From an uncultured Nitrososphaerota archaeon (lineage in GTDB: Archaea > Thermoproteota > Methanomethylicia > Methanomethylicales > Methanomethylicaceae), in the NCBI GenBank assembly GCA_964634735.1, contig CAZWMA010000002.1:5652-69651 (forward strand): a stretch of 64,000 bases of DNA. Reading direction: 5' to 3'. Each line of letters opens with the position of its first letter. Positions within the stretch are counted from its first letter, which is position 1. Below, in pieces: positions 1 through 64,000 of the stretch. The notes under the pieces were generated by a model. It did no database searches. It was not told where the DNA came from and saw only the letters and a program-made list of their open reading frames with translations. The position numbers and the translations under genes were made by a program.

Positions 1-88
1 GGTCTCGGCAAGGCTGCCGGCAGCTAGGGCAGGATCCATAGTTGAGCTCGACGGCAAAGTTTACCGGATTACGGGGTTCGACAGGGGC

Positions 89-394
89 ATGGCGATCGTT
101 GAGGACCTGGTGGAGGGCAGGAGCGGGCGCGTCCTGAGGAGGGACATGGACATGGCCAAGTTGGTCAAGGACGACGAGATAAGGCGAGTCAGGCTAGACT
201 CGAAGGCGCCGGGGTGCGGAATTTTCTACGATGTGAAGGGGAACAGGTTCTTCGAGGCGCTATCCGGAGCGTTCCAAAATAGCATGCAAGAGGGCGATTC
301 CGGTTTCATGGTTACGATCGGCGGTTTGGACAGGATATTCCCAGACAGGAAGGAGAAGGGCAAGGAGAAGGGGATAGAGAGCAGAAAAGACTGA
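89..394 (+). CDS. hypothetical protein (possibly the C-terminal part of a gene that starts before the window)
   Basis: ORF in the six-frame track; no recognisable motif; the reading frame stays open to the window edge. Confidence 0.3.
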   Translation: MAIVEDLVEGRSGRVLRRDMDMAKLVKDDEIRRVRLDSKAPGCGIFYDVKGNRFFEALSGAFQNSMQEGDSGFMVTIGGLDRIFPDRKEKGKEKGIESRKD

Positions 395-437
395 GTGCGC
401 CTGCGGTTGAATGGGCGCTATGAAGCAGAGTGATGGT

Positions 438-528
438 GGCGGGCCCGTCGGGATTTGAACCCGAGGCTAACGGGTATCTCCGATTGATCTTAAAAGCCCG
501 CTGCTCTACCGTACTGAGCTACGGGCCC
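438..528 (-). tRNA. tRNA-Lys(TTT) with a ~15-nt intron at the canonical 37/38 position, CCA encoded
   Basis: Cloverleaf read by eye on the reverse complement: acceptor GGGCCCG/CGGGCCC, D-arm GCTC..GAGC, anticodon loop CTTTTAA, T-arm TCGGG-TTCAAAT-CCCGA; about 15 extra nt sit between the loop and the 3' anticodon stem. Confidence 0.75.
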
Positions 529-644
529 ACGACCGAATTAACCCGAGCCAAAACTTCCTATTAATGTTAACGCCTTCTTGCGGATGGTCGCCGGGAGATG
601 CTTTTATAGAGGCGGCGGGTGAACCATATTTCAAGAAGGATGCG

Positions 645-1934
645 ATGATAATGAAGTTCGGCAAGCCCAGAGGCACCAGAGACTTTCTCCCGGATGAGAT
701 GAGGGTTAGGAGGGTCATCCTCGACTCGATAAGGAAGGCGTTCGAGATGCACGGATTCGAGGAGATGGACACCCCGGCAATCGAGCTGTGGGAGGTCCTC
801 GCGACCAAGGGTGGGGACGAGGTAGAGAGGCAGATCTACAAGTTCCAGGACAAGGGCGAGAGGTGGCTGGGGCTGAGGTTCGACCTGACGGTCCCCCTTG
901 CGAGGGTCGTCGCGAACACGCCGGACTTGACAAAGCCGTTCAAGAGGTTCAATATATCAAAGGTCTGGAGATACGAAGAGCCGCAGAGCGGCAGGTTTAG
1001 GGAGTTCGTCCAAGCCGACATCGACATCGTGGGCGCTGCAAAGGTCGAGGCAGACCTAGAGTGCGTCTCCACGGCTGTTGATGCGCTCAGGGCGCTCGGT
1101 CTGGGCGACTTCGAGGTGAGGCTCAACGACAGGAAGATACTGGACGGGATGGTTGAGGGGCTAGGCATGGGCGCCGAGGGGAAAGCCAAGGTCTTCCGCT
1201 CGCTGGACCGGATAGACAAGGTCGGCGAGGACGGCGTAACCAAGGAGCTGACCGCGATGGGCGTGCCGGAGGATAAGGTCGCAAAGATACTCGAGTTCAC
1301 GCACTTCAAGGGGCAGGGCGCTGTCGACTACGTCGCCAAGGAGCTATCTTCGTCTAAGTCTGCGATGGAGGGCGTCGAGGAGCTGAAGAGGATAGAGGCG
1401 CTGTCAGAGGCGTTCGGGCTCGGGGGCACGATGCGGATTGACTTCAGCCTCGTACGCGGCTTGGACTACTACACAGGGCCCGTCTTCGAGATAAAGACCA
1501 AGACCGCCCAGATAGGAAGCATAGGAGGGGGCGGCAGGTATGACGGTCTTGTCGAGAAGTTTGGGGGACCGCCAACGCCAGCCACGGGCATATCGCTTGG
1601 GGTCGAGAGGCTGTACGAGGTCCTCATGGAGAAGATCAAGGCTGGAGGCGCCAAGTCGGGCGCGGCGGTCTTCGTTGCCAGCGTGAACGACTCGGTGGCT
1701 GCGGAGGCGGTAAAGATCAGCAGGGAACTTGTGAGGATGGGGGTCCCAGCAGAGCCGGACATCATGGGCAGGAAGCTCGGGCGCCAGCTGGAGTACGCCG
1801 AGAAGAAGGGAATGCCTTACGTGCTTGTGGTTGGACCGGAAGAGGTAAAGTCAGGTAAGTTCAAGCTACGGAAGATGGCGGAGAAGCGGGAGGTCCTGAC
1901 GGACCTTCAGGGCATACCAGCGATCGTGAAGTAG
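645..1934 (+). CDS. hisS: histidyl-tRNA synthetase
   Basis: N-terminal KPRGTRDFLP motif and class II aaRS/HisRS-like sequence along the full length; start taken at the ATG at 645 rather than the longer ORF. Confidence 0.9.
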   Translation: MIMKFGKPRGTRDFLPDEMRVRRVILDSIRKAFEMHGFEEMDTPAIELWEVLATKGGDEVERQIYKFQDKGERWLGLRFDLTVPLARVVANTPDLTKPFKRFNISKVWRYEEPQSGRFREFVQADIDIVGAAKVEADLECVSTAVDALRALGLGDFEVRLNDRKILDGMVEGLGMGAEGKAKVFRSLDRIDKVGEDGVTKELTAMGVPEDKVAKILEFTHFKGQGAVDYVAKELSSSKSAMEGVEELKRIEALSEAFGLGGTMRIDFSLVRGLDYYTGPVFEIKTKTAQIGSIGGGGRYDGLVEKFGGPPTPATGISLGVERLYEVLMEKIKAGGAKSGAAVFVASVNDSVAAEAVKISRELVRMGVPAEPDIMGRKLGRQLEYAEKKGMPYVLVVGPEEVKSGKFKLRKMAEKREVLTDLQGIPAIVK

Positions 1935-1942
1935 CGTATTTC

Positions 1943-2761
1943 TTAGAGGAGACCGCCGAGAAGGAATGCTACGAGGGCGAGGACCATCCAGTAGCGCGCC
2001 TGGGTCTTTACCTTCAGGGCATTCGCCTTGTTGTGCACCTTCAGTATGCTGGCAGCAGAGTAGCAGAAGCCGATGTCCACAGCTATAACGATGAGCACGT
2101 AAGCGACCCCTATACTGCCGTAGAGGTATGGGAGAGGCGTCAGGAGGACTGGCAGGATGTAGAAGAAGGCAGCTACACCTGCGGCGAAGCGCGGTCCTTT
2201 GGAGAGGGCCACCGTCCTTATGTTCTTGACCTTATCCCCCTCCATGTCGGCAATGCCTTTTGTGACCTCCCGGCCGATGTTTGCGAGGAACGCCAGCAAG
2301 AAGAAGACGGCGACCAGCATGTCGATGTACCCAACAACGACTATTCCTCCGAAGAGGAAAGGCATTGCCACGCAGAACGCCACCATCGAGTTGCCCAAGA
2401 GGCCGGTCTGCTTTCCGCGGATATTGTAGAAGTAGGAGCACGCGAATGTGAGCGCGGCTACCGCGATGGCGTAGTACGACAGCGGTATCGACGCGGCTAC
2501 GCCGAGAGCCCCGGTCAGGGCAGCCATCAGGATTGCAGCCCGCCTGGAGACGAGCCCGGATGGGAGGGGGCGCTCAGGCGCGTTGATCCGGTCGATATCC
2601 AGGTCCACGATATCGTTGATGATCATTGCGGATGCGGTCAGCAGCGAGGCTACTGCGAATCCGAGCGCCATCTGAAACATGGAGGGGATGCCGGCAAGTA
2701 TGGCAATCTCCCCTATGATGACGGCAGCGCCCATCATTACGCAGTTGACAGGGCGTGCCAT
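1943..2761 (-). CDS. UbiA-family prenyltransferase, probably digeranylgeranylglyceryl phosphate (DGGGP) synthase
   Basis: Multi-TM protein with an Asp-rich NDxxDxxxD-like motif (IINDIVDLDIDRINAPERP); start moved to the internal Met (MARPVNC) to avoid overlap with endA. Confidence 0.75.
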   Translation of the reverse strand: MARPVNCVMMGAAVIIGEIAILAGIPSMFQMALGFAVASLLTASAMIINDIVDLDIDRINAPERPLPSGLVSRRAAILMAALTGALGVAASIPLSYYAIAVAALTFACSYFYNIRGKQTGLLGNSMVAFCVAMPFLFGGIVVVGYIDMLVAVFFLLAFLANIGREVTKGIADMEGDKVKNIRTVALSKGPRFAAGVAAFFYILPVLLTPLPYLYGSIGVAYVLIVIAVDIGFCYSAASILKVHNKANALKVKTQARYWMVLALVAFLLGGLL

Positions 2762-2780
2762 CCTAAGGACTGCGCCAAGC

Positions 2781-3317
2781 TTAGAAGTCGATCTCTGAGG
2801 CGTCATAGTAGGTTATCTCACCCTGTCGGTCCGTCACGGCGAATATGAGGTCCTTCTTTGACAGCTTGGCAGACGAGGAGGCTGCGGCGATCTCGTTGAG
2901 AGATACAGGCTTCCCCTCGAGGAGCCCGTAGACGAGGTACTTGGCGGGCTCCTTCCCGATCTCAGCGCCGCGCCGGTAAACCCTGTACTCCAGCTTCGGC
3001 CCGAACCCCGGCTTTACCACGTACCCCCGCTTCCGGAGGTCCGAGTATAGCAGGTAGCGCATCCAGAGGTCTGGGTCTTCCTTGGAGACGTGCCTCAAGA
3101 AGGTTTCCATTGTGAAGACCTGGCCTTCCGCATCGGCAAGGGAAATCTTGTCCTTCTCGAGCAGGTACATTATCTCTACGTCGGATAGCGTCAGCACGCC
3201 CTTCTCCATCTCCCCGAAGGTCCCCTGCTGGTGCGTTCGGTCCGCATCAGGACCATTCATGGTCGCAGACCGTCCATTGAAAAGCGCCTTTGGGGGGGTA
3301 TCGGACATCCTGACCAA
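2781..3317 (-). CDS. endA: tRNA-splicing endonuclease EndA
   Basis: About 178 aa with the RKRGYVVKPG segment typical of the archaeal tRNA intron endonuclease catalytic subunit. Confidence 0.7.
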   Translation of the reverse strand: MVRMSDTPPKALFNGRSATMNGPDADRTHQQGTFGEMEKGVLTLSDVEIMYLLEKDKISLADAEGQVFTMETFLRHVSKEDPDLWMRYLLYSDLRKRGYVVKPGFGPKLEYRVYRRGAEIGKEPAKYLVYGLLEGKPVSLNEIAAASSSAKLSKKDLIFAVTDRQGEITYYDASEIDF

Positions 3318-3349
3318 CCTTTATCTCTAAGTTGGGGGCTGGTTAATAA

Positions 3350-3851
3350 TATGCCCTTCGAAGAGGACCTCAGCGCATTCCTCAAAGGATGCCGGCGCCT
3401 GATGCTCGTTGGGGTGGGCAGCCGACTAAGGAAGGATGATGCGGCGGGTGTAGCGGTGCTCTCGAAACTCAAGGGCAGGGTCCCGAGTTCAGCGAAGATA
3501 TTGGATTGTGGAACCGTTCCGGAGAATTTTTCTCTCGATATGAAGCGGTACCAGCCAACGCACATGGTATTCTTCGATGCTGTCGAGATGGGCGCCAGTC
3601 CCGGGGAGCGGGCGCTCATAGAGGAGGAGGAGATGATTGCCCAGTCGTTCTCGACGCACAAGCAGTCTGTCAAGGTGCTGTTCATGGTGCTCAGGGAAGG
3701 CATACCCGGAGTCAGGATAGTTCTGGCGGGGATACAGCCGAAGACGACCGAGTTTGGCAGGGGGATCAGCAGGCCCGTTGCGAGGGGAATCAACATGCTG
3801 GCGGACGAGGTAGCCAATGCGATAAGGTGTTCATGCGATGAGGACAATTGA
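3350..3851 (+). CDS. hydrogenase maturation protease-like protein (HycI/FrhD family)
   Basis: LMLVGVGSRLRKDDAAGVAV...DCGTVPENF...HMVFFDAVEM pattern of Ni-Fe hydrogenase maturation endopeptidases; start at the internal ATG. Confidence 0.55.
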
Positions 3852-4854
3852 GTGGAAGGACGGGGCGGTCCATATAATAGACCAGACCAAGCTGCCAGGG
3901 GAGCTGAGGATGATAAGGTGCGACGACCACGAGAGGCTGGCCAGGGCAATCGAGATGATGGAGGTAAGGGGAGCGCCCGCGCTCGGGGTTGCCGCAGCCA
4001 TGGGGATAGCCTTGGCGGGCAAGAACAGCAGGGCAAAGACCATCAAGGGTTTGGAGTCGGACTTGGAGCGCGCTGCCAAGCGCATAGGCAGGACCAGGCC
4101 CACCGCGAAGAACCTATTCTGGGGATTGGACATGATGAAGGCGGTCTGGAGGTCGGGGAAGGACCCTGCGGCGGTCAGGCAGGCGCTTGTCGATGAGGCG
4201 AACAGGATAGCGGACGACGACGTCCGGAGGTGCAGGGCTATCGGCGCCTTTGGGGCGGAGCTCATAGACGACGGGGACGGGGTGATGACGCACTGCAATG
4301 CCGGCGCGCTGGCGTGCGTTGAGCACGGGACCGCGCTCGGGGTGATAAGGAGCGCCGTGCAGGCGGGCAAGAAGATCATGGTTTATGCATGCGAGACGAG
4401 GCCCCTGCTCCAGGGAGCAAGGCTCACAGCGTTCGAGCTGAAGAGTGAGGGCATACCGTTCAGGCTCATCACTGATGGCATGTCGGCTTCGGTCATGCAG
4501 AGGGGGTTTGTGAAGAAGGTCGTGGTCGGGGCGGACAGGATAACGCGGAGGGGGGATGTCGTCAATAAGGTTGGGACGTGCGGGCACGCCATAATAGCTC
4601 GCAGGTACGGCATACCGTTCTATGTTGCGGCGCCCCTCTCGACAATCGATCTCGAGGTCGATGGTCCGAAGATAGAGATCGAGGAGCGCGCTGCGAGCGA
4701 GGTAACTAGTTTGGGAGGGGTAAGGACCGCTCCGGAGGGAACGAAGGCATTGAACCCTGCGTTCGACCTGACGCCCAGCGACCTCGTGACTGCCATAATC
4801 ACGGAGAAGGGGGTATTCAGGCCCCCGTACGACCTCTCAGTCCCTTTCAGGTAG
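3838..4854 (+). CDS. eIF-2B alpha/beta/delta family protein (ribose-1,5-bisphosphate isomerase / MtnA-like)
   Basis: N-terminal sequence (WKDGAVHIIDQTKLP...) and a GAPALGVAAA-type motif conserved across the e2b2 family. Confidence 0.8.
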   Translation: MRTIEWKDGAVHIIDQTKLPGELRMIRCDDHERLARAIEMMEVRGAPALGVAAAMGIALAGKNSRAKTIKGLESDLERAAKRIGRTRPTAKNLFWGLDMMKAVWRSGKDPAAVRQALVDEANRIADDDVRRCRAIGAFGAELIDDGDGVMTHCNAGALACVEHGTALGVIRSAVQAGKKIMVYACETRPLLQGARLTAFELKSEGIPFRLITDGMSASVMQRGFVKKVVVGADRITRRGDVVNKVGTCGHAIIARRYGIPFYVAAPLSTIDLEVDGPKIEIEERAASEVTSLGGVRTAPEGTKALNPAFDLTPSDLVTAIITEKGVFRPPYDLSVPFR

Positions 4855-5574
4855 TGTCACAATCGAGTAGATAGGGAAATCCGAGGAGTCGTCAATCTCC
4901 TTCTTCCATCGGTCTCCGACAGCAATCAGGACGAAGACTGCTGAGATCTCAGCCCCGCTCTTCCTGACCAGATTAACGAGCGCCTTTAGCTGCTCGCCGG
5001 ACCTGACTACATCATCGGTTATCAGGACGCTGTCCTTCTTGTCGAGCATGCCCTTCGGCACATAGAGCGAGACCTGAATTCCAGCCCTTGAGACAGTATA
5101 GGTCTCCTCGAGGAAGTTGGAGACGCCAATCTCCTTGTCCTTTTTGGCATAGAGGAACGGGACACCGAAGGAGTCGGCAATGTGCACCGCCAACGGGATG
5201 CCGTCCACAGCCACGGTCAAGACCTTGCTCACCCGCCTCCCGGCAAGCTTCTGAACGACGTGGTTTGCGATGAACCTGAGAAGGAGCGTGTCGCCGACGA
5301 TCTTCGTGTTATCCAGGAATCCGCCTTTGTCGAAGGCGAGCTTGTCAATTATGTGCCTCGTGACGTCGTAGCCTTTCTCGAGCTTCTCCAGGATTACGGT
5401 GGCGCGCTCCGGGCTAGGGAGTATGTGCCCCTTGACATACCTGTTCAGCACGGTGATAGGTATCCCTGTTAGCTGCATCAGCTCTTGGTAGCTGCAGTCG
5501 CTTTTGGTAAGGCGAAGGAACTCGACTGCCCTGATCTGGGTCTTGAGATATTCATACCTAGTCTCCTCTCCCAA
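4837..5574 (-). CDS. HTH domain fused to a phosphoribosyltransferase domain (PyrE-like/GfcR-like transcriptional regulator)
   Basis: N-terminal winged-HTH-like region followed by a PRTase fold motif (VLITDDVVRSGEQL). Confidence 0.6.
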   Translation of the reverse strand: MGEETRYEYLKTQIRAVEFLRLTKSDCSYQELMQLTGIPITVLNRYVKGHILPSPERATVILEKLEKGYDVTRHIIDKLAFDKGGFLDNTKIVGDTLLLRFIANHVVQKLAGRRVSKVLTVAVDGIPLAVHIADSFGVPFLYAKKDKEIGVSNFLEETYTVSRAGIQVSLYVPKGMLDKKDSVLITDDVVRSGEQLKALVNLVRKSGAEISAVFVLIAVGDRWKKEIDDSSDFPIYSIVTLPERD

Positions 5575-5629
5575 AATAACATCTCTCCATTATCCATATC
5601 AGTTTAGGAGGACGGCTTATATTAATTTT

Positions 5630-6082
5630 TTACATGCCTGATGCAAAATCCCGGCGGCTGACCACTGTCCCCGAGCTATCCTGGTACTTGCCGGCGTACG
5701 GCTTCTTGGACGGGCTAATCAGCCTGTTGAAGACCATCTGCGCAACCCTCTCGCCCTTGCCGATCTTCACGGCATTCGGCCCGAGGTTGGCTATCCGGAG
5801 GGTAAGCTGCCCCCTGAAGCCGGGGTCGATCAGCGCAAAGCTGCCCACGAGCCCCTCCCTTGCGAACGATGAGCGTATGAACATCTGGGCGCACACTGAC
5901 GCGGGGAGCTCGACCCTCTCCACGGTGTGTATGAGAGCGCTGCAGCCCGGGACGATGGACACTTCGTCGGCGCACCGGAGGTCGTAACCTGAGGACGACA
6001 GTGACGATTCCGCAAATGGCGATATCGAAATCTCGCCCGATGCAAGAGCGGAGGCCAGATCGGTGTCGGAATACACGGACAT
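5630..6082 (-). CDS. dcd: dCTP deaminase / dUTPase-superfamily protein
   Basis: GYDLR...IDPGFRGQLTL...GERVAQMVF motifs; start ATG lies 8 nt after the stop of the upstream gene. Confidence 0.75.
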   Translation of the reverse strand: MSVYSDTDLASALASGEISISPFAESSLSSSGYDLRCADEVSIVPGCSALIHTVERVELPASVCAQMFIRSSFAREGLVGSFALIDPGFRGQLTLRIANLGPNAVKIGKGERVAQMVFNRLISPSKKPYAGKYQDSSGTVVSRRDFASGM

Positions 6083-6090
6083 CTCGTGGC

Positions 6091-6513
6091 TCACTCCATG
6101 TCCAGCTCGTACGGGACAGTCACGCCGCTCTCCTCCAGCTTCTTGCTGTACTTCCGCACAAGGGGTGCAGGAGTGGGCGCAAGCACTATCTCGCAGAAGA
6201 TGTCGGTAATGCCCCTCAGGAGGTGCCCCACCCATGCGCCATCTTCATTGCCGACCGACGCGTGGATGTGGACGAACGGCTCTCCGTTGTAGTAGGAGAT
6301 GTTACCGTTGCCAACAGCCTCAACATGGTTGGTTATATCCCGCTCAAGCCCCTTCCGGAGGATGAGCCGCCCTCCTTTCAGAGCCCCCACGAAGGACACG
6401 ATTACCGCGGAGCGGATTTTCTCATCATTTACTACCTGAGATAGAGAGGAGACTACCTCTTCGTCCGGATCAAGGCGGACGACAAGGTAACTGCCGGCGC
6501 GCATCTTTTTCAT
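6091..6513 (-). CDS. PPC/DUF296-like DNA-binding domain protein
   Basis: 140-aa protein with a PPC-domain-like composition; weak assignment. Confidence 0.4.
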   Translation of the reverse strand: MKKMRAGSYLVVRLDPDEEVVSSLSQVVNDEKIRSAVIVSFVGALKGGRLILRKGLERDITNHVEAVGNGNISYYNGEPFVHIHASVGNEDGAWVGHLLRGITDIFCEIVLAPTPAPLVRKYSKKLEESGVTVPYELDME

Positions 6514-6710
6514 GAAAAAACCTCAGATATAATATTCACAAGCCCTTAAAAAAGAGCTCGATTTATCACGGACTATGATGAATGATATACCTTAAAAATT
6601 ATAAATTGATGGGAAATATGACGAAAGTTTAAATAAGATGGTAAAAGTATCACATAAACCTACTACATCAGTCTGATGTTATAACTTATCATAATGGAGG
6701 TATAAAAAAA

Positions 6711-8162
6711 ATGGTTGAGATCCTGAAAAACTACATCAATGGCGAGTGGGCCGAATCCAGCAGCACGCAGCTGCAGGACGTAGTAAACCCAGCAACCCTT
6801 GAGCTCTTGGCAAAAGTCCCGAGGACAACGAAGGAAGAGGTCGAGGAAGCAATAAAGTCGTCAAAGGATGCTTTCTGGGAATGGCGCTGCACCCCTCCAG
6901 CAGTGAGGGCAAGCTACATGTTCGAGTTCAGGAATAGATTGGTCGAGCGCTTCGAGGAGATAGCTCAGATCATCGTCAAGGAACACGGCAAGACATTGGA
7001 CGAGGCAAGGGGCGACGTCAAGAGAGGCATCGAGGCAGTCGAGTTCGCTACCAATATCCCAACTCACATGATGGGGGGGATGGAGGAGGATGTCGCAAAA
7101 GGCATAGACGAGTCGTTTGTCAAGGAGCCGCTCGGCGTATGCGCGGGGCTCACCCCGTACAACTTCCCTGCGATGATACCGCTCTGGTTCATGCCAAACG
7201 CGATAGCATGCGGCAACACGTTCATATTCAAGCCTGCAAGCTCGGTTCCGCTCACTGCAAAGGCAATAATCGAGGCTGCCGAGGAGGCAGGTTTCCCGCC
7301 AGGCGTAATCAACCTCATCTACGGCGGCAGGGAGGCGACCGATGCCATACTCTACAGCAAGGATGTTGAGGCAGTGTCATTCGTAGGTTCGTCTGAAGTT
7401 GCAGCTTCGATATACAACAAGGCAGCCCAGACCAACAAGAGAGCTTCTTGTCAAGGCCAGGCTAAGAATTTCATAGTGATAATGCCAGACACCAACCTTG
7501 ACGCGGCGATACCGGCGCTGATAACATCGGCTTGCGGCTGTGCAGGTCAGAGGTGCCTTGCCGGAGAGATCTTCATCGCGGTAGGCGATGTCTACGAGCA
7601 GCTGAAGGCCAAATTCATCGAGGCGGGCAAGAAACTGAAGATGGGGTACGGTCTTGACGCGGATACGCAGATGGGGCCGCTCGCTAACAAGGGCATGTAC
7701 GACCAAGTCATGAGCTACATCCAGTCGGGCATTGATGAGGGCGCGAAATTAACGCTGGATGGCAGGAACAAGAAGCCTGCGAAGTACCCCAACGGCTACT
7801 TCATTGGCCTGACGGTCTTCGAGAACGTGACCCCAAAGATGAAGATCTTCAAGGAGGAGATATTTGGGCCGGTCATATGCTTGGTTAAGGCGAAGACCCT
7901 CGATGAGGCGATAGCCATGGCGAACACCTCACAGTATGGGAACGCAGCGGCGATATTCACAAGCAGCGGCAAGAGCGCAAGGGAGTTCGCATACAAGATT
8001 GAGGCAGGTAACGTGGGCATCAACATCGGTGTTCCGGCGCCTGTCTTCTTCTTCCCGTTTTCGAGCTGGAAGAATTCGATGTACGGGGACTTGCATGCCC
8101 AAGCAGGCGAAGTGATAAACTTCTATACCCAGAACAAGACAATCATAACAAGGTGGCTATAG
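6711..8162 (+). CDS. mmsA: methylmalonate-semialdehyde dehydrogenase (aldehyde dehydrogenase family)
   Basis: YINGEW N-terminus, ALDH catalytic Cys region (ASCQGQ...QRC) and overall MmsA-like sequence. Confidence 0.8.
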   Translation: MVEILKNYINGEWAESSSTQLQDVVNPATLELLAKVPRTTKEEVEEAIKSSKDAFWEWRCTPPAVRASYMFEFRNRLVERFEEIAQIIVKEHGKTLDEARGDVKRGIEAVEFATNIPTHMMGGMEEDVAKGIDESFVKEPLGVCAGLTPYNFPAMIPLWFMPNAIACGNTFIFKPASSVPLTAKAIIEAAEEAGFPPGVINLIYGGREATDAILYSKDVEAVSFVGSSEVAASIYNKAAQTNKRASCQGQAKNFIVIMPDTNLDAAIPALITSACGCAGQRCLAGEIFIAVGDVYEQLKAKFIEAGKKLKMGYGLDADTQMGPLANKGMYDQVMSYIQSGIDEGAKLTLDGRNKKPAKYPNGYFIGLTVFENVTPKMKIFKEEIFGPVICLVKAKTLDEAIAMANTSQYGNAAAIFTSSGKSAREFAYKIEAGNVGINIGVPAPVFFFPFSSWKNSMYGDLHAQAGEVINFYTQNKTIITRWL

Positions 8163-8582
8163 GTGGAGTTAGGTACCTTCGGCGCGATCCTCAAGTATGC
8201 CATCGAGTCTGAGGACGCCGCCTCCATTTTTTATGCAAAGCTCGCTGAGAAGGCGGACGGTGAAGCCAAAGTGCAGCTCTCAGGGATGTCTGCAGCATCC
8301 AAGAAGACAAAGCTGACGCTGGAGAGGATAAGGAGGATGGAGCTCCAAGAGATGATCCTCGAGGCAATAACAGGGCTCGACACGGTCAATTACGACAGCA
8401 ATTACAAAGCCGATTGCAGCCTTAAGGAAGGGCTGAAGGGCGCGGTCACCATCGAGAAGAACGCCGCAAAGTTTTACGCTGACGCAGCCGCGAAGCTCGG
8501 ATTCCTCGGGAACACGAAGAACATACTCATAAAGATGGGCAAGGAAAGGACAGCGAGGGCAGCAAAGCTGCTTGCGCTTTAA
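8163..8582 (+). CDS. hypothetical protein, possibly ferritin-like
   Basis: GTG start overlapping the mmsA stop; all-helical, Glu/Ala-rich; no firm family call. Confidence 0.35.
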   Translation: MELGTFGAILKYAIESEDAASIFYAKLAEKADGEAKVQLSGMSAASKKTKLTLERIRRMELQEMILEAITGLDTVNYDSNYKADCSLKEGLKGAVTIEKNAAKFYADAAAKLGFLGNTKNILIKMGKERTARAAKLLAL

Positions 8583-8775
8583 CCGCCTTGCTTCCCATTT
8601 CTATTTTAGGTCTGCAGGACAAGTCTACGGTTTTTTCCATGAAATTGTAAATATGAAGCCAGTAACAAATCTATTGATAGATCAAGTGACTCAAAGGAGT
8701 CGCATACACATAGTATGCTGGAAAACACTATTAGTGACGTTTTACTAGTTTTGGCTGTTTCCAGGTGAACTGATA

Positions 8776-9528
8776 ATGGATCCGTGGAAATACTATGACA
8801 TCACTCATAAACGACACCAATTGTCTAATCCATTGAATACCGAGAAGTTTGAGCGACTCTGCCAACTCCTCCGATTGAAGCGAGGAGAGCGCGTCCTAGA
8901 CATAGCCTGTGGGAAAGGAGAGTTTCTCATCAGGCTGGCGGAGCTCTATGATATTGCAGGCGTAGGCATTGATATTTCTCCCTACTGCATTCAAGATAGC
9001 GAGGAAAAACGTAGGAAGCGAGTACCAAACTCGCACATTGAATTTGTGAAGATGGATGGGGCAGATTATAGACCTAAAGTCCCTTCTTCATTTGATCTGG
9101 CCCTTTGTATCGGAGCGAGTTGGGTGTACGGTGGTCATCGGGGGGCAATTCAAGCTTTGAAAGGAATGGTGAAGAAGGGAGGGCTAATTGTAGTCGGAGA
9201 ACCTTTCTGGTTGACGGAACCGAGTCAAGAGTACTTGGAGGTCGAAGGGATCAAAAAAGATGATTTTGGCACGCATTGTGACAATGTAAAAGTGGGGGAG
9301 GACGAAGGGCTAACCTGCCTTTACACGCTTGTGAGTGGCTACGATGATTGGGACCATTATGAGACACTTCAATGGTGGGCTATTGACGAGTATGTCAGAG
9401 CTCACCCCGACGACCCTGATATCCACGAGCTAGTAGAACGAAAGACGCGTGAGAAGAAGCGCTATCTCCAAGGCGGCAGGGAAACCATGGGATGGGCGGT
9501 ATATGTCTTCAGAAAGGGGGCGCGCTAG
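8776..9528 (+). CDS. class I SAM-dependent methyltransferase
   Basis: VLDIACGKGEF (motif I) and a downstream acidic motif; noticeably lower GC than its neighbours. Confidence 0.7.
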   Translation: MDPWKYYDITHKRHQLSNPLNTEKFERLCQLLRLKRGERVLDIACGKGEFLIRLAELYDIAGVGIDISPYCIQDSEEKRRKRVPNSHIEFVKMDGADYRPKVPSSFDLALCIGASWVYGGHRGAIQALKGMVKKGGLIVVGEPFWLTEPSQEYLEVEGIKKDDFGTHCDNVKVGEDEGLTCLYTLVSGYDDWDHYETLQWWAIDEYVRAHPDDPDIHELVERKTREKKRYLQGGRETMGWAVYVFRKGAR

Positions 9529-9903
9529 AAAACGGTCATGTGAGGACGGATTTCGGGAGACATCGCCACTTCTTGAGGGCTCAAATCCCAGCTTCCGATT
9601 CTCCTGCTTCGCCATGAAATTCCACCACTCATTGAAACGGCACTGATTCGCAGCCTGTTTGTCAAAAGAACTCTGAAATCAATTTAAACTAAATCTTAAA
9701 GGGTCTCCTTGACAAAGGAAGGTCTTTACAAGGAGCTAACGCGCGTAAACCCGAGAATAACAATTATGGGCGTTGAGGGCTGGACAAGTCTCACAAAGCA
9801 GATAGTGACCGCTCATTTTAGCTATCATAACTGAGAGCTTTGTAGAAGAGCTCGCCTTTTTCAGGCGCTTCGAATGGAGAGCAGTACCTCTTCCTACTTG
9901 GAA

Positions 9904-9981
9904 TGGTGGGGCTGCCCGGATTCGGACCGGGGTCACCAGGGCCCAAGCCTGGCAGTCTGGACCAAGCTAGCCTACAGCCCC
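9904..9981 (-). tRNA. tRNA-Pro(TGG)-like with a weak D-stem and CCA encoded; possibly an atypical gene or a pseudo-tRNA
   Basis: Reverse-complement cloverleaf: acceptor GGGGCTG/CAGCCCC, anticodon arm CCAGG-CTTGGGC-CCTGG, T-arm CCCGG-TCCGAAT-CCGGG. D-loop positions A14, R15, G18, G19 and A21 are present but the D-stem has wobbles and a mismatch. It lies in a 560-bp AT-rich gap. Confidence 0.5.
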
Positions 9982-10099
9982 AACGTAAGAATTGCAGCTT
10001 TCGCCAATTATTATAGGTATCGCTGCACCATTGGTCAATATTCACGGATTGATAAATAACCTTTATTTGACCTTATGATTTTATCATTACTGATTAGTA

Positions 10100-11092
10100 A
10101 TGGCAACCTCAACAGTAAAGTCGGACGATAAAGCCATTGTTGCGGAGCACCTCAGGAAGGAATTCACCGTAAGCAAGGGGACCATCCATAGGACGAAGAC
10201 TCAGGTGGTCGCTGTGAAGGATGTCTCATTCGAGATAGACCGTGGTGAAATCTTCGGCCTGCTGGGGCCCAATGGTGCCGGAAAGACGACGACAATCAAG
10301 ATGCTTACGACCATGCTGATACCAACCTCCGGCAGGGCGCAGATCCTCGGGTTGGACCTCGAGAAAGACGTCACGAAGATCCGGGAGAGGGTAGGCATAG
10401 TCCTTGGCGGAGAGAGGGGGCTATACACGAGGGTAAGCGCCATAGACAACCTGAACTACTTTGCAGACCTCTATGGGGTGCGGCAAGACGTCAAAGAGAA
10501 GAGGGTGAAAGAGCTTCTCCAGTTCTGGGGGCTCTGGGATAGGGCGAAGGATAGGGTGGAGACCTATTCGAAGGGAATGAAGCAGAGGCTCCATCTTGCA
10601 AGAGGGTTGATCAATGATCCCGAACTCCTATTCATGGATGAGCCAACAATTGGCCTCGACCCTGAGATTGCCAGAGACATGAGGAACCTGATCAAGGAAC
10701 TCTCGGAGGGGGGAAAAACGATACTGCTCTCGACGCATTACATGTTTGAGGCAGATGAGCTGTGCAGGAGGGTTGCTGTAATCAGGAATGGCGAGATCGT
10801 GGCGCTGGATTCGCCGGCAGGTTTGAAGAAGTATGTGGCTGACGCCAGCGTTGTCGAGGTCGAAGGCTTTGGGATAACCGAGGCGGAGGTAAACAGGTTC
10901 AAGGCGCTTCCAGAGGTTCTTGCGGTAAGCGCCAATTTTGGTGAGAACAAGCAGGTCCTGAAGATACAGACCCCGAAGGGGTCAGAGCTAATCTCCTCCA
11001 TACAAGACATACTCAAGGCATGCAAGATCTACGACATAAAGATCAAGGAGCCGACGCTTGAGGATGCTTATCTGAGGCTCATCGAGAGCTAG
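10100..11092 (+). CDS. ABC transporter ATP-binding protein
   Basis: Walker A GPNGAGKTT, ABC signature and Walker B (LLFMDEPT), with a C-terminal extension. Confidence 0.85.
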   Translation: MATSTVKSDDKAIVAEHLRKEFTVSKGTIHRTKTQVVAVKDVSFEIDRGEIFGLLGPNGAGKTTTIKMLTTMLIPTSGRAQILGLDLEKDVTKIRERVGIVLGGERGLYTRVSAIDNLNYFADLYGVRQDVKEKRVKELLQFWGLWDRAKDRVETYSKGMKQRLHLARGLINDPELLFMDEPTIGLDPEIARDMRNLIKELSEGGKTILLSTHYMFEADELCRRVAVIRNGEIVALDSPAGLKKYVADASVVEVEGFGITEAEVNRFKALPEVLAVSANFGENKQVLKIQTPKGSELISSIQDILKACKIYDIKIKEPTLEDAYLRLIES

Positions 11093-11115
11093 AAGAGGTA
11101 AAGCGCAGAGCAGGG

Positions 11116-11937
11116 ATGAATGCCATGCCCCAAGGAACAAGAGTTGTCTTCAGCGCATTCAAGATGGCTATGCTCCATTGGGTCGCTGACCCGCAGTGGG
11201 TCATACCAAACATCATCGCGCCATTCGTCTTCACTATAGTAGCCCTTACGATGTTCGGGAGCGCCTCCGGGGCATTCGGGCTCTATGCAGTTTTAGGAGG
11301 TGGGATGATGGGGGTCTGGGGGAATACCCTCTACTCATCAGGGTTTGCTATAGAGTTCGAGAAGTGGCAGGGGACCCTAGAGGAGGTGCTGGCGGCGCCG
11401 TCCAAGCTCATGCACGTGATAGCGGGCAGGTCCCTGTCGAATGCGGTCTTCGGGCTCACAAACATGGTCGGAATCATCGCTATCGCGACGCTCCTCTTCG
11501 GGGTGCCGCTGGGCGTCTCCAATCCCATAATCTTTGCAGTGGCGCTAGTGCTGACAGTATCCTCAGTCGCTTGCCTTGGGCTCATATTCGCATCTGCGTT
11601 TGTGCTCTCCCGGTCGACGCAGATCATGACCAACGGCCTTGAGAACCCGCTCTACATAATTTCAGGGTCCATGTTCCCCATAGGGCTACTGCCTTTCTGG
11701 ACGCACCCCGCCTCCTATGCCCTCGGGCCCACATGGGGCATAGATGCGATAAGGTTGGCCGCGAGCGCGGATTACGCGACCGACACGTTCTGGGTAGGGA
11801 TGGACGTTGGGACGGCTATAGCGCTTGACATAGGCATAATGCTAGCCATATCGACGGCATACCTGCTGATAGCAACGGTGTTATTCAAGGCAGTTGAGAA
11901 GAAGGCAAGGACCAGCGGTTCGTTGGTGGAAGCATGA
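11116..11937 (+). CDS. ABC-2 type transporter permease
   Basis: Polytopic membrane protein immediately downstream of the ABC ATPase and overlapping the next permease by 4 nt. Confidence 0.7.
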   Translation: MNAMPQGTRVVFSAFKMAMLHWVADPQWVIPNIIAPFVFTIVALTMFGSASGAFGLYAVLGGGMMGVWGNTLYSSGFAIEFEKWQGTLEEVLAAPSKLMHVIAGRSLSNAVFGLTNMVGIIAIATLLFGVPLGVSNPIIFAVALVLTVSSVACLGLIFASAFVLSRSTQIMTNGLENPLYIISGSMFPIGLLPFWTHPASYALGPTWGIDAIRLAASADYATDTFWVGMDVGTAIALDIGIMLAISTAYLLIATVLFKAVEKKARTSGSLVEA

Positions 11938-12722
11938 ACTGGGCTAGGATCTTCCTCAGTAGCGCGATCTTCTCGTTTAAGGCGCAGTTCAACTGGCTAA
12001 ACCCGGCGATGTGGCTCACCATGAAGTTCGTGATTTCAATATCCCAGATGGCGTTCTTTGTCTTTTTGGGGCTTTACATAAGGGGGCCGAGCGTCATCCC
12101 GTATATTGCCATTGGAAACGCCGTACAGGCGGTCGCCTGGAACACGGTATTCTCCGTAATCACCATAACAGGAAGCGACAAGTGGCAGGGTACGCTCCCG
12201 CTTATGCTTGCGACCCCCGCGCCAAGACTGCCAATCTTTGTGGGGAGGGCGATGATGCACGTGCTTGACGGGATGCTGAGCGTTGCCATATCGTTCTTCT
12301 TTGCAGTGTTCCTCTTCGGCGTTGACTTCGGCCAAGTGAACGCGCTGGCGTTGGTGATCTCGATCCTCATGACTTCTATTACGATGGCGGGGTTCGGGCT
12401 TCTCGTAGGGGGTCTCGCGTTCTACTTCAGGGACCCAATGGTCTTCGCCAACATATTCACATACATTCTTCTCATATTCTGCGGCGTGAACTTTCCTGTT
12501 TCTTCGCTGCCGTCCTGGAGCCAGCCGATCGCCTACATCTTCCCGCTCACGTACGGCCTGGATGCGGCGAGGGCGTCGATAGCGGGCAGCGGACTGATGG
12601 AGATCGCGGGCACACTGGGGAACCAGCTAGTGCTTGGGATCATTTCCATTGGCATTGGATATTTGTTCTTCAGGTCGTTCGAAAAAACCGCGAGGAAGAC
12701 CGGAAGGCTCGAGGCGCAGTGA
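11934..12722 (+). CDS. ABC-2 type transporter permease
   Basis: Second polytopic membrane subunit, translationally coupled to the first. Confidence 0.7.
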   Translation: MNWARIFLSSAIFSFKAQFNWLNPAMWLTMKFVISISQMAFFVFLGLYIRGPSVIPYIAIGNAVQAVAWNTVFSVITITGSDKWQGTLPLMLATPAPRLPIFVGRAMMHVLDGMLSVAISFFFAVFLFGVDFGQVNALALVISILMTSITMAGFGLLVGGLAFYFRDPMVFANIFTYILLIFCGVNFPVSSLPSWSQPIAYIFPLTYGLDAARASIAGSGLMEIAGTLGNQLVLGIISIGIGYLFFRSFEKTARKTGRLEAQ

Positions 12723-12808
12723 TTGCGCCCAAGCAAGGATGGTTCGGACACCAGCGGACATGGCTTGCCAGCCAACCTCTAAATATGGAGAAGACCAACT
12801 GAGAAGCG

Positions 12809-13222
12809 GTGATTTTTTTGTACAGGGAAGAGCCCTACGCGGACATGAGGGAATTGATGAGGAATGACAATGTAGCCGAGCATTACGGGATTGAGCTTGT
12901 GGAGTTTAAGACGGGAAGCTGCAAGGCCCGGATGACTGTAAGGAAGGACATGCTGAATGCATATGGCGCCACTCATGGTGCTGTAATTTCTGCGCTTGCA
13001 GATGTGGCGTTCGCGATAGCGTGCAACTCTGGGGGCGTGAAGTCGGTCGGGCTCTCCATGAGCGTTAACTACCGGCGGCCTACCCGTGAAGGCGATGTAC
13101 TGATGGCAGAGGGAATCGAGGTGAGCTCTGGAAAGACGACATCGTTGTGCAGGGTAAGGATTACGAACGCTGAGGGAAAGATTGTAGCTGTAGCCGATGG
13201 ATTGGCGTTCAGGCAAGGGTAA
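12809..13222 (+). CDS. PaaI-family (hotdog fold) thioesterase
   Basis: About 137 aa with a thioesterase-like core (YGATHGAVISALAD). Confidence 0.7.
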   Translation: MIFLYREEPYADMRELMRNDNVAEHYGIELVEFKTGSCKARMTVRKDMLNAYGATHGAVISALADVAFAIACNSGGVKSVGLSMSVNYRRPTREGDVLMAEGIEVSSGKTTSLCRVRITNAEGKIVAVADGLAFRQG

Positions 13223-13261
13223 AGCTGAAGGAGCCGGTAGGAGCCGAACCTTAAGAAGAAA

Positions 13262-13349
13262 GGCGCCCGGGGTGGGATTCGAACCCACGAGTCTGTTGCC
13301 AGACAATGGCTTAGCAAGCCATCGCCCTACCAGGCTAGGCAACCCGGGC
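13262..13349 (-). tRNA. tRNA-Ser(GCT), long variable arm, no intron
   Basis: Acceptor GCCCGGG/CCCGGGC, anticodon loop TTGCTAA, 15-nt variable arm, T-arm GTGGG-TTCGAAT-CCCAC. Confidence 0.8.
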
Positions 13350-13445
13350 TCGCTCTAGCAAAGAGTGATTGGAGTTGGTTTATTATATATTTTGGCTTGA
13401 GGCGGCAGCTGCCTTTTTGCGCAAAAACCCGCACATAGATGAAAT

Positions 13446-13765
13446 GGTGCGACAGCGCCCCAGAAGTGAACGGCCCATACCATTGCCCTTTGGGAGAGCA
13501 GGCATCCATCCCGTTATCCTGCGAACGGCACTGTCCAGACTTAGGGCTGCTTCCTTCCGGATCTAACCCGGTTCGCCTGGCGCGCGGAAAGACCATCCCT
13601 CCGGATAGGCTTTTACCGCTCCAACGCCCCCACAGGGCGAGACTTCCACGCCTGCAACCCTAGGAACAATAGCTGGTTCCATCGCCTCCCGGAGTTACTG
13701 GCCCTACCTTGACGACCGTTTGTAGTGGAGAGGAGGCCGAACCCTCCGGCCCTACCTGCCGCACC
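13446..13765 (-). ncRNA. signal recognition particle RNA (7S / SRP RNA)
   Basis: The reverse complement contains the helix-8 motif CCGGAAGGAAGCAGCC, almost identical to E. coli 4.5S GGUCCGGAAGGAAGCAGCC. The 5' GGTGCGGCAG and 3' CTGTCGCACC form a terminal helix. It sits next to tRNA-Ser, as in many archaea. Confidence 0.7.
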
Positions 13766-13772
13766 GTTAAAA

Positions 13773-14744
13773 TCATTCGGCGAGGTGGTTTATAAAAGTA
13801 TTAGAGCCAAGACCGAGCATGTCGAGGATCTCGCACATCCGGCAAACGTCCCTGCTGGAAGGCGATCCGCATCGGCTGCATTTGCCCACGGTGGATGCCT
13901 CGATGGTCGGTTTGAGCAAATCCATGAGCTTGTCGGAGCCGTTCACGATTGCGTGCTTGGTTCCGGGGTGGCGCTCCTCGATTCCGTTGAGGATGTCCCT
14001 CACCTCGTCCCTGAGCGAGTCCCTCACGTATGGGCACTCCCGCTCGTAGAGTGGGTAACCCTTCGTGTAAACGTACGTGGCGATCTCCTTCTCCGGCAGG
14101 TAGCGGAGCGGCTTGACTCGCGGGACGAAGCCCTCCCTGACCTTCACGGGCTGGACGCCCGACCTGCCGAGCCGCGCAACGTCGCCGCGGAGTATGTTGA
14201 TGAAGAAGGTTTGCGCCTCATCGTCGAGGTTGTGCCCGGTCGCTACTTTCGTGGCGCCGAGCCTTATCGCCACATCGTTGAGCAGCCGCCTGCGCATTAT
14301 GCCGCAGAACGTGCACCCGAGCAGGCCCGTCCCCTTCTCCTTGGCAAGGGCATAGACCTCTTCTAGGCTGTGCCCGTACTCCTCCTTGAAGGAAACGACG
14401 TGGTGCTCCATGCCCAGAGCCTCCGTCACCTCCTTCGTTATCGCAATCCCTTCTTCGCGGTAACCGCTGACGCCCTCGTCTATGGTGAGCGCGAAGAGTT
14501 TTGTCTTGTAGGGCTTCTCAAGCTTGGAGAGGATGTGGGCTAGGGCCACGCTATCCTTGCCACCTGAGAGGGCGATCATGACCCGGTCGTCGAAGGTAAA
14601 GAGCTTCTCGTGCTTTATGGTCCTCTGGACCGAACGCTCGATGCTGCGGGCGAAGCACCTCCTGCAGAGAGACTCGCCGGACTGCCTCCTGAAGTAGAAC
14701 GCATCATTTCCGCACTTGCATTGGATTGCAGGCAATCGTCTCAC
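13773..14744 (-). CDS. tRNA thiolation protein (TtcA/NcsA/Ctu1 PP-loop ATPase family)
   Basis: PP-loop SGGKDS, N- and C-terminal CxxC zinc-finger pairs, GHNLDDEAQT motif. Confidence 0.75.
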   Translation of the reverse strand: MRRLPAIQCKCGNDAFYFRRQSGESLCRRCFARSIERSVQRTIKHEKLFTFDDRVMIALSGGKDSVALAHILSKLEKPYKTKLFALTIDEGVSGYREEGIAITKEVTEALGMEHHVVSFKEEYGHSLEEVYALAKEKGTGLLGCTFCGIMRRRLLNDVAIRLGATKVATGHNLDDEAQTFFINILRGDVARLGRSGVQPVKVREGFVPRVKPLRYLPEKEIATYVYTKGYPLYERECPYVRDSLRDEVRDILNGIEERHPGTKHAIVNGSDKLMDLLKPTIEASTVGKCSRCGSPSSRDVCRMCEILDMLGLGSNTFINHLAE

Positions 14745-14777
14745 CCTTTGGTTGCCCTCTTCGCGGCTGTTGCTCGA

Positions 14778-15986
14778 TCAGCCAAGCGTGTAGCCGGGGA
14801 AGAGTATGAAGCTCATGGCTATGTTGAGGACCAGCAGCGCCACGCAGCTCCACCTGATCAGGTTTGCGTAAGGTAGAGCTTTCTTCTCGCTCTTGAACAG
14901 GAAGCTCAGCATTATCGTCACGAGCTTGTCCCCGTCAAAGAACGCAACCGGCATCATGTTAATCATGCCGATGTTGAGCGAGAATAGGTATATCCAGGAT
15001 AGGGATCCCAGCAGGTAGAACGGAAGGTTGACCGGAGCCCAACCGAAACGCGGGGCGTAGTAGTCGTAGGTGTTGATGCCGATGTATGATATGTTCCTTG
15101 ACGAAAGCCCGGTCGTGAAGTTAATCGTCGTTTCCTGACCGCCCCTTATGATAGTCATGGGCACGGTGCCGTACGGCGTAGTTGCGTTCAGGACTGGCGA
15201 CAAGGTTGCTGCGCTTGAAACGCTCGTCCCGTTTATGCTCGTGATTACGTCCCATGCTTGGAGTATGCCGTCGGCAGGTGTTCCTGCTGCAACTTCGGTA
15301 ACCATCACTCCGGAAGGCGTCGCAGAGTAGAGTGGGGAAATGACAGCGGCGGAGTTTGCCAACAGGAGCAGTGCTAGGAGGCCGACCAGTATGTTGGTGG
15401 TCGAACCTGCGGCGTAAACCCTTGCCTGGGTCGACTTGCGGGCCTTCTTAAGGTCCTCCTCGTCCGGCTCGACGAAAGCGCCGGGGATGAGTATCATGAA
15501 CAGAAGACCTGTGCTCTTTACCTTGACACCCTCAGCCCGTGCTGCAACGCCGTGGGCGAGCTCGTGGGTTATCAGGATGACTGCAATCGCGATGCCGAAG
15601 AATAATATCGTGTTGAAGTTGAGGGAGAGCGTTATCCCAGGTATTATCAAGGAGACGGGGGACGCGGACTCGGTGTTGAAGAAGATGAAGTAGAGGTTCT
15701 TGCTCAGTATGTACGTTATGTAAACCATCGCGCCGAGCCCCAAGGCAATCCCGAAGGTCCATAGGACCTTCCAGAACTTGCTCAGCTTGATGCCTAGCTT
15801 GTCGATGAAGTTGTTGAATTGGGTGGTCTTCCACATTATGAGGAACGGCTGGACCTCGAAGCTCTTTGGCATGAACTGTTTTGCGATGTAAATGGCGGAC
15901 CAAAACGCAAGTAGCCCGACTCCGAGATAAATCAGCGGATCCATGTGAAACACCAGATAGAACCAGTTAGATAATTTATATCGCAA
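14778..15986 (-). CDS. site-2 protease (M50 family metalloprotease) with a PDZ-like region
   Basis: HELAHG (HExxH) embedded in TM helices and a multi-TM topology. Confidence 0.7.
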   Translation of the reverse strand: MRYKLSNWFYLVFHMDPLIYLGVGLLAFWSAIYIAKQFMPKSFEVQPFLIMWKTTQFNNFIDKLGIKLSKFWKVLWTFGIALGLGAMVYITYILSKNLYFIFFNTESASPVSLIIPGITLSLNFNTILFFGIAIAVILITHELAHGVAARAEGVKVKSTGLLFMILIPGAFVEPDEEDLKKARKSTQARVYAAGSTTNILVGLLALLLLANSAAVISPLYSATPSGVMVTEVAAGTPADGILQAWDVITSINGTSVSSAATLSPVLNATTPYGTVPMTIIRGGQETTINFTTGLSSRNISYIGINTYDYYAPRFGWAPVNLPFYLLGSLSWIYLFSLNIGMINMMPVAFFDGDKLVTIMLSFLFKSEKKALPYANLIRWSCVALLVLNIAMSFILFPGYTLG

Positions 15987-16017
15987 TCAAGACTAATGTT
16001 CATTCAGTGTAAGTCCG

Positions 16018-16341
16018 ATGTACATCGTCATTCTTATAACTGTCGGAATGAGGCACGAGGGGCTAAAGATAGCAAGGGCGCTCGTGGAGGATGGTCTGGC
16101 AGCATGCGTCAATATGGTCGGCGGGGTCGATTCAGTCTACAGGTGGAAGGGGAAGGTCGAAGAGGGGAGGGAGTGGCTCCTGATAGCTAAAACGACCATG
16201 GACCTCCTCGATAGGGTAACTGCAAGGGTGAAGGAGCTGCACAGCTACCAAGTTCCGGAAGTTGTGGCGATCAGGGTCGAGGGTGGAAACAAGGAGTATC
16301 TCGATTGGGTCGGCGAGAGTGTTTCCGGGAAGGCTGATTGA
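16018..16341 (+). CDS. cutA: divalent-cation tolerance protein CutA
   Basis: About 105 aa with a CutA1-like sequence (ACVNMVGGVDSVYRWKGK...). Confidence 0.7.
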   Translation: MYIVILITVGMRHEGLKIARALVEDGLAACVNMVGGVDSVYRWKGKVEEGREWLLIAKTTMDLLDRVTARVKELHSYQVPEVVAIRVEGGNKEYLDWVGESVSGKAD

Positions 16342-17069
16342 TTATGGCAAAGAAGGTGGCCCCCTCTTACGAGATGAGGGAGGTCAGGTATACTGCAAGG
16401 CGCTGGGCCTGGCTTTGGGAGCTGCGGGAAATGGGTATGCGCGTGATGGAAGCGCTGGAGCAGAGGAGCCTTGATATCATCGTGCACGGGAGCGCGGCGA
16501 GGGGGGACGTCAGTCCGGGGAGTGATGTCGACCTTTTAATCCCCGAGGTAACGCCATCGATGGCTGTTGAGGGTTCGCTTGCCGCATCCGGGATACCATT
16601 CGCGAAGAGGGAGATCGCGCAGGCGACCCCGGCGCATGCGGTAAAAGCCATAATCCACATTGACGAGAAGGTGAAGCTGACATTCCCGCTAGTGCCACTC
16701 AGGGGAAGGGAGAGGGATTTCTACCGGTTCGGGGGGGAGATTGGGATTGCCGGGATGAGGGGGAGGGCTCGCGTCGCTGGTGTCGACAAGAGGCTTATGC
16801 TCATCGTCCCGACGGACTTTGGCCATTGCGAGGCGTCCGCTGTTGGCAATGAGCAAGAGGTTGCGCGGACGGTCGGGGTAGGCGTCGAGACCGTGGAGGA
16901 GAGGGTCAGGGTGCTTACGAGGAGGGACAGCGTGGGGAGGACCGGCGTCTACTTCAAGGAGGAGGTTTCCGAGGACGAGACGTTCGAGGGCAGGCTTGCG
17001 GAGAGGGCGGCGGAGGACCCAAGCCTCAGGAGGCTGCTCCAGCGGAGGGGTGGCGGGCTTAAATATTGA
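16338..17069 (+). CDS. nucleotidyltransferase-domain protein (minimal NTase fold)
   Basis: HGSAARGDVSPGSDVDLLI, i.e. the GS...DxD nucleotidyltransferase signature; start overlaps the cutA stop (ATGA). Confidence 0.6.
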   Translation: MIMAKKVAPSYEMREVRYTARRWAWLWELREMGMRVMEALEQRSLDIIVHGSAARGDVSPGSDVDLLIPEVTPSMAVEGSLAASGIPFAKREIAQATPAHAVKAIIHIDEKVKLTFPLVPLRGRERDFYRFGGEIGIAGMRGRARVAGVDKRLMLIVPTDFGHCEASAVGNEQEVARTVGVGVETVEERVRVLTRRDSVGRTGVYFKEEVSEDETFEGRLAERAAEDPSLRRLLQRRGGGLKY

Positions 17070-17440
17070 GCCTGAGCTTCGGGGCAGGCGGCGTGTCAGT
17101 CTATTCTGGGCGTATTCCGTGGACCGTGTTACTTCTGGTAATTGCGCTTTGCGTCTTTTCGGGTGCAGCTGCGCCCGTGAGTGCTGATACGGAGACGGGT
17201 GAGGATGTTGAGGACAAGTTCAGGTCCACAGTTGAGGGGTGGGTCGCTCTTATTGAATCCAATGTCATCTGGCTCTCCGAGGCTATGACAGGGCTCGTGA
17301 GGGGCGTCATCAAGGCGATTTATTTCATAATAGGGATGGCGGGCTTCCTCATGTGGTCGTCGGGCATCTCGAAATACTCTGGAAAGAAGCTCGTTGTCGG
17401 GGCAATCGCTATGGCTTTCGTCTCTGAGATCCTCCTCTGA
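17066..17440 (+). CDS. small membrane or secreted protein, hypothetical
   Basis: N-terminal signal/TM segment plus a C-terminal TM; overlaps the upstream stop by 4 nt. Confidence 0.35.
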   Translation: MSLSFGAGGVSVYSGRIPWTVLLLVIALCVFSGAAAPVSADTETGEDVEDKFRSTVEGWVALIESNVIWLSEAMTGLVRGVIKAIYFIIGMAGFLMWSSGISKYSGKKLVVGAIAMAFVSEILL

Positions 17441-17483
17441 GGTGCCGAAGGGGTTTATTAGAAGACCAACGATAGTCTCCACC

Positions 17484-18518
17484 ATGGCAGGCGGGATGCC
17501 AAGGGGATGCGAGGCGTGCCTCAGGGGAGGGAAACTCGTGCTGTTCGTTACTGGAGAGTGCGAAAGTTCATGCTACTACTGCCCCCTAGGCGAAAAGAGG
17601 CGCGGCCTTAACGTCGTTTATGCCGACGAAGTGGCAGTCGAGGGCGACCTTGACGTGATTCTTGAGGGCAGGGCTATAGACGCTGAGGGGACAGGCATAA
17701 CCGGCGGGGACCCGCTCATCCGGCTTTCGAGGACGCTCAAGTACATCAAGCTTTTGAAAGGGTTCTTCGGGCAAGGGCACCACATACACCTCTATACCAA
17801 CGGCAAGCTGGCGAGCAAGGAGGCGTTGCTCAAGCTCAAGTCTGCAGGTCTTGACGAGATAAGGTTCCACCCTGCAAGGAAGGACTGGGGGAGGGTGGCT
17901 GAGGCAAAGGCGCTGGGGATGTATGCGGGGGCGGAGGTGCCGGCGATCCCTTGCGAGGCAGGGAAGGTAGAGGAGTTCATCAGGTACTTGGCTTCAGTCA
18001 AGGCGGACTTCATAAACCTCAACCAACTTGAGTTCTGCCCCCAGAACGCATTCCAGATGCGCCAGAGGGGTTTCCGGGTCGTGGGAGGGGCGATGGCTGC
18101 GGCGGAAGGGAGCGAGGAGACGGCGATGGAGATCATCAGGTGGTCGGAGTCTGAAGGCATCGAATTCCCAGTCCATTACTGCCCCAGCTCGGTCAAGGAC
18201 GCAGTGCAGACCAAAAATAGGCTCGTCAGGAGGGCTGCAAACGCGGCAAGGCCATGGGAGGAGCTGCTGGGCGATGGGCTTGTGGGCAAGTTCGTGGTGT
18301 CGGTACCGGGGGCATCTGGGAGGTCGGCCAGGTGCAGGCTCGCCAAGGCTATCGGGGCGGATCCGCTGAGCATCGGTGTTGCTGACGACAGAAGGTCTGT
18401 AGAGGTCCCAAGGCGCCTTGTGGAGGCTGCAAAAAAAGCATTTCCGGGGGCAGAGGTGTCTTACGTCCAAGCTTACCCGACTGCGGCAAGGGACAAATTC
18501 GCAGAGTTCCCTTGCTGA
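17484..18518 (+). CDS. radical SAM protein (pyruvate formate-lyase activating enzyme-like, COG2108-type)
   Basis: CESSCYYC CxxxCxxC cluster motif and a GGDPL glycine-rich SAM motif; start taken at the internal ATG (MAGGM). Confidence 0.7.
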   Translation: MAGGMPRGCEACLRGGKLVLFVTGECESSCYYCPLGEKRRGLNVVYADEVAVEGDLDVILEGRAIDAEGTGITGGDPLIRLSRTLKYIKLLKGFFGQGHHIHLYTNGKLASKEALLKLKSAGLDEIRFHPARKDWGRVAEAKALGMYAGAEVPAIPCEAGKVEEFIRYLASVKADFINLNQLEFCPQNAFQMRQRGFRVVGGAMAAAEGSEETAMEIIRWSESEGIEFPVHYCPSSVKDAVQTKNRLVRRAANAARPWEELLGDGLVGKFVVSVPGASGRSARCRLAKAIGADPLSIGVADDRRSVEVPRRLVEAAKKAFPGAEVSYVQAYPTAARDKFAEFPC

Positions 18519-18536
18519 CGGGTTCGCAGCACGCAC

Positions 18537-19622
18537 TCATCCTTGAGAGACGGCGAACCTCAGCAGCGCGGCTATGCCGCCCATGTTTGCGAGTTGCTTG
18601 CCTTTCTCGTGCTCCCCACCGATGAAGAAGACCTTGCCGCCGTAGCGCTCCACCTTTCGGGACAGCGCTTCGATGCCCTTGCGATCCTGCGGCGTTATTG
18701 ACTTGAACAATTTCTCCGAGACCAGCAGTGACTCGACTGCGCCCTTGTCAATCGTCTTCTCGACGTCAGCGAGACCGTAGCTCACCATGTTTGGCGACTT
18801 TGACAGCCTTGATAGAAACTCGTCGATTAGCCTCGAATCCCGGAGCATCGTAGAGTCCTCCAGGAGCTTTGAGAGGGCTCCCCTTGCAATGACCTCGCGG
18901 ACGCCCGGCTCACCGATGCTCGATGTGTTCTCCTCTACGACCTTTGCGCTCTTCAGCTTCTCGCGGATTGCCTTCGCTAAGTCGTTCTTTGTGAAGCCGG
19001 GACCAGCCGCGACTATGGCAGCAGGCTCCCTCTGGAGCATCCGGGAGACTTCTTCAATTATGGAATTGAAGTACTTCGATTTGAGTGCCGGCCTGTCAGA
19101 CGTTTCGACGTACTTGCCGGGTATGTGCGAGCTTATGGTCAGTATCTCATCCATCTGGTAGTCGCGGAGCAGGAAGATTGTAGCATCCTGATCGTCGAGG
19201 GTTATCGCGATTACCTTAGGGCGAGACTTTGATGATGCCCTCTGGAGGCGCTCCTCGTGGAACGAGAGCCACTCCTCCTTTGTTATCCTGATGCGGTCCC
19301 TTATTCCAACGGCGAATGAGTGGAAAGTGCCCTGTATATTCATGTCGTCGGGGCCAACGGTCACGCGCCCCTTGATCCTCAGCCTCTCAGTGAACGTCTG
19401 GAAGCCCATGTCCTCCACTGATATGCAAAGGAAGACACGCCGCCTCCCTCCGCGCTCCTCTTCGCCCCCGTGGGAGACCTTCACCTCGCGCATCGTGTAT
19501 CCGCAGACCGAATCCCCGGCGTCGATTATGTTGTAGAGGTGCCATAGGTCATCAGAGTCCTCCACTTCTACCTCGACTGTGCCGTGCTTGCGGTCGGTCT
19601 CGATAATTCGCATCGGGCGCAC
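18537..19622 (-). CDS. pelA: Pelota / Dom34 (aRF1-related mRNA surveillance protein)
   Basis: Length and sequence (PGFTKNDLAKAI...GGIAALLRF) typical of archaeal Pelota. Confidence 0.85.
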   Translation of the reverse strand: MRPMRIIETDRKHGTVEVEVEDSDDLWHLYNIIDAGDSVCGYTMREVKVSHGGEEERGGRRRVFLCISVEDMGFQTFTERLRIKGRVTVGPDDMNIQGTFHSFAVGIRDRIRITKEEWLSFHEERLQRASSKSRPKVIAITLDDQDATIFLLRDYQMDEILTISSHIPGKYVETSDRPALKSKYFNSIIEEVSRMLQREPAAIVAAGPGFTKNDLAKAIREKLKSAKVVEENTSSIGEPGVREVIARGALSKLLEDSTMLRDSRLIDEFLSRLSKSPNMVSYGLADVEKTIDKGAVESLLVSEKLFKSITPQDRKGIEALSRKVERYGGKVFFIGGEHEKGKQLANMGGIAALLRFAVSQG

Positions 19623-19674
19623 CTACAGGAGTAATTTTATGTCCGGCTTCAATAGATATCTATTGTGCATTAAG

Positions 19675-20151
19675 ATGGCAGGGCAGGGTCCGCCGGCGGG
19701 GATTACTATCAGGGATGCAAACCTGGCAGATATGGACAGGATAGTGGAGATTGAGGATGGCTCATTCACGGACCCTTACCCGAGGGGGCTGCTGAAAGCG
19801 TTCCTGTACATGCCCGGAGCTTATCTTGTGGCGGTGGAGGGGGGCAGGGTGGTGGGTTACACGATAGGCATAATCAGGCACAAGACGATAGGCCACCTTG
19901 TCTCGGTTGCAGTCAGCAGAGAATCTAGGAAGAAAGGCATCGGCGAGGCGCTCATAACCCATACTCTGAGGAGGCTCGGGGAGGCAGGCGCTGAGAGCTT
20001 TATGCTTGAGGTAAGGGAGTCTAATGATCCGGCGAAGAGGCTGTACAGCAAGATGGGATTCGTCGAGGTAGGAAAAATGAAGAAATACTATGCCGACGGC
20101 GAGTCGGCCATAGTCATGGAAATCAACGGGAACTCATGTTCTCAAACGTGA
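19675..20151 (+). CDS. GNAT N-acetyltransferase (RimI-like)
   Basis: Acetyl-CoA binding motif RKKGIGEAL; start moved to the ATG at 19675 to avoid overlap with pelA. Confidence 0.7.
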   Translation: MAGQGPPAGITIRDANLADMDRIVEIEDGSFTDPYPRGLLKAFLYMPGAYLVAVEGGRVVGYTIGIIRHKTIGHLVSVAVSRESRKKGIGEALITHTLRRLGEAGAESFMLEVRESNDPAKRLYSKMGFVEVGKMKKYYADGESAIVMEINGNSCSQT

Positions 20152-21529
20152 GAATGGCAATGTTCTGCGGGCGCTTGGCGATGTTGCCTATCCTCGCGCC
20201 TATCAGGAATGCCACTCCCTTGTTGTTCGAGATGTCGAGCAGCCGCTGAGTTATCACGCCGTCGAAGACGACAGCATGGAACTTCTCGTCAGAAGACTGC
20301 AGCGCCTCCGCGAGCTCGCGGACGGCTACCTTCTTCTTCTGTTCCCAAGCATCGTCTGTCAGAATCGCTTCAAGGCTGCCCTGTAGCGACTCGATTGTCG
20401 CCTTTACCTTGGCGATGTCGACGCCCGGTATGGCGACTGGCTCAGGCGCTTGCTCTTTCGGCGCTTCCTGTATGCGGTCGACCTCGCGCTCGTGGTCGAT
20501 CTCGCGCTCGCGTGCTGCCTCGCGCTCCTCGGACTTTGCTCTGTCCTCGCTTACCGGTGGAGCCTGCGATTCTGGAGCCTGCTGCTCCTGAATTGGCTCT
20601 GGTTGGCGCTCCTGTTGGTACCTTGAGGGCCTATCACTGTCGCGCTCGCGCCTGTCCTGCCGGCCTTCCTGAGAGGATTCGCCCCTCTTCTCGCCGATCA
20701 TGAGCTGGTACTGCTCGGTTGGGACCTTGGACCGCAGGCACTTTGCAAGTTCCTTGCCCGTGAGGTCCTCGACCTCCTTGCCGTGCGGCGCCCTTGCGAT
20801 GTAATCGATATCGGCCACCTGGAGCAGTTCCCTGAGGATCAGTTCGCCGCCTCTGTCGCCGTCCACGAAGGCTATGAGGTTCTTCTTCTTACTCAAGTCC
20901 TTTATCGTGTCCGGGACGGATGCGCCGTCCATGCCGACTATGTTCTTGTAGCCGTGCCTGAGCATGTTGACAACGTCAGCCCTGCCCTCGGTAATTATGA
21001 CCAAGTCGGACTTATCGACGTCTGGGCCGCATGGCAGGTTGTCCGGACCATACTTCCCTATCTCGTGAACGCGGACCGACTTCATAATCTCCTCGGAGAG
21101 CTCCTTTATCTCGAATGCTCCCTCAGTCTCCCAGTGGACCAAGATATCCCTCGCCCGGTCGACTATCTTACGGCGCTTCTCTTCCCTGACGTCCTCAATC
21201 TTCTTGATCTCGACCCTGGCAGAGCATGGGCCGACCTTGTCGATCGTCTCCACTGCTGCAGCCACTATGGCAGTCTCAACCCTGTCGAGGCTCGACGGGA
21301 GAACAATTGTGCCGAATGATTTTCCAGACTTGGACTCCATATCCACTTGGATTCGTCCAATCCTGCCGCTCTTCTGGAGCTCCCTTAGGTCGAGCTCCTC
21401 TCCGAGCAAGCCCTCGGTTTGTCCGAAGATTGCCCCAATGACGTCTGGCTTATCTACAACACCGTCTATGTCTATTCCGGCATAGATAGTGTACTTTGCT
21501 GTTGTTGGCGTGCCGCCCATATGAACCAC
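20123..21529 (-). CDS. dnaG: archaeal DnaG primase (Toprim) with a ~90-aa charged low-complexity insertion
   Basis: N-terminal archaeal DnaG domain (KYTIYAGIDIDGVV...), Toprim DGDRGG motif, and a central E/R/D/Q/P-rich stretch. Confidence 0.85.
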   Translation of the reverse strand: MVHMGGTPTTAKYTIYAGIDIDGVVDKPDVIGAIFGQTEGLLGEELDLRELQKSGRIGRIQVDMESKSGKSFGTIVLPSSLDRVETAIVAAAVETIDKVGPCSARVEIKKIEDVREEKRRKIVDRARDILVHWETEGAFEIKELSEEIMKSVRVHEIGKYGPDNLPCGPDVDKSDLVIITEGRADVVNMLRHGYKNIVGMDGASVPDTIKDLSKKKNLIAFVDGDRGGELILRELLQVADIDYIARAPHGKEVEDLTGKELAKCLRSKVPTEQYQLMIGEKRGESSQEGRQDRRERDSDRPSRYQQERQPEPIQEQQAPESQAPPVSEDRAKSEEREAAREREIDHEREVDRIQEAPKEQAPEPVAIPGVDIAKVKATIESLQGSLEAILTDDAWEQKKKVAVRELAEALQSSDEKFHAVVFDGVITQRLLDISNNKGVAFLIGARIGNIAKRPQNIAILTFENMSSR

Positions 21530-21694
21530 CCGAAAAAGAGTTGGTTAGGCCTCCACATGGCCCGCGGCACAGAGAATTTTTTCTCCGATATAAGTTGATA
21601 ACAATTTAATCATGACTCCTAATCAATACGTCTAGATTCATATTATGAATTACAGTTCCTATTTGATAGAATCGAAAAAAACTTAAAAACTTTG

Positions 21695-22774
21695 CTATCC
21701 GCACCTAGCGGCGGGCCCGATTTTCTCCATCGCTTCGGCAGCTGCGGGGACCCTCTGGAAGTAATCCCGCACAGGCGCCAGCATAGATGCCACGCCGGCG
21801 CCAACAGATACTTTGAGGTCCATCGGATGGAGCTTCCCGCTGCGGTACGCCTCAATCAGCTCATCGGAGGTCCCGAATGAGACGTCTCCGCCATACTTCG
21901 CCGGCCTGGTCACCGTCAGCGGCTTGTCCCTCATGATTATCTGCTTCGCAATGTCGATTATGGGATTCCCCTCGACCTCCTTCGGCGGGCAGTACGCGTT
22001 CTTGAGCTTCGCCTGGATCTGCTCCGGGGAGTCGTGTATGAATATGCATGTCTCGGGCTTCGATTTGCTCATCTTGCAGTCGATCATTGCTGCCTCGGCG
22101 TCCCCCTTTGCATCCATCCTCCCTGCGCCTTGTAAGCCTGACAGCAGTGGCGTGTGGACGGCGACCGGTTTCTTCAGCTTATAGTGGTCAGCGACCTCCC
22201 TGGCCAGGACATGCGCCCTGCGCTGGTCCATGCCGCCCAGGCAGAAGTCGAGGTCGAGGTAGAAGATGTCTTCGACCTGCATGCACGGATAAATGAGCTT
22301 CGAGAAGTCAACGAGCGTGTCGTCCTCCTTCCGGCCCATGATAGTCACAGCCCTCTTGACCCTTGAAAGCGATAGGCTCTTGCCTACCTTGATTATGCCC
22401 TCCCAGTAATCCTTGCTGCCGACCATCGTATCCGCCCTGACGAGGTCCACGCGGTCCAAGTCAACCCCGAGCGCCCGGAGGCAGTGCTCTATGTAGGTCG
22501 CGCATGACTGTATCTTTGACATGTCGCCCCCGAACTTGTCGTTAATCCAAGCGTGCCAAGTAGCCTCAAGGAGCGTCATCTTGATGCCAGCGTCCATCAT
22601 GTCCTTAAACTTATTCACCCAGATTACCCATCCGAGGTGGAACATGCCTGACGGCTCGAATCCCAAGTATCCCCTGGGCGAGGAGCGGGTCTGGAAGATA
22701 ACCTCAGCGTCCTCCTTGGTAATTACCTCTAGCGCGTTCCTTGTAATCAGGTCAACTTTCTTTGATACGTCCAT
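21695..22774 (-). CDS. tyrS: tyrosyl-tRNA synthetase
   Basis: Class I KMSKS motif and an archaeal TyrRS-like N-terminus. Confidence 0.85.
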   Translation of the reverse strand: MDVSKKVDLITRNALEVITKEDAEVIFQTRSSPRGYLGFEPSGMFHLGWVIWVNKFKDMMDAGIKMTLLEATWHAWINDKFGGDMSKIQSCATYIEHCLRALGVDLDRVDLVRADTMVGSKDYWEGIIKVGKSLSLSRVKRAVTIMGRKEDDTLVDFSKLIYPCMQVEDIFYLDLDFCLGGMDQRRAHVLAREVADHYKLKKPVAVHTPLLSGLQGAGRMDAKGDAEAAMIDCKMSKSKPETCIFIHDSPEQIQAKLKNAYCPPKEVEGNPIIDIAKQIIMRDKPLTVTRPAKYGGDVSFGTSDELIEAYRSGKLHPMDLKVSVGAGVASMLAPVRDYFQRVPAAAEAMEKIGPAARCG

Positions 22775-23188
22775 GGTGTGAGCCTTCCAAACAGCGGGAT
22801 TTGCTAACAGAATTAGGCTACGCTGAACTGCGTTTTACATTTTTTGGTTTAAGATTGAATGGAAGCAGACTGCCGTGTTGCCCGATGCTAACACCCAGCT
22901 TCACTGAGGGACGTTTCATCCCACTTGGTAGGGCTCTCTACACCGGGTGATGTCCGGCAGCCTGCAATAAGACCTGATCGGAGGTAACCTTTTTGGCTTT
23001 CGCGGGATGCGGTGTCGCGTTTCAGACGCCACTCCTTAGAAGAGGAATAGCGGGGCTGTTGCAGGTGTGGGTTAGGTCTCGTTCATCGCTGAGCTCTCGC
23101 CCTTGCTCGCTTGACTCCTGTGACCTGCTGTGTCGCCCCGCAGTGCTCCGCTCCCGACTTCATCGCACAATAGAGCATTTGCCTATCC

Positions 23189-24850
23189 TTAAGATAAACT
23201 TTCCAAGTCGAGGAGCGACGACATGTCGAGCTCCAGCAGTAGGACGGGGCAGCTCATCCCGAAGTTGACAAGGACCTGAGGGGAGGCCTCGCCGACGATG
23301 CCGATATCCTCGCCATCAACGTAAACCCTTGCCGCGCGACCTTCGATGAATGTTGGGGACGAGAAGGTCGAGAACTTTGCCTCCTTCGAGAGCCCCTTGA
23401 ACAAAGCGGCGACCACGGCCTGCATCTCCTCGAAGCTCAGCTTGTCGTCGCTTATTGCGGCGCCAAGGTGCGGGATGTTTGCTGGCCTGTCCTCGCGTTC
23501 CTTTACAACGAACCCATACTCGAATATCTTCTGCGGATAATCGATGTGGGTGTTAAGCCCAAGGAACTGGAGGAGCTTCGGAATGAGCGTGTCCCGGAGC
23601 ACAGTATACTCAAGCGAGATGGGTTTTATGATCTCGATGAGGCATCTCTTTGGCATCAGCGGCTTCTCTTCCATGACATCCCTGCTCGCGAGGTGGTAAG
23701 AGGATATCTCCTGGAAGCCCATTCCGACCATCAAATCCCGGACTCGACGCCTCAGCCTGCTGCCAGGGAGAGGCTTGCCGATCGTCATTATCCGGGGGAA
23801 CTCGGGCTCCATCCTGTTGAGGCCATATGCGATGACGACGTCTTCCACCAGGTCCACTTCGTGCAGCACATCGATGCGGTACGGCGGTACGCGGACTTCC
23901 AGTGCCCCATTCTTTCCCTCGGAGGAGGCGTAGCCCATCCTGTTGAGGAGAGACACAATCGCCCCCCTCGGAAGGTTTAGGCCTGCGTACTTCGTTACAT
24001 CCGCCTGTGTAAGCGGCTGCGTCCGGATGTCGAGGCGCGGAGTCGTAACCTTGTGTGCCCGGTATCCTATCTCCACCTGTTGGAGCTTGCCGCCCCGTTC
24101 GAGGATTGAGGTGGCCATTATCGCCAGGCAGATCCCCACAGCTTTCTCGTCAAGCCCTGTGACATCTATCAGGATGTTGTGGGTCCGCTCGGTGACCTTT
24201 GTCGCGTCGCTGTTGATGATTGGGGGCATGGAGAGGACATTGCCGTTCCGGTCCGTGAGAAGCGGGTAGTCATCCTTGCCTGACAGTATGTTAGCATAGT
24301 CCTTGCCCTTCGGCGTGCCGTTGAGGATTGCGTTGCCGTCCATCGGTTCGGAGCATTCGAGCGGAATGAAGGAGATTTTTGAAGGGGGGATGGCGCGGTA
24401 TATGAACTCTTGGGCAACCGTGTCCATGTCGTAGATGCCGATTGATGCCTTCTTTCGGCTTGATCCGTAAGTGTTGTGAAGCTTCTCCTGCAGCTGCATG
24501 AACTGGCGCGTCGCTTCCGATGAAAGGGTGATTCCGCGCACGGCAGCAGCCGCTATTATTGGTCTGACTCCTTCCGTGGAAGGGTCAGCCTTTAGCTTGA
24601 GGGCAGGACCCTCGAATCGGCTGATCTCGAAGGAGGTCTGCGTTCCGAGGTAGAACTTTATTGCCCGGGCTATGCCTTCGGTGCAGAAGAGATCAGGCCT
24701 GTCGGATGTGACTTCGACGGAGATTTCATCGCCTTCAATCGCTTCGGTCCCGCACTTTATTGACGAAAGTAGTTCCTTGAGCTGCTCCGGCTCGGCACTG
24801 ATCCCAGCCAGCGTTGCCAAGTCCTTTGCGCTAACAGTAATCGTTGGCAT
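23189..24850 (-). CDS. pheT: phenylalanyl-tRNA synthetase beta subunit
   Basis: Archaeal PheT-like sequence, adjacent to and co-oriented with pheS. Confidence 0.85.
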   Translation of the reverse strand: MPTITVSAKDLATLAGISAEPEQLKELLSSIKCGTEAIEGDEISVEVTSDRPDLFCTEGIARAIKFYLGTQTSFEISRFEGPALKLKADPSTEGVRPIIAAAAVRGITLSSEATRQFMQLQEKLHNTYGSSRKKASIGIYDMDTVAQEFIYRAIPPSKISFIPLECSEPMDGNAILNGTPKGKDYANILSGKDDYPLLTDRNGNVLSMPPIINSDATKVTERTHNILIDVTGLDEKAVGICLAIMATSILERGGKLQQVEIGYRAHKVTTPRLDIRTQPLTQADVTKYAGLNLPRGAIVSLLNRMGYASSEGKNGALEVRVPPYRIDVLHEVDLVEDVVIAYGLNRMEPEFPRIMTIGKPLPGSRLRRRVRDLMVGMGFQEISSYHLASRDVMEEKPLMPKRCLIEIIKPISLEYTVLRDTLIPKLLQFLGLNTHIDYPQKIFEYGFVVKEREDRPANIPHLGAAISDDKLSFEEMQAVVAALFKGLSKEAKFSTFSSPTFIEGRAARVYVDGEDIGIVGEASPQVLVNFGMSCPVLLLELDMSSLLDLESLS

Positions 24851-24853
24851 GGT

Positions 24854-26323
24854 TTACCACCATCTCCACTGCCTCAGTGTTTCGAGGCTTGATGTGTGCA
24901 GGTCTCGGATGTCGTTGACCCCGAGCCTTATCATCGCTAGGCGGTCTATCCCTATGCCCCATGCTATGACGGGGAACTTGATCCCGAGAGGGGCGAGAAC
25001 CTCCGGACGGAAGAGCCCTGAGCCTAGGCACTCGATCCATCCCAGCTTTGGGTGCTTGACGTATGCCTCTATGCTTGGCTCTGTAAACGGGAAGTAGCTA
25101 GGCTTGAACTTGATGTCGTCGAATCCTAGCTGGTGCCCGAACTCCTTCAGCATGCCCAAGAGGTGCCTAACGTTTATCCCCTCGTTGCCGACTATGCCGT
25201 CGAGCTGGCTGAACTCTATCATGTGCCTTGCATCGATGACATCAGGTCGGAAGACCTTTGAGAGGGAGAACGCCTTCACTGGCGGTTCCATGTGGGATGC
25301 CAGATACCTGACCGACGTGGCGGTCATCTGCGTCCTAAGCAGCGGTTGCCTCGCAATGTTGATGTCCCACGAATATCCCCAGCCCCTCGACCCGGTGCCG
25401 CCCCCGTTTTCATGGGCTTCTTTTACACGCCATATCAGCTCTTCAGTGGCATCTATGGACGGGGATGTGCCTCGTACCTGGAAGCTGTCGTGGACTGCCC
25501 TTGCAGGGTGGTTCTGCGCTTGGAAGAGGGCATCGAAGTTCCAGAACTCGGTCTCGACGAATGGTCCGCCGGTCTCCTCAAAGCCCATCGCAATCAAAAT
25601 CTCCTTTGTCTCCTCGAGGAATTCGATGTAAGGGTGCCGCTTGCCTATATTCAGCGATGGCGGGGAAGCGGTGACGTCGTACGGGCGCAGCTTGACTCCT
25701 TTCCACTTGCCGCTCTTGATAATCTCCGATGAGAGGAGGTTGAGAGAGACCTCTTCCGCGTGCTTCCCCGGGACGATTGTAAGCATGAGCCTCTTGATGT
25801 CCTTCTTCTCAAGGAGCCCTCTTGCCCTCAGCTGGGCTGCGAGTGCTTGGTCTTCCTTGCTGAGCTTGGAGAGGTCCCCTCCGTTCTTCATGCGCTTGAT
25901 TCCGGCATCGAGGTCATTCTTGGTTGCCGCCTTCAGAACGAGCATGGGAGTGCCGCTTCTCTTCTCGATAAGGAACGAACCAGTCCTCCTCCCCCACCCT
26001 AGGGCGGCGGAGACCTCGTTCGGCTTTAGAGCGGCGTTGACCTCAGCCATCGGTGCAGAGCCGCCCTTCGACTCGAGCATCCTGATTATGCGGGTCTCAG
26101 GCATTCCATCCTCTGCGCAGCGCATCCCCTCCTCAGTAAGGCGGAAGCGCTCAGTGATGTCTTCTGCAATAGTGATGTATCCCTTGGTCGAGAGTAGGCT
26201 CGACAACGGGAAGATGGAGCTCTCTGGAAGCCCGAGCTTGCTTGCGAGCGAAGCCGCGTCCGCCTTGCCGCCGGACTTCTCGAGGCAATCCAATAATGAT
26301 GCTTCAGATTGGCTCAGGGACAT
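24854..26323 (-). CDS. pheS: phenylalanyl-tRNA synthetase alpha subunit
   Basis: Class II aaRS motifs in the C-terminal catalytic domain; sits 3 nt upstream of pheT. Confidence 0.85.
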   Translation of the reverse strand: MSLSQSEASLLDCLEKSGGKADAASLASKLGLPESSIFPLSSLLSTKGYITIAEDITERFRLTEEGMRCAEDGMPETRIIRMLESKGGSAPMAEVNAALKPNEVSAALGWGRRTGSFLIEKRSGTPMLVLKAATKNDLDAGIKRMKNGGDLSKLSKEDQALAAQLRARGLLEKKDIKRLMLTIVPGKHAEEVSLNLLSSEIIKSGKWKGVKLRPYDVTASPPSLNIGKRHPYIEFLEETKEILIAMGFEETGGPFVETEFWNFDALFQAQNHPARAVHDSFQVRGTSPSIDATEELIWRVKEAHENGGGTGSRGWGYSWDINIARQPLLRTQMTATSVRYLASHMEPPVKAFSLSKVFRPDVIDARHMIEFSQLDGIVGNEGINVRHLLGMLKEFGHQLGFDDIKFKPSYFPFTEPSIEAYVKHPKLGWIECLGSGLFRPEVLAPLGIKFPVIAWGIGIDRLAMIRLGVNDIRDLHTSSLETLRQWRWW

Positions 26324-26372
26324 TTATGTCGCCCTCTATTTACGAGTTGATGAACAGGCACAGCAACTATCT

Positions 26373-26849
26373 TTAACTGCTGTGCCTAAGGAGTTTACCG
26401 TTCTCGTCTATTTCTTTATTTCTGATTCGCGTCGATGAGATGGGCTTTCCATCCTCGGCAAGAACGAATTTAACGACCTTGATCGTCATAGGTGGCATCC
26501 CGTTCTGCTTGCGCACCTCGTTTGCCGCATGACCGCTCTTGGCTGTCCCCTCGCTGACGATGAGGATGTCGAAGGCAGGGTCTGTCGTGACCGGACCATA
26601 CTGGTCCTCAAGGACGTAGAAGGCTGTGCGCTCAAGCACTCCCTTGGATTTAAGAAAAGAGACGATGCTCTCCATCCTCTTTTGGAGGGGCTGGATGCCG
26701 GTCTTTCCGGACTTCGCGGCGAAGGCGTCGGAGGTTATTCCAACTAGGATCTTGTCGCCCGACCGGAAGGCTGTGCTTAGGAGGCGCTTGTGCCCTCTGT
26801 GGAGGTGGTCGAACGTCCCCCCGAGGGCTGCGAGCGAGAGGCGCGTCAT
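26373..26849 (-). CDS. archaeal phosphopantetheine adenylyltransferase (cytidylyltransferase-like)
   Basis: GGTFDHLHRGH nucleotidyltransferase (HxGH) motif; about 158 aa. Confidence 0.75.
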   Translation of the reverse strand: MTRLSLAALGGTFDHLHRGHKRLLSTAFRSGDKILVGITSDAFAAKSGKTGIQPLQKRMESIVSFLKSKGVLERTAFYVLEDQYGPVTTDPAFDILIVSEGTAKSGHAANEVRKQNGMPPMTIKVVKFVLAEDGKPISSTRIRNKEIDENGKLLRHSS

Positions 26850-26896
26850 CTTGATTCATAGCCTTGTTCAGCTGTTCGTCAGTTCATGCCGCATCA

Positions 26897-27328
26897 TTAT
26901 TCTTTCTTCTTGGAGACAACGTATATCGCTTTTATGAACGAGGCTCCGGAGCATTTCTTGCAGGCTCCGAGTTCCTTGAACATGAAGTCCCCAGTCTGGA
27001 ATGCCCGCTCTTCGCGAATGTCGCACCCCTTGCATCCGATTACGGTTATGGCATTCTCCTTTTCCTCATCTAGTTCCTTTGATGATGGCTTGCCTGCGAA
27101 GAAGTAAATTCCCCAAGATGCAACGAGAAGCGCCACTCCTGCGATCAGCAGATACATGGCATACTCTGCCATGGAGTCAAAGAACGATGCGAGCATGAAG
27201 AGTATGAAAGCGCCGATAGTGAGGGCTATCGAGATCATGGCATATTTTGGCTGCTTCGTCTTCTTCGCTTCGCTAGGCTGTTTTGAGTTTGATTCCTGAT
27301 TATGAATTTGTGCTTGCATTTCAGACAC
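26897..27328 (-). CDS. membrane protein with a C-terminal zinc ribbon, hypothetical
   Basis: Two TM helices plus CKGC...CKKC. Confidence 0.4.
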   Translation of the reverse strand: MSEMQAQIHNQESNSKQPSEAKKTKQPKYAMISIALTIGAFILFMLASFFDSMAEYAMYLLIAGVALLVASWGIYFFAGKPSSKELDEEKENAITVIGCKGCDIREERAFQTGDFMFKELGACKKCSGASFIKAIYVVSKKKE

Positions 27329-27329
27329 C

Positions 27330-28451
27330 TCACTGACCTACCGCCATAGTGTTGCCTATCCCGGCAATTATGACGGTGTCGCCCTCCTTAGTTCTCTCGA
27401 GTATTGACTGCTTGACGCGCTCTACGACAACATCGGAAGCCTCAACGACCTCCTTCTTCATCGTTGTAAGCGCATCCTCAAGGCTCATCTTGCAGATTAT
27501 CGCATCGAGGGGTATCTTGCGCTTTGTGCATGCCTCCTCAATCTTGAACTTCTCGGGGCCAGGGTCGCCAATTGCGGCTCCAACGCCGTCCACGACTTCC
27601 CCAGTGTTCTCGCCTTCGAGTTTCAAGCCTGCGTCTATCATGATGACACGGTTGACTTTGCCGTCAAGCTGCTCTATGAGCTGCTTCACTGCCTCGCCTG
27701 GCTTGCCGACGACTCCTCCCGGACCCTCAGCTTTCAGGACGTATGCCTTGCGGTTTGAGATATCGACCTGGGAGTAGACAATCTCCTCGGCAATGGTGAC
27801 CTTCGGTGCGCCTACCATGAGCTTGGCGGCTACGAGCGGGCCCAGACCATCCCCTATCGGCTTTGATGCCGCGAAGGTCTTCTGAGCTACGTAGTAGGCT
27901 TCAGCCATCTTCATGATCTGCGGTAGCTGCATATCAAGCTGTACGAATACCATGAGGCTCTTGGTCTTCTTTCCTAGCAGCAAGTAGTGCCTTACGACCT
28001 TGAAAATGTAGTTGACGGCAGACGCGGCTTCAAGCACGTCCTCTAGGTTAGCTCTCTCGTGCTTGTCAGCCTTCGGCGCAATCTGCGACACGAAGAGCAA
28101 GGACCTTTCCCTCCTTACATCGAGGATGTGCTCCAGCCTGCCCAATACCCCGAACGGGTCCTTGTCCACAGGCTCAATTGTGAAGAATTCCAGGTAGTTG
28201 TTTACGCTTGACCTTATGTCGGCGTTCTCCCCCATGTATGGCTTTGTGACCTTGAAGATATCCTCCCGGCTCTTGTCAGACATCGTCTGCAGCCGTGCAA
28301 CAGCCTTCGTTACATTCCGCTGGTAAGTCATGATCTGCATCCTTTGGTTGAAGAAGAGGATGAAGATGAAGAAGACGATCATCCATACGACATTGAATAT
28401 CATGGAAGTCGTATCGTCGCCAAAACCAAACAGCTGACCTATTGGAATCAC
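27330..28451 (-). CDS. DUF1512-family archaeal protein
   Basis: N-terminal TM plus a conserved archaeal DUF1512-like sequence. Confidence 0.5.
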   Translation of the reverse strand: MIPIGQLFGFGDDTTSMIFNVVWMIVFFIFILFFNQRMQIMTYQRNVTKAVARLQTMSDKSREDIFKVTKPYMGENADIRSSVNNYLEFFTIEPVDKDPFGVLGRLEHILDVRRERSLLFVSQIAPKADKHERANLEDVLEAASAVNYIFKVVRHYLLLGKKTKSLMVFVQLDMQLPQIMKMAEAYYVAQKTFAASKPIGDGLGPLVAAKLMVGAPKVTIAEEIVYSQVDISNRKAYVLKAEGPGGVVGKPGEAVKQLIEQLDGKVNRVIMIDAGLKLEGENTGEVVDGVGAAIGDPGPEKFKIEEACTKRKIPLDAIICKMSLEDALTTMKKEVVEASDVVVERVKQSILERTKEGDTVIIAGIGNTMAVGQ

Positions 28452-28532
28452 TTAATTGCACCACATGAAAACAGTATAACTGCTTAGAGAATCATCACTT
28501 GGATATATTTATTTTGTATATAAGAAAAGGAA

Positions 28533-28660
28533 GTGGCCGCCAGCTTCCGCGGGTTCCCGGACCCTCTCGGCGTCCAGTACCGCCACAGACGTATGGTGGT
28601 TTAACTACCGTGTTCGGAATGGGAACGGGTGGTTCCCACCAACTATGGCCGGCGCACCGC
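28533..28660 (-). rRNA. 5S rRNA, unlinked from the 16S-23S operon
   Basis: Reverse complement reads ...CCATAG...CCCATTCCGAACACGGTAGTTAAAC...GTACTGG...GAGAGGG...GGGAAC, about 125 nt. A T-rich tract follows the 3' end and a TTTAAAAA box lies ~25 nt upstream. Confidence 0.8.
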
Positions 28661-28680
28661 AACTATAAGAAAAAGCGGGG

Positions 28681-28688
28681 TTTTTAAA
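28681..28688 (-). promoter_or_regulatory. putative TATA box for the 5S rRNA gene
   Basis: TTTAAAAA on the minus strand about 21-28 nt upstream of the inferred 5S 5' end. Confidence 0.4.
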
Positions 28689-28701
28689 TCTTGTGCTTTG
28701 C

Positions 28702-28935
28702 TCAGTTCTCCATAACTATCATAGTCATGGTAGAGCGCACCTTGTCGAGCTGGCGGATCTTCTTAGTCACCATCTCCCGGAGGCGCTCTAGGGTATCAGA
28801 CTCTAGCATCACTATGATGTCGTATACCCCGTAGACCATGTAGGCGGTCCTGACCTCTGGGATCTTCTTAATGTTCTCAAGGACTTCTCTGTCAGTCCCA
28901 GCTTCAACATTCACGAGGACAAACGCAAGAGGCAT
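28702..28935 (-). CDS. Lrp/AsnC ligand-binding (RAM) domain-only protein
   Basis: 77 aa with the fold pattern of an AsnC C-terminal domain (VYGVYDIVVMLESD). Confidence 0.5.
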   Translation of the reverse strand: MPLAFVLVNVEAGTDREVLENIKKIPEVRTAYMVYGVYDIIVMLESDTLERLREMVTKKIRQLDKVRSTMTMIVMEN

Positions 28936-29039
28936 AACTAATCACCATGAATAATATGGAGTGCTCCGCTTATAATCTCTTTGTCAACGCTATTATGGTT
29001 AATCCGGAGGCATTCCAGAGCCTAACTCGTTCAGCCTCG

Positions 29040-30104
29040 CTACTTGCCCTCGTCTGAGTCCCCCTTGCTAGAGTAATCGGGCTGGATAAGGTCTTCTGGC
29101 CACTTATCCGGAGCGTTCTTCCATATGAGTGGCGCGTTCGGCGCGAAGTTGACCTCGAACCTGAAGACATCGAAGCGGTTGTAGTATCCGACTACATCGT
29201 GTGCCTGCTTCTGTTCGATACTCTGCGCAATGTCGATATCGGCAACGACCATACCCTCCTTGCCGATTACAGGCTCGGCGATCATCTCGCCAGTCGGTCC
29301 GAGTATGAGGGTTATCGGCGGCGGGGCGCGCTCGAGGTAGTTCTTAATGTCAGGGTTGCCCTTCGAGACTTGGTCAATTGCATCGCCATCCAGTATGCAG
29401 GAGGAGACAATGTTGAAGACCTTGCCTTCGAAGGAGTGCGCTGCTGATCTTATCTTTATGGATTCAGTCAGGTTGTAGTTGCCCGCAAGCCCGAGGCGCT
29501 TGAAAGGCCATGCCGGCGGGTAAGTGGCGATGTGGACCTGCTCGCCCTGCGCAAGCATAGCGAAGCGTGCAAGCGGGTTGGTGTTCTCGCCGCAGTTGAG
29601 CGCCCCTATCCGACCAAGTTCGGTCTGGACCACCCTGAGGGTAGATCCATCCCCCCTCGCCCATGTCAGCTTCTCTGCCCAAGTCGGGACAAGCTTCTGA
29701 TGTTTGTTCAGTAAGCGCCCCTTCCGGTCGAAGAGGAGGTTGGTGTTCCACATGGCGCCCATGCTGATAGGGCCCTTCTCATTGATTCCGACGGAGAGGA
29801 ATACTCCGTACTTCCGCGCAATCTCCCCGATCATCTTGAGGTGCGGTCCGGGTATCTCGACCGAATTCTCGAAGAGCCTCCTGAAGAATTCGTGCTGGTC
29901 GATTGGGGCGTAGACCATGTTCCATATCGGGAAGGCCGAGATGAACGCCTCCCCCAGCACGACGATATCGGCGCCCTTGTCCTTTGCCTTGCCAACGAGG
30001 TCGTCGAGCTTCTTTATTGTAGCTTCACGGTTTAGAAAGACAGGGGCAGCTTGGACAGCTACCGCCCTAAACTTTGGATAAACATCGCCAGATTCGGCTG
30101 GCAT
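29040..30104 (-). CDS. nitrilase / carbon-nitrogen hydrolase family protein
   Basis: Catalytic triad context (E...K...C: LGEAF, NKHQK, ALNCGENT). Confidence 0.8.
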   Translation of the reverse strand: MPAESGDVYPKFRAVAVQAAPVFLNREATIKKLDDLVGKAKDKGADIVVLGEAFISAFPIWNMVYAPIDQHEFFRRLFENSVEIPGPHLKMIGEIARKYGVFLSVGINEKGPISMGAMWNTNLLFDRKGRLLNKHQKLVPTWAEKLTWARGDGSTLRVVQTELGRIGALNCGENTNPLARFAMLAQGEQVHIATYPPAWPFKRLGLAGNYNLTESIKIRSAAHSFEGKVFNIVSSCILDGDAIDQVSKGNPDIKNYLERAPPPITLILGPTGEMIAEPVIGKEGMVVADIDIAQSIEQKQAHDVVGYYNRFDVFRFEVNFAPNAPLIWKNAPDKWPEDLIQPDYSSKGDSDEGK

Positions 30105-30202
30105 GAAAACATCGCCATAACTGAATTGATTGTTGGTGCTAATAACACTAATCGGAACGGTGTGGGAAAGAAGTCAATAAATGCAGCGCTTGAGAGTATA
30201 AC

Positions 30203-30520
30203 GTGGTGACATGTATGGTATTCTGCTCGAAATGCGGTAAGGAACTCGCTGAGGATGCGTATTACTGCTCTAAGTGCGGTATAAGGACAGACATAGGAAA
30301 AGCTGCGGGCGTAAGGACGCCTTCGGAGGAGATCAAGGAGGCGTTTCTCGTTGCCGGAAAAGAGATGGAGAAGGCGTTCTCACAGGTCGCGAAGGAGGTT
30401 GATCAGGCGTTCGAGAAGATAAAAGACGTCAGGTCACCTAAGCTCAGGGACTGCTCGAAATGCGGCGAGAAGAACATTCCCGACGCGTACTACTGCCCGA
30501 AGTGTGGCAACAAGCTCTGA
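30203..30520 (+). CDS. double zinc-ribbon protein, hypothetical
   Basis: Two CxxC...CxxC pairs at the N- and C-termini. Confidence 0.45.
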   Translation: MVTCMVFCSKCGKELAEDAYYCSKCGIRTDIGKAAGVRTPSEEIKEAFLVAGKEMEKAFSQVAKEVDQAFEKIKDVRSPKLRDCSKCGEKNIPDAYYCPKCGNKL

Positions 30521-30545
30521 AAGGGAGCGCTCTGATCGAGCCCGG

Positions 30546-32227
30546 TTAAAGGGCTTCGATCTTTTCTTTTATGACGGCATTGAGCGCTGCGTCGTCGGCT
30601 ACGGACATTACCCTCCGGGGCTTCAACTGGCCGAGAGAGCGCCCGCTCTTTACCCTACGATCGGTTCCCTCCTCAACCAGCCGGTATGCGGAGGGCTTTG
30701 TTACGATGACTTTCACGAGATCGAGCATCAGCCCTACACTGAGGAAGGTGCCAACCGCATTCAAGCTCTTAAGTATCTTTGCCATGAAGGCATCGGGATC
30801 ATCTACGGGGGTTTCTGGGATGATGATAAAGACGAGCTTACCAGGTACCGTGTTTACATTGTAGAACTCCCACCAGCGGATGTTAGGAACCTTGAGCAGG
30901 TGTTCACTAACAACGCTGGAGTATATCCTTCCGCCCAGGAAATCGCCCTTCTCATCAGAGAGTTCGAAGTCCACTAGGTCGACAGACCTGCCTAGGTACT
31001 TTATTATAGGGAGCGTGAAAGAGAAATCGCTATGATCGAGTTTTATGGCGTGATCGTAAGCTGGATCGATGACCTCGATGATGTCACCGGTTGGGTATCG
31101 TATGAGTGGGAGGCTTTCGCCAGGCCGGTTGATTATCAGCCCCCCCCTCATTCCAGCGCGCCACTCGGGCCAAAGGATTGAGTCCACCTTTACGGAGTTG
31201 CCCTTCCGAGCTTTCATAACGTCCTCAGGCTTGGCAATCTCAGGGATGACATTCGTGAGCAGGTATGCGAAGCCAGGCTTGCCGCTGAAGAGCTGGACGC
31301 CCTGGGCAGGGGCTTCGGTGCTCCCGAAGCAATCATAGAACTTCATCTTTTTGTAATACTGGGAGAGCATATAAGGTTGGGCAAGATAGGCTCGGTGTAG
31401 GATAGCCCTATGGTCATGCTCTCAACAAGCTGCTTGAGAGCGGGGTAATCAACGCCCCTCAACAGGTACTTTACTATCAGCTTTGCGATGAAGTTCGGGA
31501 GGTTAATCTGTGCCTTCAAGCCTCGCATACAACCTCCTCTGCATATAGAGGGTCGTTTGCCACTCTCGCCATAACCATGTAGAGAAGCGGGGTCCCCGTC
31601 GCTACTTCGTAATGACCGGATTTTGAGGCCTTTCGCATGGCGTCGAAGAAATCAGCCTGCCCTGCGGGTGGAGTCGAGAGGTACTTCTCGATCTTCAACT
31701 TCTCTGCACCAATCTCGAAGAGCCTGTTCGAGAGCAACGGGTCGCGGGCGCCAAAGTTCCAATAGGGAGTCCACGGCCGCACGCCCATTGCGTAGCCTAT
31801 GACGGCGAAGGTGCTCGTCAGGTGCTCCACATCGGCTGCGCTGTAGTAAAACCGCTTCGGCTCGCCGGTGTATCCGGACGTCTGCCAGAAGAGGGGGGGC
31901 TTGGCAAGAAGGGTCTTTTCGAGACCATGCTGCTTTATGGAGCCGTAGACCCGGTCATAAAATAGCAGTGGAAGCTCCCTGAGCTCGCTTATGCCGGAGA
32001 TCGTGAATCTTGCCGGCATAGATAGGCGAAGCCTGCGCCTTCTCGGTCATCTCCTGGATGAGTGGGTCGTGGTAGGCGCGGTATTGAGGGTAAGTCCTGA
32101 AGATAGTCTTGGCGTAATCAACGATCTCCTTCTCGAACGCCACGGAATCCATATGATAACAACAACCAGATAGAGGGCTTCTAATTTTTGGATATTTAAG
32201 CGTATAGTTATCGACCTTGAGGCGCAA
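30546..32227 (-). pseudogene. phenylacetate-CoA ligase / coenzyme F390 synthetase-like (PaaK family) gene split across at least three reading frames
   Basis: ORF 31955-32227 carries an N-terminal PaaK-like segment. ORF 31516-32019 carries the AMP-binding motif WQTSGYTGEPK. ORF 30546-31370 carries the C-terminal domain. A 61-aa ORF in a fourth frame bridges the remaining gap. Confidence 0.55.
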
Positions 32228-32264
32228 CGGTCCTGCCCTCAGGCTACTGAAAAAAGAGGATTAG

Positions 32265-32434
32265 TGGGGCTGGAGGGACTTGAACCCTCGACATGCGGGT
32301 TTCCCCGCTCTAGCCGCTCCAGAAGACAATCATCCCTGAGCGGTCATATTGTCTAACTAGAGACCTCTGGAGCCCTTAACGAGGCAGCGGAATAACCGGT
32401 GCCTTGCCGTCATACCGTGCTAGACCACAGCCCC
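32265..32434 (-). tRNA. tRNA-like gene of ~170 nt with ~94 nt of intron-like insertion; isotype unresolved, possibly Trp(CCA)
   Basis: Perfect 7-bp acceptor GGGGCTG/CAGCCCC, a D-arm with A14/R15/G18/G19/A21, and T-arm GAGGG-TTCAAGT-CCCTC. CTCCAGA is present and pairs with a downstream TCTGGAG. No simple canonical anticodon arm could be built by eye. Confidence 0.45.
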
Positions 32435-32555
32435 ACTAGAGAGAGAAAAAGTATCCAGAATTATATAAACTTGAGTTTGCTCCGAAGGACAACGACAGCG
32501 ATGAGTCGCGTTTGGGTCATATATCAAGGACGGGGACTGATTTGTTTTAATAAAG

Positions 32556-32656
32556 TGGAGCCTCAGGCGGGATTCGGACCCGCGACCACCGCCTGTTTGG
32601 GCAGGGTTCCGCCCGGCTTACCAAGGCGGTGCTCTACCAGGCTGAGCCACTGAGGC
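32556..32656 (-). tRNA. tRNA-Thr(GGT) with a ~24-nt intron at 37/38, CCA encoded
   Basis: Acceptor GCCTCAG/CTGAGGC, D-arm GCTC..GAGC, anticodon stem CCGCC/GGCGG with loop TTGGTAA interrupted by 24 nt; T-loop TCCGAAT. Confidence 0.75.
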
Positions 32657-32996
32657 TTGCAGTATTCATACCAAAAGAGATGGTTAATTAAATTTTCCTA
32701 CGGAGTAAATTGGCTATAAGGCGCGAAAAGCACTTCAATCAACCAACAAAGAACAAAACGAGCAGGTCGAATGGCGGGTTAAAGTAAAACTTTAGGGATG
32801 CATACTAACGTTATGTCAAATGCAAGGTTAGTGCGATAATCATACCAGAGAGTGTTGTGGCAAATAAGTGGATAAGAAAACACAGTGTGCATCTACGGTC
32901 TTAGAAAGAAGATAGTTCGTCTTGAATCCTTTTCATATGAAACAGCATGCTTATCATATATTTTTGCTGTTAAGCAATCGCGTATTGGTGATTGAT

Positions 32997-34055
32997 GTGA
33001 AGAGCCGCGCTGCGACAAAAATTCAGGCTTCAATATTTCTTGCGATAATAATAGGAGCGTCTGTTGCGGCCGCATATGTCGCTTCCGGATATCTCGGAAA
33101 AAGTCAGAGCGGGCCTGTGACTGTCGTAGATATGGCAGGCAGAAGCGTCAGTCTGCCTGAGAAGGTAGAGAGAGTCATCATAATGAACACTTACTGGACG
33201 GAGATAGCGTGCGCAGTAGGAGCAGGCAGCAAGATTGTTGGCGTCGGCAAAGACATTGCTTCTTCAGTATTCATACCAGAGGGCGTCAGAAACCTGACAA
33301 ACGTGGGGAGCCTCTTCTCTGGAATAAACCTCGAAACGGTCATATCGCTTGATCCGGATGTAGTTATAATGGACTACACCTATGGAAAGGCTCTTGACAT
33401 CATCAGTATCCTTGAAAATAAGAACGTCTCAGTCGTATGCCTCACCGCAACAAGCTTCCAAGGTCAGCTCAATGCCACGCTCATCATTGGAAAGGTGCTC
33501 GGCGCCGAAGAGAAGGCGCAGCAGCTCGTAACATACCTCTCCGCTGAGCAAGCGAAAATAACAGCTGTTGCCTCATCGATTCCGGTTGCGTCAAAGCCCG
33601 AGGTCCTAATCTGCGACTTGAGCGTCTGGGGGCAAGGTCTCGTTTACACATATGTCAACACGTCGTGGGGGCAGACGGTTATCGATGTCGGCGGTGTCAA
33701 TATGGCTATGGAGGAGTACGCGAATTCATCCTGGGTCAAGATTAGCTTGGAGAAGATACTTGCCTGGGATCCGGATATAATAATCATACTTGGCAGGGAT
33801 AATGCTACGCTGACAGCCCAAATGAGCGCCCTGAATGGCACAGCGTGGGAGCAGCTTGAGGCTGTAAAGGAAGACAAGGTTTATGGAATGCTGATAGGGG
33901 CAAAGGAGAATGGATGCTACCTCGACTGGACACCGAGAATGCTTATCGGTGAGATGATGATGGCCAAGTTGGTCAACCCCAATTATTACACCGGCTTTGA
34001 TGTCGAAGCCGTGAAGAGCGCGTTGTCGTCTACATACTACAATTCGACACTCTGA
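32997..34055 (+). CDS. periplasmic-binding-protein type substrate-binding protein (Fe-siderophore/cobalamin class), orphan
   Basis: GTG start giving a signal peptide, a PBP class III-like sequence, and many N-x-S/T sequons; no cognate permease or ATPase adjacent. Confidence 0.65.
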   Translation: MKSRAATKIQASIFLAIIIGASVAAAYVASGYLGKSQSGPVTVVDMAGRSVSLPEKVERVIIMNTYWTEIACAVGAGSKIVGVGKDIASSVFIPEGVRNLTNVGSLFSGINLETVISLDPDVVIMDYTYGKALDIISILENKNVSVVCLTATSFQGQLNATLIIGKVLGAEEKAQQLVTYLSAEQAKITAVASSIPVASKPEVLICDLSVWGQGLVYTYVNTSWGQTVIDVGGVNMAMEEYANSSWVKISLEKILAWDPDIIIILGRDNATLTAQMSALNGTAWEQLEAVKEDKVYGMLIGAKENGCYLDWTPRMLIGEMMMAKLVNPNYYTGFDVEAVKSALSSTYYNSTL

Positions 34056-34134
34056 GTTGGGTTCAGGGCGTCGGCTAATTCTGACGCACGGTTAGGCAAT
34101 CCTTAAGAGTAAAACGGTAAAATTATGATTAAGC

Positions 34135-34678
34135 GTGATTTCCATGAGGTGGACTTCACCATCGCTTTTGGGGATAGTCGGCATAGCCGTCTTATTGATC
34201 AGCATTAATGTCGCAATTAGCCAAGCACCTTGGTTCAACTGGGTAAACAATGCGCTCAGCGACTTGGGCAACCTCAACCGCGGCAACGCTGCAATTTTTA
34301 ACGTTGGCCTCCTCTCATCGGGGTTCCTAATAGCACTATGCTTTGATCGGAATGAGAAAGCATGCGCCCAAGTCTGCTTACCTCTTGGCACTTACCGGAT
34401 TTTCCATGCAGCTCACAGGGTTGCTGTGCGAAAATTACGGGAGGATACATTACCTTGTCTCAATATTGCTCTTCGTCTCGCTCCTGTTTTCATCGTTGGC
34501 ATACTTTGCAGAGAAGAGATACTATCCGGCACTCATCGCCATCTTAGCGATTCCGATATGGATAATTCATTTCCAGGGCATCATTGTGCCCGGAGCGGCA
34601 ATCCCGGAGATTGTCTCGGCTTCTTTGGCATTCCCCTGGGTAATTCGCTCTTCAATAAGGGCATATAGAGGGGATTAA
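34135..34678 (+). pseudogene. DUF998-family membrane protein, apparently frameshifted
   Basis: The N-terminal ~70 aa (ORF 34135..) and the remainder (ORF 34343..34678, +2 frame) are both membrane-like and together resemble the intact DUF998 paralog at 48823-49401 (SDLG motif). Confidence 0.4.
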
Positions 34679-34711
34679 AAACCCCTCAAAATCGGTCCGT
34701 GGTGCAAAAAA

Positions 34712-35233
34712 TTACTTCTTCCTTAGCTTCAAGAAGGCTACGATAATGATCCCGATGCAAACAACGACCATGCCTGCTTGCGAGATGACGTCCACGAGAG
34801 GCGCAGTCTGCTTCGACATTATCCCATAGAGTGCCCAGACGAGGACGGCTGCGAGGATTACATCCCTCCTTGTTGCCAATACGAGGAAGTTTATGGCGAT
34901 GGCCACTACGATTACAAGCACGGTCCAAGTTTCTGCGCTGAGGATTGACGTTATCCAAGCCGACGTCATGAAAGCTGATGCGGTATTTGCGATGGTTGCG
35001 ACCGTTATCCAACCAAGGTAGAGGCTGAAGGGGGCGCGAACGCATATGTGCTCTTTCATTGATGCGCTGGACTTGCCTATGCCCAGTCGGAGGTATATCG
35101 CAATCAGGGAACCGAGTAGCACGAGCATCAGGAGCACTGAGAGCTGGATGTAGCCGTAGTGCCATAGGAAGAGCCACGCGCAATATGCTCGCATATGTAT
35201 TAACGGCAAAGGTAAGAATGAAGGCGGCGACAT
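34712..35233 (-). CDS. integral membrane protein (5 TM), hypothetical
   Basis: Hydrophobic 173-aa ORF. Confidence 0.4.
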   Translation of the reverse strand: MSPPSFLPLPLIHMRAYCAWLFLWHYGYIQLSVLLMLVLLGSLIAIYLRLGIGKSSASMKEHICVRAPFSLYLGWITVATIANTASAFMTSAWITSILSAETWTVLVIVVAIAINFLVLATRRDVILAAVLVWALYGIMSKQTAPLVDVISQAGMVVVCIGIIIVAFLKLRKK

Positions 35234-35349
35234 TAGCCAACCTGTATATTATTGATGACATAAGAGTAGTTTTGTGCACTGTTACTTAAACCAATCCGTT
35301 AAAATGACCAAAATAGGAGAAAAAATGCTGCGGGGTGGCGTTTGCACGA

Positions 35350-36630
35350 TTATAGCAAGAGCTGCAAGCGGGATGCTCTGCTGCCTCTGATGATCGTCGA
35401 GTCCCTCCCGGCTGTCCTTGCGATGATTTTGCCGCCCTTGATAACGGCTAGGCGCGCAGGCTGGTCCCTGATAGCAGAAAGTTCGTCGTGCGCATCGACC
35501 ACTACGAGGTCAGCAGTCTTACCGGGTGCTATGCCGTAGTGCTCGGATATACCAAGCGCTTTGGCGGAGTTAATCGTCACAAGATCCAGGCAGGATAGTA
35601 ATTCATCCCGCCCGGTCAGCTGCCCAACGTGGATGCCTATGAAGAGGGATTGCAGGATGTCCCCCCGCCCTAACGGATACCACGGATCCATTATGCAATC
35701 GTTCCCTAGGGCCACGTTCACACCGTACTGCACCAGCTCCTTAATCCGTGCCATGCCTCTCCGCTTTGGGTAGGTATCATGCCTCCCTTGAAGATGGATA
35801 TTGACGGGAGGATTCGGGATAATCGTGACGTCCGCACGCTTCAGGAGCCCAAATAGCTTTGACGCGTAAGCGTTGTTGTAGGAGTGCATTGCGGTCGCAT
35901 GCCCAGCAGTAACCTTCCCCTCGTAACCTGACCTTATGGCGCATGCGGCAACGACCTCAAGAAAGCGTGACATCTCGTCGTCGGTCTCGTCGACGTGTCC
36001 ATCTACCCTCCTTCCGTACTTCTTGGCTATCTCGAATGCCTTCTCGACGGACCTGATGCCGTCCTCACGGGTGTACTCGATGTGAGGGGCCATGCCAACG
36101 TTGTCTGCTCCCATCTCCATCGCCTTCTCAAGGAGCTCCAGGTTGCCAGGCTCGGTCAGGATGCCGTCTTGCGGGAAGGCAGTTACCTCAAGATCGATGA
36201 TATCCCGGATCTCGGATTTCAGTTCCAGAAGTCCTTTGAGAGTAGTTAGCGTGGGTTCCGTCACATCCGCGTGCGTCCGTATCCGTGTCGTCCCGTATGA
36301 AGCACTCCACTCACAAGCCAGCCTCGCCCTTCGCTTCATCTCGCCTATCTTTATCGATTTCTTGTACTCGCCCCAGATCGCAATCCCCTCCTGGAGTGTT
36401 CCTGATTCGTTAAAGCGCGGCACTCCAAGGGTCATAGCAGAGTCCAAGTGGAGATGCATGTCAGAGAACGACGGCAAGACCAGGTTACCGTGCGCGTCGA
36501 CCGCATTTTCTGCATCTGCCCGGATATTTGGCGCGATCCGTGTGATCAGGTTACTCTCAATTAGGATATCGTTAAGGCGTTCTGAGCCCCGGATGGCGGC
36601 GTTTTTTATGAGAAGATCGGCAGCCATCAA
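35350..36630 (-). CDS. amidohydrolase-family protein (cytosine deaminase-like)
   Basis: Metal-binding HxH motif (SFSDMHLHLD) and an amidohydrolase fold. Confidence 0.7.
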   Translation of the reverse strand: MMAADLLIKNAAIRGSERLNDILIESNLITRIAPNIRADAENAVDAHGNLVLPSFSDMHLHLDSAMTLGVPRFNESGTLQEGIAIWGEYKKSIKIGEMKRRARLACEWSASYGTTRIRTHADVTEPTLTTLKGLLELKSEIRDIIDLEVTAFPQDGILTEPGNLELLEKAMEMGADNVGMAPHIEYTREDGIRSVEKAFEIAKKYGRRVDGHVDETDDEMSRFLEVVAACAIRSGYEGKVTAGHATAMHSYNNAYASKLFGLLKRADVTIIPNPPVNIHLQGRHDTYPKRRGMARIKELVQYGVNVALGNDCIMDPWYPLGRGDILQSLFIGIHVGQLTGRDELLSCLDLVTINSAKALGISEHYGIAPGKTADLVVVDAHDELSAIRDQPARLAVIKGGKIIARTAGRDSTIIRGSRASRLQLLL

Positions 36631-36690
36631 GAATTACCTGAGTAACCTCTGACTTGGTCATTAATAACAGGATTGCTGATGAATTCGGTA

Positions 36691-37293
36691 TTATTCGAGC
36701 AGCAGTAGCGTGAATGTTGGCAAGTCCTCGGAGCGTGCAACCGCCTTCGTAGGGGATATGGCGATGGAGAGACCTGCAAGCTCTGCTGTTTTGAAGACGT
36801 CTATGCCAGCAGCCTCCAGCGATGGCCTAGCGACAGCTGGAAACCGACAGTCCCTGCAGGCAGCATCATCCTTGAGCACGCAATCCGGGCATCTGACACA
36901 CTTGTGCGCGCCATATGAGAAAGCCTTGTGGTATCCTGAGAGAAATGCGTGGCGTTCCATTGCAGTCACTGCATCGCAGACATGTATGCTGAGGGAGCGT
37001 ATGCTCTCCCTGAGAGCCTTTGGGGGATAGCTGTCGAACCCCAAAAAGCCTTCATATTTGATAAGGAAAGCTTCGGAGTATTCATTCAGAACCTTCCTTG
37101 TCTCATCTGGGGTGGGACTGTACGGAGGGCAGGTTAGTCGCTTACCGTAGTTCTTGCAGCCGTACTGGCACTTGAGTCGAACCCAGTGAGCGGTTATGAT
37201 ATTGGACGGGGGAATCCTCATGAAGCGTTGAGCTCCGCTCTTGAGGGCAATCTCTCGCAAATCCTGTTGCATCCTTTCAATGGGAAGCTTCAA
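36691..37293 (-). CDS. DUF2284-like predicted metal-binding protein
   Basis: Several Cys clusters (CQYGCKNYG...CPPY, CVRCPDC...CRDC). Confidence 0.45.
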   Translation of the reverse strand: MKLPIERMQQDLREIALKSGAQRFMRIPPSNIITAHWVRLKCQYGCKNYGKRLTCPPYSPTPDETRKVLNEYSEAFLIKYEGFLGFDSYPPKALRESIRSLSIHVCDAVTAMERHAFLSGYHKAFSYGAHKCVRCPDCVLKDDAACRDCRFPAVARPSLEAAGIDVFKTAELAGLSIAISPTKAVARSEDLPTFTLLLLE

Positions 37294-37447
37294 CGGAGAT
37301 TACCTGAATATGTTATTGGTATACGGATATTAAGGGTAATCGGATATTGAAAGGTTTGCAGGTCAGGACAGGCGATTTGCACTTCCATAAATCTCTGTCG
37401 GGGTTTTCTTATTACCCAGAAACGCCATAGTCCATAAGGGGGTTAGA

Positions 37448-38266
37448 ATGCCCAAGACGCTTAGGGAGGAGTTTCCGAGCGTTATTGACGTCGCTTATAG
37501 TGAATATAAGAAACACCAGCACGTCTTCGACATAATGAGCAAAGACGCTGTTTTTGTAGAGCCAAACGCAACAATGATGGAAGCAGCTAAAATAATGGGG
37601 GAGAGGAGGATAGGAAGCCTCCTGCTCGTTGGCGATGAGCGACCATCCGGAATAATCACTGAGAGGGATCTGCTGACAAGGGTCATAGCATCCAACAAGG
37701 ATCCCAAAAAGATAATCGTTAAGGAAGTTGCCTCGCCTAGGCTCATCACCATCAGGCCCTATGCTTCAATCAAGGAAGCGGCAAAGACGATGATAAGGCA
37801 GAAGGGCAGGCTCGTAGTTATGGAGGAGAGGCGCCTCCATGGAGTCGTGACGGCGTCCGACCTCATCAGATCGATGCCCGACGCGCCAGAGACCGCTGTG
37901 AAGGTCAAGGATTATATGACGAAGGAAGTCAGACATGCCGACCCGAAAGGGAAAGTTATCGACATTGCCAAGATTATGGGGAAGGAGAGGATAGGGTCGG
38001 TATTAGTGAACAAGGGCGGTAAACCCTGGGGGATATTCACTGAGCGGGACCTGCTAACCAAGGTAATTTACAAGGGAGGGGGGCTCGATGAGGAGATAGG
38101 AGGCTACTCTTCTTCACCGCTAGTGACCGTCGGTCCTGATTGGAGCATCCACAAGTCTGCCAAGTTGATGACGCAGAAGCACGTGAGGAGACTCCCGGTC
38201 ATCGACGGAGGCAGGATTGTTGGCATAATAACTGCGAGAGACCTCGTCGAAGCGTATGCGATGTAA
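37448..38266 (+). CDS. CBS-domain protein (four CBS repeats)
   Basis: Repeated CBS motif pattern (ITERDLLTKV..., VTASDLIR..., ITARDLVEA). Confidence 0.75.
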   Translation: MPKTLREEFPSVIDVAYSEYKKHQHVFDIMSKDAVFVEPNATMMEAAKIMGERRIGSLLLVGDERPSGIITERDLLTRVIASNKDPKKIIVKEVASPRLITIRPYASIKEAAKTMIRQKGRLVVMEERRLHGVVTASDLIRSMPDAPETAVKVKDYMTKEVRHADPKGKVIDIAKIMGKERIGSVLVNKGGKPWGIFTERDLLTKVIYKGGGLDEEIGGYSSSPLVTVGPDWSIHKSAKLMTQKHVRRLPVIDGGRIVGIITARDLVEAYAM

Positions 38267-38370
38267 TCCAGGTTGGTTATGGCCGACGGATAACGCTGTA
38301 AAAAGCTGGAGGGCGGCGTTAGCTGTGGATGTTTTTGCCTCACTATGTAGTCTTGTCAAACCAAACCTAG

Positions 38371-38623
38371 AATGTAGAGATCATCAATACAAAGCCTGAA
38401 CGGATCAAGGAAGTTAACCGAGAGATCGAAGCGCTTGGCGTAAAAGTTGTTTACCGGTTTGAAGCGCGCGATCTCTACGACTTTGTCAACATAATCGAAG
38501 CTCCAAACAATGAAACGGCACACCTCATGTCAGCAATGTTTGGCTCGCGCGGCACAGTGAAGATCTTTACCAGCGGTAACCGTCGACGCCTTCATCGAGA
38601 GAATCAAAACAGGCAAGATGTGA
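38371..38623 (+). pseudogene. GYD-domain-like ORF lacking a canonical start and with a likely frameshift near its 3' end
   Basis: The translation ...FEARDLYDFVNIIEAPNNETAHLMSAMFGSRGTV resembles the GYD family. No in-frame ATG follows the upstream stop. The expected C-terminus (VDAFIERIKTGKM*) is in a different frame. Confidence 0.3.
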
Positions 38624-38687
38624 AAGGCATTTCTGGGCGCTGCCTTCTTCTTTTGTTGCTAATGCATTTATTCCCGATGAATAAATA

Positions 38688-39044
38688 TTGTTTGAGGGCT
38701 TTAATTTGGATGACATGAAAGAGACATCTGGAAAGGTTGAGGGCACCGTAAAGTTGAGCAAATTGGTTGATTACCAGAAAGCGGTGATTGCGAGTCGGAC
38801 GCTTATAGACAAGGATGCCGGGACAGTGACGCTGTTCGCGTTCGATGAGGGACAGAAGCTGAGTGAGCATACCGCCCCCTATGATGCCATGGTGTATGTC
38901 TTAGACGGCGAGGCAGAGGTCACAATCGAGAAGAAGGCATCGAGGCTGAAGGAGGGCGACATGGTGATAATGCCGGCGAACAAGCCACATGCGGTGAGGG
39001 CGGTAAAGAAGTTCAAGATGCTTCTGATAATGGTCAGGGAATGA
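38688..39044 (+). CDS. cupin-domain protein
   Basis: Cupin motifs (SEHTAPYDAMVYVLDGEAEV...GDMVIMPANKPHAV). Confidence 0.7.
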   Translation: MFEGFNLDDMKETSGKVEGTVKLSKLVDYQKAVIASRTLIDKDAGTVTLFAFDEGQKLSEHTAPYDAMVYVLDGEAEVTIEKKASRLKEGDMVIMPANKPHAVRAVKKFKMLLIMVRE

Positions 39045-39083
39045 ATTACGCCGCAGCATTTTTCCTTTTTTGGATAAAAGTTA

Positions 39084-39185
39084 GTGCGGGGAGAGGGATT
39101 CGAACCCTCGAAGTCCTTCGACAAAGGATAACCCATCTAGGCAGATCTTGAGTCCTTCCCCTTTGACCTGGCTCGGGGATCCCCG
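39084..39185 (-). tRNA. tRNA-Leu(CAA) with a ~16-nt intron at 37/38
   Basis: Acceptor GCGGGGA/TCCCCGC, D-arm CCC-GAGCCAGGTCAAAG-GGG, anticodon AAGGA-CTCAAG[intron]A-TCCTT, long variable arm GTC-GAAG-GAC, T-arm GAGGG-TTCGAAT-CCCTC. Confidence 0.75.
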
Positions 39186-39275
39186 CTCAGAATCAAGAGA
39201 GATGTCTGGAATATTTAACCTTCACGCAGGCGATTTGCTTGTAATCTCGCCTGCGATTAGGAAAAATCAAAAAAA

Positions 39276-39515
39276 TCACGGGAACAGGTATGGTAAGGCG
39301 AACATGATTATTATCAAAGCGCCCATGGCACCTATGAAGATGTAGCTCATCTTCTGCTGGCGCTTATAATTAGTCGCCTCTTGAGTGTACTTCGCCTCGC
39401 AGATCTCGGAGCAGTACTTATCGCCCTCAGGAACTGCAATACCGCAAACGGTGCAATGTGAGTGTGGACCCCATTTGTCTTCGTCTCTTCTCTTTGACAT
39501 TCTTATCACCATCAC
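39276..39515 (-). CDS. small zinc-ribbon plus C-terminal TM protein, hypothetical
   Basis: CTVCG...CSEIC followed by a hydrophobic tail; its ATG overlaps the pyrH stop (ATGA). Confidence 0.4.
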   Translation of the reverse strand: MMVIRMSKRRDEDKWGPHSHCTVCGIAVPEGDKYCSEICEAKYTQEATNYKRQQKMSYIFIGAMGALIIIMFALPYLFP

Positions 39516-40191
39516 GGGACGACGGTCGTGCCTATTGGATCGCCCCTAATAGCCTTCAGGACATTCATAGGGTCTCTGCCGTCTATTATCTTTGTGGTTA
39601 TCTTTGATCGTCGAATTATCTTGAGGGCGACAGGGTCGAGCAACTCGTATTCGCCGGCTTTTGTGCCAGCACCTTCGCAAGGTCGTCCGCAGTAATTTGG
39701 AGGAATTTCTTGGCAGATGGGTCTCTCCTCGGATCCTTAGAATAGACTCCATCAACGGTCGTTGTATTGATTAGTAGCTTAGAGCCTGATCGCTCGGCTA
39801 GGACACCTGCTACGGCGTTCGTCGACTGACCCGGCTGCAACCCGCCCATGACAACGACATTCCCCGAAGCGAGGGCACGATCGAGCTGGTCGAAGCTCTT
39901 TGGTATGAAGGGGTAGGCGATGTCGCCCAACGCGACAGCCATTATCTTGGCATTGAGGCATGCGACGGTGATTCCAACCTGGTCGCAGGTTGATTCATCT
40001 GATCCGTTATTCCTTGCCATCCGGATGTAGTACCGGGCGGGCTCGCCTCCGCCGACCACCAAGTAGACGTTGTGTTTCTCTGCTTTCAGCTCCTTTACGA
40101 GTTTCACGTATCCGGAGAAGTCCGGCTGCGAGTCGAGTGATGGAAAAAGTATGTGACCGCTCAGCTTTATTGTGACGTTCAAGGCGTTCAC
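39513..40191 (-). CDS. pyrH: uridylate (UMP) kinase, with an apparent single-nucleotide frameshift near 39670-39690
   Basis: N-terminal UMP kinase sequence (VTIKLSGHIL...VVGGG...) from the GTG at 40191. The conserved C-terminus (...AGEYELLDPVALKIIRRSKITTKIIDGRDPMNVLKAIRGDPIGTTVVP*) lies in a different frame, so the annotated long ORF reads through wrongly. Confidence 0.6.
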
Positions 40192-40249
40192 CGCAGAAAC
40201 TTTAAGAATGAAGATATATAAATGATAACGTCTTTTCATTAGCCCAGAG

Positions 40250-41512
40250 TTGTTGGCAGTGTCCGAGAGTAAGAGGAGTTCGTTGGAGATATTTCGCCTC
40301 AAGAAGCTTGCTGAGGAACTCCAGTCCAAGGAAGGCAAGGCAACTGAGCTCATCTCGCTCTACGTTCCTCCTGGAAGGCAGATATCCGACGCGATGAACA
40401 ACCTCAGAGAGGAGTTGGGAACCTCAGCCAACATCAAGTCAAAGTCAACAAAGAAGAACGTGCAGGATGCTATCGAAAGCATAATGCAGAGGCTGAAACT
40501 CTTCAGGATGCCGCCGCCGAACGGCTTAGTCATATTCTGCGGAGCGATACCGAGGGGCGGCCCTGGAACTGAAAAGATGGAGACTTACGTGATCGAGCCG
40601 CCGGAGCCGATCAGCCTTTACCTTTACAGATGCGACTCGAGATTCTATCTTGATCCGATACTCGACATCCTTACGGTCAAGGAGTACTATGGCTTGATAG
40701 TGATGGACAGGAGTGACGCGACCTTTGCGATGCTGAAGGGTAGGAGGGTCGAGATAATTGAGACAATATACTCAGGCAGCCCTAGCAAGCATGATGCGGG
40801 TGGTCAGTCAGCACGAAGGTTCCAGAGGAGCGTCGAGATTGCCGCCCATGAATTTTATAAGAGGGTATCGGAGCACGCATCAGCAATATTCCTCCCGGTC
40901 CTCCCTAATCTGAAGGGCATTCTGGTAGGCGGACCTGGCCCGACCAAGAGTGAGTTCGTTGACGATAAGCTTCTCCAGTACCAACTCCAGGATAAGATAA
41001 CGGCAGTGGAGGACCTAGGCTACACCGAAGAGCCGGGAGTCTATGAGCTCATCGAGAGGTCACAGGAAGCCCTAAAGAATGTGGATTTCCTGAAGGATAA
41101 GAAGCTCGTGCAGAACTTCCTCTACATTCTTGCAAAGAACCCCAGCAACGTAGCCTACGGTGAACAGGACGTCAGGGAGAAGCTGGAGAAGAACCTCGTG
41201 AAGACGCTCATATTGTCTACCGGCGTCGAGACCGTGCGGGTTAAATTTAAGTGTCAGACATGCGGAAACGTCAAGGAGGGCACATTCTCGAAGCAACAGC
41301 TCCTTGCCAAAAACGGCAGGGAAACGTGCGAGAAGTGTGGTGGCATGATGGATGAAGACGAGAGCAAGAGCATTATCGAGGAGCTTGCTGCTCTGACGGA
41401 GAATAGCAACGTTAAGGTTGAAGTGATATCAACCGACACGGATGAGGGGAAGATGCTTCTTAGCTCGTTTGGCGGCATTGTAGCTATACTGAGGTATGCA
41501 TCGCAGAATTGA
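40250..41512 (+). CDS. prf1: peptide chain release factor aRF1
   Basis: eRF1 family: NIKS-like motif (NIKSKSTKKN), GGQ motif (GGQSARRFQR) and C-terminal zinc ribbon; TTG start. Confidence 0.9.
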   Translation: MLAVSESKRSSLEIFRLKKLAEELQSKEGKATELISLYVPPGRQISDAMNNLREELGTSANIKSKSTKKNVQDAIESIMQRLKLFRMPPPNGLVIFCGAIPRGGPGTEKMETYVIEPPEPISLYLYRCDSRFYLDPILDILTVKEYYGLIVMDRSDATFAMLKGRRVEIIETIYSGSPSKHDAGGQSARRFQRSVEIAAHEFYKRVSEHASAIFLPVLPNLKGILVGGPGPTKSEFVDDKLLQYQLQDKITAVEDLGYTEEPGVYELIERSQEALKNVDFLKDKKLVQNFLYILAKNPSNVAYGEQDVREKLEKNLVKTLILSTGVETVRVKFKCQTCGNVKEGTFSKQQLLAKNGRETCEKCGGMMDEDESKSIIEELAALTENSNVKVEVISTDTDEGKMLLSSFGGIVAILRYASQN

Positions 41513-41537
41513 GCGGGCATCCAAAACGCTTTTCGCT

Positions 41538-42368
41538 TTAGTAGTTCATGCGTTTTGATTTTTCTATGGCAGCAGTGACCGCCTCTATCATTGCTGACGA
41601 TACGCCTTTAGCATCAATAACCTTCAAAGCCTCTTCGGTAGTTCCTCCTGGCGAAGCAACGAACCGAATCAGCTGGTCAAAGGACTCGTTGGACTGGATA
41701 GCCATGGCGCCGGACCCTTTGCAGGTCTGAGAGACAAGCGACCGTACCAATTGAGCTGGCAAGCCTGATCTCAACCCGACTTCTTCTAAGGCTTTCATAA
41801 CGTAGAAGAAGTAAGCAGGTCCGCTCCCGCTAAGCCCGGTAACTGCGTCAATCATCGATTCGTCATCAAGCCTATACCCTACGCCGACGCTATTCAGCAA
41901 CTTTGAGGCGAACTCGATATCGTCCTTGGTTGCATGCTTGTTTGTAACAAAGACGGATACGGCTTCATTGACCGCGGCTGCAATGTTTGGCATTACCCGT
42001 ATTATCCTTGCGCCGTCGCCTAATCTGGATTCCAAGTTCGAGAGTTTAATGCCGGCAGCGATGGAGATTGACAGTACCTTCCCTTTTGGCAGCACTGCCT
42101 TAAGTTGTTCCCCAAGTGAAGGGATGTCTTTTGGTTTTACAGCTATGAGGATCTGGCGGCATGAGGACATCTCATTGATCGATTTGGCGATGTTCATATG
42201 CGCATTGGCAGCGGCGCTTACACGTGTTGCATCCTGATCGTATACAATAATATCAGAAGGGGTTAAAAGAGTGGATTTTATCGCGCCCTTCACGATTGAA
42301 GAGCCCATCTTTCCATATCCTATTATTCCAAATGAGGGATGCCGCATCTTAGAATCTCCCTTTAGCAT
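41538..42368 (-). CDS. proC: pyrroline-5-carboxylate reductase
   Basis: N-terminal NAD(P)-binding GIIGYGKMG and a P5CR C-terminal domain. Confidence 0.8.
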   Translation of the reverse strand: MLKGDSKMRHPSFGIIGYGKMGSSIVKGAIKSTLLTPSDIIVYDQDATRVSAAANAHMNIAKSINEMSSCRQILIAVKPKDIPSLGEQLKAVLPKGKVLSISIAAGIKLSNLESRLGDGARIIRVMPNIAAAVNEAVSVFVTNKHATKDDIEFASKLLNSVGVGYRLDDESMIDAVTGLSGSGPAYFFYVMKALEEVGLRSGLPAQLVRSLVSQTCKGSGAMAIQSNESFDQLIRFVASPGGTTEEALKVIDAKGVSSAMIEAVTAAIEKSKRMNY

Positions 42369-43716
42369 CTTTTTTTAAGGGGCTATGCAGAAAAGCCTTG
42401 GCGCTTTTTCCAACATAGTCGCCAACTTTCTGCCCTGACCCAAGCAGGATGAATTTTGTTGTGACGAGACCTTCGAGACCAACCGGTCCTCTGGCATGGA
42501 CCTTATTCGTGCTTATCCCGACCTCCGCGCCAAGTCCGTAACGGTAACCATCGCTGAACCGAGTTGACGCGTTGTGCATAACCGTTGAGGAGTCGACCAT
42601 CCGGAGAAACTTCTTTGCGGAGGTGGTGTCCTCGGTTATTATCGAATCGGTATGCCTGGACCCGTAACGATTGATGTGGGCAATTGCTTCGTCCAATCCA
42701 TCTACGACCTTGATGGGCAGTATAAGCTCAAGGTATTCAGTTTCCCAGTCTTTCTCAGTTGCACGTTCAACAGTAAGACCATTGGCATCTAGCAGTGACT
42801 TCGACTTGGGGCAGCATTTTAATCGAACGCCACTCGTAATAAGGCGGGTCGCGATCTTCGGAAGGATCTTAGGAGCAGCCTCTGAGTCGATAAGAAGCAC
42901 CTTCATAGAGTTGCATGCGGCGGGATACTGGACCCGTGCATCGTTGCAGATCTCGATTGCCTTCTCTTGGTCGGCTTTCCTATCCACGAATATGTGGCAT
43001 ATTCCAGAGGAGTGACCTAGGACTGGAATGCGCGTATTATCCTGTATGAACTTCACGAATTCGTTGCTTCCCCGGGGGATTATCAAATCAACCTCCCCAC
43101 CCATCTTGAGGAGAGCGTCAACAGCTTCCCTTCCCTCAACAAGTTGAGTGCATCCTTTGGGGAGGCCTTCCTTCGTCAACGCCTCCGCGATTATGGAGTG
43201 TATCGCGCGGTTCGACTCTTTTGCTTCAGAGCCGCCTTTGAGTATGACTGAATTTCCAGACTTTATGCAGAGAGCAGCTATCTGCGGCAGTGCGTCAGGC
43301 CTTGCCTCAAATATTGAGACAACAACACCGAATGGGACGGTAGTTTTGAAGAGATCAAGCCCATCGTCCATCTTCGTTGAGTATATGACTTTTCCAACAG
43401 GGTCATCCAGCGCGGCTACGCTCTCAACCATCTTTGAGATCTCATTGATCTTCGAGTCGTCTAGCTTAAGCCGGTCGAAGAGCGCCTTTGAGAGCTTGCC
43501 TTGTTCAACAAGAGCTTTCGCCACACCCATATCCTTCTTGTTGGCGGCCAGCAGGAGGTCTTTGTTGGCGACTATGGATGTGGACGCGCGTTTTAGCGCC
43601 TGGGTCTTTAGATCGTCGGGCATCTGAGCCAATTCTAGGCTTGCGCCCCTTGCCTCAACCACCTTTTTTAGCAGAGGTGATTTGACTCCAGCCTTACTAG
43701 ATTTAGTCATGCTCAA
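42349..43716 (-). CDS. proA: gamma-glutamyl phosphate reductase (glutamate-5-semialdehyde dehydrogenase)
   Basis: ALDH-superfamily ProA-like sequence; overlaps proC and proB. Confidence 0.8.
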   Translation of the reverse strand: MSMTKSSKAGVKSPLLKKVVEARGASLELAQMPDDLKTQALKRASTSIVANKDLLLAANKKDMGVAKALVEQGKLSKALFDRLKLDDSKINEISKMVESVAALDDPVGKVIYSTKMDDGLDLFKTTVPFGVVVSIFEARPDALPQIAALCIKSGNSVILKGGSEAKESNRAIHSIIAEALTKEGLPKGCTQLVEGREAVDALLKMGGEVDLIIPRGSNEFVKFIQDNTRIPVLGHSSGICHIFVDRKADQEKAIEICNDARVQYPAACNSMKVLLIDSEAAPKILPKIATRLITSGVRLKCCPKSKSLLDANGLTVERATEKDWETEYLELILPIKVVDGLDEAIAHINRYGSRHTDSIITEDTTSAKKFLRMVDSSTVMHNASTRFSDGYRYGLGAEVGISTNKVHARGPVGLEGLVTTKFILLGSGQKVGDYVGKSAKAFLHSPLKKDAKGRF

Positions 43717-44530
43717 CCCTCGGCATGAATATCGTTCCGATTCGTTCTCCGTTAATTATACTTTCCAGAGCCATATGGAGCTTGCCGTTGGCGATTACCA
43801 TCGGTATGCCATTCTTAGCGGTTATCTTGCCAGCGCGGAGCTTTGTGACCATGCCGCCAAAACCACCATGCCGCTCAGATGCCAACTTCTCAATGCTCAG
43901 GCTTACTTCCTCGACGAATGGAATCAGCTTCGATGATGACGATGCAGGATCCCCGGTATATAGCCCGTCTATGTCAGACAGGAGCACGAGAAGGTCTGCT
44001 TTGAGGTTCACTGCAACGAGCGCCGACAGCGTATCATTGTCGCCAAACTTGATCTCATCGATGGCTATGGTGTCGTTCTCGTTTATTATTGGCACTACGC
44101 CCAAGGATAGGAGCGTCTCAAAGGTGTTTATGAGGTTCTTGGTTCGCTTCTTGTTCCTAAAGTCATCCCATGTGAGCAGGACCTGGGCTACGTTGTAACC
44201 TCGCTCATCCATGGCATCCCGGTATGATTCCATAAGCATGACTTGCCCAACTGCGGCGAATGCTTGGAGGCACTTTATCTCGCCGTTTTTTAGGTGCTCA
44301 CGCATTATTGCCTTTCCTGCCCGTATGGCACCAGATGATACTAGGATAGGATTAATGCCCTTCTCCCGAATAGCAACGAGCTCGTCACAGAGCGCGCCAA
44401 TTTTTCCTGCGTCCAAGAGACCTTGATCGTTTGAGAGTGATGATGAGCCTATCTTAACGACTACGAGCTTTGAGTTCTTAAGCGATGACCGGAGTTTCAT
44501 CTCGCTTGAATTGTCGCTTTGGAACGGCAT
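43703..44530 (-). CDS. proB: glutamate 5-kinase (no PUA domain)
   Basis: Amino-acid kinase family N-terminus VVKIGSSSL...; first gene of the proB-proA-proC order. Confidence 0.8.
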   Translation of the reverse strand: MPFQSDNSSEMKLRSSLKNSKLVVVKIGSSSLSNDQGLLDAGKIGALCDELVAIREKGINPILVSSGAIRAGKAIMREHLKNGEIKCLQAFAAVGQVMLMESYRDAMDERGYNVAQVLLTWDDFRNKKRTKNLINTFETLLSLGVVPIINENDTIAIDEIKFGDNDTLSALVAVNLKADLLVLLSDIDGLYTGDPASSSSKLIPFVEEVSLSIEKLASERHGGFGGMVTKLRAGKITAKNGIPMVIANGKLHMALESIINGERIGTIFMPRVEHD

Positions 44531-44654
44531 AATACCACACTCATTAATAGGACAATCAAAGAGCGGAGAAACAGAATTTTAAACGTTTTGACCGGGATCG
44601 ACAGAAAGCATCAAAAAAGAAGGTTGGAGGACCATGAATTGGTCCTTTAGCGAT

Positions 44655-45275
44655 TCAGCGCTTTGCTTCGAGCTTCTCTAGCAGCATGCGTATCTGCTTT
44701 ACCTCGCCTAGCATTGCAGACGTATCAGCGTCCACTTTTGTAGCTGATGACCCAAATAGAGGCCTCCCTTTTACGATGCCCAGAACAGCCTCCCGGAGTT
44801 CAAGGAAGTCCTCCACATGAATGAATGCGGCCTCGCTTCTTCGAATACGGCCACCTCCACTCCCGCCTGCTTGACCAGTATAGCCTGCGGTAAAAATGTC
44901 AACGGTTCCAATCTTAAGCTTCCTCGATATCGGACCCTGTATCGTATCTACGTTCATTACCCGCGAGTATGGAATGGCGTGGCGCATCTTCCACCACACG
45001 CCCATCTCCGCCCTTACTTCGTGCTCAGTCATAGTGTAGGTTATCGACTTGAAGAATTTCGGAATCCAATAGATGGTAAAGATGGTGGCAATAACTATCG
45101 GCAGATACCCTATCAACAAAATTACCATATAGAACAAGGCATCTTGGAAGTAAAGGAAGTTAACGATAAGAAGCGTTGTTACGATAGCGTAAAGCGGGAT
45201 TACAGTAAGGAGGAGGTATATGGAATAAAGCGCCATCATCTTAGGATGGGGATGGAAAGGCTCGCCGATCTTCAT
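44655..45275 (-). CDS. membrane protein with a bacterial PH (bPH_2/YdbT-like) domain
   Basis: Two N-terminal TM helices followed by a PH-like domain. Confidence 0.45.
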   Translation of the reverse strand: MKIGEPFHPHPKMMALYSIYLLLTVIPLYAIVTTLLIVNFLYFQDALFYMVILLIGYLPIVIATIFTIYWIPKFFKSITYTMTEHEVRAEMGVWWKMRHAIPYSRVMNVDTIQGPISRKLKIGTVDIFTAGYTGQAGGSGGGRIRRSEAAFIHVEDFLELREAVLGIVKGRPLFGSSATKVDADTSAMLGEVKQIRMLLEKLEAKR

Positions 45276-45685
45276 CTTGATTCCTCATGAAACAGTATTC
45301 GTTATGCAGAAATAAGCTTATCGTGGATGGTGTGTTATTGCAGGCACTGAAATTTTGGATGCGGCGCTCTGCGAATATGCAGCAGTTCGCACGTTTTTCT
45401 TAATAATAGTGTTGTTTTCAATTCGAGTAATGAAGCGTAACGACAATAAATTTATATATCATTATGATGACAAGGAAAGACTCCTTCAATGAGACGACCC
45501 TTGCCTCAAGCAAGGCATGACCACGATCGCATAGGACTCGTCTTCGGGAATTCGTGGTTGTGCACGGTCGCCTCCATTGCAAGGCTCTTACTTCCAACCA
45601 GCGCATCCTATGATGCGGTTGCATAACATCCATATGCCAAGGCTTATGAAACTATTAGGTATAGAAAAGAAGCAGGGACAAGCGA

Positions 45686-46210
45686 ATGTCACAAAAATCC
45701 GGAGCCACTGACAAACAAGCCTCTCAAGGAACACAAGGACGAGCATATGCCCACAGCGGAGAGTATGAGGAGCTTCTCGTTGCGACAAAGTCGGGAACCG
45801 AGATAGCTATCAGGATGAAGGAGTTCAGAATACCTTTTCAAGTATGCGAAGCGGACATAAGGGAACTCGATTACGACCTCCGTGAGAAGGAGTTCAAGGA
45901 GATCATTGAGCTCGTATTGGGGAAGGTAGTATTGCTTATTGGTGATAAGAAGCGGCTATCGGGAGTTGCGTGGATAAACAGGTATCCCGGATCGAGCAAA
46001 CCCGAAAAATTCCAAAATTTTGCCAATGAATTCTTTGACGTCGCACTCCCAAACGTCAGCAGCATAATCTTTGCGAAGACAAGGAACGGATGGAAGGTAG
46101 CAGGTTACAAGTTAATCGAGAATAACGAAGCAATCTATGAAAAACTTGCAGGCAGGTTGAAATACGCATTCGAGGAGAGCCAAGGATACATATACCGTAA
46201 GAAGGAGTAG
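45686..46210 (+). CDS. hypothetical protein
   Basis: 174-aa ORF in a lower-GC block; no recognisable motif. Confidence 0.35.
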   Translation: MSQKSGATDKQASQGTQGRAYAHSGEYEELLVATKSGTEIAIRMKEFRIPFQVCEADIRELDYDLREKEFKEIIELVLGKVVLLIGDKKRLSGVAWINRYPGSSKPEKFQNFANEFFDVALPNVSSIIFAKTRNGWKVAGYKLIENNEAIYEKLAGRLKYAFEESQGYIYRKKE

Positions 46211-46264
46211 TTGGATTCTGGATACTCAAACACGCAAGTGAGTCCGTCGCAGATCTTTATCGGC

Positions 46265-46843
46265 CTACTTATGGTTTCTTGCCTCGGACGCTTCGATTTT
46301 TTCAGCTATAAAGTCAACAAGACGTTCAATCTCTCTAAGGAAGATCTTTCCGAAATCCCAGAAGACGAAGACGACTATAGCCAAGACAAGAAACGGAAGG
46401 GCGACAGCCAAGTAAGATCCTATGCCCGGAATGCTGTTAAGGATGGGTATCAGGGCGACGGCAATAATCAACAAGATTACCATTATCAGGAGGTCGTAAG
46501 CGGCTCGTTTTGCGAGCGTTACGTGGTCGGAGGCAAGCCCCTTCAGCAGAACCCGGGTAAGCTTGGATTTTGGGTCCAACAATGCAATTATGTCCCCAAA
46601 TATGCTGTAGAGCAGAACCCCGACTATTGCCAATAGCATAATTGAAGCGGCGGTTATCAACGGGAAGTTCATAACAGGTATCGAAAATCCAAAAGATTGG
46701 AGAAGCGGGAGTATAAAATACCCAACAGCAAGTATGATGGCAAGCAAGAGGGTCCGAGAGAAGACTCGCGTAAGCCTCATTCGGAGCTCTTCGGAGGCAA
46801 TGCTACGTTGCGGCGAGGGGGCGGTCTCTGAAATTGTGCTCAC
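46265..46843 (-). CDS. integral membrane protein, hypothetical
   Basis: Four or five TM segments. Confidence 0.35.
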   Translation of the reverse strand: MSTISETAPSPQRSIASEELRMRLTRVFSRTLLLAIILAVGYFILPLLQSFGFSIPVMNFPLITAASIMLLAIVGVLLYSIFGDIIALLDPKSKLTRVLLKGLASDHVTLAKRAAYDLLIMVILLIIAVALIPILNSIPGIGSYLAVALPFLVLAIVVFVFWDFGKIFLREIERLVDFIAEKIEASEARNHK

Positions 46844-46959
46844 CGATAATTAAGAGGGGGAACTAAAAAATAACTGTTGTTGCCTAAAGACGCCCCCAAT
46901 TAATGCAAAAGCTCTGAAAAGATATATTTTATGCGAGGCAGAGAGATTAAACGATATTC

Positions 46960-48240
46960 TTGACCCTTGATGATTATTCTCCGATTGTTGGCGAGAAGGC
47001 AGTAGCCCAATTGAGGGAGCTTGGGAAGAGCCTTAATGGCAAAAAGGTGCTACACATAAATTCAACATTTGTTGGGGGAGGTGTGGCGGAACTTCTCAAG
47101 TCGATTACACGAATAATGGAAGGCGCCGGCGTGCCTACAGAGTGGAAGGTAATCAACGGTGACCAGGAATTTTTCGACGTGACCAAGGCGTTCCACAACG
47201 CGTTGCAAGGGTCCAAGATTACCATTACTAAGAAGATGACAGATAAGTATGAAGAAATAAACAAGCTTAATGCGGAAACAATGGACCTTGATAGGGATTT
47301 TGTATTCATCCACGACCCGCAGCCGGCACCACTCGTTGCGAAGAGGGGAAAAGATAGTGGTTGGGTATGGCGCTGCCACATAGACATCTCGAATCCAGAC
47401 AAGGCACTCTGGGAGTATCTGTCGAACTATGTCAACAGGTATGATGCGGCTGTTGTTCACGTCCCAGAGTATTCGAAGAGGGACTTGAAGATACCGCAGC
47501 ACATTATTCCACCATCAATCGACCCGCTTGCAGAAAAGAACATGGACCTTCCAGAAAGCTACGTGGAATCGGTTTTGAGGAAGTACGATCTTGATCCAGA
47601 TTTGCCCATAGTGACTCAAGTGTCGAGGTTCGATAAACTCAAAGACCCATTGGGAGTCATGGAGAGCTACGAATTGGCAAAGAAGGGGATTGAGACAGTT
47701 GATTTCAGGCACCTATTTGATGAAGACAAGTTTGCGTTCGACGTATTCAAGACTGTAAGGAATAGGATATTCTTCCAGCTATTGCTTGTGGGAGGGAGTG
47801 CAAACGATGATCCTGAAGGGGAGCGGTTTTATTCAGAGGTTTTCCGGAAGGCAATTACTGACAAGAATGTTCATGTCTTAATGCTGCCTCCGGATGCGCA
47901 TCGTGAGATAAACGCGATACAGAGAGGGTCTACGATAATAATTCAGAAAAGCATCAAAGAGGGCTTTGGGCTTACGGTCACTGAGGGGATGTGGAAGGGT
48001 AAGCCCGTGATTGGCGGTAAGACTGGAGGGATTGTGCATCAAATACAAGACTGGCGCACAGGGTTTCTGGTAAGTTCGCCAACTGAGGCGGCAGAGAGGA
48101 TGCTGTTTCTGTTGAGGAACCCCTTAATAGCGAAGAGGATGGGCAGAGAAGCCAAAGAGCATGTCAAGAAGAACTTCCTTGTTACCAGGCATGCATCGGA
48201 CTATCTGAATATGCTAAAAGGGTTGAAAGCGACTGAGTAG
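46960..48240 (+). CDS. treT: trehalose glycosyltransferring synthase TreT (GT4 family)
   Basis: Matches from memory to archaeal TreT: HINSTFVGGGVAELL, FFDVTKAFHNALQG, WRCHIDIS, PPSIDPL, REGFGLTVTEGMWKGKPVIGG. Confidence 0.8.
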   Translation: MTLDDYSPIVGEKAVAQLRELGKSLNGKKVLHINSTFVGGGVAELLKSITRIMEGAGVPTEWKVINGDQEFFDVTKAFHNALQGSKITITKKMTDKYEEINKLNAETMDLDRDFVFIHDPQPAPLVAKRGKDSGWVWRCHIDISNPDKALWEYLSNYVNRYDAAVVHVPEYSKRDLKIPQHIIPPSIDPLAEKNMDLPESYVESVLRKYDLDPDLPIVTQVSRFDKLKDPLGVMESYELAKKGIETVDFRHLFDEDKFAFDVFKTVRNRIFFQLLLVGGSANDDPEGERFYSEVFRKAITDKNVHVLMLPPDAHREINAIQRGSTIIIQKSIKEGFGLTVTEGMWKGKPVIGGKTGGIVHQIQDWRTGFLVSSPTEAAERMLFLLRNPLIAKRMGREAKEHVKKNFLVTRHASDYLNMLKGLKATE

Positions 48241-48382
48241 TAATCAAGATTAGAAGTAATTACAGGTTTTTTCCTCCAAGAATGGCAACATTACTACTGC
48301 GACTTCTCGTTAAAGAGTTGAAGCATTCATTATAAAAAACTTTATTTTAAGTTATACTATAGTAATATCAGAGGAATACCCT

Positions 48383-48613
48383 ATGGGCTATCTGTTGGGA
48401 TGCAGTAAAGGGCATACGTGGTGGCACTTTACCGACGTTCTGCCATGCCCTCAGTGCGGTTCAACTGTAATCGTAGCAATGTCAGATGAGAGGCCTAGCT
48501 CCAAATGCGAGTGCCCGAAGGGGCACACGTGGTGGACGGAGTACGAACTAGCGCAGTGCTCATTCTGTGGGAACAAGAATATCATAGTACATGGGAAATC
48601 AAAGAAAGCATAA
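48383..48613 (+). CDS. small zinc-ribbon protein with duplicated GHTWW-Cys modules
   Basis: Two repeats of C..KGHTWW...C..CG. Confidence 0.4.
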   Translation: MGYLLGCSKGHTWWHFTDVLPCPQCGSTVIVAMSDERPSSKCECPKGHTWWTEYELAQCSFCGNKNIIVHGKSKKA

Positions 48614-48822
48614 GGCGCTGTTGAGTGGGCATTAACCTGACCTACTCATCCCTTTTTTTGGATATGTGGTCTGATGATTAAATATAAGATTTTTAATAAC
48701 TAAAAACCTTTTTTGAGCGTTAACTATAATATTTTTATTTTCTAAAAAGCGTATGAAAATGGGAATCGCTAAAGCCTGATTAGAAAGCAACGTGTTAGGA
48801 TAGGATGGAAGGAGTGAGCTAG

Positions 48823-49401
48823 ATGATGCTCAGCAACGGCAAAATTGCAGGCGCCTTGCTCTTACTGGGCACCGGGCAATTTGTCATAATGATGCTAGTA
48901 GCCGAGGCGTTGTACCCCGGGTATAGCGTTTCTCATAATTTTATTAGCGATCTGGGTGTTGGAAGAACCGCACCGCTCTTCAACGGATCATTGATAGTAA
49001 CAGGAATAATGACATTGGTATCGGCCAGATACATTGACAGGAGTTTCGCATATCGACCATTGACAATGTTAATGGCGATTACAGGATTGGGGGCAATAGG
49101 GGCAGGGATCTTTCCGGAGAATACAGGGGTGCCGCACATAGCGTTCGCGGTTCTAGATTTTGGCTGTGGAACGCTCGTATCGTTGATAGCTGCCAAGGTA
49201 TGCCCTAATCCAATGAAAGTGTTCGGAGTCATCTCAGCCGGAGTGTCAGCCGTAACCATCATAATGATGATAAGCGGTTTCTACCTGGGGTTGGGCATCG
49301 GCGGCATGGAGAGGATGATTGCTTACCCCATGTTACTCTGGATGCTAGCATTCAGCGGATATATGATGGGGGCTAATCCAGGGCAAACAAGAAGAAGTTG
49401 A
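48823..49401 (+). CDS. DUF998-family membrane protein
   Basis: Multi-TM with the SDLG motif; paralog of the disrupted gene at 34135. Confidence 0.5.
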   Translation: MMLSNGKIAGALLLLGTGQFVIMMLVAEALYPGYSVSHNFISDLGVGRTAPLFNGSLIVTGIMTLVSARYIDRSFAYRPLTMLMAITGLGAIGAGIFPENTGVPHIAFAVLDFGCGTLVSLIAAKVCPNPMKVFGVISAGVSAVTIIMMISGFYLGLGIGGMERMIAYPMLLWMLAFSGYMMGANPGQTRRS

Positions 49402-49407
49402 CCTTGA

Positions 49408-51870
49408 TTACTGCCATGCCGAGACATTTTTCCCATCGCTTTGCTTCCAATATGGAGCCCATGCGAGCGCAACTAACCTTACGGATATCCCGGTCTTCTG
49501 CGGCCTTATTGTAATTGTGTCGAGCGCTTCAGTCAGCGGATTAATCGTCGCCTCTTGTGCCTCTAACTCCTTCTTGAATTCATCTTCGAGCGCTACTTTT
49601 TGGGCTTGAAGAGCCCTTAGGTCATGCTCAGCCTCGGCCTTGTCCGAGGACTCTTTCATGGTTCGACCAAGGTCCCTTGCAGTGCGTGTAACGCCTGTTG
49701 TGGCTTTTCGACCAAGGAAAGACCCGAGAATGGTGGACCCGACGGAGACAGCGGTTTGGAATTGAGTTGCCTTCTTTTGGGCGCTCTGCTGTTCTACAGT
49801 GTTCTGGGCACGTTTTATCTTCTCTTCTATCTTAGAGAGCTGAGTGGCATACTTCTTCCGCAACTTGTCGGATTCATCGTCCCTTTTTTCCTTCGCGAAT
49901 TGCTGCATCCTCGCCCTGAAGTCGCGCTCCAGCTCCCCTGCATGGGAGGTCTCTCCGAATGTCCGGCTTTTTAGGAGATCTATCTTCGAATTCTGATGGA
50001 GCCAAGTTGTCAAATCCTTCTGCCAAAGGGCATAGCTCTTAACGCTTGATGCGGCTGAGGGCAGGTCGGAGAATTTTGCGCCTGATTTTGGCGACGCCTG
50101 AAGGTCACTTGTGTTCATTTGCGATTCCTTGGAGTTGTTCCAGCTTACCGGAATAGGGTTACTAGTCATAGGCGCGATATAGGTCACTTCTTTAGAAAAG
50201 TCGACCCGGGTCTTGGTGTCGGAAAACCTTATGCTGGCAACGCCCAAGGCAGATGGCGCGTAAATCAATGATGAGGAGAGATCGGTTGTCCCCACGGTTG
50301 CAGGTATAAAATATTGGAGTATTTCAGGTGGAAGCATTGGCTTTTGACCAGACGCTGAAGCTGGCGCTAGAGGCGCTGTTGCGGTGGGAGTTTGTGTAGA
50401 GATTACGGCGGCGTCTGTTGTGCCCATAGTAACCGGTGCGGTCTGGCTCTGCGTCTTCTTTAAGGGCATCATCAAAGTCTTGATTTGATTTCTCGTAAGC
50501 GGTCCCGGTAGGTAGGACATTGCCCACCGCGTCTCAAATACAACCGGAGCGGTTTCATGGACATTGTGCATCAAGAAGATGCGCTTGCCCAACGCGCTGA
50601 GGGTCTGATCAAGGTATTTCGTGTCTGCGAGGCTGTCGGATCCAGCAGATATGACCTGCAGCGCCTCGAGGATTCGGAGCTTATCCCTCTCGGTTTGGAG
50701 GCGCCCGATAAACCAAGTTCCAGCGTTCGAAAGCGCCTTGTAATCAAGGTCAACCGGGTTCTGGGTCGCTAGAACAATGCCTATCCCGAATGCCCTAGCC
50801 TGCTTTAGAAGGGTCAGCATGGGCAGTTTCGAAGCAGGGTTCTTGGTGGGGGGGAGGTAACCGAATACTTCATCCATGTATACGATTGCCCTAAGACTGG
50901 TTGTTCCTGACTGCATGCGCATCCACCCAACGACTTGGTTCAGCAGCATCGAGACAAAGAACATGCGTTCAGCATCACTCAGGTGAGCTATGTAGAATAT
51001 TGAGACCTTGGTCTTGCCTTCCTTAGTATGCAGGAACCCGCCAATGTCCATTGGGTCGCCATTCAGCCACAGGTCAAAGCCAGGAGCTGCGAGAAGATTG
51101 TTCAACTGCATCGCCAGTTCAAAACGCTCTTTCTTAGGGTAGAACGCCTCAATCTCAAGCATGCCTATTCGCTGGACCGGGGGCGATTGTATTAGCTGGA
51201 TGAGGGCTCCAATATCAAGGTCTTGACCTTTCTTCCAAGACGTCATGATGATATTTGACAGGAGTATGTGCTCCCTTGAGCGTATTGGGTCGGCGTCTAT
51301 TCCAAGAAGGCCCAACAGGCTTGTAACTGTTGTGTTTATCCGCTCCTGAACCAGTTCAGGGTCTTCCATAAGCTCGGAAGGGGGGGCTGCGAACGATTTC
51401 ATTATGGAGACAGGTGCGCCAGCACTGCTGCCAGGAGTATATATCATGAACTCGACATTATCCCGGAGCTTTTGTATCCGTTCTTTTCCAATTCCCCAAG
51501 AGGAGAGTCCGCTTGTCCATGATGCGGATTGTTTAACAGCGTAGTCATCCAAAGACATACCTTTCTTGGCGGCGTCCTCCTCATTCACCCAAGGCTTGAA
51601 ATCTGAAGGCAAAAGGTTGGGAAATGTCAGGAGCATGTTTGTCATGTCGCCCTTTGGGTCGATAATAATGGAGGGGATATTGTCAAGAGCGGCTTCTTCG
51701 AGGAGGCCGATGCAGAGACCAGTCTTCCCACTTCCGGTCATACCAATGCATACAGCGTGGGTAACGAGATCCTTGGAATCGTAGAGAATCAGCTCTTCGC
51801 CTGGTTTGCTGTTTTGGAGGTCGTACTTCCTTCCAATGTAGAAAACGCCAAGTTTCTCAAAGTCTTGCAT
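49408..51870 (-). CDS. DUF853/YjgR-like HerA-FtsK superfamily NTPase with a long disordered and coiled-coil C-terminal extension
   Basis: Walker A GMTGSGKTG, IIDPKGD, Walker B IVYMDEVF, and ATQNPVDLDYKALSNAGTWFIGRLQTERD. This last motif resembles the ATQNP..LGQLG..RD motif of the YjgR/DUF853 family. The C-terminal ~350 aa are S/T/P-rich followed by K/E-rich coiled coil. Confidence 0.6.
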   Translation of the reverse strand: MQDFEKLGVFYIGRKYDLQNSKPGEELILYDSKDLVTHAVCIGMTGSGKTGLCIGLLEEAALDNIPSIIIDPKGDMTNMLLTFPNLLPSDFKPWVNEEDAAKKGMSLDDYAVKQSASWTSGLSSWGIGKERIQKLRDNVEFMIYTPGSSAGAPVSIMKSFAAPPSELMEDPELVQERINTTVTSLLGLLGIDADPIRSREHILLSNIIMTSWKKGQDLDIGALIQLIQSPPVQRIGMLEIEAFYPKKERFELAMQLNNLLAAPGFDLWLNGDPMDIGGFLHTKEGKTKVSIFYIAHLSDAERMFFVSMLLNQVVGWMRMQSGTTSLRAIVYMDEVFGYLPPTKNPASKLPMLTLLKQARAFGIGIVLATQNPVDLDYKALSNAGTWFIGRLQTERDKLRILEALQVISAGSDSLADTKYLDQTLSALGKRIFLMHNVHETAPVVFETRWAMSYLPGPLTRNQIKTLMMPLKKTQSQTAPVTMGTTDAAVISTQTPTATAPLAPASASGQKPMLPPEILQYFIPATVGTTDLSSSLIYAPSALGVASIRFSDTKTRVDFSKEVTYIAPMTSNPIPVSWNNSKESQMNTSDLQASPKSGAKFSDLPSAASSVKSYALWQKDLTTWLHQNSKIDLLKSRTFGETSHAGELERDFRARMQQFAKEKRDDESDKLRKKYATQLSKIEEKIKRAQNTVEQQSAQKKATQFQTAVSVGSTILGSFLGRKATTGVTRTARDLGRTMKESSDKAEAEHDLRALQAQKVALEDEFKKELEAQEATINPLTEALDTITIRPQKTGISVRLVALAWAPYWKQSDGKNVSAWQ

Positions 51871-51984
51871 GGGGACTCACCAGATCGCAATTTTCAGCAT
51901 TAACGATAACGAGTATAGAGGTCACTTCAAAAAAACATTATCGCTATTAACCGCGTATGGACTCTTAATTTTGTATAAGGGGAA

Positions 51985-52059
51985 TGGTGGACTGGGTGGG
52001 ATTTGAACCCACGGCCCCCTGCGTGCGAGGCAGGTGATCTGCCGCTAATCTACCAGCCC
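51985..52059 (-). tRNA. tRNA-Ala(CGC), CCA encoded
   Basis: G3:U70 identity pair, anticodon loop CTCGCAC, T-arm GTGGG-TTCAAAT-CCCAC. Confidence 0.8.
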
Positions 52060-52262
52060 TTACACCGAGCAATACCCACGACAAATTAAAAGTTTATTGT
52101 TTGTTTGCAAAGCATTAGTGCGAGGAGGCTGATTGGATGCTCATAAAGACGTTGAAAGCTTGCGTATCGTGTTATTTAGAAGGTAAAAAAGAGAGGCGAC
52201 AGCAAAAATGAATATATTTGGGCAAAAAGGATAAATCGAGAGAGCAAAATCTACGCATATAA

Positions 52263-52337
52263 GGGCTCGTAGCTCAGCTTGGTATGAGCACTCGACTGAT
52301 AATCGAGTGGTCGAGGGTTCGAATCCCTCCGGGCCCA
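52263..52337 (+). tRNA. tRNA-Ile(GAT)
   Basis: GGGCTCG..., D-arm GCTC-AGCTTGGTAT-GAGC, anticodon loop CTGATAA, T-arm GAGGG-TTCGAAT-CCCTC. Confidence 0.85.
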
Positions 52338-52355
52338 CTCAGTTCTCGTTCAGTT

Positions 52356-52697
52356 TTACCGCTTGATCTCAATCATCTTCAGCTTGAAGATGAGTGTCTT
52401 GCCGGCTAGCGGATGGCTTCCTTTGACGCCATATGCCTTCGCTGGCGGGATGGAGACTTCTTTCTCCTCATTTACTTTCATTCCTATAAGCGCCTCTTCA
52501 AAGCCCGGTATGACTTGACCTGCACCAACCTTGACCTGAAGCGGTTTGTAGTCCCTTGAAGGGTTGTAGAGCCCGGCTTTTTGGGCTTCTTTTATCATAG
52601 AGGTGTCGAAGACCTTACCACCGGGGAATTTACCAAGATAATGGACCCGTACAGTATCGCCTTTTTGAGCTGACAAGACTTGAGACATCTTTTTCAC
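52356..52697 (-). CDS. FKBP-type peptidyl-prolyl cis-trans isomerase
   Basis: VHYLGKFPGGKVFDTS...PGFEEALIGMKVNE motifs. Confidence 0.8.
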   Translation of the reverse strand: MKKMSQVLSAQKGDTVRVHYLGKFPGGKVFDTSMIKEAQKAGLYNPSRDYKPLQVKVGAGQVIPGFEEALIGMKVNEEKEVSIPPAKAYGVKGSHPLAGKTLIFKLKMIEIKR

Positions 52698-53212
52698 CTA
52701 TAAGCTGTATTTTCAATACTAAATTCACTATCTAGTAAAGGCGTATATTATTTTGCTAACCTGTGAGTGTTACTTAGATGTGTTTTGCCTTAACTTTGAA
52801 AAAGGAACGCTAAGGACTCCTTAATCTTCAGATAAAAGTTACACCGTTGTAAGCAATTCTTTGAACATTCGATACCCGTCAATTTATTGAGCTGTATAAA
52901 ACAAACAGTCAAAAAAAATCACTGTTATAGTAAAAGTTCAAGGCGCAACACATATATTGAAGTCTCATAAGTAAGGGAGGTGCACGAACTGTAGACAAGT
53001 GCTAACGACAGCCGCGACCTATCGGCGGCGCTGATCGTGACCTTACGGGCCCTAGCCCGAGGGGTGATCGATCGCTCTCCGGTCGCGGTTATAATCATGG
53101 GGACCTGAAAAACGCCGGGGCAAACGCCCTCGGGTCGGATTTAGGTCTTACATTGGACTCGATATCCAACCACGAAATGTGGTTGGGGTTATAACGGGCC
53201 TTGCGGACGTTA

Positions 53213-54709
<1,497 letters not shown>

Positions 54710-54902
54710 ATGTTTGACCCGCTGAACCCCAACCACACGTGAAGGAATGGATATCGAGTCCAATTCATGAGAAGTGATGCAACTGTGGAGGAAACTCCTC
54801 AGTGAAGGGCGTAGCAGGTGGGCCTGACCGGGCCCTACTTGCGATTAGCGCCATGCATAGGTTTCAGTGTTTCTGACACCAGACTAGGTTTAGTAGAAAC
54901 CG

Positions 54903-57927
<3,025 letters not shown>

Positions 57928-58123
57928 CCTACTAGACCTGGGTGATATCAGAAAACTGAAACCGTGCATGGCTTGCTTTCATTTCTAAGAACTGCAACTT
58001 TTGGATGTAATATACAGTTTTTATGGAAGCAATTCGTGTTAATCAAACCGTTGCTTAGCGGACGCTAGGCAAAATAGCCCGGTCAACATAATAATCATAC
58101 GGAATCAAGCGGATGGATCCAAA

Positions 58124-58651
58124 TTGCCGTTCACGCCATACCATCTTGGACCAGCACTTGCGGTCGGGTTAATCCTAAGGAGGTGGCTGCACGCTCCAAC
58201 TCTAATAGTAGCGAGCGTTGCGCTAGACGTAGAGCCACTACTGGTAATTGTATTGGGGCTCGGAACCAGCCTCCACGGGATCGCCCACACGTTTCTTGCG
58301 GCCATCGTTGTTGGCACAGCTTGCGGACTTATGATGCGCCTACTGCAGAGCAGGCTCTCAGCAGTGTTCCGGGCATTGAGTCTGGAAACCGAAGGGAGGC
58401 TGCCAAACGGGAGCAAACCGGGCATTGAGGCGTTTGTGGCAGCGGGCGTGATGGGCAGTATGCTTCACGTTCTCCTTGATGCTCCAATCTATGAAGACAT
58501 ACAGCCGTTCTTCCCTCTCGTATCCAATCCGCTTTATTTGCCCGCTAGCGCCAACATGATGTACAGCGTCTGCTTGTGGCTGGGGTTGGCAGGTCTAATC
58601 ATCTACGGAACAATATTAATCTCGAAATTACGGAGCGGCAACCGGCTATAG
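58124..58651 (+). CDS. integral membrane protein, hypothetical
   Basis: Five or six hydrophobic segments immediately downstream of the 23S. Confidence 0.35.
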   Translation: MPFTPYHLGPALAVGLILRRWLHAPTLIVASVALDVEPLLVIVLGLGTSLHGIAHTFLAAIVVGTACGLMMRLLQSRLSAVFRALSLETEGRLPNGSKPGIEAFVAAGVMGSMLHVLLDAPIYEDIQPFFPLVSNPLYLPASANMMYSVCLWLGLAGLIIYGTILISKLRSGNRL

Positions 58652-58654
58652 AAA

Positions 58655-59030
58655 ATACGCAGGGCGTTCGACGAGCACATTTATCTCTGAGCTATGCGGG
58701 AGGTTACTGGGCGAGTTGGTGAGCGGCTCACGGGCCTCTGGCGAAAGCCTCAGGTCTGAGGAAACTCCATCCTCCATGTAGGACCGCGATGCCATGAGGC
58801 ATAGGGGGAGACCTCTGCTCTTGGATCAGAAACGGGACGCCCGCCGGCGGATGTCAATGGCGCGAGGGCAACTCGCAGAGGATGCTGGCGGTAACGATGA
58901 AACGGCCAAACCGCGGGGAGAAAGGGCGAATAGGAGCTGATGACGCCTACAGCAGGCTCGGGTAGCCCGCATAGTCAAATGCTGCTTAAAACAGAAGGTG
59001 GGTTACGGCCAACACGCCCATTATTTTAAG
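58655..59030 (+). ncRNA. rnpB: RNase P RNA (candidate, archaeal type A-like)
   Basis: GAGGAAACTCCATCCTCCATGTAGG resembles the P4 region GAGGAAAGUCCGGGCUCCAUAGGG. The 3' ACAGAAGGTGGGTTAC resembles ACAGAACCCGGCUUA. GGGCGAATAGG resembles GGCCAAAUAGG. The 5' AACUCCAUC can pair with the 3' GGUGGGUU as an 8-bp P4 with a bulged U, including a compensatory G-C to C-G swap. Confidence 0.6.
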
Positions 59031-59068
59031 CAACACACCTGCTTGCCCTCACCCTTACGCTTAAGATA

Positions 59069-59528
59069 TCATAATCGTTCATTTATTTCTGAAAGCGGTC
59101 TTTGATGAAGACGCAGTATATTTTCCGCTTCTAGGTATCTCTTTATTGGTAGTTCATCTTCTTCAGGCGTCAATATTGCCTGAATCCGTGGATGTTTACC
59201 CTTGAGCAACTTTATTGCGTCTTCTTCCGTTGTAACCAATACAAGCCTACATTTTTCACGCGCCCACTCGTTTTTCCCGCAGTCTTTCACCACTTTACCT
59301 TTTTTCGCCATATTGTGGATTACCTTCACTACCCAAGCTGAAACTCCGAATTGCCCACGCCAATCTATAATTTGTCAACTTCAACGCTTCTTCACAGGCT
59401 GGGCATTTCACAATACTATTTTTGTCCATTCCAATACCCTCCTTCTCAACTCTTTCTTTCTGCAAGAGAGCAATCATTTTCATTTCATTAAGTATATTAT
59501 CACTGATGATAGTTCTAGGACGGCTCAT
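59069..59528 (-). CDS. hypothetical zinc-ribbon protein, apparently split by a frameshift
   Basis: ORFs 59295-59528 (CPACEEALKL) and 59069-59329 (CGKNEWAREKC) overlap in different frames and read as one protein. Confidence 0.3.
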
Positions 59529-59583
59529 TTAAAATTTTTAATAGAATTAACGTTCTTGACCACCCTTGAAGGATCAGTTTGGC

Positions 59584-60105
59584 TTATTTCGAGGTTTTTC
59601 GCATGGTGTAACAATACCCAAAAAAGAAGCCGGCGATTATGAGTAGGCGAACAGCCAAATTTATTGCCATTATAGTGGACGTCATCTGGTACTCGACAAA
59701 CCCCATCTTGACTATCCAAGAGAACCGGTCCTCAGGCCCCAGCCCGAATAGCCACCCCCACCATTCAATCAAGCTTCCGTCATAGTCTTTGAATACATAT
59801 TTAGCATAAAACGGGTAAGCGAAGTCATTTGCCAGGCTTGTTATCCTCCCGAGAACGTAGACGATGACTATCGAGAGCGGCCCACGGAAGAGTACAAGGG
59901 AAAGGAAAGGCATAATGTAGAAGAATTCAAGCCATATATGGTATGCCGGAGGAACGTCAGCATTTATCAGGGCAGTTGAAAAGACATAATATTCGATGTA
60001 GTTTACGAAGACGGCGCCGTATATAATGGCAAAAACCAACAGTGCAATGAGCTCTCTTCCGCTCACTGGCGCGAAGATATCTTTTAAGCTAAAGCGCATG
60101 CCCAT
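59584..60105 (-). CDS. integral membrane protein, hypothetical
   Basis: About five TM segments. Confidence 0.4.
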   Translation of the reverse strand: MGMRFSLKDIFAPVSGRELIALLVFAIIYGAVFVNYIEYYVFSTALINADVPPAYHIWLEFFYIMPFLSLVLFRGPLSIVIVYVLGRITSLANDFAYPFYAKYVFKDYDGSLIEWWGWLFGLGPEDRFSWIVKMGFVEYQMTSTIMAINLAVRLLIIAGFFFGYCYTMRKTSK

Positions 60106-60215
60106 TTTTACCTACTTTTCGCAGCTTTGGAGCCCAGAAGGACTTTATGGCTCCATGTAGCTAAAACCGGGCTTTGTGCCCTAAAAAATTTATTGTTACT
60201 GGAAACGAGGTGCGC

Positions 60216-60521
60216 TCAGTAGATTTTGCCGTTAATCTTGGCATCAGACTCTATAATGATTATCCCGGCATCCTTGTAGATTGAGCCATTCACAGCGCCT
60301 TTTATGCGGACTTCGCCGCCTTTGTTGTAGATGTTACCATTCACTGTACCGAAGAGCTCGGCTTTAGACCCCTTCTCAAGGACGAGATCCTGCGAGATGA
60401 CGCCGTTTAAAACCAACAGCCCTTTATCGGTAACTATTGCGCTACCACCGACGGTTCCATTTAAGGTTATTTCTTCGGATACTTTAAAGTCGCCGTTCAT
60501 CTTGCGATTTTCGATTTTCAT
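60216..60521 (-). CDS. bactofilin-like (polymer-forming cytoskeletal, beta-helical repeat) protein
   Basis: About 101 aa of repeated G-x-V/I-x-G-x-V/I-N-G motifs (LNGTVGGSAIV, LNGVISQDLVL, LFGTVNGNIY, IKGAVNGSIY, INGKIY). Confidence 0.5.
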   Translation of the reverse strand: MKIENRKMNGDFKVSEEITLNGTVGGSAIVTDKGLLVLNGVISQDLVLEKGSKAELFGTVNGNIYNKGGEVRIKGAVNGSIYKDAGIIIIESDAKINGKIY

Positions 60522-61154
60522 GCTTAAATTCCTCTTTTGGAGCGTGAATTAAGAACTGCCTCGATTAATGCCCCTCCAAATCGGTTGTTGGAAGGCAACA
60601 CCGGTTTGAAGCTATAGCATATAATATGTGCAGGCATTTATGAACGCTTCGCATTTCCGCCTAACGGCATAAGATTATAATTTCCTTGCGCAAATTACCC
60701 TATTTCTCGTAACTGTATCTAGAATCTATCATAGAAATTCACCGGCGTTTTGCCCAAGCAGAAGCATAAGCATGAAGGCCGTTATTGGTGTGCGTGATTA
60801 CTTGATATAGCACCCGTCGCCTTGATTTTCCCTTATCATGGTTGGATATGTTTGACGACCGTCTCAAGATATTGTATGCGAATCTGTGCATGCTTCGCCC
60901 ACATCATAAACAAGCCCGGAGGGGACATCGTTTTCAAGGATGGGGCTTTGCCATCTTCGTTCAAGTTCTTGGCAACGCGTATTCCTCGATATCCCTCCTT
61001 AAGGAGGAGGCATTCTCGCATTGTGGATGATTTGATGCAAAGCGTTGCCCCAATATCCATTCCAGCTTGCAGATTGTTGTGCTGACTGTTAGAAACACAT
61101 CAACTAATCTGTGTTAGGAACGCTTTAATTGGAGTTCTTCCGGGCATTAAAGTA

Positions 61155-61661
61155 TCATATGCCGTATAGTTGCCGGTACTCCTCTGAGATCTTCCTTACA
61201 TTAGCCTCGTCTTTTGACTGGCAATATAATGAGAGCGGTTCTTTATTCAAGGAGAGGAATGTGCCCCCCCACTTTACCTTCGAAAGCAGCTCGAGAGCGC
61301 TATCCTCAAATCCACATATCAATAGGGCGGCGGATATCGCTTCCAAGGTGCTCAATTTGAACGGCACGGCATAGTTCGTCGGGTTGGATGCGAGCAGAAA
61401 AGGCAAAAGTCGAGGCTTTAAGCGAGCAGAGAGACCTTCATGGGCTATCCGATTCCATGAGCAGTCAACGGCAGATATGCCAGCGACAGCAATGTCGTTA
61501 CGATCATTAGGAGAGAGCACTCTTTCGCTGAAGGGGTATAGAAGTATGGAGCCGTGGGGGAGGGCGGAGAGTCTGTAGACGATTTTTGCGAGCCCTAAAT
61601 GCCCCATTTTTGTAGCGGTGCACTTCTTCGGGTCGCACTCCTTTTTGTTGTATATGAACAC
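61155..61661 (-). CDS. tsr3: Tsr3-family 16S/18S rRNA aminocarboxypropyltransferase
   Basis: N-terminal CDPKKCT motif and the length of Tsr3/DUF367. Confidence 0.7.
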   Translation of the reverse strand: MFIYNKKECDPKKCTATKMGHLGLAKIVYRLSALPHGSILLYPFSERVLSPNDRNDIAVAGISAVDCSWNRIAHEGLSARLKPRLLPFLLASNPTNYAVPFKLSTLEAISAALLICGFEDSALELLSKVKWGGTFLSLNKEPLSLYCQSKDEANVRKISEEYRQLYGI

Positions 61662-61736
61662 GCCGGGCTTTACGTTATGAGTCGTTTTAGACCCTCAAAG
61701 AAAATCTACTTAAGTGGCATATATTATTGATTCCAA

Positions 61737-61982
61737 TTGGGGAGCATTATGACGGTAGCTTTCATTCTGATAAACACGACGGCAGGCGCTGAAGAGAAGG
61801 TAGTCGAGAGGCTCCGCAAGATGGAAGGCGTAGACGAGGTCCACACGGTATATGGAACATACGATATAGTCGCCAAGATTCAAATTGAAAGCGCAACAGA
61901 CAAGCTGAAACAAGATGTTACTTGGCACATCAGAAGAATGAACGAAGTCCAATCAACAACAACGCTGGTTGTTGCAGATTAG
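61737..61982 (+). CDS. Lrp/AsnC ligand-binding (RAM) domain-only protein
   Basis: 81 aa (VYGTYDIVAKIQ...), similar to the paralog at 28702. Confidence 0.5.
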   Translation: MGSIMTVAFILINTTAGAEEKVVERLRKMEGVDEVHTVYGTYDIVAKIQIESATDKLKQDVTWHIRRMNEVQSTTTLVVAD

Positions 61983-62000
61983 TTAGAAACGGTACGATCT

Positions 62001-63308
62001 ATGCCAATCTTCCATTTAGGGCTTGATGATACCGATTCGCTAAAAATGGGATGCACGACGTACATAGCAGCCCTTTTAATCGACAAACTCCAGAATGGGT
62101 CGACCTTTGTTGACTATCCAAATCTGATTAGGCTGAACCCCAATATCCCTTGGAAATCAAGAGGCAATGCTGCAATATGCCTTAGGTTTGAGTCGGATTG
62201 TGAAGCAGAAGAGTTGCTTGAGATTGCGGAGGAGTTTGTTGAAGAATACAGAGACCGCGGTGATCCGAAGAATCAGCCCGGAATCGCCATATGCCAATCA
62301 GAGACGGTGCCGGCAAAAGTAAAAGAATTCGGCAAGGAGGCACTGAGCGGAGTCCTATCCATTGATGATGCCAAAAAAGTTGCAGAGTCCTACGAAATAA
62401 AGTATCGCACGATAAGGGGCGGGAGGGGCATCGTAGGCGCACTGGCAGCTATTGGAAATACCCTTGAGGAGGATCACACTTACGAGCTTGCGGTCTACCG
62501 CGGTAAAGATTTTTGGGGGAAGAAACGCCGGGTTGATTTTGCAAGCGTGGAAAGGTTCGACAGGATGGCGGGAGACAAAACTTTCAACAATATTGATACG
62601 GAAGGCAAGAGGTTGCTAATCACGCCGCATGGTCCAGACCCCGTTTTGTTTGGCGTTAGAGGGGAAGAGCCACAAACCCTGCTGAAGGCGTTGGAGACGG
62701 TAAAATTTGAGGGGGGCGAAAGGTGGGTAATGTACCGCTCGAACCAAGGTACAGACGCGCACCTATCCAACAAAGTAAGGATTTGCAACCTAAAACCGCA
62801 TATGGCTGCCGTTATTGAAGGTGACGTGTCCAAAGAGCCGACCGCAATTAAGGGCGGTCACGTAATATCAAGACTTAGTGACGGATCTGGCGAGGTGGAT
62901 ATCGCGGCATATGAGCCGTCTTCCAGCTTCAGGATGGCGCTTGCAAGACTAGCGGTAGGCGATACGGTGCGCGCATATGGCGGCGTCAAGCTGCATCGTG
63001 ATGAGGAGCTAACGATTAATTTGGAGAGGCTAGAGGTCCTAAGTTTGGCGAAGGTGAAGGGGAGAAACCCAGAATGCCCGGATTGCGGGAAAAGAATGAA
63101 GTCTGAAGGCAAAGAGAAAGGATACCAGTGCAAGCGCTGTGGAAAAAAGGCGCATGTGCCAGTGCCGGGAGCGAGAAGGGAAATTAGTGTAGGCAATTAC
63201 CTTCCGCCGCCCAAGGCAATGCGGCACCTCACTAAACCACCAAAACGTTACGGGCAAGAAAAAGCAAGGTGGTCAGGCAATATCGGCAGGTATTATGGTG
63301 TTTTCTGA
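62001..63308 (+). CDS. tiaS: tRNA(Ile2) 2-agmatinylcytidine synthetase TiaS
   Basis: N-terminal LGLDDTDS motif, the length, and a C-terminal zinc ribbon CPDCG...CKRCG. Confidence 0.75.
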   Translation: MPIFHLGLDDTDSLKMGCTTYIAALLIDKLQNGSTFVDYPNLIRLNPNIPWKSRGNAAICLRFESDCEAEELLEIAEEFVEEYRDRGDPKNQPGIAICQSETVPAKVKEFGKEALSGVLSIDDAKKVAESYEIKYRTIRGGRGIVGALAAIGNTLEEDHTYELAVYRGKDFWGKKRRVDFASVERFDRMAGDKTFNNIDTEGKRLLITPHGPDPVLFGVRGEEPQTLLKALETVKFEGGERWVMYRSNQGTDAHLSNKVRICNLKPHMAAVIEGDVSKEPTAIKGGHVISRLSDGSGEVDIAAYEPSSSFRMALARLAVGDTVRAYGGVKLHRDEELTINLERLEVLSLAKVKGRNPECPDCGKRMKSEGKEKGYQCKRCGKKAHVPVPGARREISVGNYLPPPKAMRHLTKPPKRYGQEKARWSGNIGRYYGVF

Positions 63309-63571
63309 AGCTTGAAAAGGGTACGGAATTCGTTTGCGTCGCACGTTATTGAAGGAATTATGATATCTGCTTTTCGATAAGGGTCAACGTGAACACCCTT
63401 TTCTTTCACAAAAGAATGAATGGTTTGGAGTAACGCATTGAATTGTGCAGAGTCGTCTCGCTCCAGCGTTTCGTATAGGAGGTGCCCTAGAGTGTTGACC
63501 TTTTCGAGAGCCTCGCCATCAATGGAGTATTTTTTTCCGCCGGAGAGGAGTACAATCATAGTAACCAACAT
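63293..63571 (-). CDS. hypothetical protein
   Basis: 92-aa ORF; no motif recognised. Confidence 0.3.
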   Translation of the reverse strand: MLVTMIVLLSGGKKYSIDGEALEKVNTLGHLLYETLERDDSAQFNALLQTIHSFVKEKGVHVDPYRKADIIIPSITCDANEFRTLFKLQKTP

Positions 63572-63637
63572 TACTTCTTGTGATTCGGATTATAAAATAG
63601 CGCCGACGAATGCGTCCATGGGCGCAATAAAGATGAA

Positions 63638-63735
63638 TGGTAGCGGGGGGTGGATTTGAACCACCGATCTCGGGGTTTCCCAGCCTACACGGGGCATATG
63701 AGCCCCGCGGGATAACCTGGCTACCCTACCCCGCT
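63638..63735 (-). tRNA. initiator tRNA-Met(CAT) with a ~20-nt intron at 37/38, CCA encoded
   Basis: AGCGGGG 5' end with an A1:U72 pair, three consecutive G-C pairs in the anticodon stem (CGGGG/CCCCG), CTCATA[intron]A anticodon loop, T-arm GGTGG-TTCAAAT-CCACC. Confidence 0.75.
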
Positions 63736-64000
63736 ATTGATGTCTCTAAAATGTTTCTTGCTTTTTTAAAGGGAAGGAACGATTCTTATAAACTTTGTTT
63801 CAGATATGGAAAAATTCAGGCGTTATAGAAACAAATAGAAACAAGATCTGTATTTGAAAAAACGCAAAAAATTAACTTTTTCTATCAGGTTTTAGCGGTT
63901 AGTATTATTCTGTTCAATAAAAATAGCCGGCTTGAAGGATTGTAATTTGACGGCTGCGAGAAAGCGGCTTTCCTTTCATTGAGACTTAAATTAAATAGCG

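Follow-up and report, generated by a model that had tools for sequence, protein, structure and literature searches.

A Methanomethylicia tRNA-Trp(CCA) gene with two predicted introns, one of them inside the anticodon stem

Introduction

Transfer RNA genes that are interrupted by several introns, some of them with non-canonical bulge-helix-bulge (BHB) splice motifs, are known from the Crenarchaeota/Thermoproteales (Sugahara et al. 2007/2008; PMC4090602, PMC4033280). The splicing endonuclease EndA is generally of the (alpha-beta)2 type in TACK archaea, and this type has been tied to relaxed, non-canonical introns (PMC5829648, PMC4033280). The intron of archaeal tRNA-Trp is a further system of interest: at a median of 65 nt, it nests a box C/D RNA, which in Haloferax guides the modifications Cm34 and Um39 (PMC4090602, PMC7994747, PMC7714728). 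The euryarchaeal examples are Pyrococcus sR50 and Haloferax volcanii (Clouet d'Orval 2001; Singh 2004), cited here as they are summarized in the same three articles. In Sulfolobus solfataricus, the tRNA-Trp intron has a length of 65 nt and gives rise to a stable circular RNA (Danan et al. 2012, PMC3326292).

Here we describe a locus in a 64,000-nt stretch of DNA (CAZWMA010000002.1:5652-69651 of GCA_964634735.1, from an uncultured Nitrososphaerota archaeon), called the window below and numbered from its first letter. Judging from the sequence of the locus and of its relatives, it is very probably a functional tRNA-Trp(CCA) gene of the Methanomethylicia (Verstraetearchaeota, TACK), in which exons of 29, 9, and 36 nt are separated by two protein-spliced introns. 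In the literature that we searched, no description of tRNA introns or of EndA in Methanomethylicia was found, and a separate search for the splicing endonuclease of Verstraetearchaeota returned no paper.

Results

The two ends of the gene are readily recognized (Table 1). Read in the 5' to 3' direction, the gene begins with the acceptor 5' strand GGGGCUG, followed by UG and by the D-arm GUCU-AGCACGGUA-UGAC, which contains G18 and G19. At the 3' end, the T-arm GAGGG-UUCAAGU-CCCUC is followed by the acceptor 3' strand CAGCCCC and the discriminator base A73; the CCA end is not encoded, as read from the sequence. All seven of the seven acceptor stem pairs are of the Watson-Crick type. An earlier note on this DNA had recognized a tRNA-like gene at this place from its clear acceptor stem, D-arm, and T-arm, and in this it was correct. 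It had also put the spacer between these parts at about 94 nt; the interruption is real, but the extra sequence between the gene ends measures 96 nt in total. The precursor is predicted to fold with a z-score of -4.11, and none of 200 shuffled sequences was equally stable. In 10 of the 15 loci, the window counted, the TATA-like box starts at exactly -35, and the other loci carry AT-rich variants of it. The rRNA and non-coding RNA content of the window is archaeal and comprises 16S, 23S, and 5S rRNA, RNase P RNA, and SRP RNA.

Table 1. Features of the tRNA-Trp(CCA) locus and the EndA gene in the window.
Feature	Position	Strand	Remarks
pre-tRNA-Trp(CCA) coding region, whole, 170 nt	32265..32434	(-)	identical in Logan contig L001
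Exon 1, 29 nt (acceptor 5' strand, D-arm, G26, G27, C28)	32406..32434	(-)	in-silico splice
Intron 1, 30 nt, AAGGCACC...CGUUAA	32376..32405	(-)	position 28/29, in the anticodon stem
Exon 2, 9-nt micro-exon GGGCUCCAG	32367..32375	(-)	positions 29-37 with anticodon CCA; invariant
Intron 2, 66 nt	32301..32366	(-)	canonical position 37/38; ARAGORN after intron 1 removal
Exon 3, 36 nt (A38, CCCGC, variable loop, T-arm, acceptor 3' strand, A73)	32265..32300	(-)
BHB-1 central helix, 5' strand, G23 A24 C25 G26	32408..32411	(-)	pairs with intron CGUU, 32378-32381
BHB-1 bulges, G27 C28/A and A A/G29 (/ = cut)	32405-32407 and 32375-32377	(-)	sequence reading against canonical introns
BHB-2 central helix, 3' strand, GGGG	32303..32306	(-)	pairs with C32 U33 C34 C35, 32369-32372
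BHB-2 bulges, A36 G37/A and A A/A38 (/ = cut)	32366-32368 and 32300-32302	(-)
Guide-like block CUUCUGGAGC	32316..32325	(-)	complementary to G31-G37 and the first 3 intron bases, 32364-32373
D'-like box AUGA	32344..32347	(-)	UGA invariant; 3/4 to consensus; CUGA in L071 and L120
C'-like box AUGAUUG	32327..32333	(-)	5/7 to RUGAUGA
TATA-like box TTTATATAA	32461..32469	(-)	starts 35 nt upstream of tRNA position 1
Six-T run, likely archaeal terminator	32250..32255	(-)	10-15 nt 3' of A73; sequence reading, function inferred
EndA paralogue, 178 aa, without catalytic His, beta-like	2781..3317	(-)	both Pfam EndA domains

The anticodon arm is not continuous in the gene. Its 3' strand CCCGC lies directly 5' of the variable loop AUGUC, and the partner of this strand, GCGGG, is split into a GC that ends the 5' block and a GGG that stands right before CUCCAGA. 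The two intervening segments are intron 1 (AAGGCACCGGUUAUUCCGCUGCCUCGUUAA, gene positions 30-59) and intron 2 (AGGUCUC...GCGGGGAA, gene positions 69-134). When both segments were excised in silico, a 74-nt RNA was obtained that ARAGORN folds as a flawless tRNA-Trp(CCA) and that displays the cloverleaf features of an archaeal elongator tRNA, with a 7-bp acceptor stem, a D-stem in the 3-4-bp range, and a 5-bp T-stem carrying a loop of the GUUCRANU type. When only intron 1 was excised, ARAGORN reported a tRNA-Trp with a 66-nt intron. The spliced product has the 5-bp anticodon stem GCGGG/CCCGC, the loop CUCCAGA with U33 and G37, the discriminator A73, and the pair G1-C72. Read from the sequence, all Trp identity elements are there, namely the CCA anticodon, A73, G1-C72, and G2-C71, by which archaeal TrpRS recognizes its tRNA. 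The 28/29 junction is unambiguous, and the 37/38 junction may be moved by one A with an unchanged product. The earlier guess that the gene encodes tRNA-Trp is therefore borne out by the CCA anticodon and the perfect cloverleaf, and of the two arrangements then proposed, a pair of introns or an intron placed in the anticodon stem, both apply, with 30 nt inserted at 28/29 and 66 nt at 37/38.

The introns of tRNA-Lys(UUU) and tRNA-Thr(GGU) in the window served as the reference for the splice motifs. In these, positions 32-35 pair with the four intron bases just before a 3-nt bulge that ends in base 38, the other bulge is made up of bases 36 and 37 and the first intron base, and the cuts are placed after the second base of each bulge. 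The published description of the BHB motif gives the same geometry of a 4-bp helix and 3-nt bulges (PMC4090602), and the previous statement that the remaining introns in the window are canonical held on checking. Both introns of tRNA-Trp can be drawn with two 3-nt bulges and a 4-bp helix in the geometry of the tRNA-Lys and tRNA-Thr introns. For intron 1, the central helix (BHB-1) is paired in 98% of the cells of alignment A2, where G-U alternates with G-C, and it appears in the thermodynamic centroid. The inner hairpin of intron 1, AGGCA-C-CGG/CCG-C-UGCCU, supplies an inner helix h' of 8 bp that covaries. Since an outer helix h is absent, the motif is a relaxed one and does not have the strict hBHBh' form. 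As the central helix occupies the 3' strand of the D-stem, the D-arm must open when BHB-1 forms. RNAalifold favours another register beside intron 1, in which G26, G27, and C28 pair with G, U, and U and the D-stem stays intact; the metagenome contig L028, the sole variant at that column (U to C), fits this register better and has an A-C mismatch in the BHB-1 central helix.

The central helix of the second motif (BHB-2) includes one G-U pair. Its GGGG strand is invariant in the 15 sequences, whereas the two bulge bases on the intron side differ between sequences (AA, CU, CG, UG, UA, or UU). The anticodon stem itself serves as the outer helix and has only 3 bp (G29-G31/C39-C41) before removal of intron 1. 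The inner helix of the window sequence consists of a G-C pair, a G-G mismatch, and the pairs U-A, C-G, and U-A. This helix is weak in general, with 3-6 bp after the G-G mismatch in the long forms and approximately 1 bp in the four short forms. By their predicted pairing, both tRNA-Trp intron motifs are relaxed and short of strict hBHBh'. A GCGGG-GNNA-CCCGC hairpin, the loop of which reads GAAA, GCGA, GUGA, GUAA, GCUA, or GUUA, could also accommodate the 3' splice site of intron 2.

Orthologues were collected by scanning one genome per species with the 3' 20 nt of the gene as the query, which resulted in 24 loci. Sixteen of these were archaeal, and the other eight were bacterial tRNAs or chance matches. 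The titles of the archaeal records name Methanomethylicus, Methanosuratincola, Methanomethylicaceae, or Verstraetearchaeota, except for one 'Thermoproteota' and three 'Nitrososphaerota', and two of the records are complete genomes. The whole gene was present in 13 of the 16 archaeal loci; the remaining three were truncated where the available sequence ends and matched over the part present. Contig L028 provided the fourteenth complete orthologue. The orthologues all derive from metagenome-assembled genomes (MAGs), and the complete ones share the three-exon layout at a gene length of 157-171 nt.

In alignment A2, which comprises 15 sequences, the exons are essentially invariant; exon 1 differs among the orthologues at two D-loop positions only. 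The inner helix of intron 1 shows compensatory double changes at four pairs and is paired in 95% of the cells. The observed values for paired cells, double changes, and covariation score were reached by none of 500 shuffles, and when the partner strand was slid as a control the pairing fell from 92% to 45-57%. On the evidence of this alignment, the 28/29 intron is conserved with covariation throughout the class, unlike a recent transposition.

The earlier note had drawn attention to CTCCAGA and TCTGGAG, whose pairing it took for a BHB arrangement. Both sequences do occur and pair, and the duplex that they form is longer still, at 10 bp (GCUCCAGAGG/CUUCUGGAGC) including one G-U. However, the 10-bp duplex buries the 37/38 site in a continuous helix, which excludes a BHB; the actual BHB-2 pairs C32-C35 with the GGGG before the 3' splice site. 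The duplex was also returned by RNAalifold as the unguided consensus. All ten pairs are invariant in the 15 sequences, and thus there is no support from covariation.

Intron 2 contains further conserved elements next to this antisense block. Directly 5' of the block lies the invariant GGGAUGAU, and an invariant UGACC is found further upstream. Read together, these could form a K-turn with a CC/GG stem, the 3-nt bulge GAU, sheared G-A and A-G pairs, and a U-U. The pattern UGA-CC...GG-GAUGAU is invariant in the 15 sequences, whereas the rest of intron 2 varies. The D' box reads AUGA, UUGA, or GUGA among Methanomethylicia, and the block is followed by GCUA, GCGG, or ACGG. In intron 2 of the 15 Methanomethylicia sequences, no second RUGAUGA-like element, no CUGA, and no terminal C and D boxes were found, nor was a guide for position 39 detected in intron 2 of this class. 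Another candidate K-turn, built from the BHB-2 inner helix and UUAGA/GG, was rejected, as the obligatory A position is a G.

A pattern scan of metagenomes returned 120 loci, 117 of which were chance matches without tRNA context. The two distant relatives L071 and L120 carry the same antisense block as the window, together with a canonical D' box (CUGA) and the C' box AUGAUGU. L120 has a single intron of 56 nt, and its 5S rRNA is only 68% identical to that of the window, indicating a distant relationship; L071 has a canonical intron of 54 nt and a 56-nt insert in the D-loop. In both, tRNA positions 38-45 are matched by the bases upstream of D', which puts position 39 at the fifth pair from D', and this D' guide contains a covarying pair at position 44.

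If a 12-nt spacer from C' to D is assumed, the nucleotide selected by the antisense block would be C34, a count made without an actual D box to start from. By analogy with the known tRNA-Trp introns, the chances appear roughly even that the K-turn and the antisense block serve the 2'-O-methylation of C34 by L7Ae, Nop5, and fibrillarin before splicing. C/D RNPs with a single K-turn are poor methylation guides. It is almost as probable that the two-intron gene is real and that the K-turn and the block have no guide role but act as a folding or chaperone device. L7Ae binding and the anticodon-masking helix may, for example, order the splicing events or stabilize the circular intron. The missing terminal C/D boxes, with no D box after the antisense block, would agree with such a device, as would the predicted centroid, in which GCUAGAG of intron 2 pairs with the 5' strand of the D-stem while BHB-1 forms. 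On the other hand, L071 and L120 are devoid of intron 1 and still keep the block and the K-turn, which therefore are not there for coordinating two introns. Moreover, the canonical 12-nt spacing would pick exactly the C34 that is methylated in Haloferax (PMC4090602), and the D' guide for position 39 that is kept in L071 and L120 obeys the spacing rule, both of which argue for methylation guidance rather than for a folding device.

Standard tools do not report the gene. ARAGORN, by default and also with introns allowed, found no gene at 32265-32434, and Rfam, at the gathering threshold and at E<=10, gave no match to a tRNA or C/D family for the unspliced locus. The sole Rfam match was a sub-threshold tmRNA hit of 22.7 bits, against a gathering threshold of 47, which involved the acceptor and T-arm only. 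It follows from these misses that no single intron at 37/38 yields a standard anticodon arm, in agreement with the earlier reading that a 5-7-5 arm cannot be assembled in this way. The finders fail because introns are present both at 37/38 and inside the anticodon stem. The Rfam tRNA model RF00005 detected the single-intron relative L120 with 49 bits and did not detect the two-intron genes in L028 and L013, and therefore annotation pipelines would overlook a two-intron gene.

A gene that is missed by the standard finders and by the Rfam tRNA model, and the anticodon arm of which is broken up by 96 nt of extra sequence, might also be a decayed pseudo-tRNA or a tRNA-Trp that lost its function by insertions. 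We consider this very improbable. The exons are invariant or near-invariant in 15 genomes, the intron helices covary, the bulges and helices of the BHB motifs are kept, and the promoter box stays at a fixed distance; the compensatory changes in intron 1 and the fixed-distance TATA box thus speak against a pseudogene. In addition, no second tRNA-Trp was found in the window or in the retrieved orthologue loci. A single long intron in a tRNA with another anticodon deserves even less credit. ARAGORN run with the -ps option on the stretch did list tRNA-Arg(ccg) i(41,80), a tRNA-Arg(CCG) with an 80-nt intron. However, this call appears solely under the default score threshold, its proposed loop CACCGGU places an A at position 33, and its 'CCG' falls in the variable part of intron 1, where orthologues instead have GUGCUGG, GCGAAAGG, etc. 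The two-intron solution, in contrast, gives a perfect cloverleaf, and A33 together with the non-conserved 'anticodon' rules out this relaxed-threshold call. Finally, a tmRNA-like or other tRNA-shaped non-coding RNA can be dismissed, as the weak Rfam match to the acceptor and T-arm is well under the threshold and skips the 328 interior positions of the model entirely, the spliced product is a complete tRNA-Trp, and tmRNA is not known from archaea.

The earlier note had called the EndA encoded in the window, with its length of about 178 aa, consistent with the homotetrameric alpha4 type, and had regarded a non-canonical intron as notable for that reason. Neither statement could be upheld. The triad of the protein is Tyr-Pro-Lys and not Tyr-His-Lys, with Pro at the place of His125 (M. 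jannaschii numbering), and a Ser replaces the bulge-binding Arg seven residues before the catalytic Lys. The roles of these residues and the broad-range role of the Lys-containing loop were taken from PMC5829648. Protein length does not separate alpha4 from alpha/beta subunits, and non-canonical introns are to be expected with an (alpha-beta)2 enzyme. Among the 80+ orthologues of the window EndA, the His is replaced by Pro or Gly, and the motif reads GKEPAKY, or GREGAKY in Nezhaarchaeota.

A second EndA family of Methanomethylicia was found by using a His-bearing Nezhaarchaeales protein as the seed. Its members are about 184 aa in size and have Tyr/His/Lys, the Arg, and a C-terminal Trp. Where the Crenarchaea-specific loop would lie, these His-bearing paralogues contain a Lys-rich insertion of 11 residues (KPVNIHKPKD), and this insertion is missing from the window EndA and from that of M. 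jannaschii. Both types occur in one genome in M. verstraetei (XRH75280.1 and XRH74824.1), M. subterraneus, and a 'Methanosuratus' MAG. No second EndA was found in the window by tblastn and by profile HMM on all six-frame ORFs. A weak EndA match at 43964-44224 was discarded, as it sits in a glutamate-5-kinase-like ORF. Judging from the relatives, the catalytic subunit of this genome would be encoded outside the window. The presence of two paralogues, only one of which has Tyr/His/Lys, indicates that the Methanomethylicia enzyme is of the (alpha-beta)2 type and that the window encodes its putative non-catalytic subunit.

Discussion

The gene resembles the multi-intron tRNAs of Thermoproteales in several respects. 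It combines a canonical intron at 37/38 with one elsewhere in the tRNA body, and its splice sites lie in BHB or relaxed HBh'-type motifs. Both occur in TACK archaea whose (alpha-beta)2 enzyme is built from two paralogues, the catalytic one having a Lys-containing N-terminal loop. Unlike that set, however, it belongs to the Methanomethylicia and has a middle exon of 9 nt. Its position 28/29 also differs from the positions 29/30, 30/31, and 25/26 'etc.' listed in review (PMC4090602, PMC4033280), and its non-canonical intron covaries across a whole class.

By analogy, intron 2 represents the pan-archaeal tRNA-Trp intron in this lineage. It shares with the euryarchaeal pre-tRNA-Trp intron the tRNA, the site, and the size (66 nt, the median being 65 nt), as well as a predicted internal C'/D' K-turn and an antisense sequence that spans the 5' exon-intron junction and, at the assumed spacing, would select C34. 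In both systems, the guide fold, a putative one here, and the splicing fold are mutually exclusive. In contrast to the euryarchaeal intron, Methanomethylicia have no terminal C/D boxes, a degenerate D', and no antisense to position 39, which L071 and L120 do have. Compared by description, the S. solfataricus intron is similar in its TACK host, its length of about 65 nt, its lack of consensus C/D boxes, and its complementarity around position 34; it differs from the window in being complementary to position 39 as well, and in that its gene has no second intron (PMC3326292).

We propose the following maturation pathway. Transcription would start from the TATA box, and L7Ae (and Nop5/fibrillarin) may bind the K-turn at the stage when the anticodon loop is held by the antisense block. 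The precursor would then refold into BHB-1 and BHB-2, all four sites would be cut by the (alpha-beta)2 heterotetramer, the exons would be joined by RtcB, and the introns would be released as circles, followed by end trimming and CCA addition. The introns are probably removed stepwise and not simultaneously, because, if both were excised at once, only a few base pairs would keep the 9-nt middle exon in place. A more specific reading, which we regard as unlikely, is that TACK-type tRNA-Trp introns contain a working 'half' box C/D guide with a single internal K-turn and no terminal C/D boxes, the position-39 guide having been lost in Methanomethylicia, and that the pre-tRNA, which in this class also gained the covarying 28/29 intron with a splice motif borrowing the 3' strand of the D-stem, passes through folds that are ordered and exclusive. 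In such a guide, C34 and in some lineages position 39 may be selected by the C'/D' distance, and the guide duplex would give way to BHB-1 with an open D-arm and then to BHB-2, all around the 9-nt micro-exon.

TACK multi-intron tRNAs with non-canonical BHB introns and a C/D-type intron in tRNA-Trp are both of kinds already known. The new elements are modest, namely the lineage, the position 28/29 with class-wide covariation, the 9-nt micro-exon, and a boxless tRNA-Trp intron with a single K-turn that is common to distant lineages. For annotation, the locus is probably the only tRNA-Trp gene of Methanomethylicia genomes and is overlooked by default finders and by Rfam, so that Methanomethylicia MAGs will seem to be without tRNA-Trp unless intron-aware archaeal modes are applied. 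Multi-intron tRNAs and a two-subunit endonuclease now appear to extend to a class of methanogens that are methyl-reducing and of which cultures have lately become available, among them M. petrocarbonis LWZ-6 and M. verstraetei LCB70, and the non-canonical 28/29 intron is old enough there to show covariation. The core of K-turn and anticodon-antisense sequence is common to very distant archaea even without classical C/D boxes. These findings do not overturn the current understanding; their main use would be in annotation and as a tractable system, as Methanosuratincola can now be cultured.

Possible alternative pairings of intron 2 of tRNA-Trp

The long-type tRNA-Trp orthologues carry, from the second base of intron 2 onward, the sequence GGUCUAGCAC, which is an exact duplicate of D-arm residues G9-C18. 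The segment GCUAGAG in the 3' part of the intron is able to pair with either copy, the intronic one or the D-arm itself. The predicted centroid structure of the window gene has GCUAGAG paired with the 5' strand of the D-stem, with the bulge-helix-bulge helix of intron 1 formed alongside. The segment is absent from the four short orthologues and is therefore not essential.

A second alternative structure is possible where intron 2 meets the downstream exon. Here, an intronic copy of the 5' strand of the anticodon stem can pair with the real 3' strand to give a GCGGG-GNNA-CCCGC hairpin, whose tetraloop (GAAA, GCGA, GUGA, GUAA, GCUA, or GUUA) would then house the 3' splice site. The mimic of the anticodon-stem 5' strand was not found in L071 or L120, two distant metagenome relatives that both lack intron 1. 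In addition to its canonical intron containing C'/D' boxes, the tRNA-Trp of L071 has a 56-nt insert in the D-loop. Therefore, a second intron was probably gained independently by tRNA-Trp, at a different site.

Coordinates of the features described in this section
Feature	Location	Strand	Remark
Long-type tRNA-Trp orthologue	L008 1387-1557	+	Similar loci: L009, L015, L016, L020, L022
Segments of the GCUAGAG/D-stem pairing	window 32308-32314 and 32419-32424		
GCGGG-GNNA-CCCGC hairpin	window 32300-32308 and orthologues	-	
tRNA-Trp of distant lineage	L071 1315-1499, contig Ga0315296_10090798	-	D-loop insert and canonical intron
tRNA-Thr(GGU)	window 32556-32656	-	26-nt canonical intron
tRNA, anticodon CAU	window 63638-63735	-	Clean after removal of a 20-nt intron at 37/38
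EndA homologue	window 2781-3317	-	Pro replaces the catalytic His

Orthologous loci and neighbouring genes

A tRNA-Thr(GGU) gene lies 121 nt upstream of the window tRNA-Trp on the same strand, and at most orthologous loci a tRNA 3' end occupies the matching position. The tRNA-Trp gene is located within a few kb of 5S rRNA in the window, in the orthologue loci L013 and L028, and also in the distant L120. Two different tRNA-Trp alleles (L007 and L009) were present in MAG SKW203 (JAOAJN01), probably reflecting a mixed bin: one contig, of 685 bp, has the short type (157 nt), and another, of 117 kb, has the long type (169 nt). L010, L011, and L020, titled 'uncultured Nitrososphaerota archaeon', have a two-intron tRNA-Trp of the Methanomethylicia type, and the EndA encoded by L020 belongs to the family of the window protein; the taxonomic labels of these three records look too coarse or wrong. 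Elsewhere in the window, the tRNA called '???' or Ser(cga) by ARAGORN has, once its 20-nt intron is taken out, the anticodon CAU (Met, or Ile2 if modified).

EndA homologue

In the splicing endonuclease homologue encoded in the window, Pro stands in place of the catalytic His, and neither the bulge-binding Arg nor the Lys-rich loop is present. The protein belongs to the GKEPAKY family of EndA, which has been conserved in Methanomethylicia, in Nezhaarchaeota, and in some Thermoprotei and is found alongside a catalytic 184-aa paralogue. Because PDB matches place the window protein nearer in sequence to catalytic alpha subunits (3e-12) than to crenarchaeal beta subunits (8e-5), it may represent a structural subunit of independent derivation.

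Follow-up and report, generated by a model that had tools for sequence, protein, structure and literature searches.

Motors of the FtsK/HerA superfamily power DNA repair, conjugation, the segregation of chromosomes, the packaging of viruses and a number of immune systems, and they seldom work without partner proteins. HerA (COG0433 / PF01935), known from the NurA-HerA, SIR2-HerA, DUF4297-HerA and TdpAB systems, gave the best sequence and fold matches in the PDB to the protein described here, yet its identity to solved HerAs is only 12-17%. The protein is encoded in a 64,000-nucleotide stretch of archaeal DNA (the window, meaning the whole stretch that was analysed). The window protein and HerA have a P-loop ASCE core in common, with the Walker A motif, the DPxGx strand, the Walker B motif (DE), the TQNP sensor strand and the Arg. 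Unlike HerA, the window protein lacks a HAS-barrel N-domain and a nuclease or Sir2 partner, contains a large helical insert with motifs specific to its family, and continues into a linker and a C-terminal stalk module of 300 aa, neither of which any solved HerA has. FtsK/SpoIIIE proteins also combine a motor, a long low-complexity flexible linker and a localising or regulating module without a nuclease partner. In FtsK, however, the order is reversed (N-terminal TM anchor, linker, C-terminal motor), and the window protein has no gamma winged-helix domain, no N-terminal hydrophobic segment and no FtsK_SpoIIIE match, or any other FtsK match in Pfam or NCBIfam, even at E<=10; its anchor would be a monotopic hairpin tip, unlike the TM anchor of FtsK. 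Literature searches on YjgR, DUF853, DUF87 and HerA-like proteins gave no experimental or other information on any family member, in agreement with the absence of an established function noted in the preliminary description. Two candidate papers proved to be off-family, one dealing with DUF877/TssC and the other with the canonical HerA Sll0284.

The 820-aa ORF on the minus strand was confirmed as real at the exact coordinates first proposed. More than 8000 homologs cover its full length with conservation from end to end, and full-length matches predominate in homolog searches. The ATG start is supported by a GGTGA ribosome-binding motif upstream and by the conservation of the N-terminus in all relatives, starting at residue 1, and the gene appears to have its own putative start signals (Table 1). 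At E<=1e-30, with clustering at 50% identity, the two-part family comprises 2,216 clusters; the sister subfamilies are represented by 5,464 matches at E<=1e-10. The family occurs in at least 597 species-representative genomes; it is abundant in Nitrospira, Anaerolineae, Acidobacteriota, Planctomycetota, Bathyarchaeia and Methanomassiliicoccales. The C-terminal module is found in the same polypeptide in 142 of 150 diverse representatives, contradicting the possibility, raised in the preliminary description, that this region is a mis-fused ORF. Judged from sequence comparison, the two-part architecture (ATPase plus C-terminal module) is what defines the family. The family, the architecture and the stand-alone status of the protein are the parts of our interpretation in which we have very high confidence.

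Table 1. Features of the ATPase gene and its upstream region (positions in the window).
Feature	Residues	Position	Strand	Remarks
Complete ORF: HerA/FtsK-class ATPase + linker + C-terminal stalk module		49408..51870	-	
ATPase domain: N-terminal beta-hairpin (9-31), then ASCE core	1-465	50476..51870	-	
Walker A / P-loop GMTGSGKT	43-50	51721..51744	-	Invariant in family
Mostly helical insertion, Walker A to core strands	~75-285	51016..51648	-	AF2 helices, conservation
Walker B strand AIVYMDE	328-334	50869..50889	-	D333 and E334 invariant
Conserved Pro-rich loop FGYLPPxxNPPSK after Walker B	335-348	50827..50868	-	Invariant residues
Sensor and arginine region LATQNPVDLDYKxLSNAGTWFIGRLQTERDK	367-397	50680..50772	-	Near-invariant
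Variable Ala/Pro/Ser/Thr-rich flexible linker (~50 aa)	~466-514	50329..50475	-	Low pLDDT, low identity
C-module base, N-terminal half	515-647	49930..50328	-	AF2 pLDDT 73-95
Antiparallel helical hairpin, ~70 Å	H1 648-718, H2 727-775	49546..49929	-	
Hairpin tip: patch TAVSVGSTILGSFLG, then basic cluster	701-742	49645..49770	-	
C-terminal strands completing beta-sheet base; motif P.K..I.V....L.W.P	776-820	49411..49545	-	
Putative GGTGA Shine-Dalgarno-like motif		51877-51881	-	Sequence reading; putative function
Putative TATA-like A/T-rich stretch, downstream of T-run after tRNA-Ala		~51897-51920	-	Putative function
Putative translation and transcription signals, together		51877..51920	-	

Analysis of the N-terminal half revealed the motifs of the FtsK/HerA superfamily: Walker A, Walker B, the Q/N sensor strand and the conserved Arg. 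The Walker B core IVYMDE (residues 329-334), ATQNP (residues 368-372) and GRLQTERD (residues 389-396) are invariant across the family, including R390 and R395, and the alignments to HerA, YjgR and mad8 fall on the sensor/arginine region. In the AF2 secondary structure a two-strand beta-hairpin precedes the P-loop and no HAS barrel is present. The helical insertion carries the family-specific motifs DPKGD, FPxL..F.PW, TPGS.AG and SREH, and gave a weak Pfam match to the all-alpha domain of TrwB (TrwB_AAD_bind, 19.1 bits against a cutoff of 20.5). The Pro-rich loop after Walker B, with low pLDDT at residues 337-347 (AF2), is a candidate pore or substrate loop. Foldseek assigned the domain a RecA-like ASCE fold (probability 1.0, E 9e-09 to 1e-05), with probability 1.0 matches to HerA-NurA, SIR2-HerA, TdpA, VirB4, DndH-C and TrwB. 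Pfam DUF87 (PF01935) was matched at 27.2 bits against a cutoff of 23.2, only over residues 32-84, and by all 22 of the 22 aligned family members. Motifs, DUF87 and fold are thus in line with the HerA/FtsK-superfamily NTPase, with Walker A/B and ATQNP-type motifs in its N-terminal half, that had been described at first. Together, these comparisons show that the N-terminal 465 aa form a P-loop domain of the HerA class that has intact catalytic motifs and lacks a HAS barrel.

The C-terminal half differs from the tail of about 350 aa, disordered and coiled-coil, that had been proposed. A linker rich in S/T/P/A and a helical region rich in K/E/R were indeed found, but the tail is mostly folded, and pLDDT falls below 50 at residues ~448-508 only (AF2). 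Linker length across the family ranges from 11 to 229 aa (median 43), with a column identity of 0.14-0.3. Residues 515-820 are conserved and confidently modelled (pLDDT 83.7 when modelled alone); the AF2 models are of the monomer only and come from shallow alignments (22 and 13 sequences), and the full-length model has a pTM of 0.48 and a pLDDT of 71.6. Modelling shows a predicted module with a conserved beta-sheet base that carries the antiparallel helical hairpin and is flexibly linked to the ATPase. The N-terminal half of the base consists of a long beta-hairpin (535-567), short strands and a helix (605-627), with Y520, Y537, P539, G543 and W577 as conserved residues. At the hairpin tip, a patch of small and hydrophobic residues contains the invariant G711, L715, G720 and R721. 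In 128 of 133 members the helical region reaches its highest hydrophobicity in this patch (median Kyte-Doolittle value 1.64 over 11 aa), which is followed by a segment with a median net charge of +6. The patch is not long enough to form a transmembrane helix, a Kyte-Doolittle value of 1.6 over 19 aa being reached in only two of the 133 members. Two rare variants were observed, one with a TM-like segment at the hairpin tip (P0205) and one with a TM helix in place of the C-terminal module (P0200).

Our preferred reading, which as a whole we consider evenly balanced between right and wrong, is that of an autonomous hexameric translocase with its stalk tip tethered to a membrane or polyanion and with a universal substrate, for example DNA. 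A self-sufficient FtsK/HerA motor of this type would assemble into a hexameric ring, like its relatives, and would spend ATP to draw a polymer through the central pore; by analogy with these relatives, a hexameric translocase is moderately probable. The substrate is probably universal, because the protein operates in hosts that differ widely, no partner is transferred along with it, and its conservation is extreme. Since DNA is the superfamily norm, it would be the likeliest substrate, a choice made tentatively and at less than even likelihood; some superfamily members, such as VirB4 and EssC, move proteins and not DNA. The most likely task of the six C-terminal stalks on their flexible tethers would be to position or regulate the ring, and their hydrophobic-plus-basic tips may dock on an anionic membrane surface or another polyanion. 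The functional analogue of the stalks would be the linker and membrane anchor in FtsK/SpoIIIE, or else the tethered gamma domain of FtsK. The role of the hairpin tip as a membrane or polyanion anchor is possible but somewhat doubtful, and it is no less plausible that the patch contacts another protein or a nucleic acid.

The six stalks could also be pictured as forming, on the axis of the ring, a barrel or cage of helices like those of periplasmic adaptor proteins (HlyD/LipC) or the polysaccharide co-polymerase Wzc, and the protein would then be a protein- or membrane-directed machine, that is, a polypeptide translocase, an unfoldase or a membrane-remodelling ATPase. The C-terminal module and HlyD/LipC or Wzc each have a beta-rich base formed from N- and C-terminal segments with a long antiparallel helical hairpin inserted, but what they share is topology alone, with no support for homology. 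The module had no match among solved structures (no significant similarity in sequence or by Foldseek, best E 0.026), and the structural matches behind this alternative are weak and driven by generic coiled coil. A match to PF27974 in one relative ('Ninein_long_CC') was rejected as coiled-coil noise. In the window protein the module is cytoplasmic and joined to the ATPase through a floppy linker, and both points speak against a rigid barrel on the ring axis; secretion or pilus genes are not nearby. We regard this alternative as unlikely.

Comparison of gene neighbourhoods bears on the association with defence or mobile elements that had been proposed at first. This analysis covered the 76 most similar loci with crude ORF calling. 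All-vs-all clustering of flanking ORFs found no conserved partner gene in the window or in the 76 loci; the largest neighbour cluster, present at 12 of the 76, consisted of heterogeneous ABC ATPases, and shared neighbours amount to clade-local synteny only. A lenient search for ORFs of at least 30 aa in the flanks of the homologous loci revealed no conserved small ORF. Effectors of the Sir2 and DUF4297 types were not found adjacent in the window or in the 76 loci, mad genes were not enriched near the homologous loci, and there was no defence enrichment, each PADLOC model or Pfam family occurring at most three times among 121 immediate neighbours of the 76 loci. The search of phages gave no family matches, and the search of plasmids gave one remote match, on a Methylobacterium megaplasmid (26% identity, ATPase domain only, unannotated record). 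In IMG/VR only two remote matches were found in 2.9 M viral contigs, both representing a sister ATPase of 35% identity whose C-terminus differs. In close relatives (L082, L083 and L084) the gene has the proBAC/aRF1 surroundings that it has in the window, and orthologs in the genomes with conserved synteny are 78% and 86% identical. GC content is lower at 44-49 kb of the window; despite this, the synteny with these relatives rules out the island-like context of the preliminary description. These results show that the gene is chromosomal, without a conserved partner, and vertically inherited among close relatives. No housekeeping synteny was conserved beyond the close relatives. Defence had been weighed at first against a housekeeping context with conserved synteny and without mobile or defence links; the absence of such links was confirmed, but the synteny holds in close relatives only.

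A single-gene anti-phage or abortive-infection system, in which the ATPase senses invading DNA and the hydrophobic-tipped hairpin acts as a membrane-damaging effector, is therefore given a low likelihood. The phyletic distribution of the family is patchy, with cross-phylum transfers, a pattern that accessory or conflict genes typically show as well. Against such a system stand the absence of defence enrichment, the near-absence from mobile elements and viruses, and the stable, core-like synteny in close relatives. PADLOC matches are limited to the generic stretch with Walker B and the sensor (residues ~289-409), and the match to the MADS Mad8 model covers profile positions 173-266 of 314 only. 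To our knowledge, HerA defence systems always include a separate effector (Sir2, DUF4297 or NurA-like), and this standard component is absent at the window locus. Furthermore, across 80 loci, drawn from Methanomassiliicoccaceae and from bacteria of more than 12 phyla, identity is 46-59% over 800 aa, whereas fast-evolving immune genes are usually far less conserved across domains. The function looks like cellular maintenance or stress rather than an immune system.

A DNA-repair HerA cooperating with NurA, Mre11 or Rad50 encoded elsewhere in the genome was considered very unlikely. The host is an archaeon, HerA-NurA is common in archaea, and the best matches among solved structures are HerA-NurA complexes. 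The HAS barrel is the docking platform for NurA, however, and the window protein has only a beta-hairpin at its N-terminus. The canonical HerA equivalogs of NCBIfam (NF040819, NF040937 and NF042943) scored 14-22 bits against cutoffs of 800-970. NurA, Mre11 and Rad50 were not found adjacent in the window or in the 76 loci, as the preliminary description had noted for a NurA-like nuclease or other partner of the window gene, and the carriers are mostly bacteria, from phyla in which the family occurs alone.

The preliminary description had assigned the protein to DUF853/YjgR on the basis of a signature motif. The motif is present, but the resemblance is at the level of the superfamily, and the assignment was rejected after Pfam searches (E<=10), searches of the PDB by sequence and by profile, and an hhalign comparison with E. 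coli YjgR. PF05872 (DUF853, 'HerA_C') scored 14.7 bits against a cutoff of 22, in the P-loop region only (profile positions 21-63 of 502). In the PDB, YjgR ranked below five HerA/DotL entries both by sequence (phmmer; HerA 3.6e-06, YjgR 0.033) and by family profile (HerA 6e-07, YjgR 0.075). An ortholog or long form of YjgR with the same function would account for the superfamily motifs in common, for the stand-alone HerA-like ATPase without a HAS barrel, and for the similar Walker B/QNP region (105 columns aligned to E. coli YjgR by hhalign, 79% probability); sub-threshold PF05872 matches were also found in 17 of 22 family members (best 7.1e-06), and some members bear a precomputed PF05872 label. 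However, YjgR has 500 aa and neither the linker nor the beta/hairpin stalk module, a difference from the C-terminal half that had been pointed out correctly, and the window protein is closer to HerA; orthology to YjgR is thus highly improbable.

Equally remote is an ATPase that serves conjugation, DNA uptake or a machinery resembling type IV secretion (VirB4, VirD4, CedB or CedD-like): weak matches to CedD (3e-07), CedB (6.8e-07), TraD and the TrwB all-alpha domain, a helical insertion at the position of that domain and the best TM-scores, to VirB4/TrwB cores (TMt 0.53-0.62), are outweighed by matches confined to a ~50-aa P-loop segment and far under the family cutoffs (CedB and CedD 28-30 bits against 600-700), by the lack of a TM segment, by the absence of relaxase, pilin, VirB, Ced and secretion genes from the window and the homologous loci, and by a family that is not plasmid-borne.

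Beyond the autonomous translocase preferred above, the family may represent a class, not recognised before, of polymer pumps that are autonomous and anchor themselves, an extension that we consider rather unlikely. Such a pump would be a HerA/FtsK-type hexamer on a six-legged stalk with its tips docked on the inner face of the membrane, a one-gene, membrane-proximal device for DNA (or RNA) translocation or remodelling. It would need no host-specific partner, and would for this reason have crossed Archaea and many bacterial phyla while staying ~50% identical.

The family has thousands of members, without partners, in environmentally important and poorly studied lineages; its C-terminal module is new, and its sequence conservation across domains is high for an accessory gene. 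The results also caution that 'HerA-like' is not to be equated with 'defence'. Identification of the substrate would define a new functional branch of a well-studied motor superfamily and would provide annotation for the thousands of genes that at present carry the label 'ATP-binding protein' or 'DUF87'.

Analysis of the ATPase gene placed the ORF exactly where the preliminary description had it, and the Walker A, Walker B, ATQNP and RD-like motifs noted there were all found and are invariant across relatives. The ATG start is credible, since it is preceded by a GGTGA motif and an A/T-rich stretch ~30-50 nt upstream, a T-run follows the tRNA-Ala upstream of the gene, and alignment with the protein begins at residue 1 in all relatives. 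Overall, the preliminary description was confirmed in part as observation and supported in part as interpretation.

Features of the window, of the ATPase (residue numbers, res; secondary structure from the AF2 model) and of two putative viral contigs
Feature	Position	Strand	Details
ATPase ORF	49408..51870	-	820 aa, ATG start
GGTGA motif	51877-51881	-	5' of ATPase ATG
Walker A	res 43-50		GMTGSGKT
Walker B	res 329-334		IVYMDE
Sensor motif	res 368-372		ATQNP
Arg motif region	res 389-396		GRLQTERD
C-module strands, base, N-terminal part	res 519-521, 535-551, 556-567, 581-583
C-module helix	res 605-627
C-module strand	res 630-634
Long antiparallel helix pair	res 648-718, 727-775
Strands rejoining sheet	res 784-788, 795-809, 815-817
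174-aa ORF	45686-46210	+	no Pfam/PADLOC match; equal length and position in L082, L084
TreT trehalose synthase gene	46960-48240	+	window and L084; missing in L082
Zinc-ribbon protein	48383-48613	+	76 aa; tandem repeats CSKGHTWW...CPQCG, CECPKGHTWW...CSFCG; weak Lar-like Pfam match
DUF998 membrane-protein gene	48823-49401	+	window only; absent from related genomes
16S and 23S rRNA	52263-57925	+	~196-nt spacer without tRNA
5S rRNA	28535-28656	-	unlinked, other strand, ~25 kb from 16S/23S
tRNA-like genes, 92-98 nt	437-528; 32559-32656; 63638-63735	all -	Rfam: tRNA (all three)
Sister ATPases (IMG/VR contigs)	L086 7971-9644; L087 7914-9341		475-557 aa

DUF87 (HerA central domain) was the only Pfam match above threshold (27.2 vs 23.2 bits, residues 32-84), while TrwB_AAD_bind and AAA_10 were sub-threshold. 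The NCBIfam HerA, CedB, CedD and TraD models scored 14-30 bits against cutoffs of 366-970, and the PADLOC mad8 and HerA models matched only residues ~289-409. The best PDB sequence matches were HerA proteins (8wiv: 3.6e-06 for a single-sequence query, 6e-07 for the family profile), whereas YjgR (11kk) reached only 0.033 and 0.075 in the same searches. Alignment of the family profile to E. coli YjgR with hhalign had a probability of 79% and spanned 105 columns near the Walker B and QNP motifs. Foldseek with the AF2 model retrieved HerA-NurA, SIR2-HerA, TdpA, VirB4, DndH-C and TrwB (E 1e-08 to 1e-05; 12-17% identity). Taken together, these results place the domain in the FtsK/HerA superfamily, as first proposed, and make it a divergent member of the HerA class. 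The DUF853/YjgR assignment made at the same time is ruled out by the PDB ranking and by DUF853/HerA_C PF05872, which scored 14.7 bits vs a cutoff of 22 with a match confined to the P-loop region. Canonical HerA is likewise ruled out: where HerA carries an N-terminal HAS barrel, the AF2 model shows a beta-hairpin alone (residues 9-31).

The C-terminal part had been described as a ~350-aa disordered plus coiled-coil tail. In the full-length AF2 model (monomer, shallow alignment; mean pLDDT 71.6, pTM 0.48), low confidence is limited to residues 448-508, and the C-module modelled in isolation, also from a shallow alignment, gave a mean pLDDT of 83.7. The tail is thus predicted to be mostly folded, consisting of a ~50-aa linker and a base-and-hairpin module rather than 350 aa of disorder. 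Across the family the linker is Ala/Pro/Ser/Thr-rich with a median of 43 aa (range 11-229 aa). Column identity in a 133-sequence alignment was 0.6-0.85 for the ATPase core, 0.14-0.3 for the linker and 0.25-0.47 for the C-module, whose conserved residues include E646, F651, R654, G711, L715, G720-R721, R732 and a terminal P.K..I.V....L.W.P motif.

Within the helical region, hydrophobicity peaks at the hairpin tip in 128 of the 133 members (median Kyte-Doolittle value 1.64 over 11 aa), and transmembrane-like values over 19 aa occurred in only two. Median net charge past G720 is +6 in the family, and helix 2 carries about -5. Judged from these sequence properties, the tip would fit an interfacial membrane- or polyanion-binding role. 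Two rare variants were observed: the tip is enlarged to a TM-like hydrophobic stretch in one family representative (P0205), and a true TM helix replaces the C-terminal module in another (P0200).

The family is very large and occurs in both prokaryotic domains. A word-indexed search gave at least 8000 matches; the best 120 showed 56-86% identity at 98-100% query coverage and, except for one 584-aa entry, were 794-833 aa long. Exhaustive search of 50%-identity representatives found 7,703 matches at E<=1e-3; stricter thresholds left 5,464 (E<=1e-10) and 2,216 (E<=1e-30). The best 150 of these were mostly ~800 aa, and 142 possessed the C-module; most of those lacking it were fragments or had frameshift-like Arg/Pro/Ala-rich tails. 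Carriers comprised at least 597 species when one genome per GTDB species was scanned. All of the best 80 loci showed 46-59% identity to the window protein over ~800 aa. Their archaeal source was Methanomassiliicoccaceae, and the bacteria were Chloroflexota, Nitrospirota, Acidobacteriota, Planctomycetota, Verrucomicrobiota, Gemmatimonadota, Actinomycetota, Bacteroidota, Myxococcota, Desulfobacterota, Methylomirabilota, KSB1, Obscuribacterales and Gammaproteobacteria; named metagenomic matches added Bathyarchaeia and other Thermoproteota. A neighbour-joining tree (85 sequences, 798 columns, without bootstrap) placed a single archaeal clade within bacteria, with short internal branches. Nitrospirota, Actinomycetota and Anaerolineae were coherent, Acidobacteriota, Planctomycetota, Bacteroidota and Verrucomicrobiota were scattered, and a Cytophagia sequence paired with KSB1. 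Descent as read from these sequences is vertical inside orders, interrupted by transfers, some of them inter-domain.

The window is archaeal, as shown by the type of its 16S, 23S, RNase P and SRP RNAs. The 16S gene is preceded by tRNA-Ile(GAT). ARAGORN gave odd anticodons for two of the three tRNA-like genes and missed the third; these are probably intron-containing archaeal tRNAs.

The ATPase gene is convergent with the DUF998 gene and has tRNA-Ala upstream. The related genomes L082/L083 and L084, with orthologs 78% and 86% identical, keep the downstream order of the window: a 75-aa zinc-ribbon gene, TreT where it occurs, the 174-aa ORF, bPH_2, proB-proA-proC and aRF1. DUF998 and TreT vary as small indels in otherwise syntenic proBAC/aRF1 surroundings, and the upstream side differs. 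This conserved order speaks against the island-like context once proposed and indicates that the gene is ancestral in this lineage and outside any island, even though GC is lower at 44-49 kb. Window GC falls from 0.55-0.59 (1-27000) to 0.45-0.47 (44000-49000), and synteny marks the low-GC stretch, too, as ancestral and not recently acquired. Of the two neighbours whose co-occurrence with the ATPase was to be checked, the zinc ribbon has a 75-aa counterpart that adjoins the ATPase gene, convergently, in L082/L083 and L084 but not outside the lineage; DUF998 was present in the window only.

Homologous loci were sampled by similarity and exact peptide patterns, the anchor gene was located in 76 of 80, and all flanking proteins from rough ORF calls were clustered. 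The largest cluster (12 of the 76 loci) comprised assorted ABC ATPases at variable distances, followed by two-component regulators largely limited to Nitrospira. Immediate neighbours differed at almost every locus, and a same-strand neighbour with a gap below 50 nt on either side occurred at only 20 of 73. A lenient search for small partner ORFs (at least 30 aa, within 700 nt) found none common to more than four loci. The gene is stand-alone, as originally described, and chromosomal.

A defence function, raised in the preliminary description, seems unlikely and is not supported by these neighbourhoods: a bulk PADLOC/Pfam scan of 121 immediate neighbours yielded no model or family more than three times. 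Mobile-element searches gave no backing either, with zero tblastn matches in 50,697 phage records; among 72,556 plasmid records a single one matched, remotely (26% identity) and in the ATPase part only, both sets being biased toward cultured hosts. Two putative viral contigs of IMG/VR (L086, L087) carry a sister ATPase, 35% identical, with a differing short C-terminus and the DPKGD, NPPTK and QNPxDMDYK motifs kept; on both, the next gene encodes a large protein of low complexity that contains an FGE-sulfatase-like domain. The high conservation of the family also lends defence no backing.

By analogy with its superfamily, the protein would form a ring and translocate a polymer. The substrate would be universal, most likely DNA, since no co-transferred partner is needed and ~50% identity is kept across domains. 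The stalk may position or regulate the motor, possibly docking on a membrane or polyanion through its hydrophobic-plus-basic tip; it would then be a functional counterpart, though not a homologue, of the anchor and linker or the gamma domain of FtsK. No paper on this family was found in the literature. This study reports a HAS-less HerA-class ATPase with intact catalytic motifs, a flexible linker and a new conserved module predicted as base and hairpin, constituting a distinct, uncharacterised HerA-class family.

Follow-up and report, generated by a model that had tools for sequence, protein, structure and literature searches.

A Methanomethylicus-like archaeon carries a type A RNase P RNA gene downstream of its 23S rRNA gene

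Does the segment at 58655-59030, which follows a 23S rRNA gene, encode the RNA subunit of ribonuclease P, and is the gene a complete one with a transcription unit of its own? RNase P is the ribozyme responsible for 5′ trimming of tRNA precursors, and its RNA is universal and well characterized. A sequence-only reading of this DNA had proposed an RNase P RNA here, citing four conserved-looking motifs and a P4 helix, and had suggested a search with the archaeal RNase P model of Rfam as a check. We scanned the whole window, by which we mean the entire 64-kb stretch of DNA that was analyzed, with Rfam 15. The archaeal model, RF00373, matches 58711-59017 on the forward strand with a score of 202.5 bits (gathering score, 84; E value, 7.5e-59), so that the proposed check is passed by a wide margin. 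The match spans model positions 1-288 of 288 and is not truncated. It is the single RNase P match in the 64-kb window, and within the Rfam clan the archaeal model is the best match for this interval. The gene can be entered as follows.

58711-59017, forward strand: RNase P RNA gene, archaeal type A, 307 nt from the 5′ end of P1 to the 3′ end of P1 (RF00373)

We conclude, with a probability of about 0.97, that this locus encodes the ribonuclease P RNA of a Methanomethylicus-like archaeon and that the RNA is of the standard archaeal type A; we see no evidence against the identification. The identification made from the letters of the sequence is thereby confirmed, as is the remark that no notable protein ORF covers the region, since no ORF of more than 50 aa overlaps 58711-59017. 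The interval originally proposed does contain the gene, but it also takes in ∼55 nt of upstream flank and 13 nt of downstream flank, which likely hold a promoter and a terminator. The RNA is an ordinary gene of an already known kind. The useful outcomes are the exact boundaries, the type A class, and the assignment of the window to a Methanomethylicus-like genome; beyond the right annotation the importance is small, because with an Rfam match of this margin any routine annotation pipeline would label the gene.

All four motifs that had drawn attention to the locus can be read in the sequence where they had been placed.

58758-58768, forward strand: motif GAGGAAACTCC
58773-58782, forward strand: motif TCCATGTAGG
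58924-58934, forward strand: motif GGGCGAATAGG
58991-59006, forward strand: motif ACAGAAGGTGGGTTAC

The 11-mer GAGGAAACTCC is not diagnostic of RNase P RNA when taken alone, because a second exact copy lies at 54788-54798 in the 16S-23S spacer. We note that at this second copy GGAG-GAAA-CUCC can form a small GNRA hairpin. In the gene itself, the first and last motifs contain or overlap the two strands of P4.

58763-58771, forward strand: P4 5′ strand, AACUCCAUC, with bulged U58766; the conserved GAGGA of CR-I (58758-58762) precedes it
58997-59004, forward strand: P4 3′ strand, GGUGGGUU; the conserved ACAGAA (58991-58996) precedes it

The pairs are A58763-U59004, A58764-U59003, C58765-G59002, C58767-G59001, C58768-G59000, A58769-U58999, U58770-G58998, and C58771-G58997, with U58766 left bulged between the third and the fourth. 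The canonical 8-bp P4 with a single bulged U is thus present as it had been drawn. One assignment did not survive: in UCCAUGUAGG, which had been taken for J4/5, CUCC is the 5′ strand of P5, and the UGUAGG that comes next is that of the P6 pseudoknot.

For comparison with related RNAs, one genome per GTDB species was scanned for GAGGAAACTCCNNCCTCC, which returned at least 120 loci. Rfam found a full-length RNase P RNA in 19 of the 20 archaeal loci tested, with scores of 120-233 bits, and the window RNA was aligned with these 19 relatives to give a set of 20 Thermoproteota RNase P RNAs. The Rfam consensus structure was carried over from the row of the window RNA, P4 was added as a pseudoknot, and pairs were then counted. 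Of the 120 loci listed, 79 gave an RNase P RNA match to a profile made from the 20-sequence alignment; these are mostly from Nitrosopumilales, Nitrososphaerales, Sulfolobales/Desulfurococcales, Bathyarchaeia, and Methanomethylicia.

Among the matches listed, the best is that of Ca. Methanomethylicus mesodigestus V1 (MAGS01000023.1; L055:339-645), with 93% identity over all 307 nt; the next is a Methanomethylicaceae MAG (L116) with 85% identity over the 262 nt aligned. The 16S and 23S rRNA genes of the window are 98.4% and 98.1% identical to those of V1, and the 16S value suggests that V1 and the organism of the window are different species of the same genus. Methanomethylicia is the class of Thermoproteota formerly named Verstraetearchaeota, and a literature search, not exhaustive, found no paper on RNase P RNA in Verstraetearchaeota.

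P4 is 100% paired in all 20 aligned sequences, and the GAGGAAA block, ACAGAAG, and GGGTTA are invariant among them. The sixth pair of the helix is GC in nine sequences, UA in seven, and AU in four, and the seventh is CG in 14, UG in three, UA in two, and GC in one. The third pair is C-G in the window RNA, where the Rfam consensus has g...c, and this inversion had been read as the kind of covariation expected of a real P4. The argument holds in substance. The pair is C-G in 20 of 20 sequences, and because the scan pattern fixed only the 5′ C, the uniform matching 3′ G provides independent support for the third pair. The inversion is, however, not special to this gene: the C-G pair is common to at least 79 Thermoproteota species and is a widespread trait of the lineage rather than a peculiarity of the RNA described here.

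The remaining parts of the structure follow from the Rfam alignment.

58731-58758, forward strand: P3 hairpin, with a 13-nt insertion relative to the Rfam consensus that forms an extended stem with a GAAA cap
58777-58782, forward strand: P6 pseudoknot 5′ strand, UGUAGG, pairing with 58946-58951
58946-58951, forward strand: 3′ strand of the P6 pseudoknot, CCUACA, within the loop that caps the P16/P17 hairpin
58784-58915 (ends approximate), forward strand: specificity domain with P7, P8 (loop AUGA), P9 (GNRA loop GAGA), and P10-P12, from the structure line of the Rfam alignment
58924-58968, forward strand: P15, the L15 internal loop (GAAUAG and GGGUA), and the P16-P17 hairpin, from the Rfam structure and covariation

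The 13-nt extension of P3 is present in the window and in V1 and is absent from L116. The specificity domain carries the conserved CAGAAACG and GAUGAAACGG blocks. By analogy with bacterial type A RNase P RNA, for which the role is established, the tRNA 3′ end would be expected to bind to the GGU on the 3′ side of L15. We also observe that the P12 region (58845-58885) reads AUGUCAAUGG ... CAGAGG in place of the AUGnnnAUGA ... CUGAGG found in the Rfam consensus and in most of the aligned RNAs; the consensus form resembles a kink-turn of the kind bound by L7Ae.

These elements define the class of the RNA. In archaea, an RNase P RNA of type A has both domains, one of type M is without P8, L15, P16, P17, and P6, and in type T most of the specificity domain is missing and P2 has 3 bp; L18 is absent in archaeal RNase P RNAs (PMC3579882). 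The window RNA has a complete P7-P12, a 6-bp P2, P8, a GNRA-capped P9, a P15 internal loop together with P16, and P6. Because the full specificity domain, P8, L15/P16, and P6 are all present, it is type A and not type M or type T. Type M is ruled out by P8, L15, P16/P17, and P6, and type T, the form of about 200 nt with a 3-bp P2 found in Thermoproteaceae, is ruled out by the length of 307 nt, the full specificity domain, and the 6-bp P2.

We then ask how the gene is transcribed. It had been described as immediately downstream of the 23S rRNA gene. It is indeed downstream, but between the end of the 23S gene at 57925 and the first base of the RNase P RNA at 58711 lie 785 nt, which hold several T-rich tracts and an ORF.

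58124-58651: 175-aa hydrophobic membrane-protein ORF between the 23S rRNA gene and the RNase P RNA gene, with a weak YdjM/DUF4184 match
58680-58687, forward strand: TATA-like box TTTATCTC, centered ∼27 nt upstream of the first base of P1, a likely archaeal promoter
59021-59027, forward strand: T-rich tract TTATTTT just after P1, a likely but weak candidate for the end of transcription

Both signals were assigned by sequence resemblance in a comparison of three Methanomethylicaceae genomes. A distance of ∼27 nt is the usual spacing between an archaeal TATA box and the transcription start. The stretch GCACATTTATCTCT is identical in the window and V1, and L116 has a similar GCATTTATTTTT ∼2 nt further upstream, with the surrounding sequence differing in all three genomes. 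A comparable A/T-rich tract lies 3′ of the gene in V1 and in L116. The comparison with V1 also reveals a difference in orientation: the cassette made up of the gene, the TATA-like box, and the T-tract (58675-59035, corresponding to L055:303-663) is reversed relative to the rRNA operon, while the 6.4 kb at 51987-58356 are collinear and the outer flanks are unrelated. Either the two species, which belong to one genus, differ by a local rearrangement, or the MAG contains an assembly error. With its opposite orientation in V1 next to 6.4 kb of collinear sequence, the RNase P RNA gene and its flanking signals act as a self-contained cassette. Judged from these sequence features, the gene is most likely its own transcription unit, starting at or near 58711 and ending at 59021-59027.

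The strongest competitor to an independent gene is a shared transcript, in which the RNase P RNA would be the tail of a 16S-23S-ORF-RNase P RNA transcript of the rRNA operon, would be cut out of it, and would owe its position to function. The gene does lie on the strand of the rRNA operon, 785 nt after the 23S gene, and same-strand placement 104 nt to 5 kb after the 23S gene recurs in other Thermoproteota (L070, L083, L050, L052, L007, L079). Set against this, the ORF at 58124-58651 and several T-tracts intervene between the 23S gene and the RNase P RNA gene, three genomes conserve the TATA-like box, which is spaced as expected, and TATA-like sequences are found even in the 104-nt spacer of L070. 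In V1, the cassette faces the rRNA operon, so that co-transcription is impossible there, and 71 of the 79 RNase P-bearing loci listed have no 23S gene in the same 8-kb block. We therefore consider a shared transcript unlikely; the rRNA operon is probably transcribed without the RNase P RNA gene.

Placement after the 23S gene is nonetheless found in several lineages. Among the matches listed, a 23S gene is in the same 8-kb block in 8 of the 79 RNase P-bearing loci, counting the convergent V1 locus, and seven of these eight have the RNase P RNA gene 104 nt to 5 kb downstream on the strand of the 23S gene (L070:4530-8000, L083:1-1027, L050:3510-7492, L052, L007, L079, and 54906-59017 of the window). 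The distances are 104 nt and 5.0 kb in Bathyarchaeia, 586 nt, 731 nt, and 3.3 kb in Nitrososphaerales, 3.1 kb in Nitrosocaldus, and 785 nt in the window. Within 8-kb blocks, the linkage was not seen in the loci of Nitrosopumilales or of Sulfolobales/Desulfurococcales, and a nonexhaustive literature search returned nothing in titles or abstracts on an archaeal linkage of 23S rRNA and RNase P RNA genes. The recurrence in Methanomethylicales, Nitrososphaerales/Nitrosocaldales, and Bathyarchaeia might reflect functional coupling, either through regulation shared with ribosome synthesis or through read-through co-transcription, although we regard this as doubtful. Read-through could occur in lineages such as that of the bathyarchaeal L070, where the gap is just 104 nt. 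The alternative is that the placement is an inherited gene order with no functional meaning.

Beyond the gene, the sequence at 59000-61100 has 39-47% G+C against 52% for the window and contains small ORFs without Pfam matches, a 173-aa hydrophobic ORF, and a borderline bactofilin-like ORF of 101 aa; the region has no counterpart beside the gene in V1. An inserted element at 59000-61100 was considered, but no integrase, repeat, or Pfam signal supports one. On the far side, the neighbors include genes for a ribosome-biogenesis protein of the Tsr3 type (61155-61661) and for TiaS (62001-63308), which modifies tRNA.

The structure of the RNA at 58711-59017 is supported by covariation across Thermoproteota. 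Over the 20 sequences, 93.4% of 1464 pair cells are standard pairs, as compared with 35.9-46.0% in slid controls in which the 3′ partners were moved by 1-3 columns. Changes on both sides are found in 55 of 76 pairs, and none of 500 shuffles reached the observed values. P1, P2, and P3, the helices whose absence would have spoken against the original identification, are 89.0%, 99.1%, and 88.9% paired, with both-side changes in 8 of 10, 5 of 6, and 3 of 5 pairs, respectively. P5 is 98.8% paired and shows both-side changes in none of its four pairs, the helix being nearly invariant. P6 is 93.1% paired against 24-51% in its slid controls, with both-side changes in all six pairs. P8 is 99% paired with covariation in 5 of 5 pairs, and helices 6-12, which make up the specificity domain, are 70-100% paired with many both-side changes. 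P15 (helix 13) is 90.0% paired with both-side changes in three of four pairs, and helix 14, in the P15/P16-P17 region, is 91.6% paired with both-side changes in all five. The minimum-free-energy fold of the 307 nt is no more stable than those of shuffled sequences (z = -0.67). For a G+C-rich RNA with pseudoknots such a comparison has little power, and the covariation carries more weight.

These data bear directly on whether the RNA might be a decayed or redundant copy, with the functional gene or a protein-only RNase P elsewhere in the genome. The window shows 64 kb of the genome, and a second copy or a protein-only enzyme may lie beyond it; moreover, three Rfam pairs are nonstandard in the window RNA (C-A, A-G, and C-A, in the P10-P12 region). 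However, the match covers the full length, none of the universally conserved blocks is damaged, its 202.5 bits fall inside the 120-233-bit range of the 19 relatives, and the sister species V1 has an ortholog at the same locus. Relative to L116, at 85% identity, 14 of the 15 changed pairs are still standard, seven of them by a double, compensatory change, and this preservation of pairing argues against a decaying copy. We judge a pseudogene to be very improbable. A different class of RNA or a chance match, such as the fluoride-riboswitch match at 58895-58956 (RF01734, 16.2 bits, E 0.11), can be given next to no weight, as its score is far below the gathering score of 34, the 202.5-bit RNase P match encloses it entirely, and the resemblance is a chance one that rests on the common string GCUGAUGAC..CCUAC.

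Several other RNA genes in the window deserve mention. The rRNA operon at 53213-57925 consists of 16S and 23S only, with a 196-nt spacer (54710-54905) that has no tRNA; the 5S rRNA gene (28535-28656) is unlinked, ∼24.5 kb away on the strand opposite to 16S-23S. An archaeal SRP RNA lies at 13450-13761 on the reverse strand. The TiaS gene, on the forward strand, is ∼330 nt from a tRNA gene of 95-98 nt at 63638-63735 on the reverse strand, for which ARAGORN reads the anticodon region as "cata". This tRNA probably carries an intron and a CAU anticodon and may be tRNA-Ile2 or tRNA-Met. TiaS is the agmatidine synthetase that modifies tRNA-Ile2(CAU), and the two neighboring genes could thus encode an enzyme and its substrate. 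Three tRNA matches, at 440-528, 32559-32656, and 63641-63735, are 89-98 nt long against a model of 71 positions; ARAGORN cannot assign two of them and misses one. Their lengths suggest intron-containing tRNA genes, which are common in Thermoproteota.

With regard to protein partners, a Pfam scan of the 49 window ORFs of 69-820 aa, which represent 64 kb of the genome, found none of Pop5, Rpp30, Rpp21, Rpp29, or L7Ae; the genes for RNase P proteins are normally elsewhere in archaeal genomes. Archaeal RNase P functions together with the Pop5-Rpp30 and Rpp21-Rpp29 pairs (PMC3378863, PMC3035440). By analogy with the characterized archaeal enzymes, the window RNA would assemble with these two pairs and with L7Ae. 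Its catalytic domain consists of P1-P5 and P15-P17 and includes the P4 and P6 pseudoknots; the bulged U and the active-site nucleotides, which are universally conserved, sit in the P4 pseudoknot. The specificity domain, P7-P12, is complete. The assembled enzyme would be expected, again as in characterized archaeal systems, to cleave the 5′ leader from pre-tRNAs by metal-ion-dependent hydrolysis.

Among known systems, the RNase P RNA of V1 is closest to the one described here. It is likewise 307 nt long, shares the helices, with the 13-nt extension of P3 among them, and the upstream TATA-like box, and adjoins the rRNA operon and a YdjM-like ORF. The two RNAs differ at 21 positions, and the loci differ in the orientation of the cassette relative to the rRNA operon and in an unrelated outer flank. 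With the archaeal type A RNAs of RF00373, such as those of Methanothermobacter thermautotrophicus and Pyrococcus furiosus, the window RNA shares P1-P5, P7-P12, P15/L15/P16-17, the P4 and P6 pseudoknots, and all conserved blocks. It departs from the RF00373 consensus in the third pair of P4, which is C-G where the consensus has G-C, in a P3 that is 13 nt longer, and in the P12 region, which reads AUGUCAAU...CAGAGG as opposed to AuGAuGAU...cuGAgg. Archaeal RNase P RNAs are without P13, P14, and P18 and depend on several proteins. The bacterial type A M1 RNA of E. coli has, like the window RNA, an 8-bp P4 with a bulged U, the GAGGAAA...UCC / ACAGAA...UUA core, and the GGU of L15.
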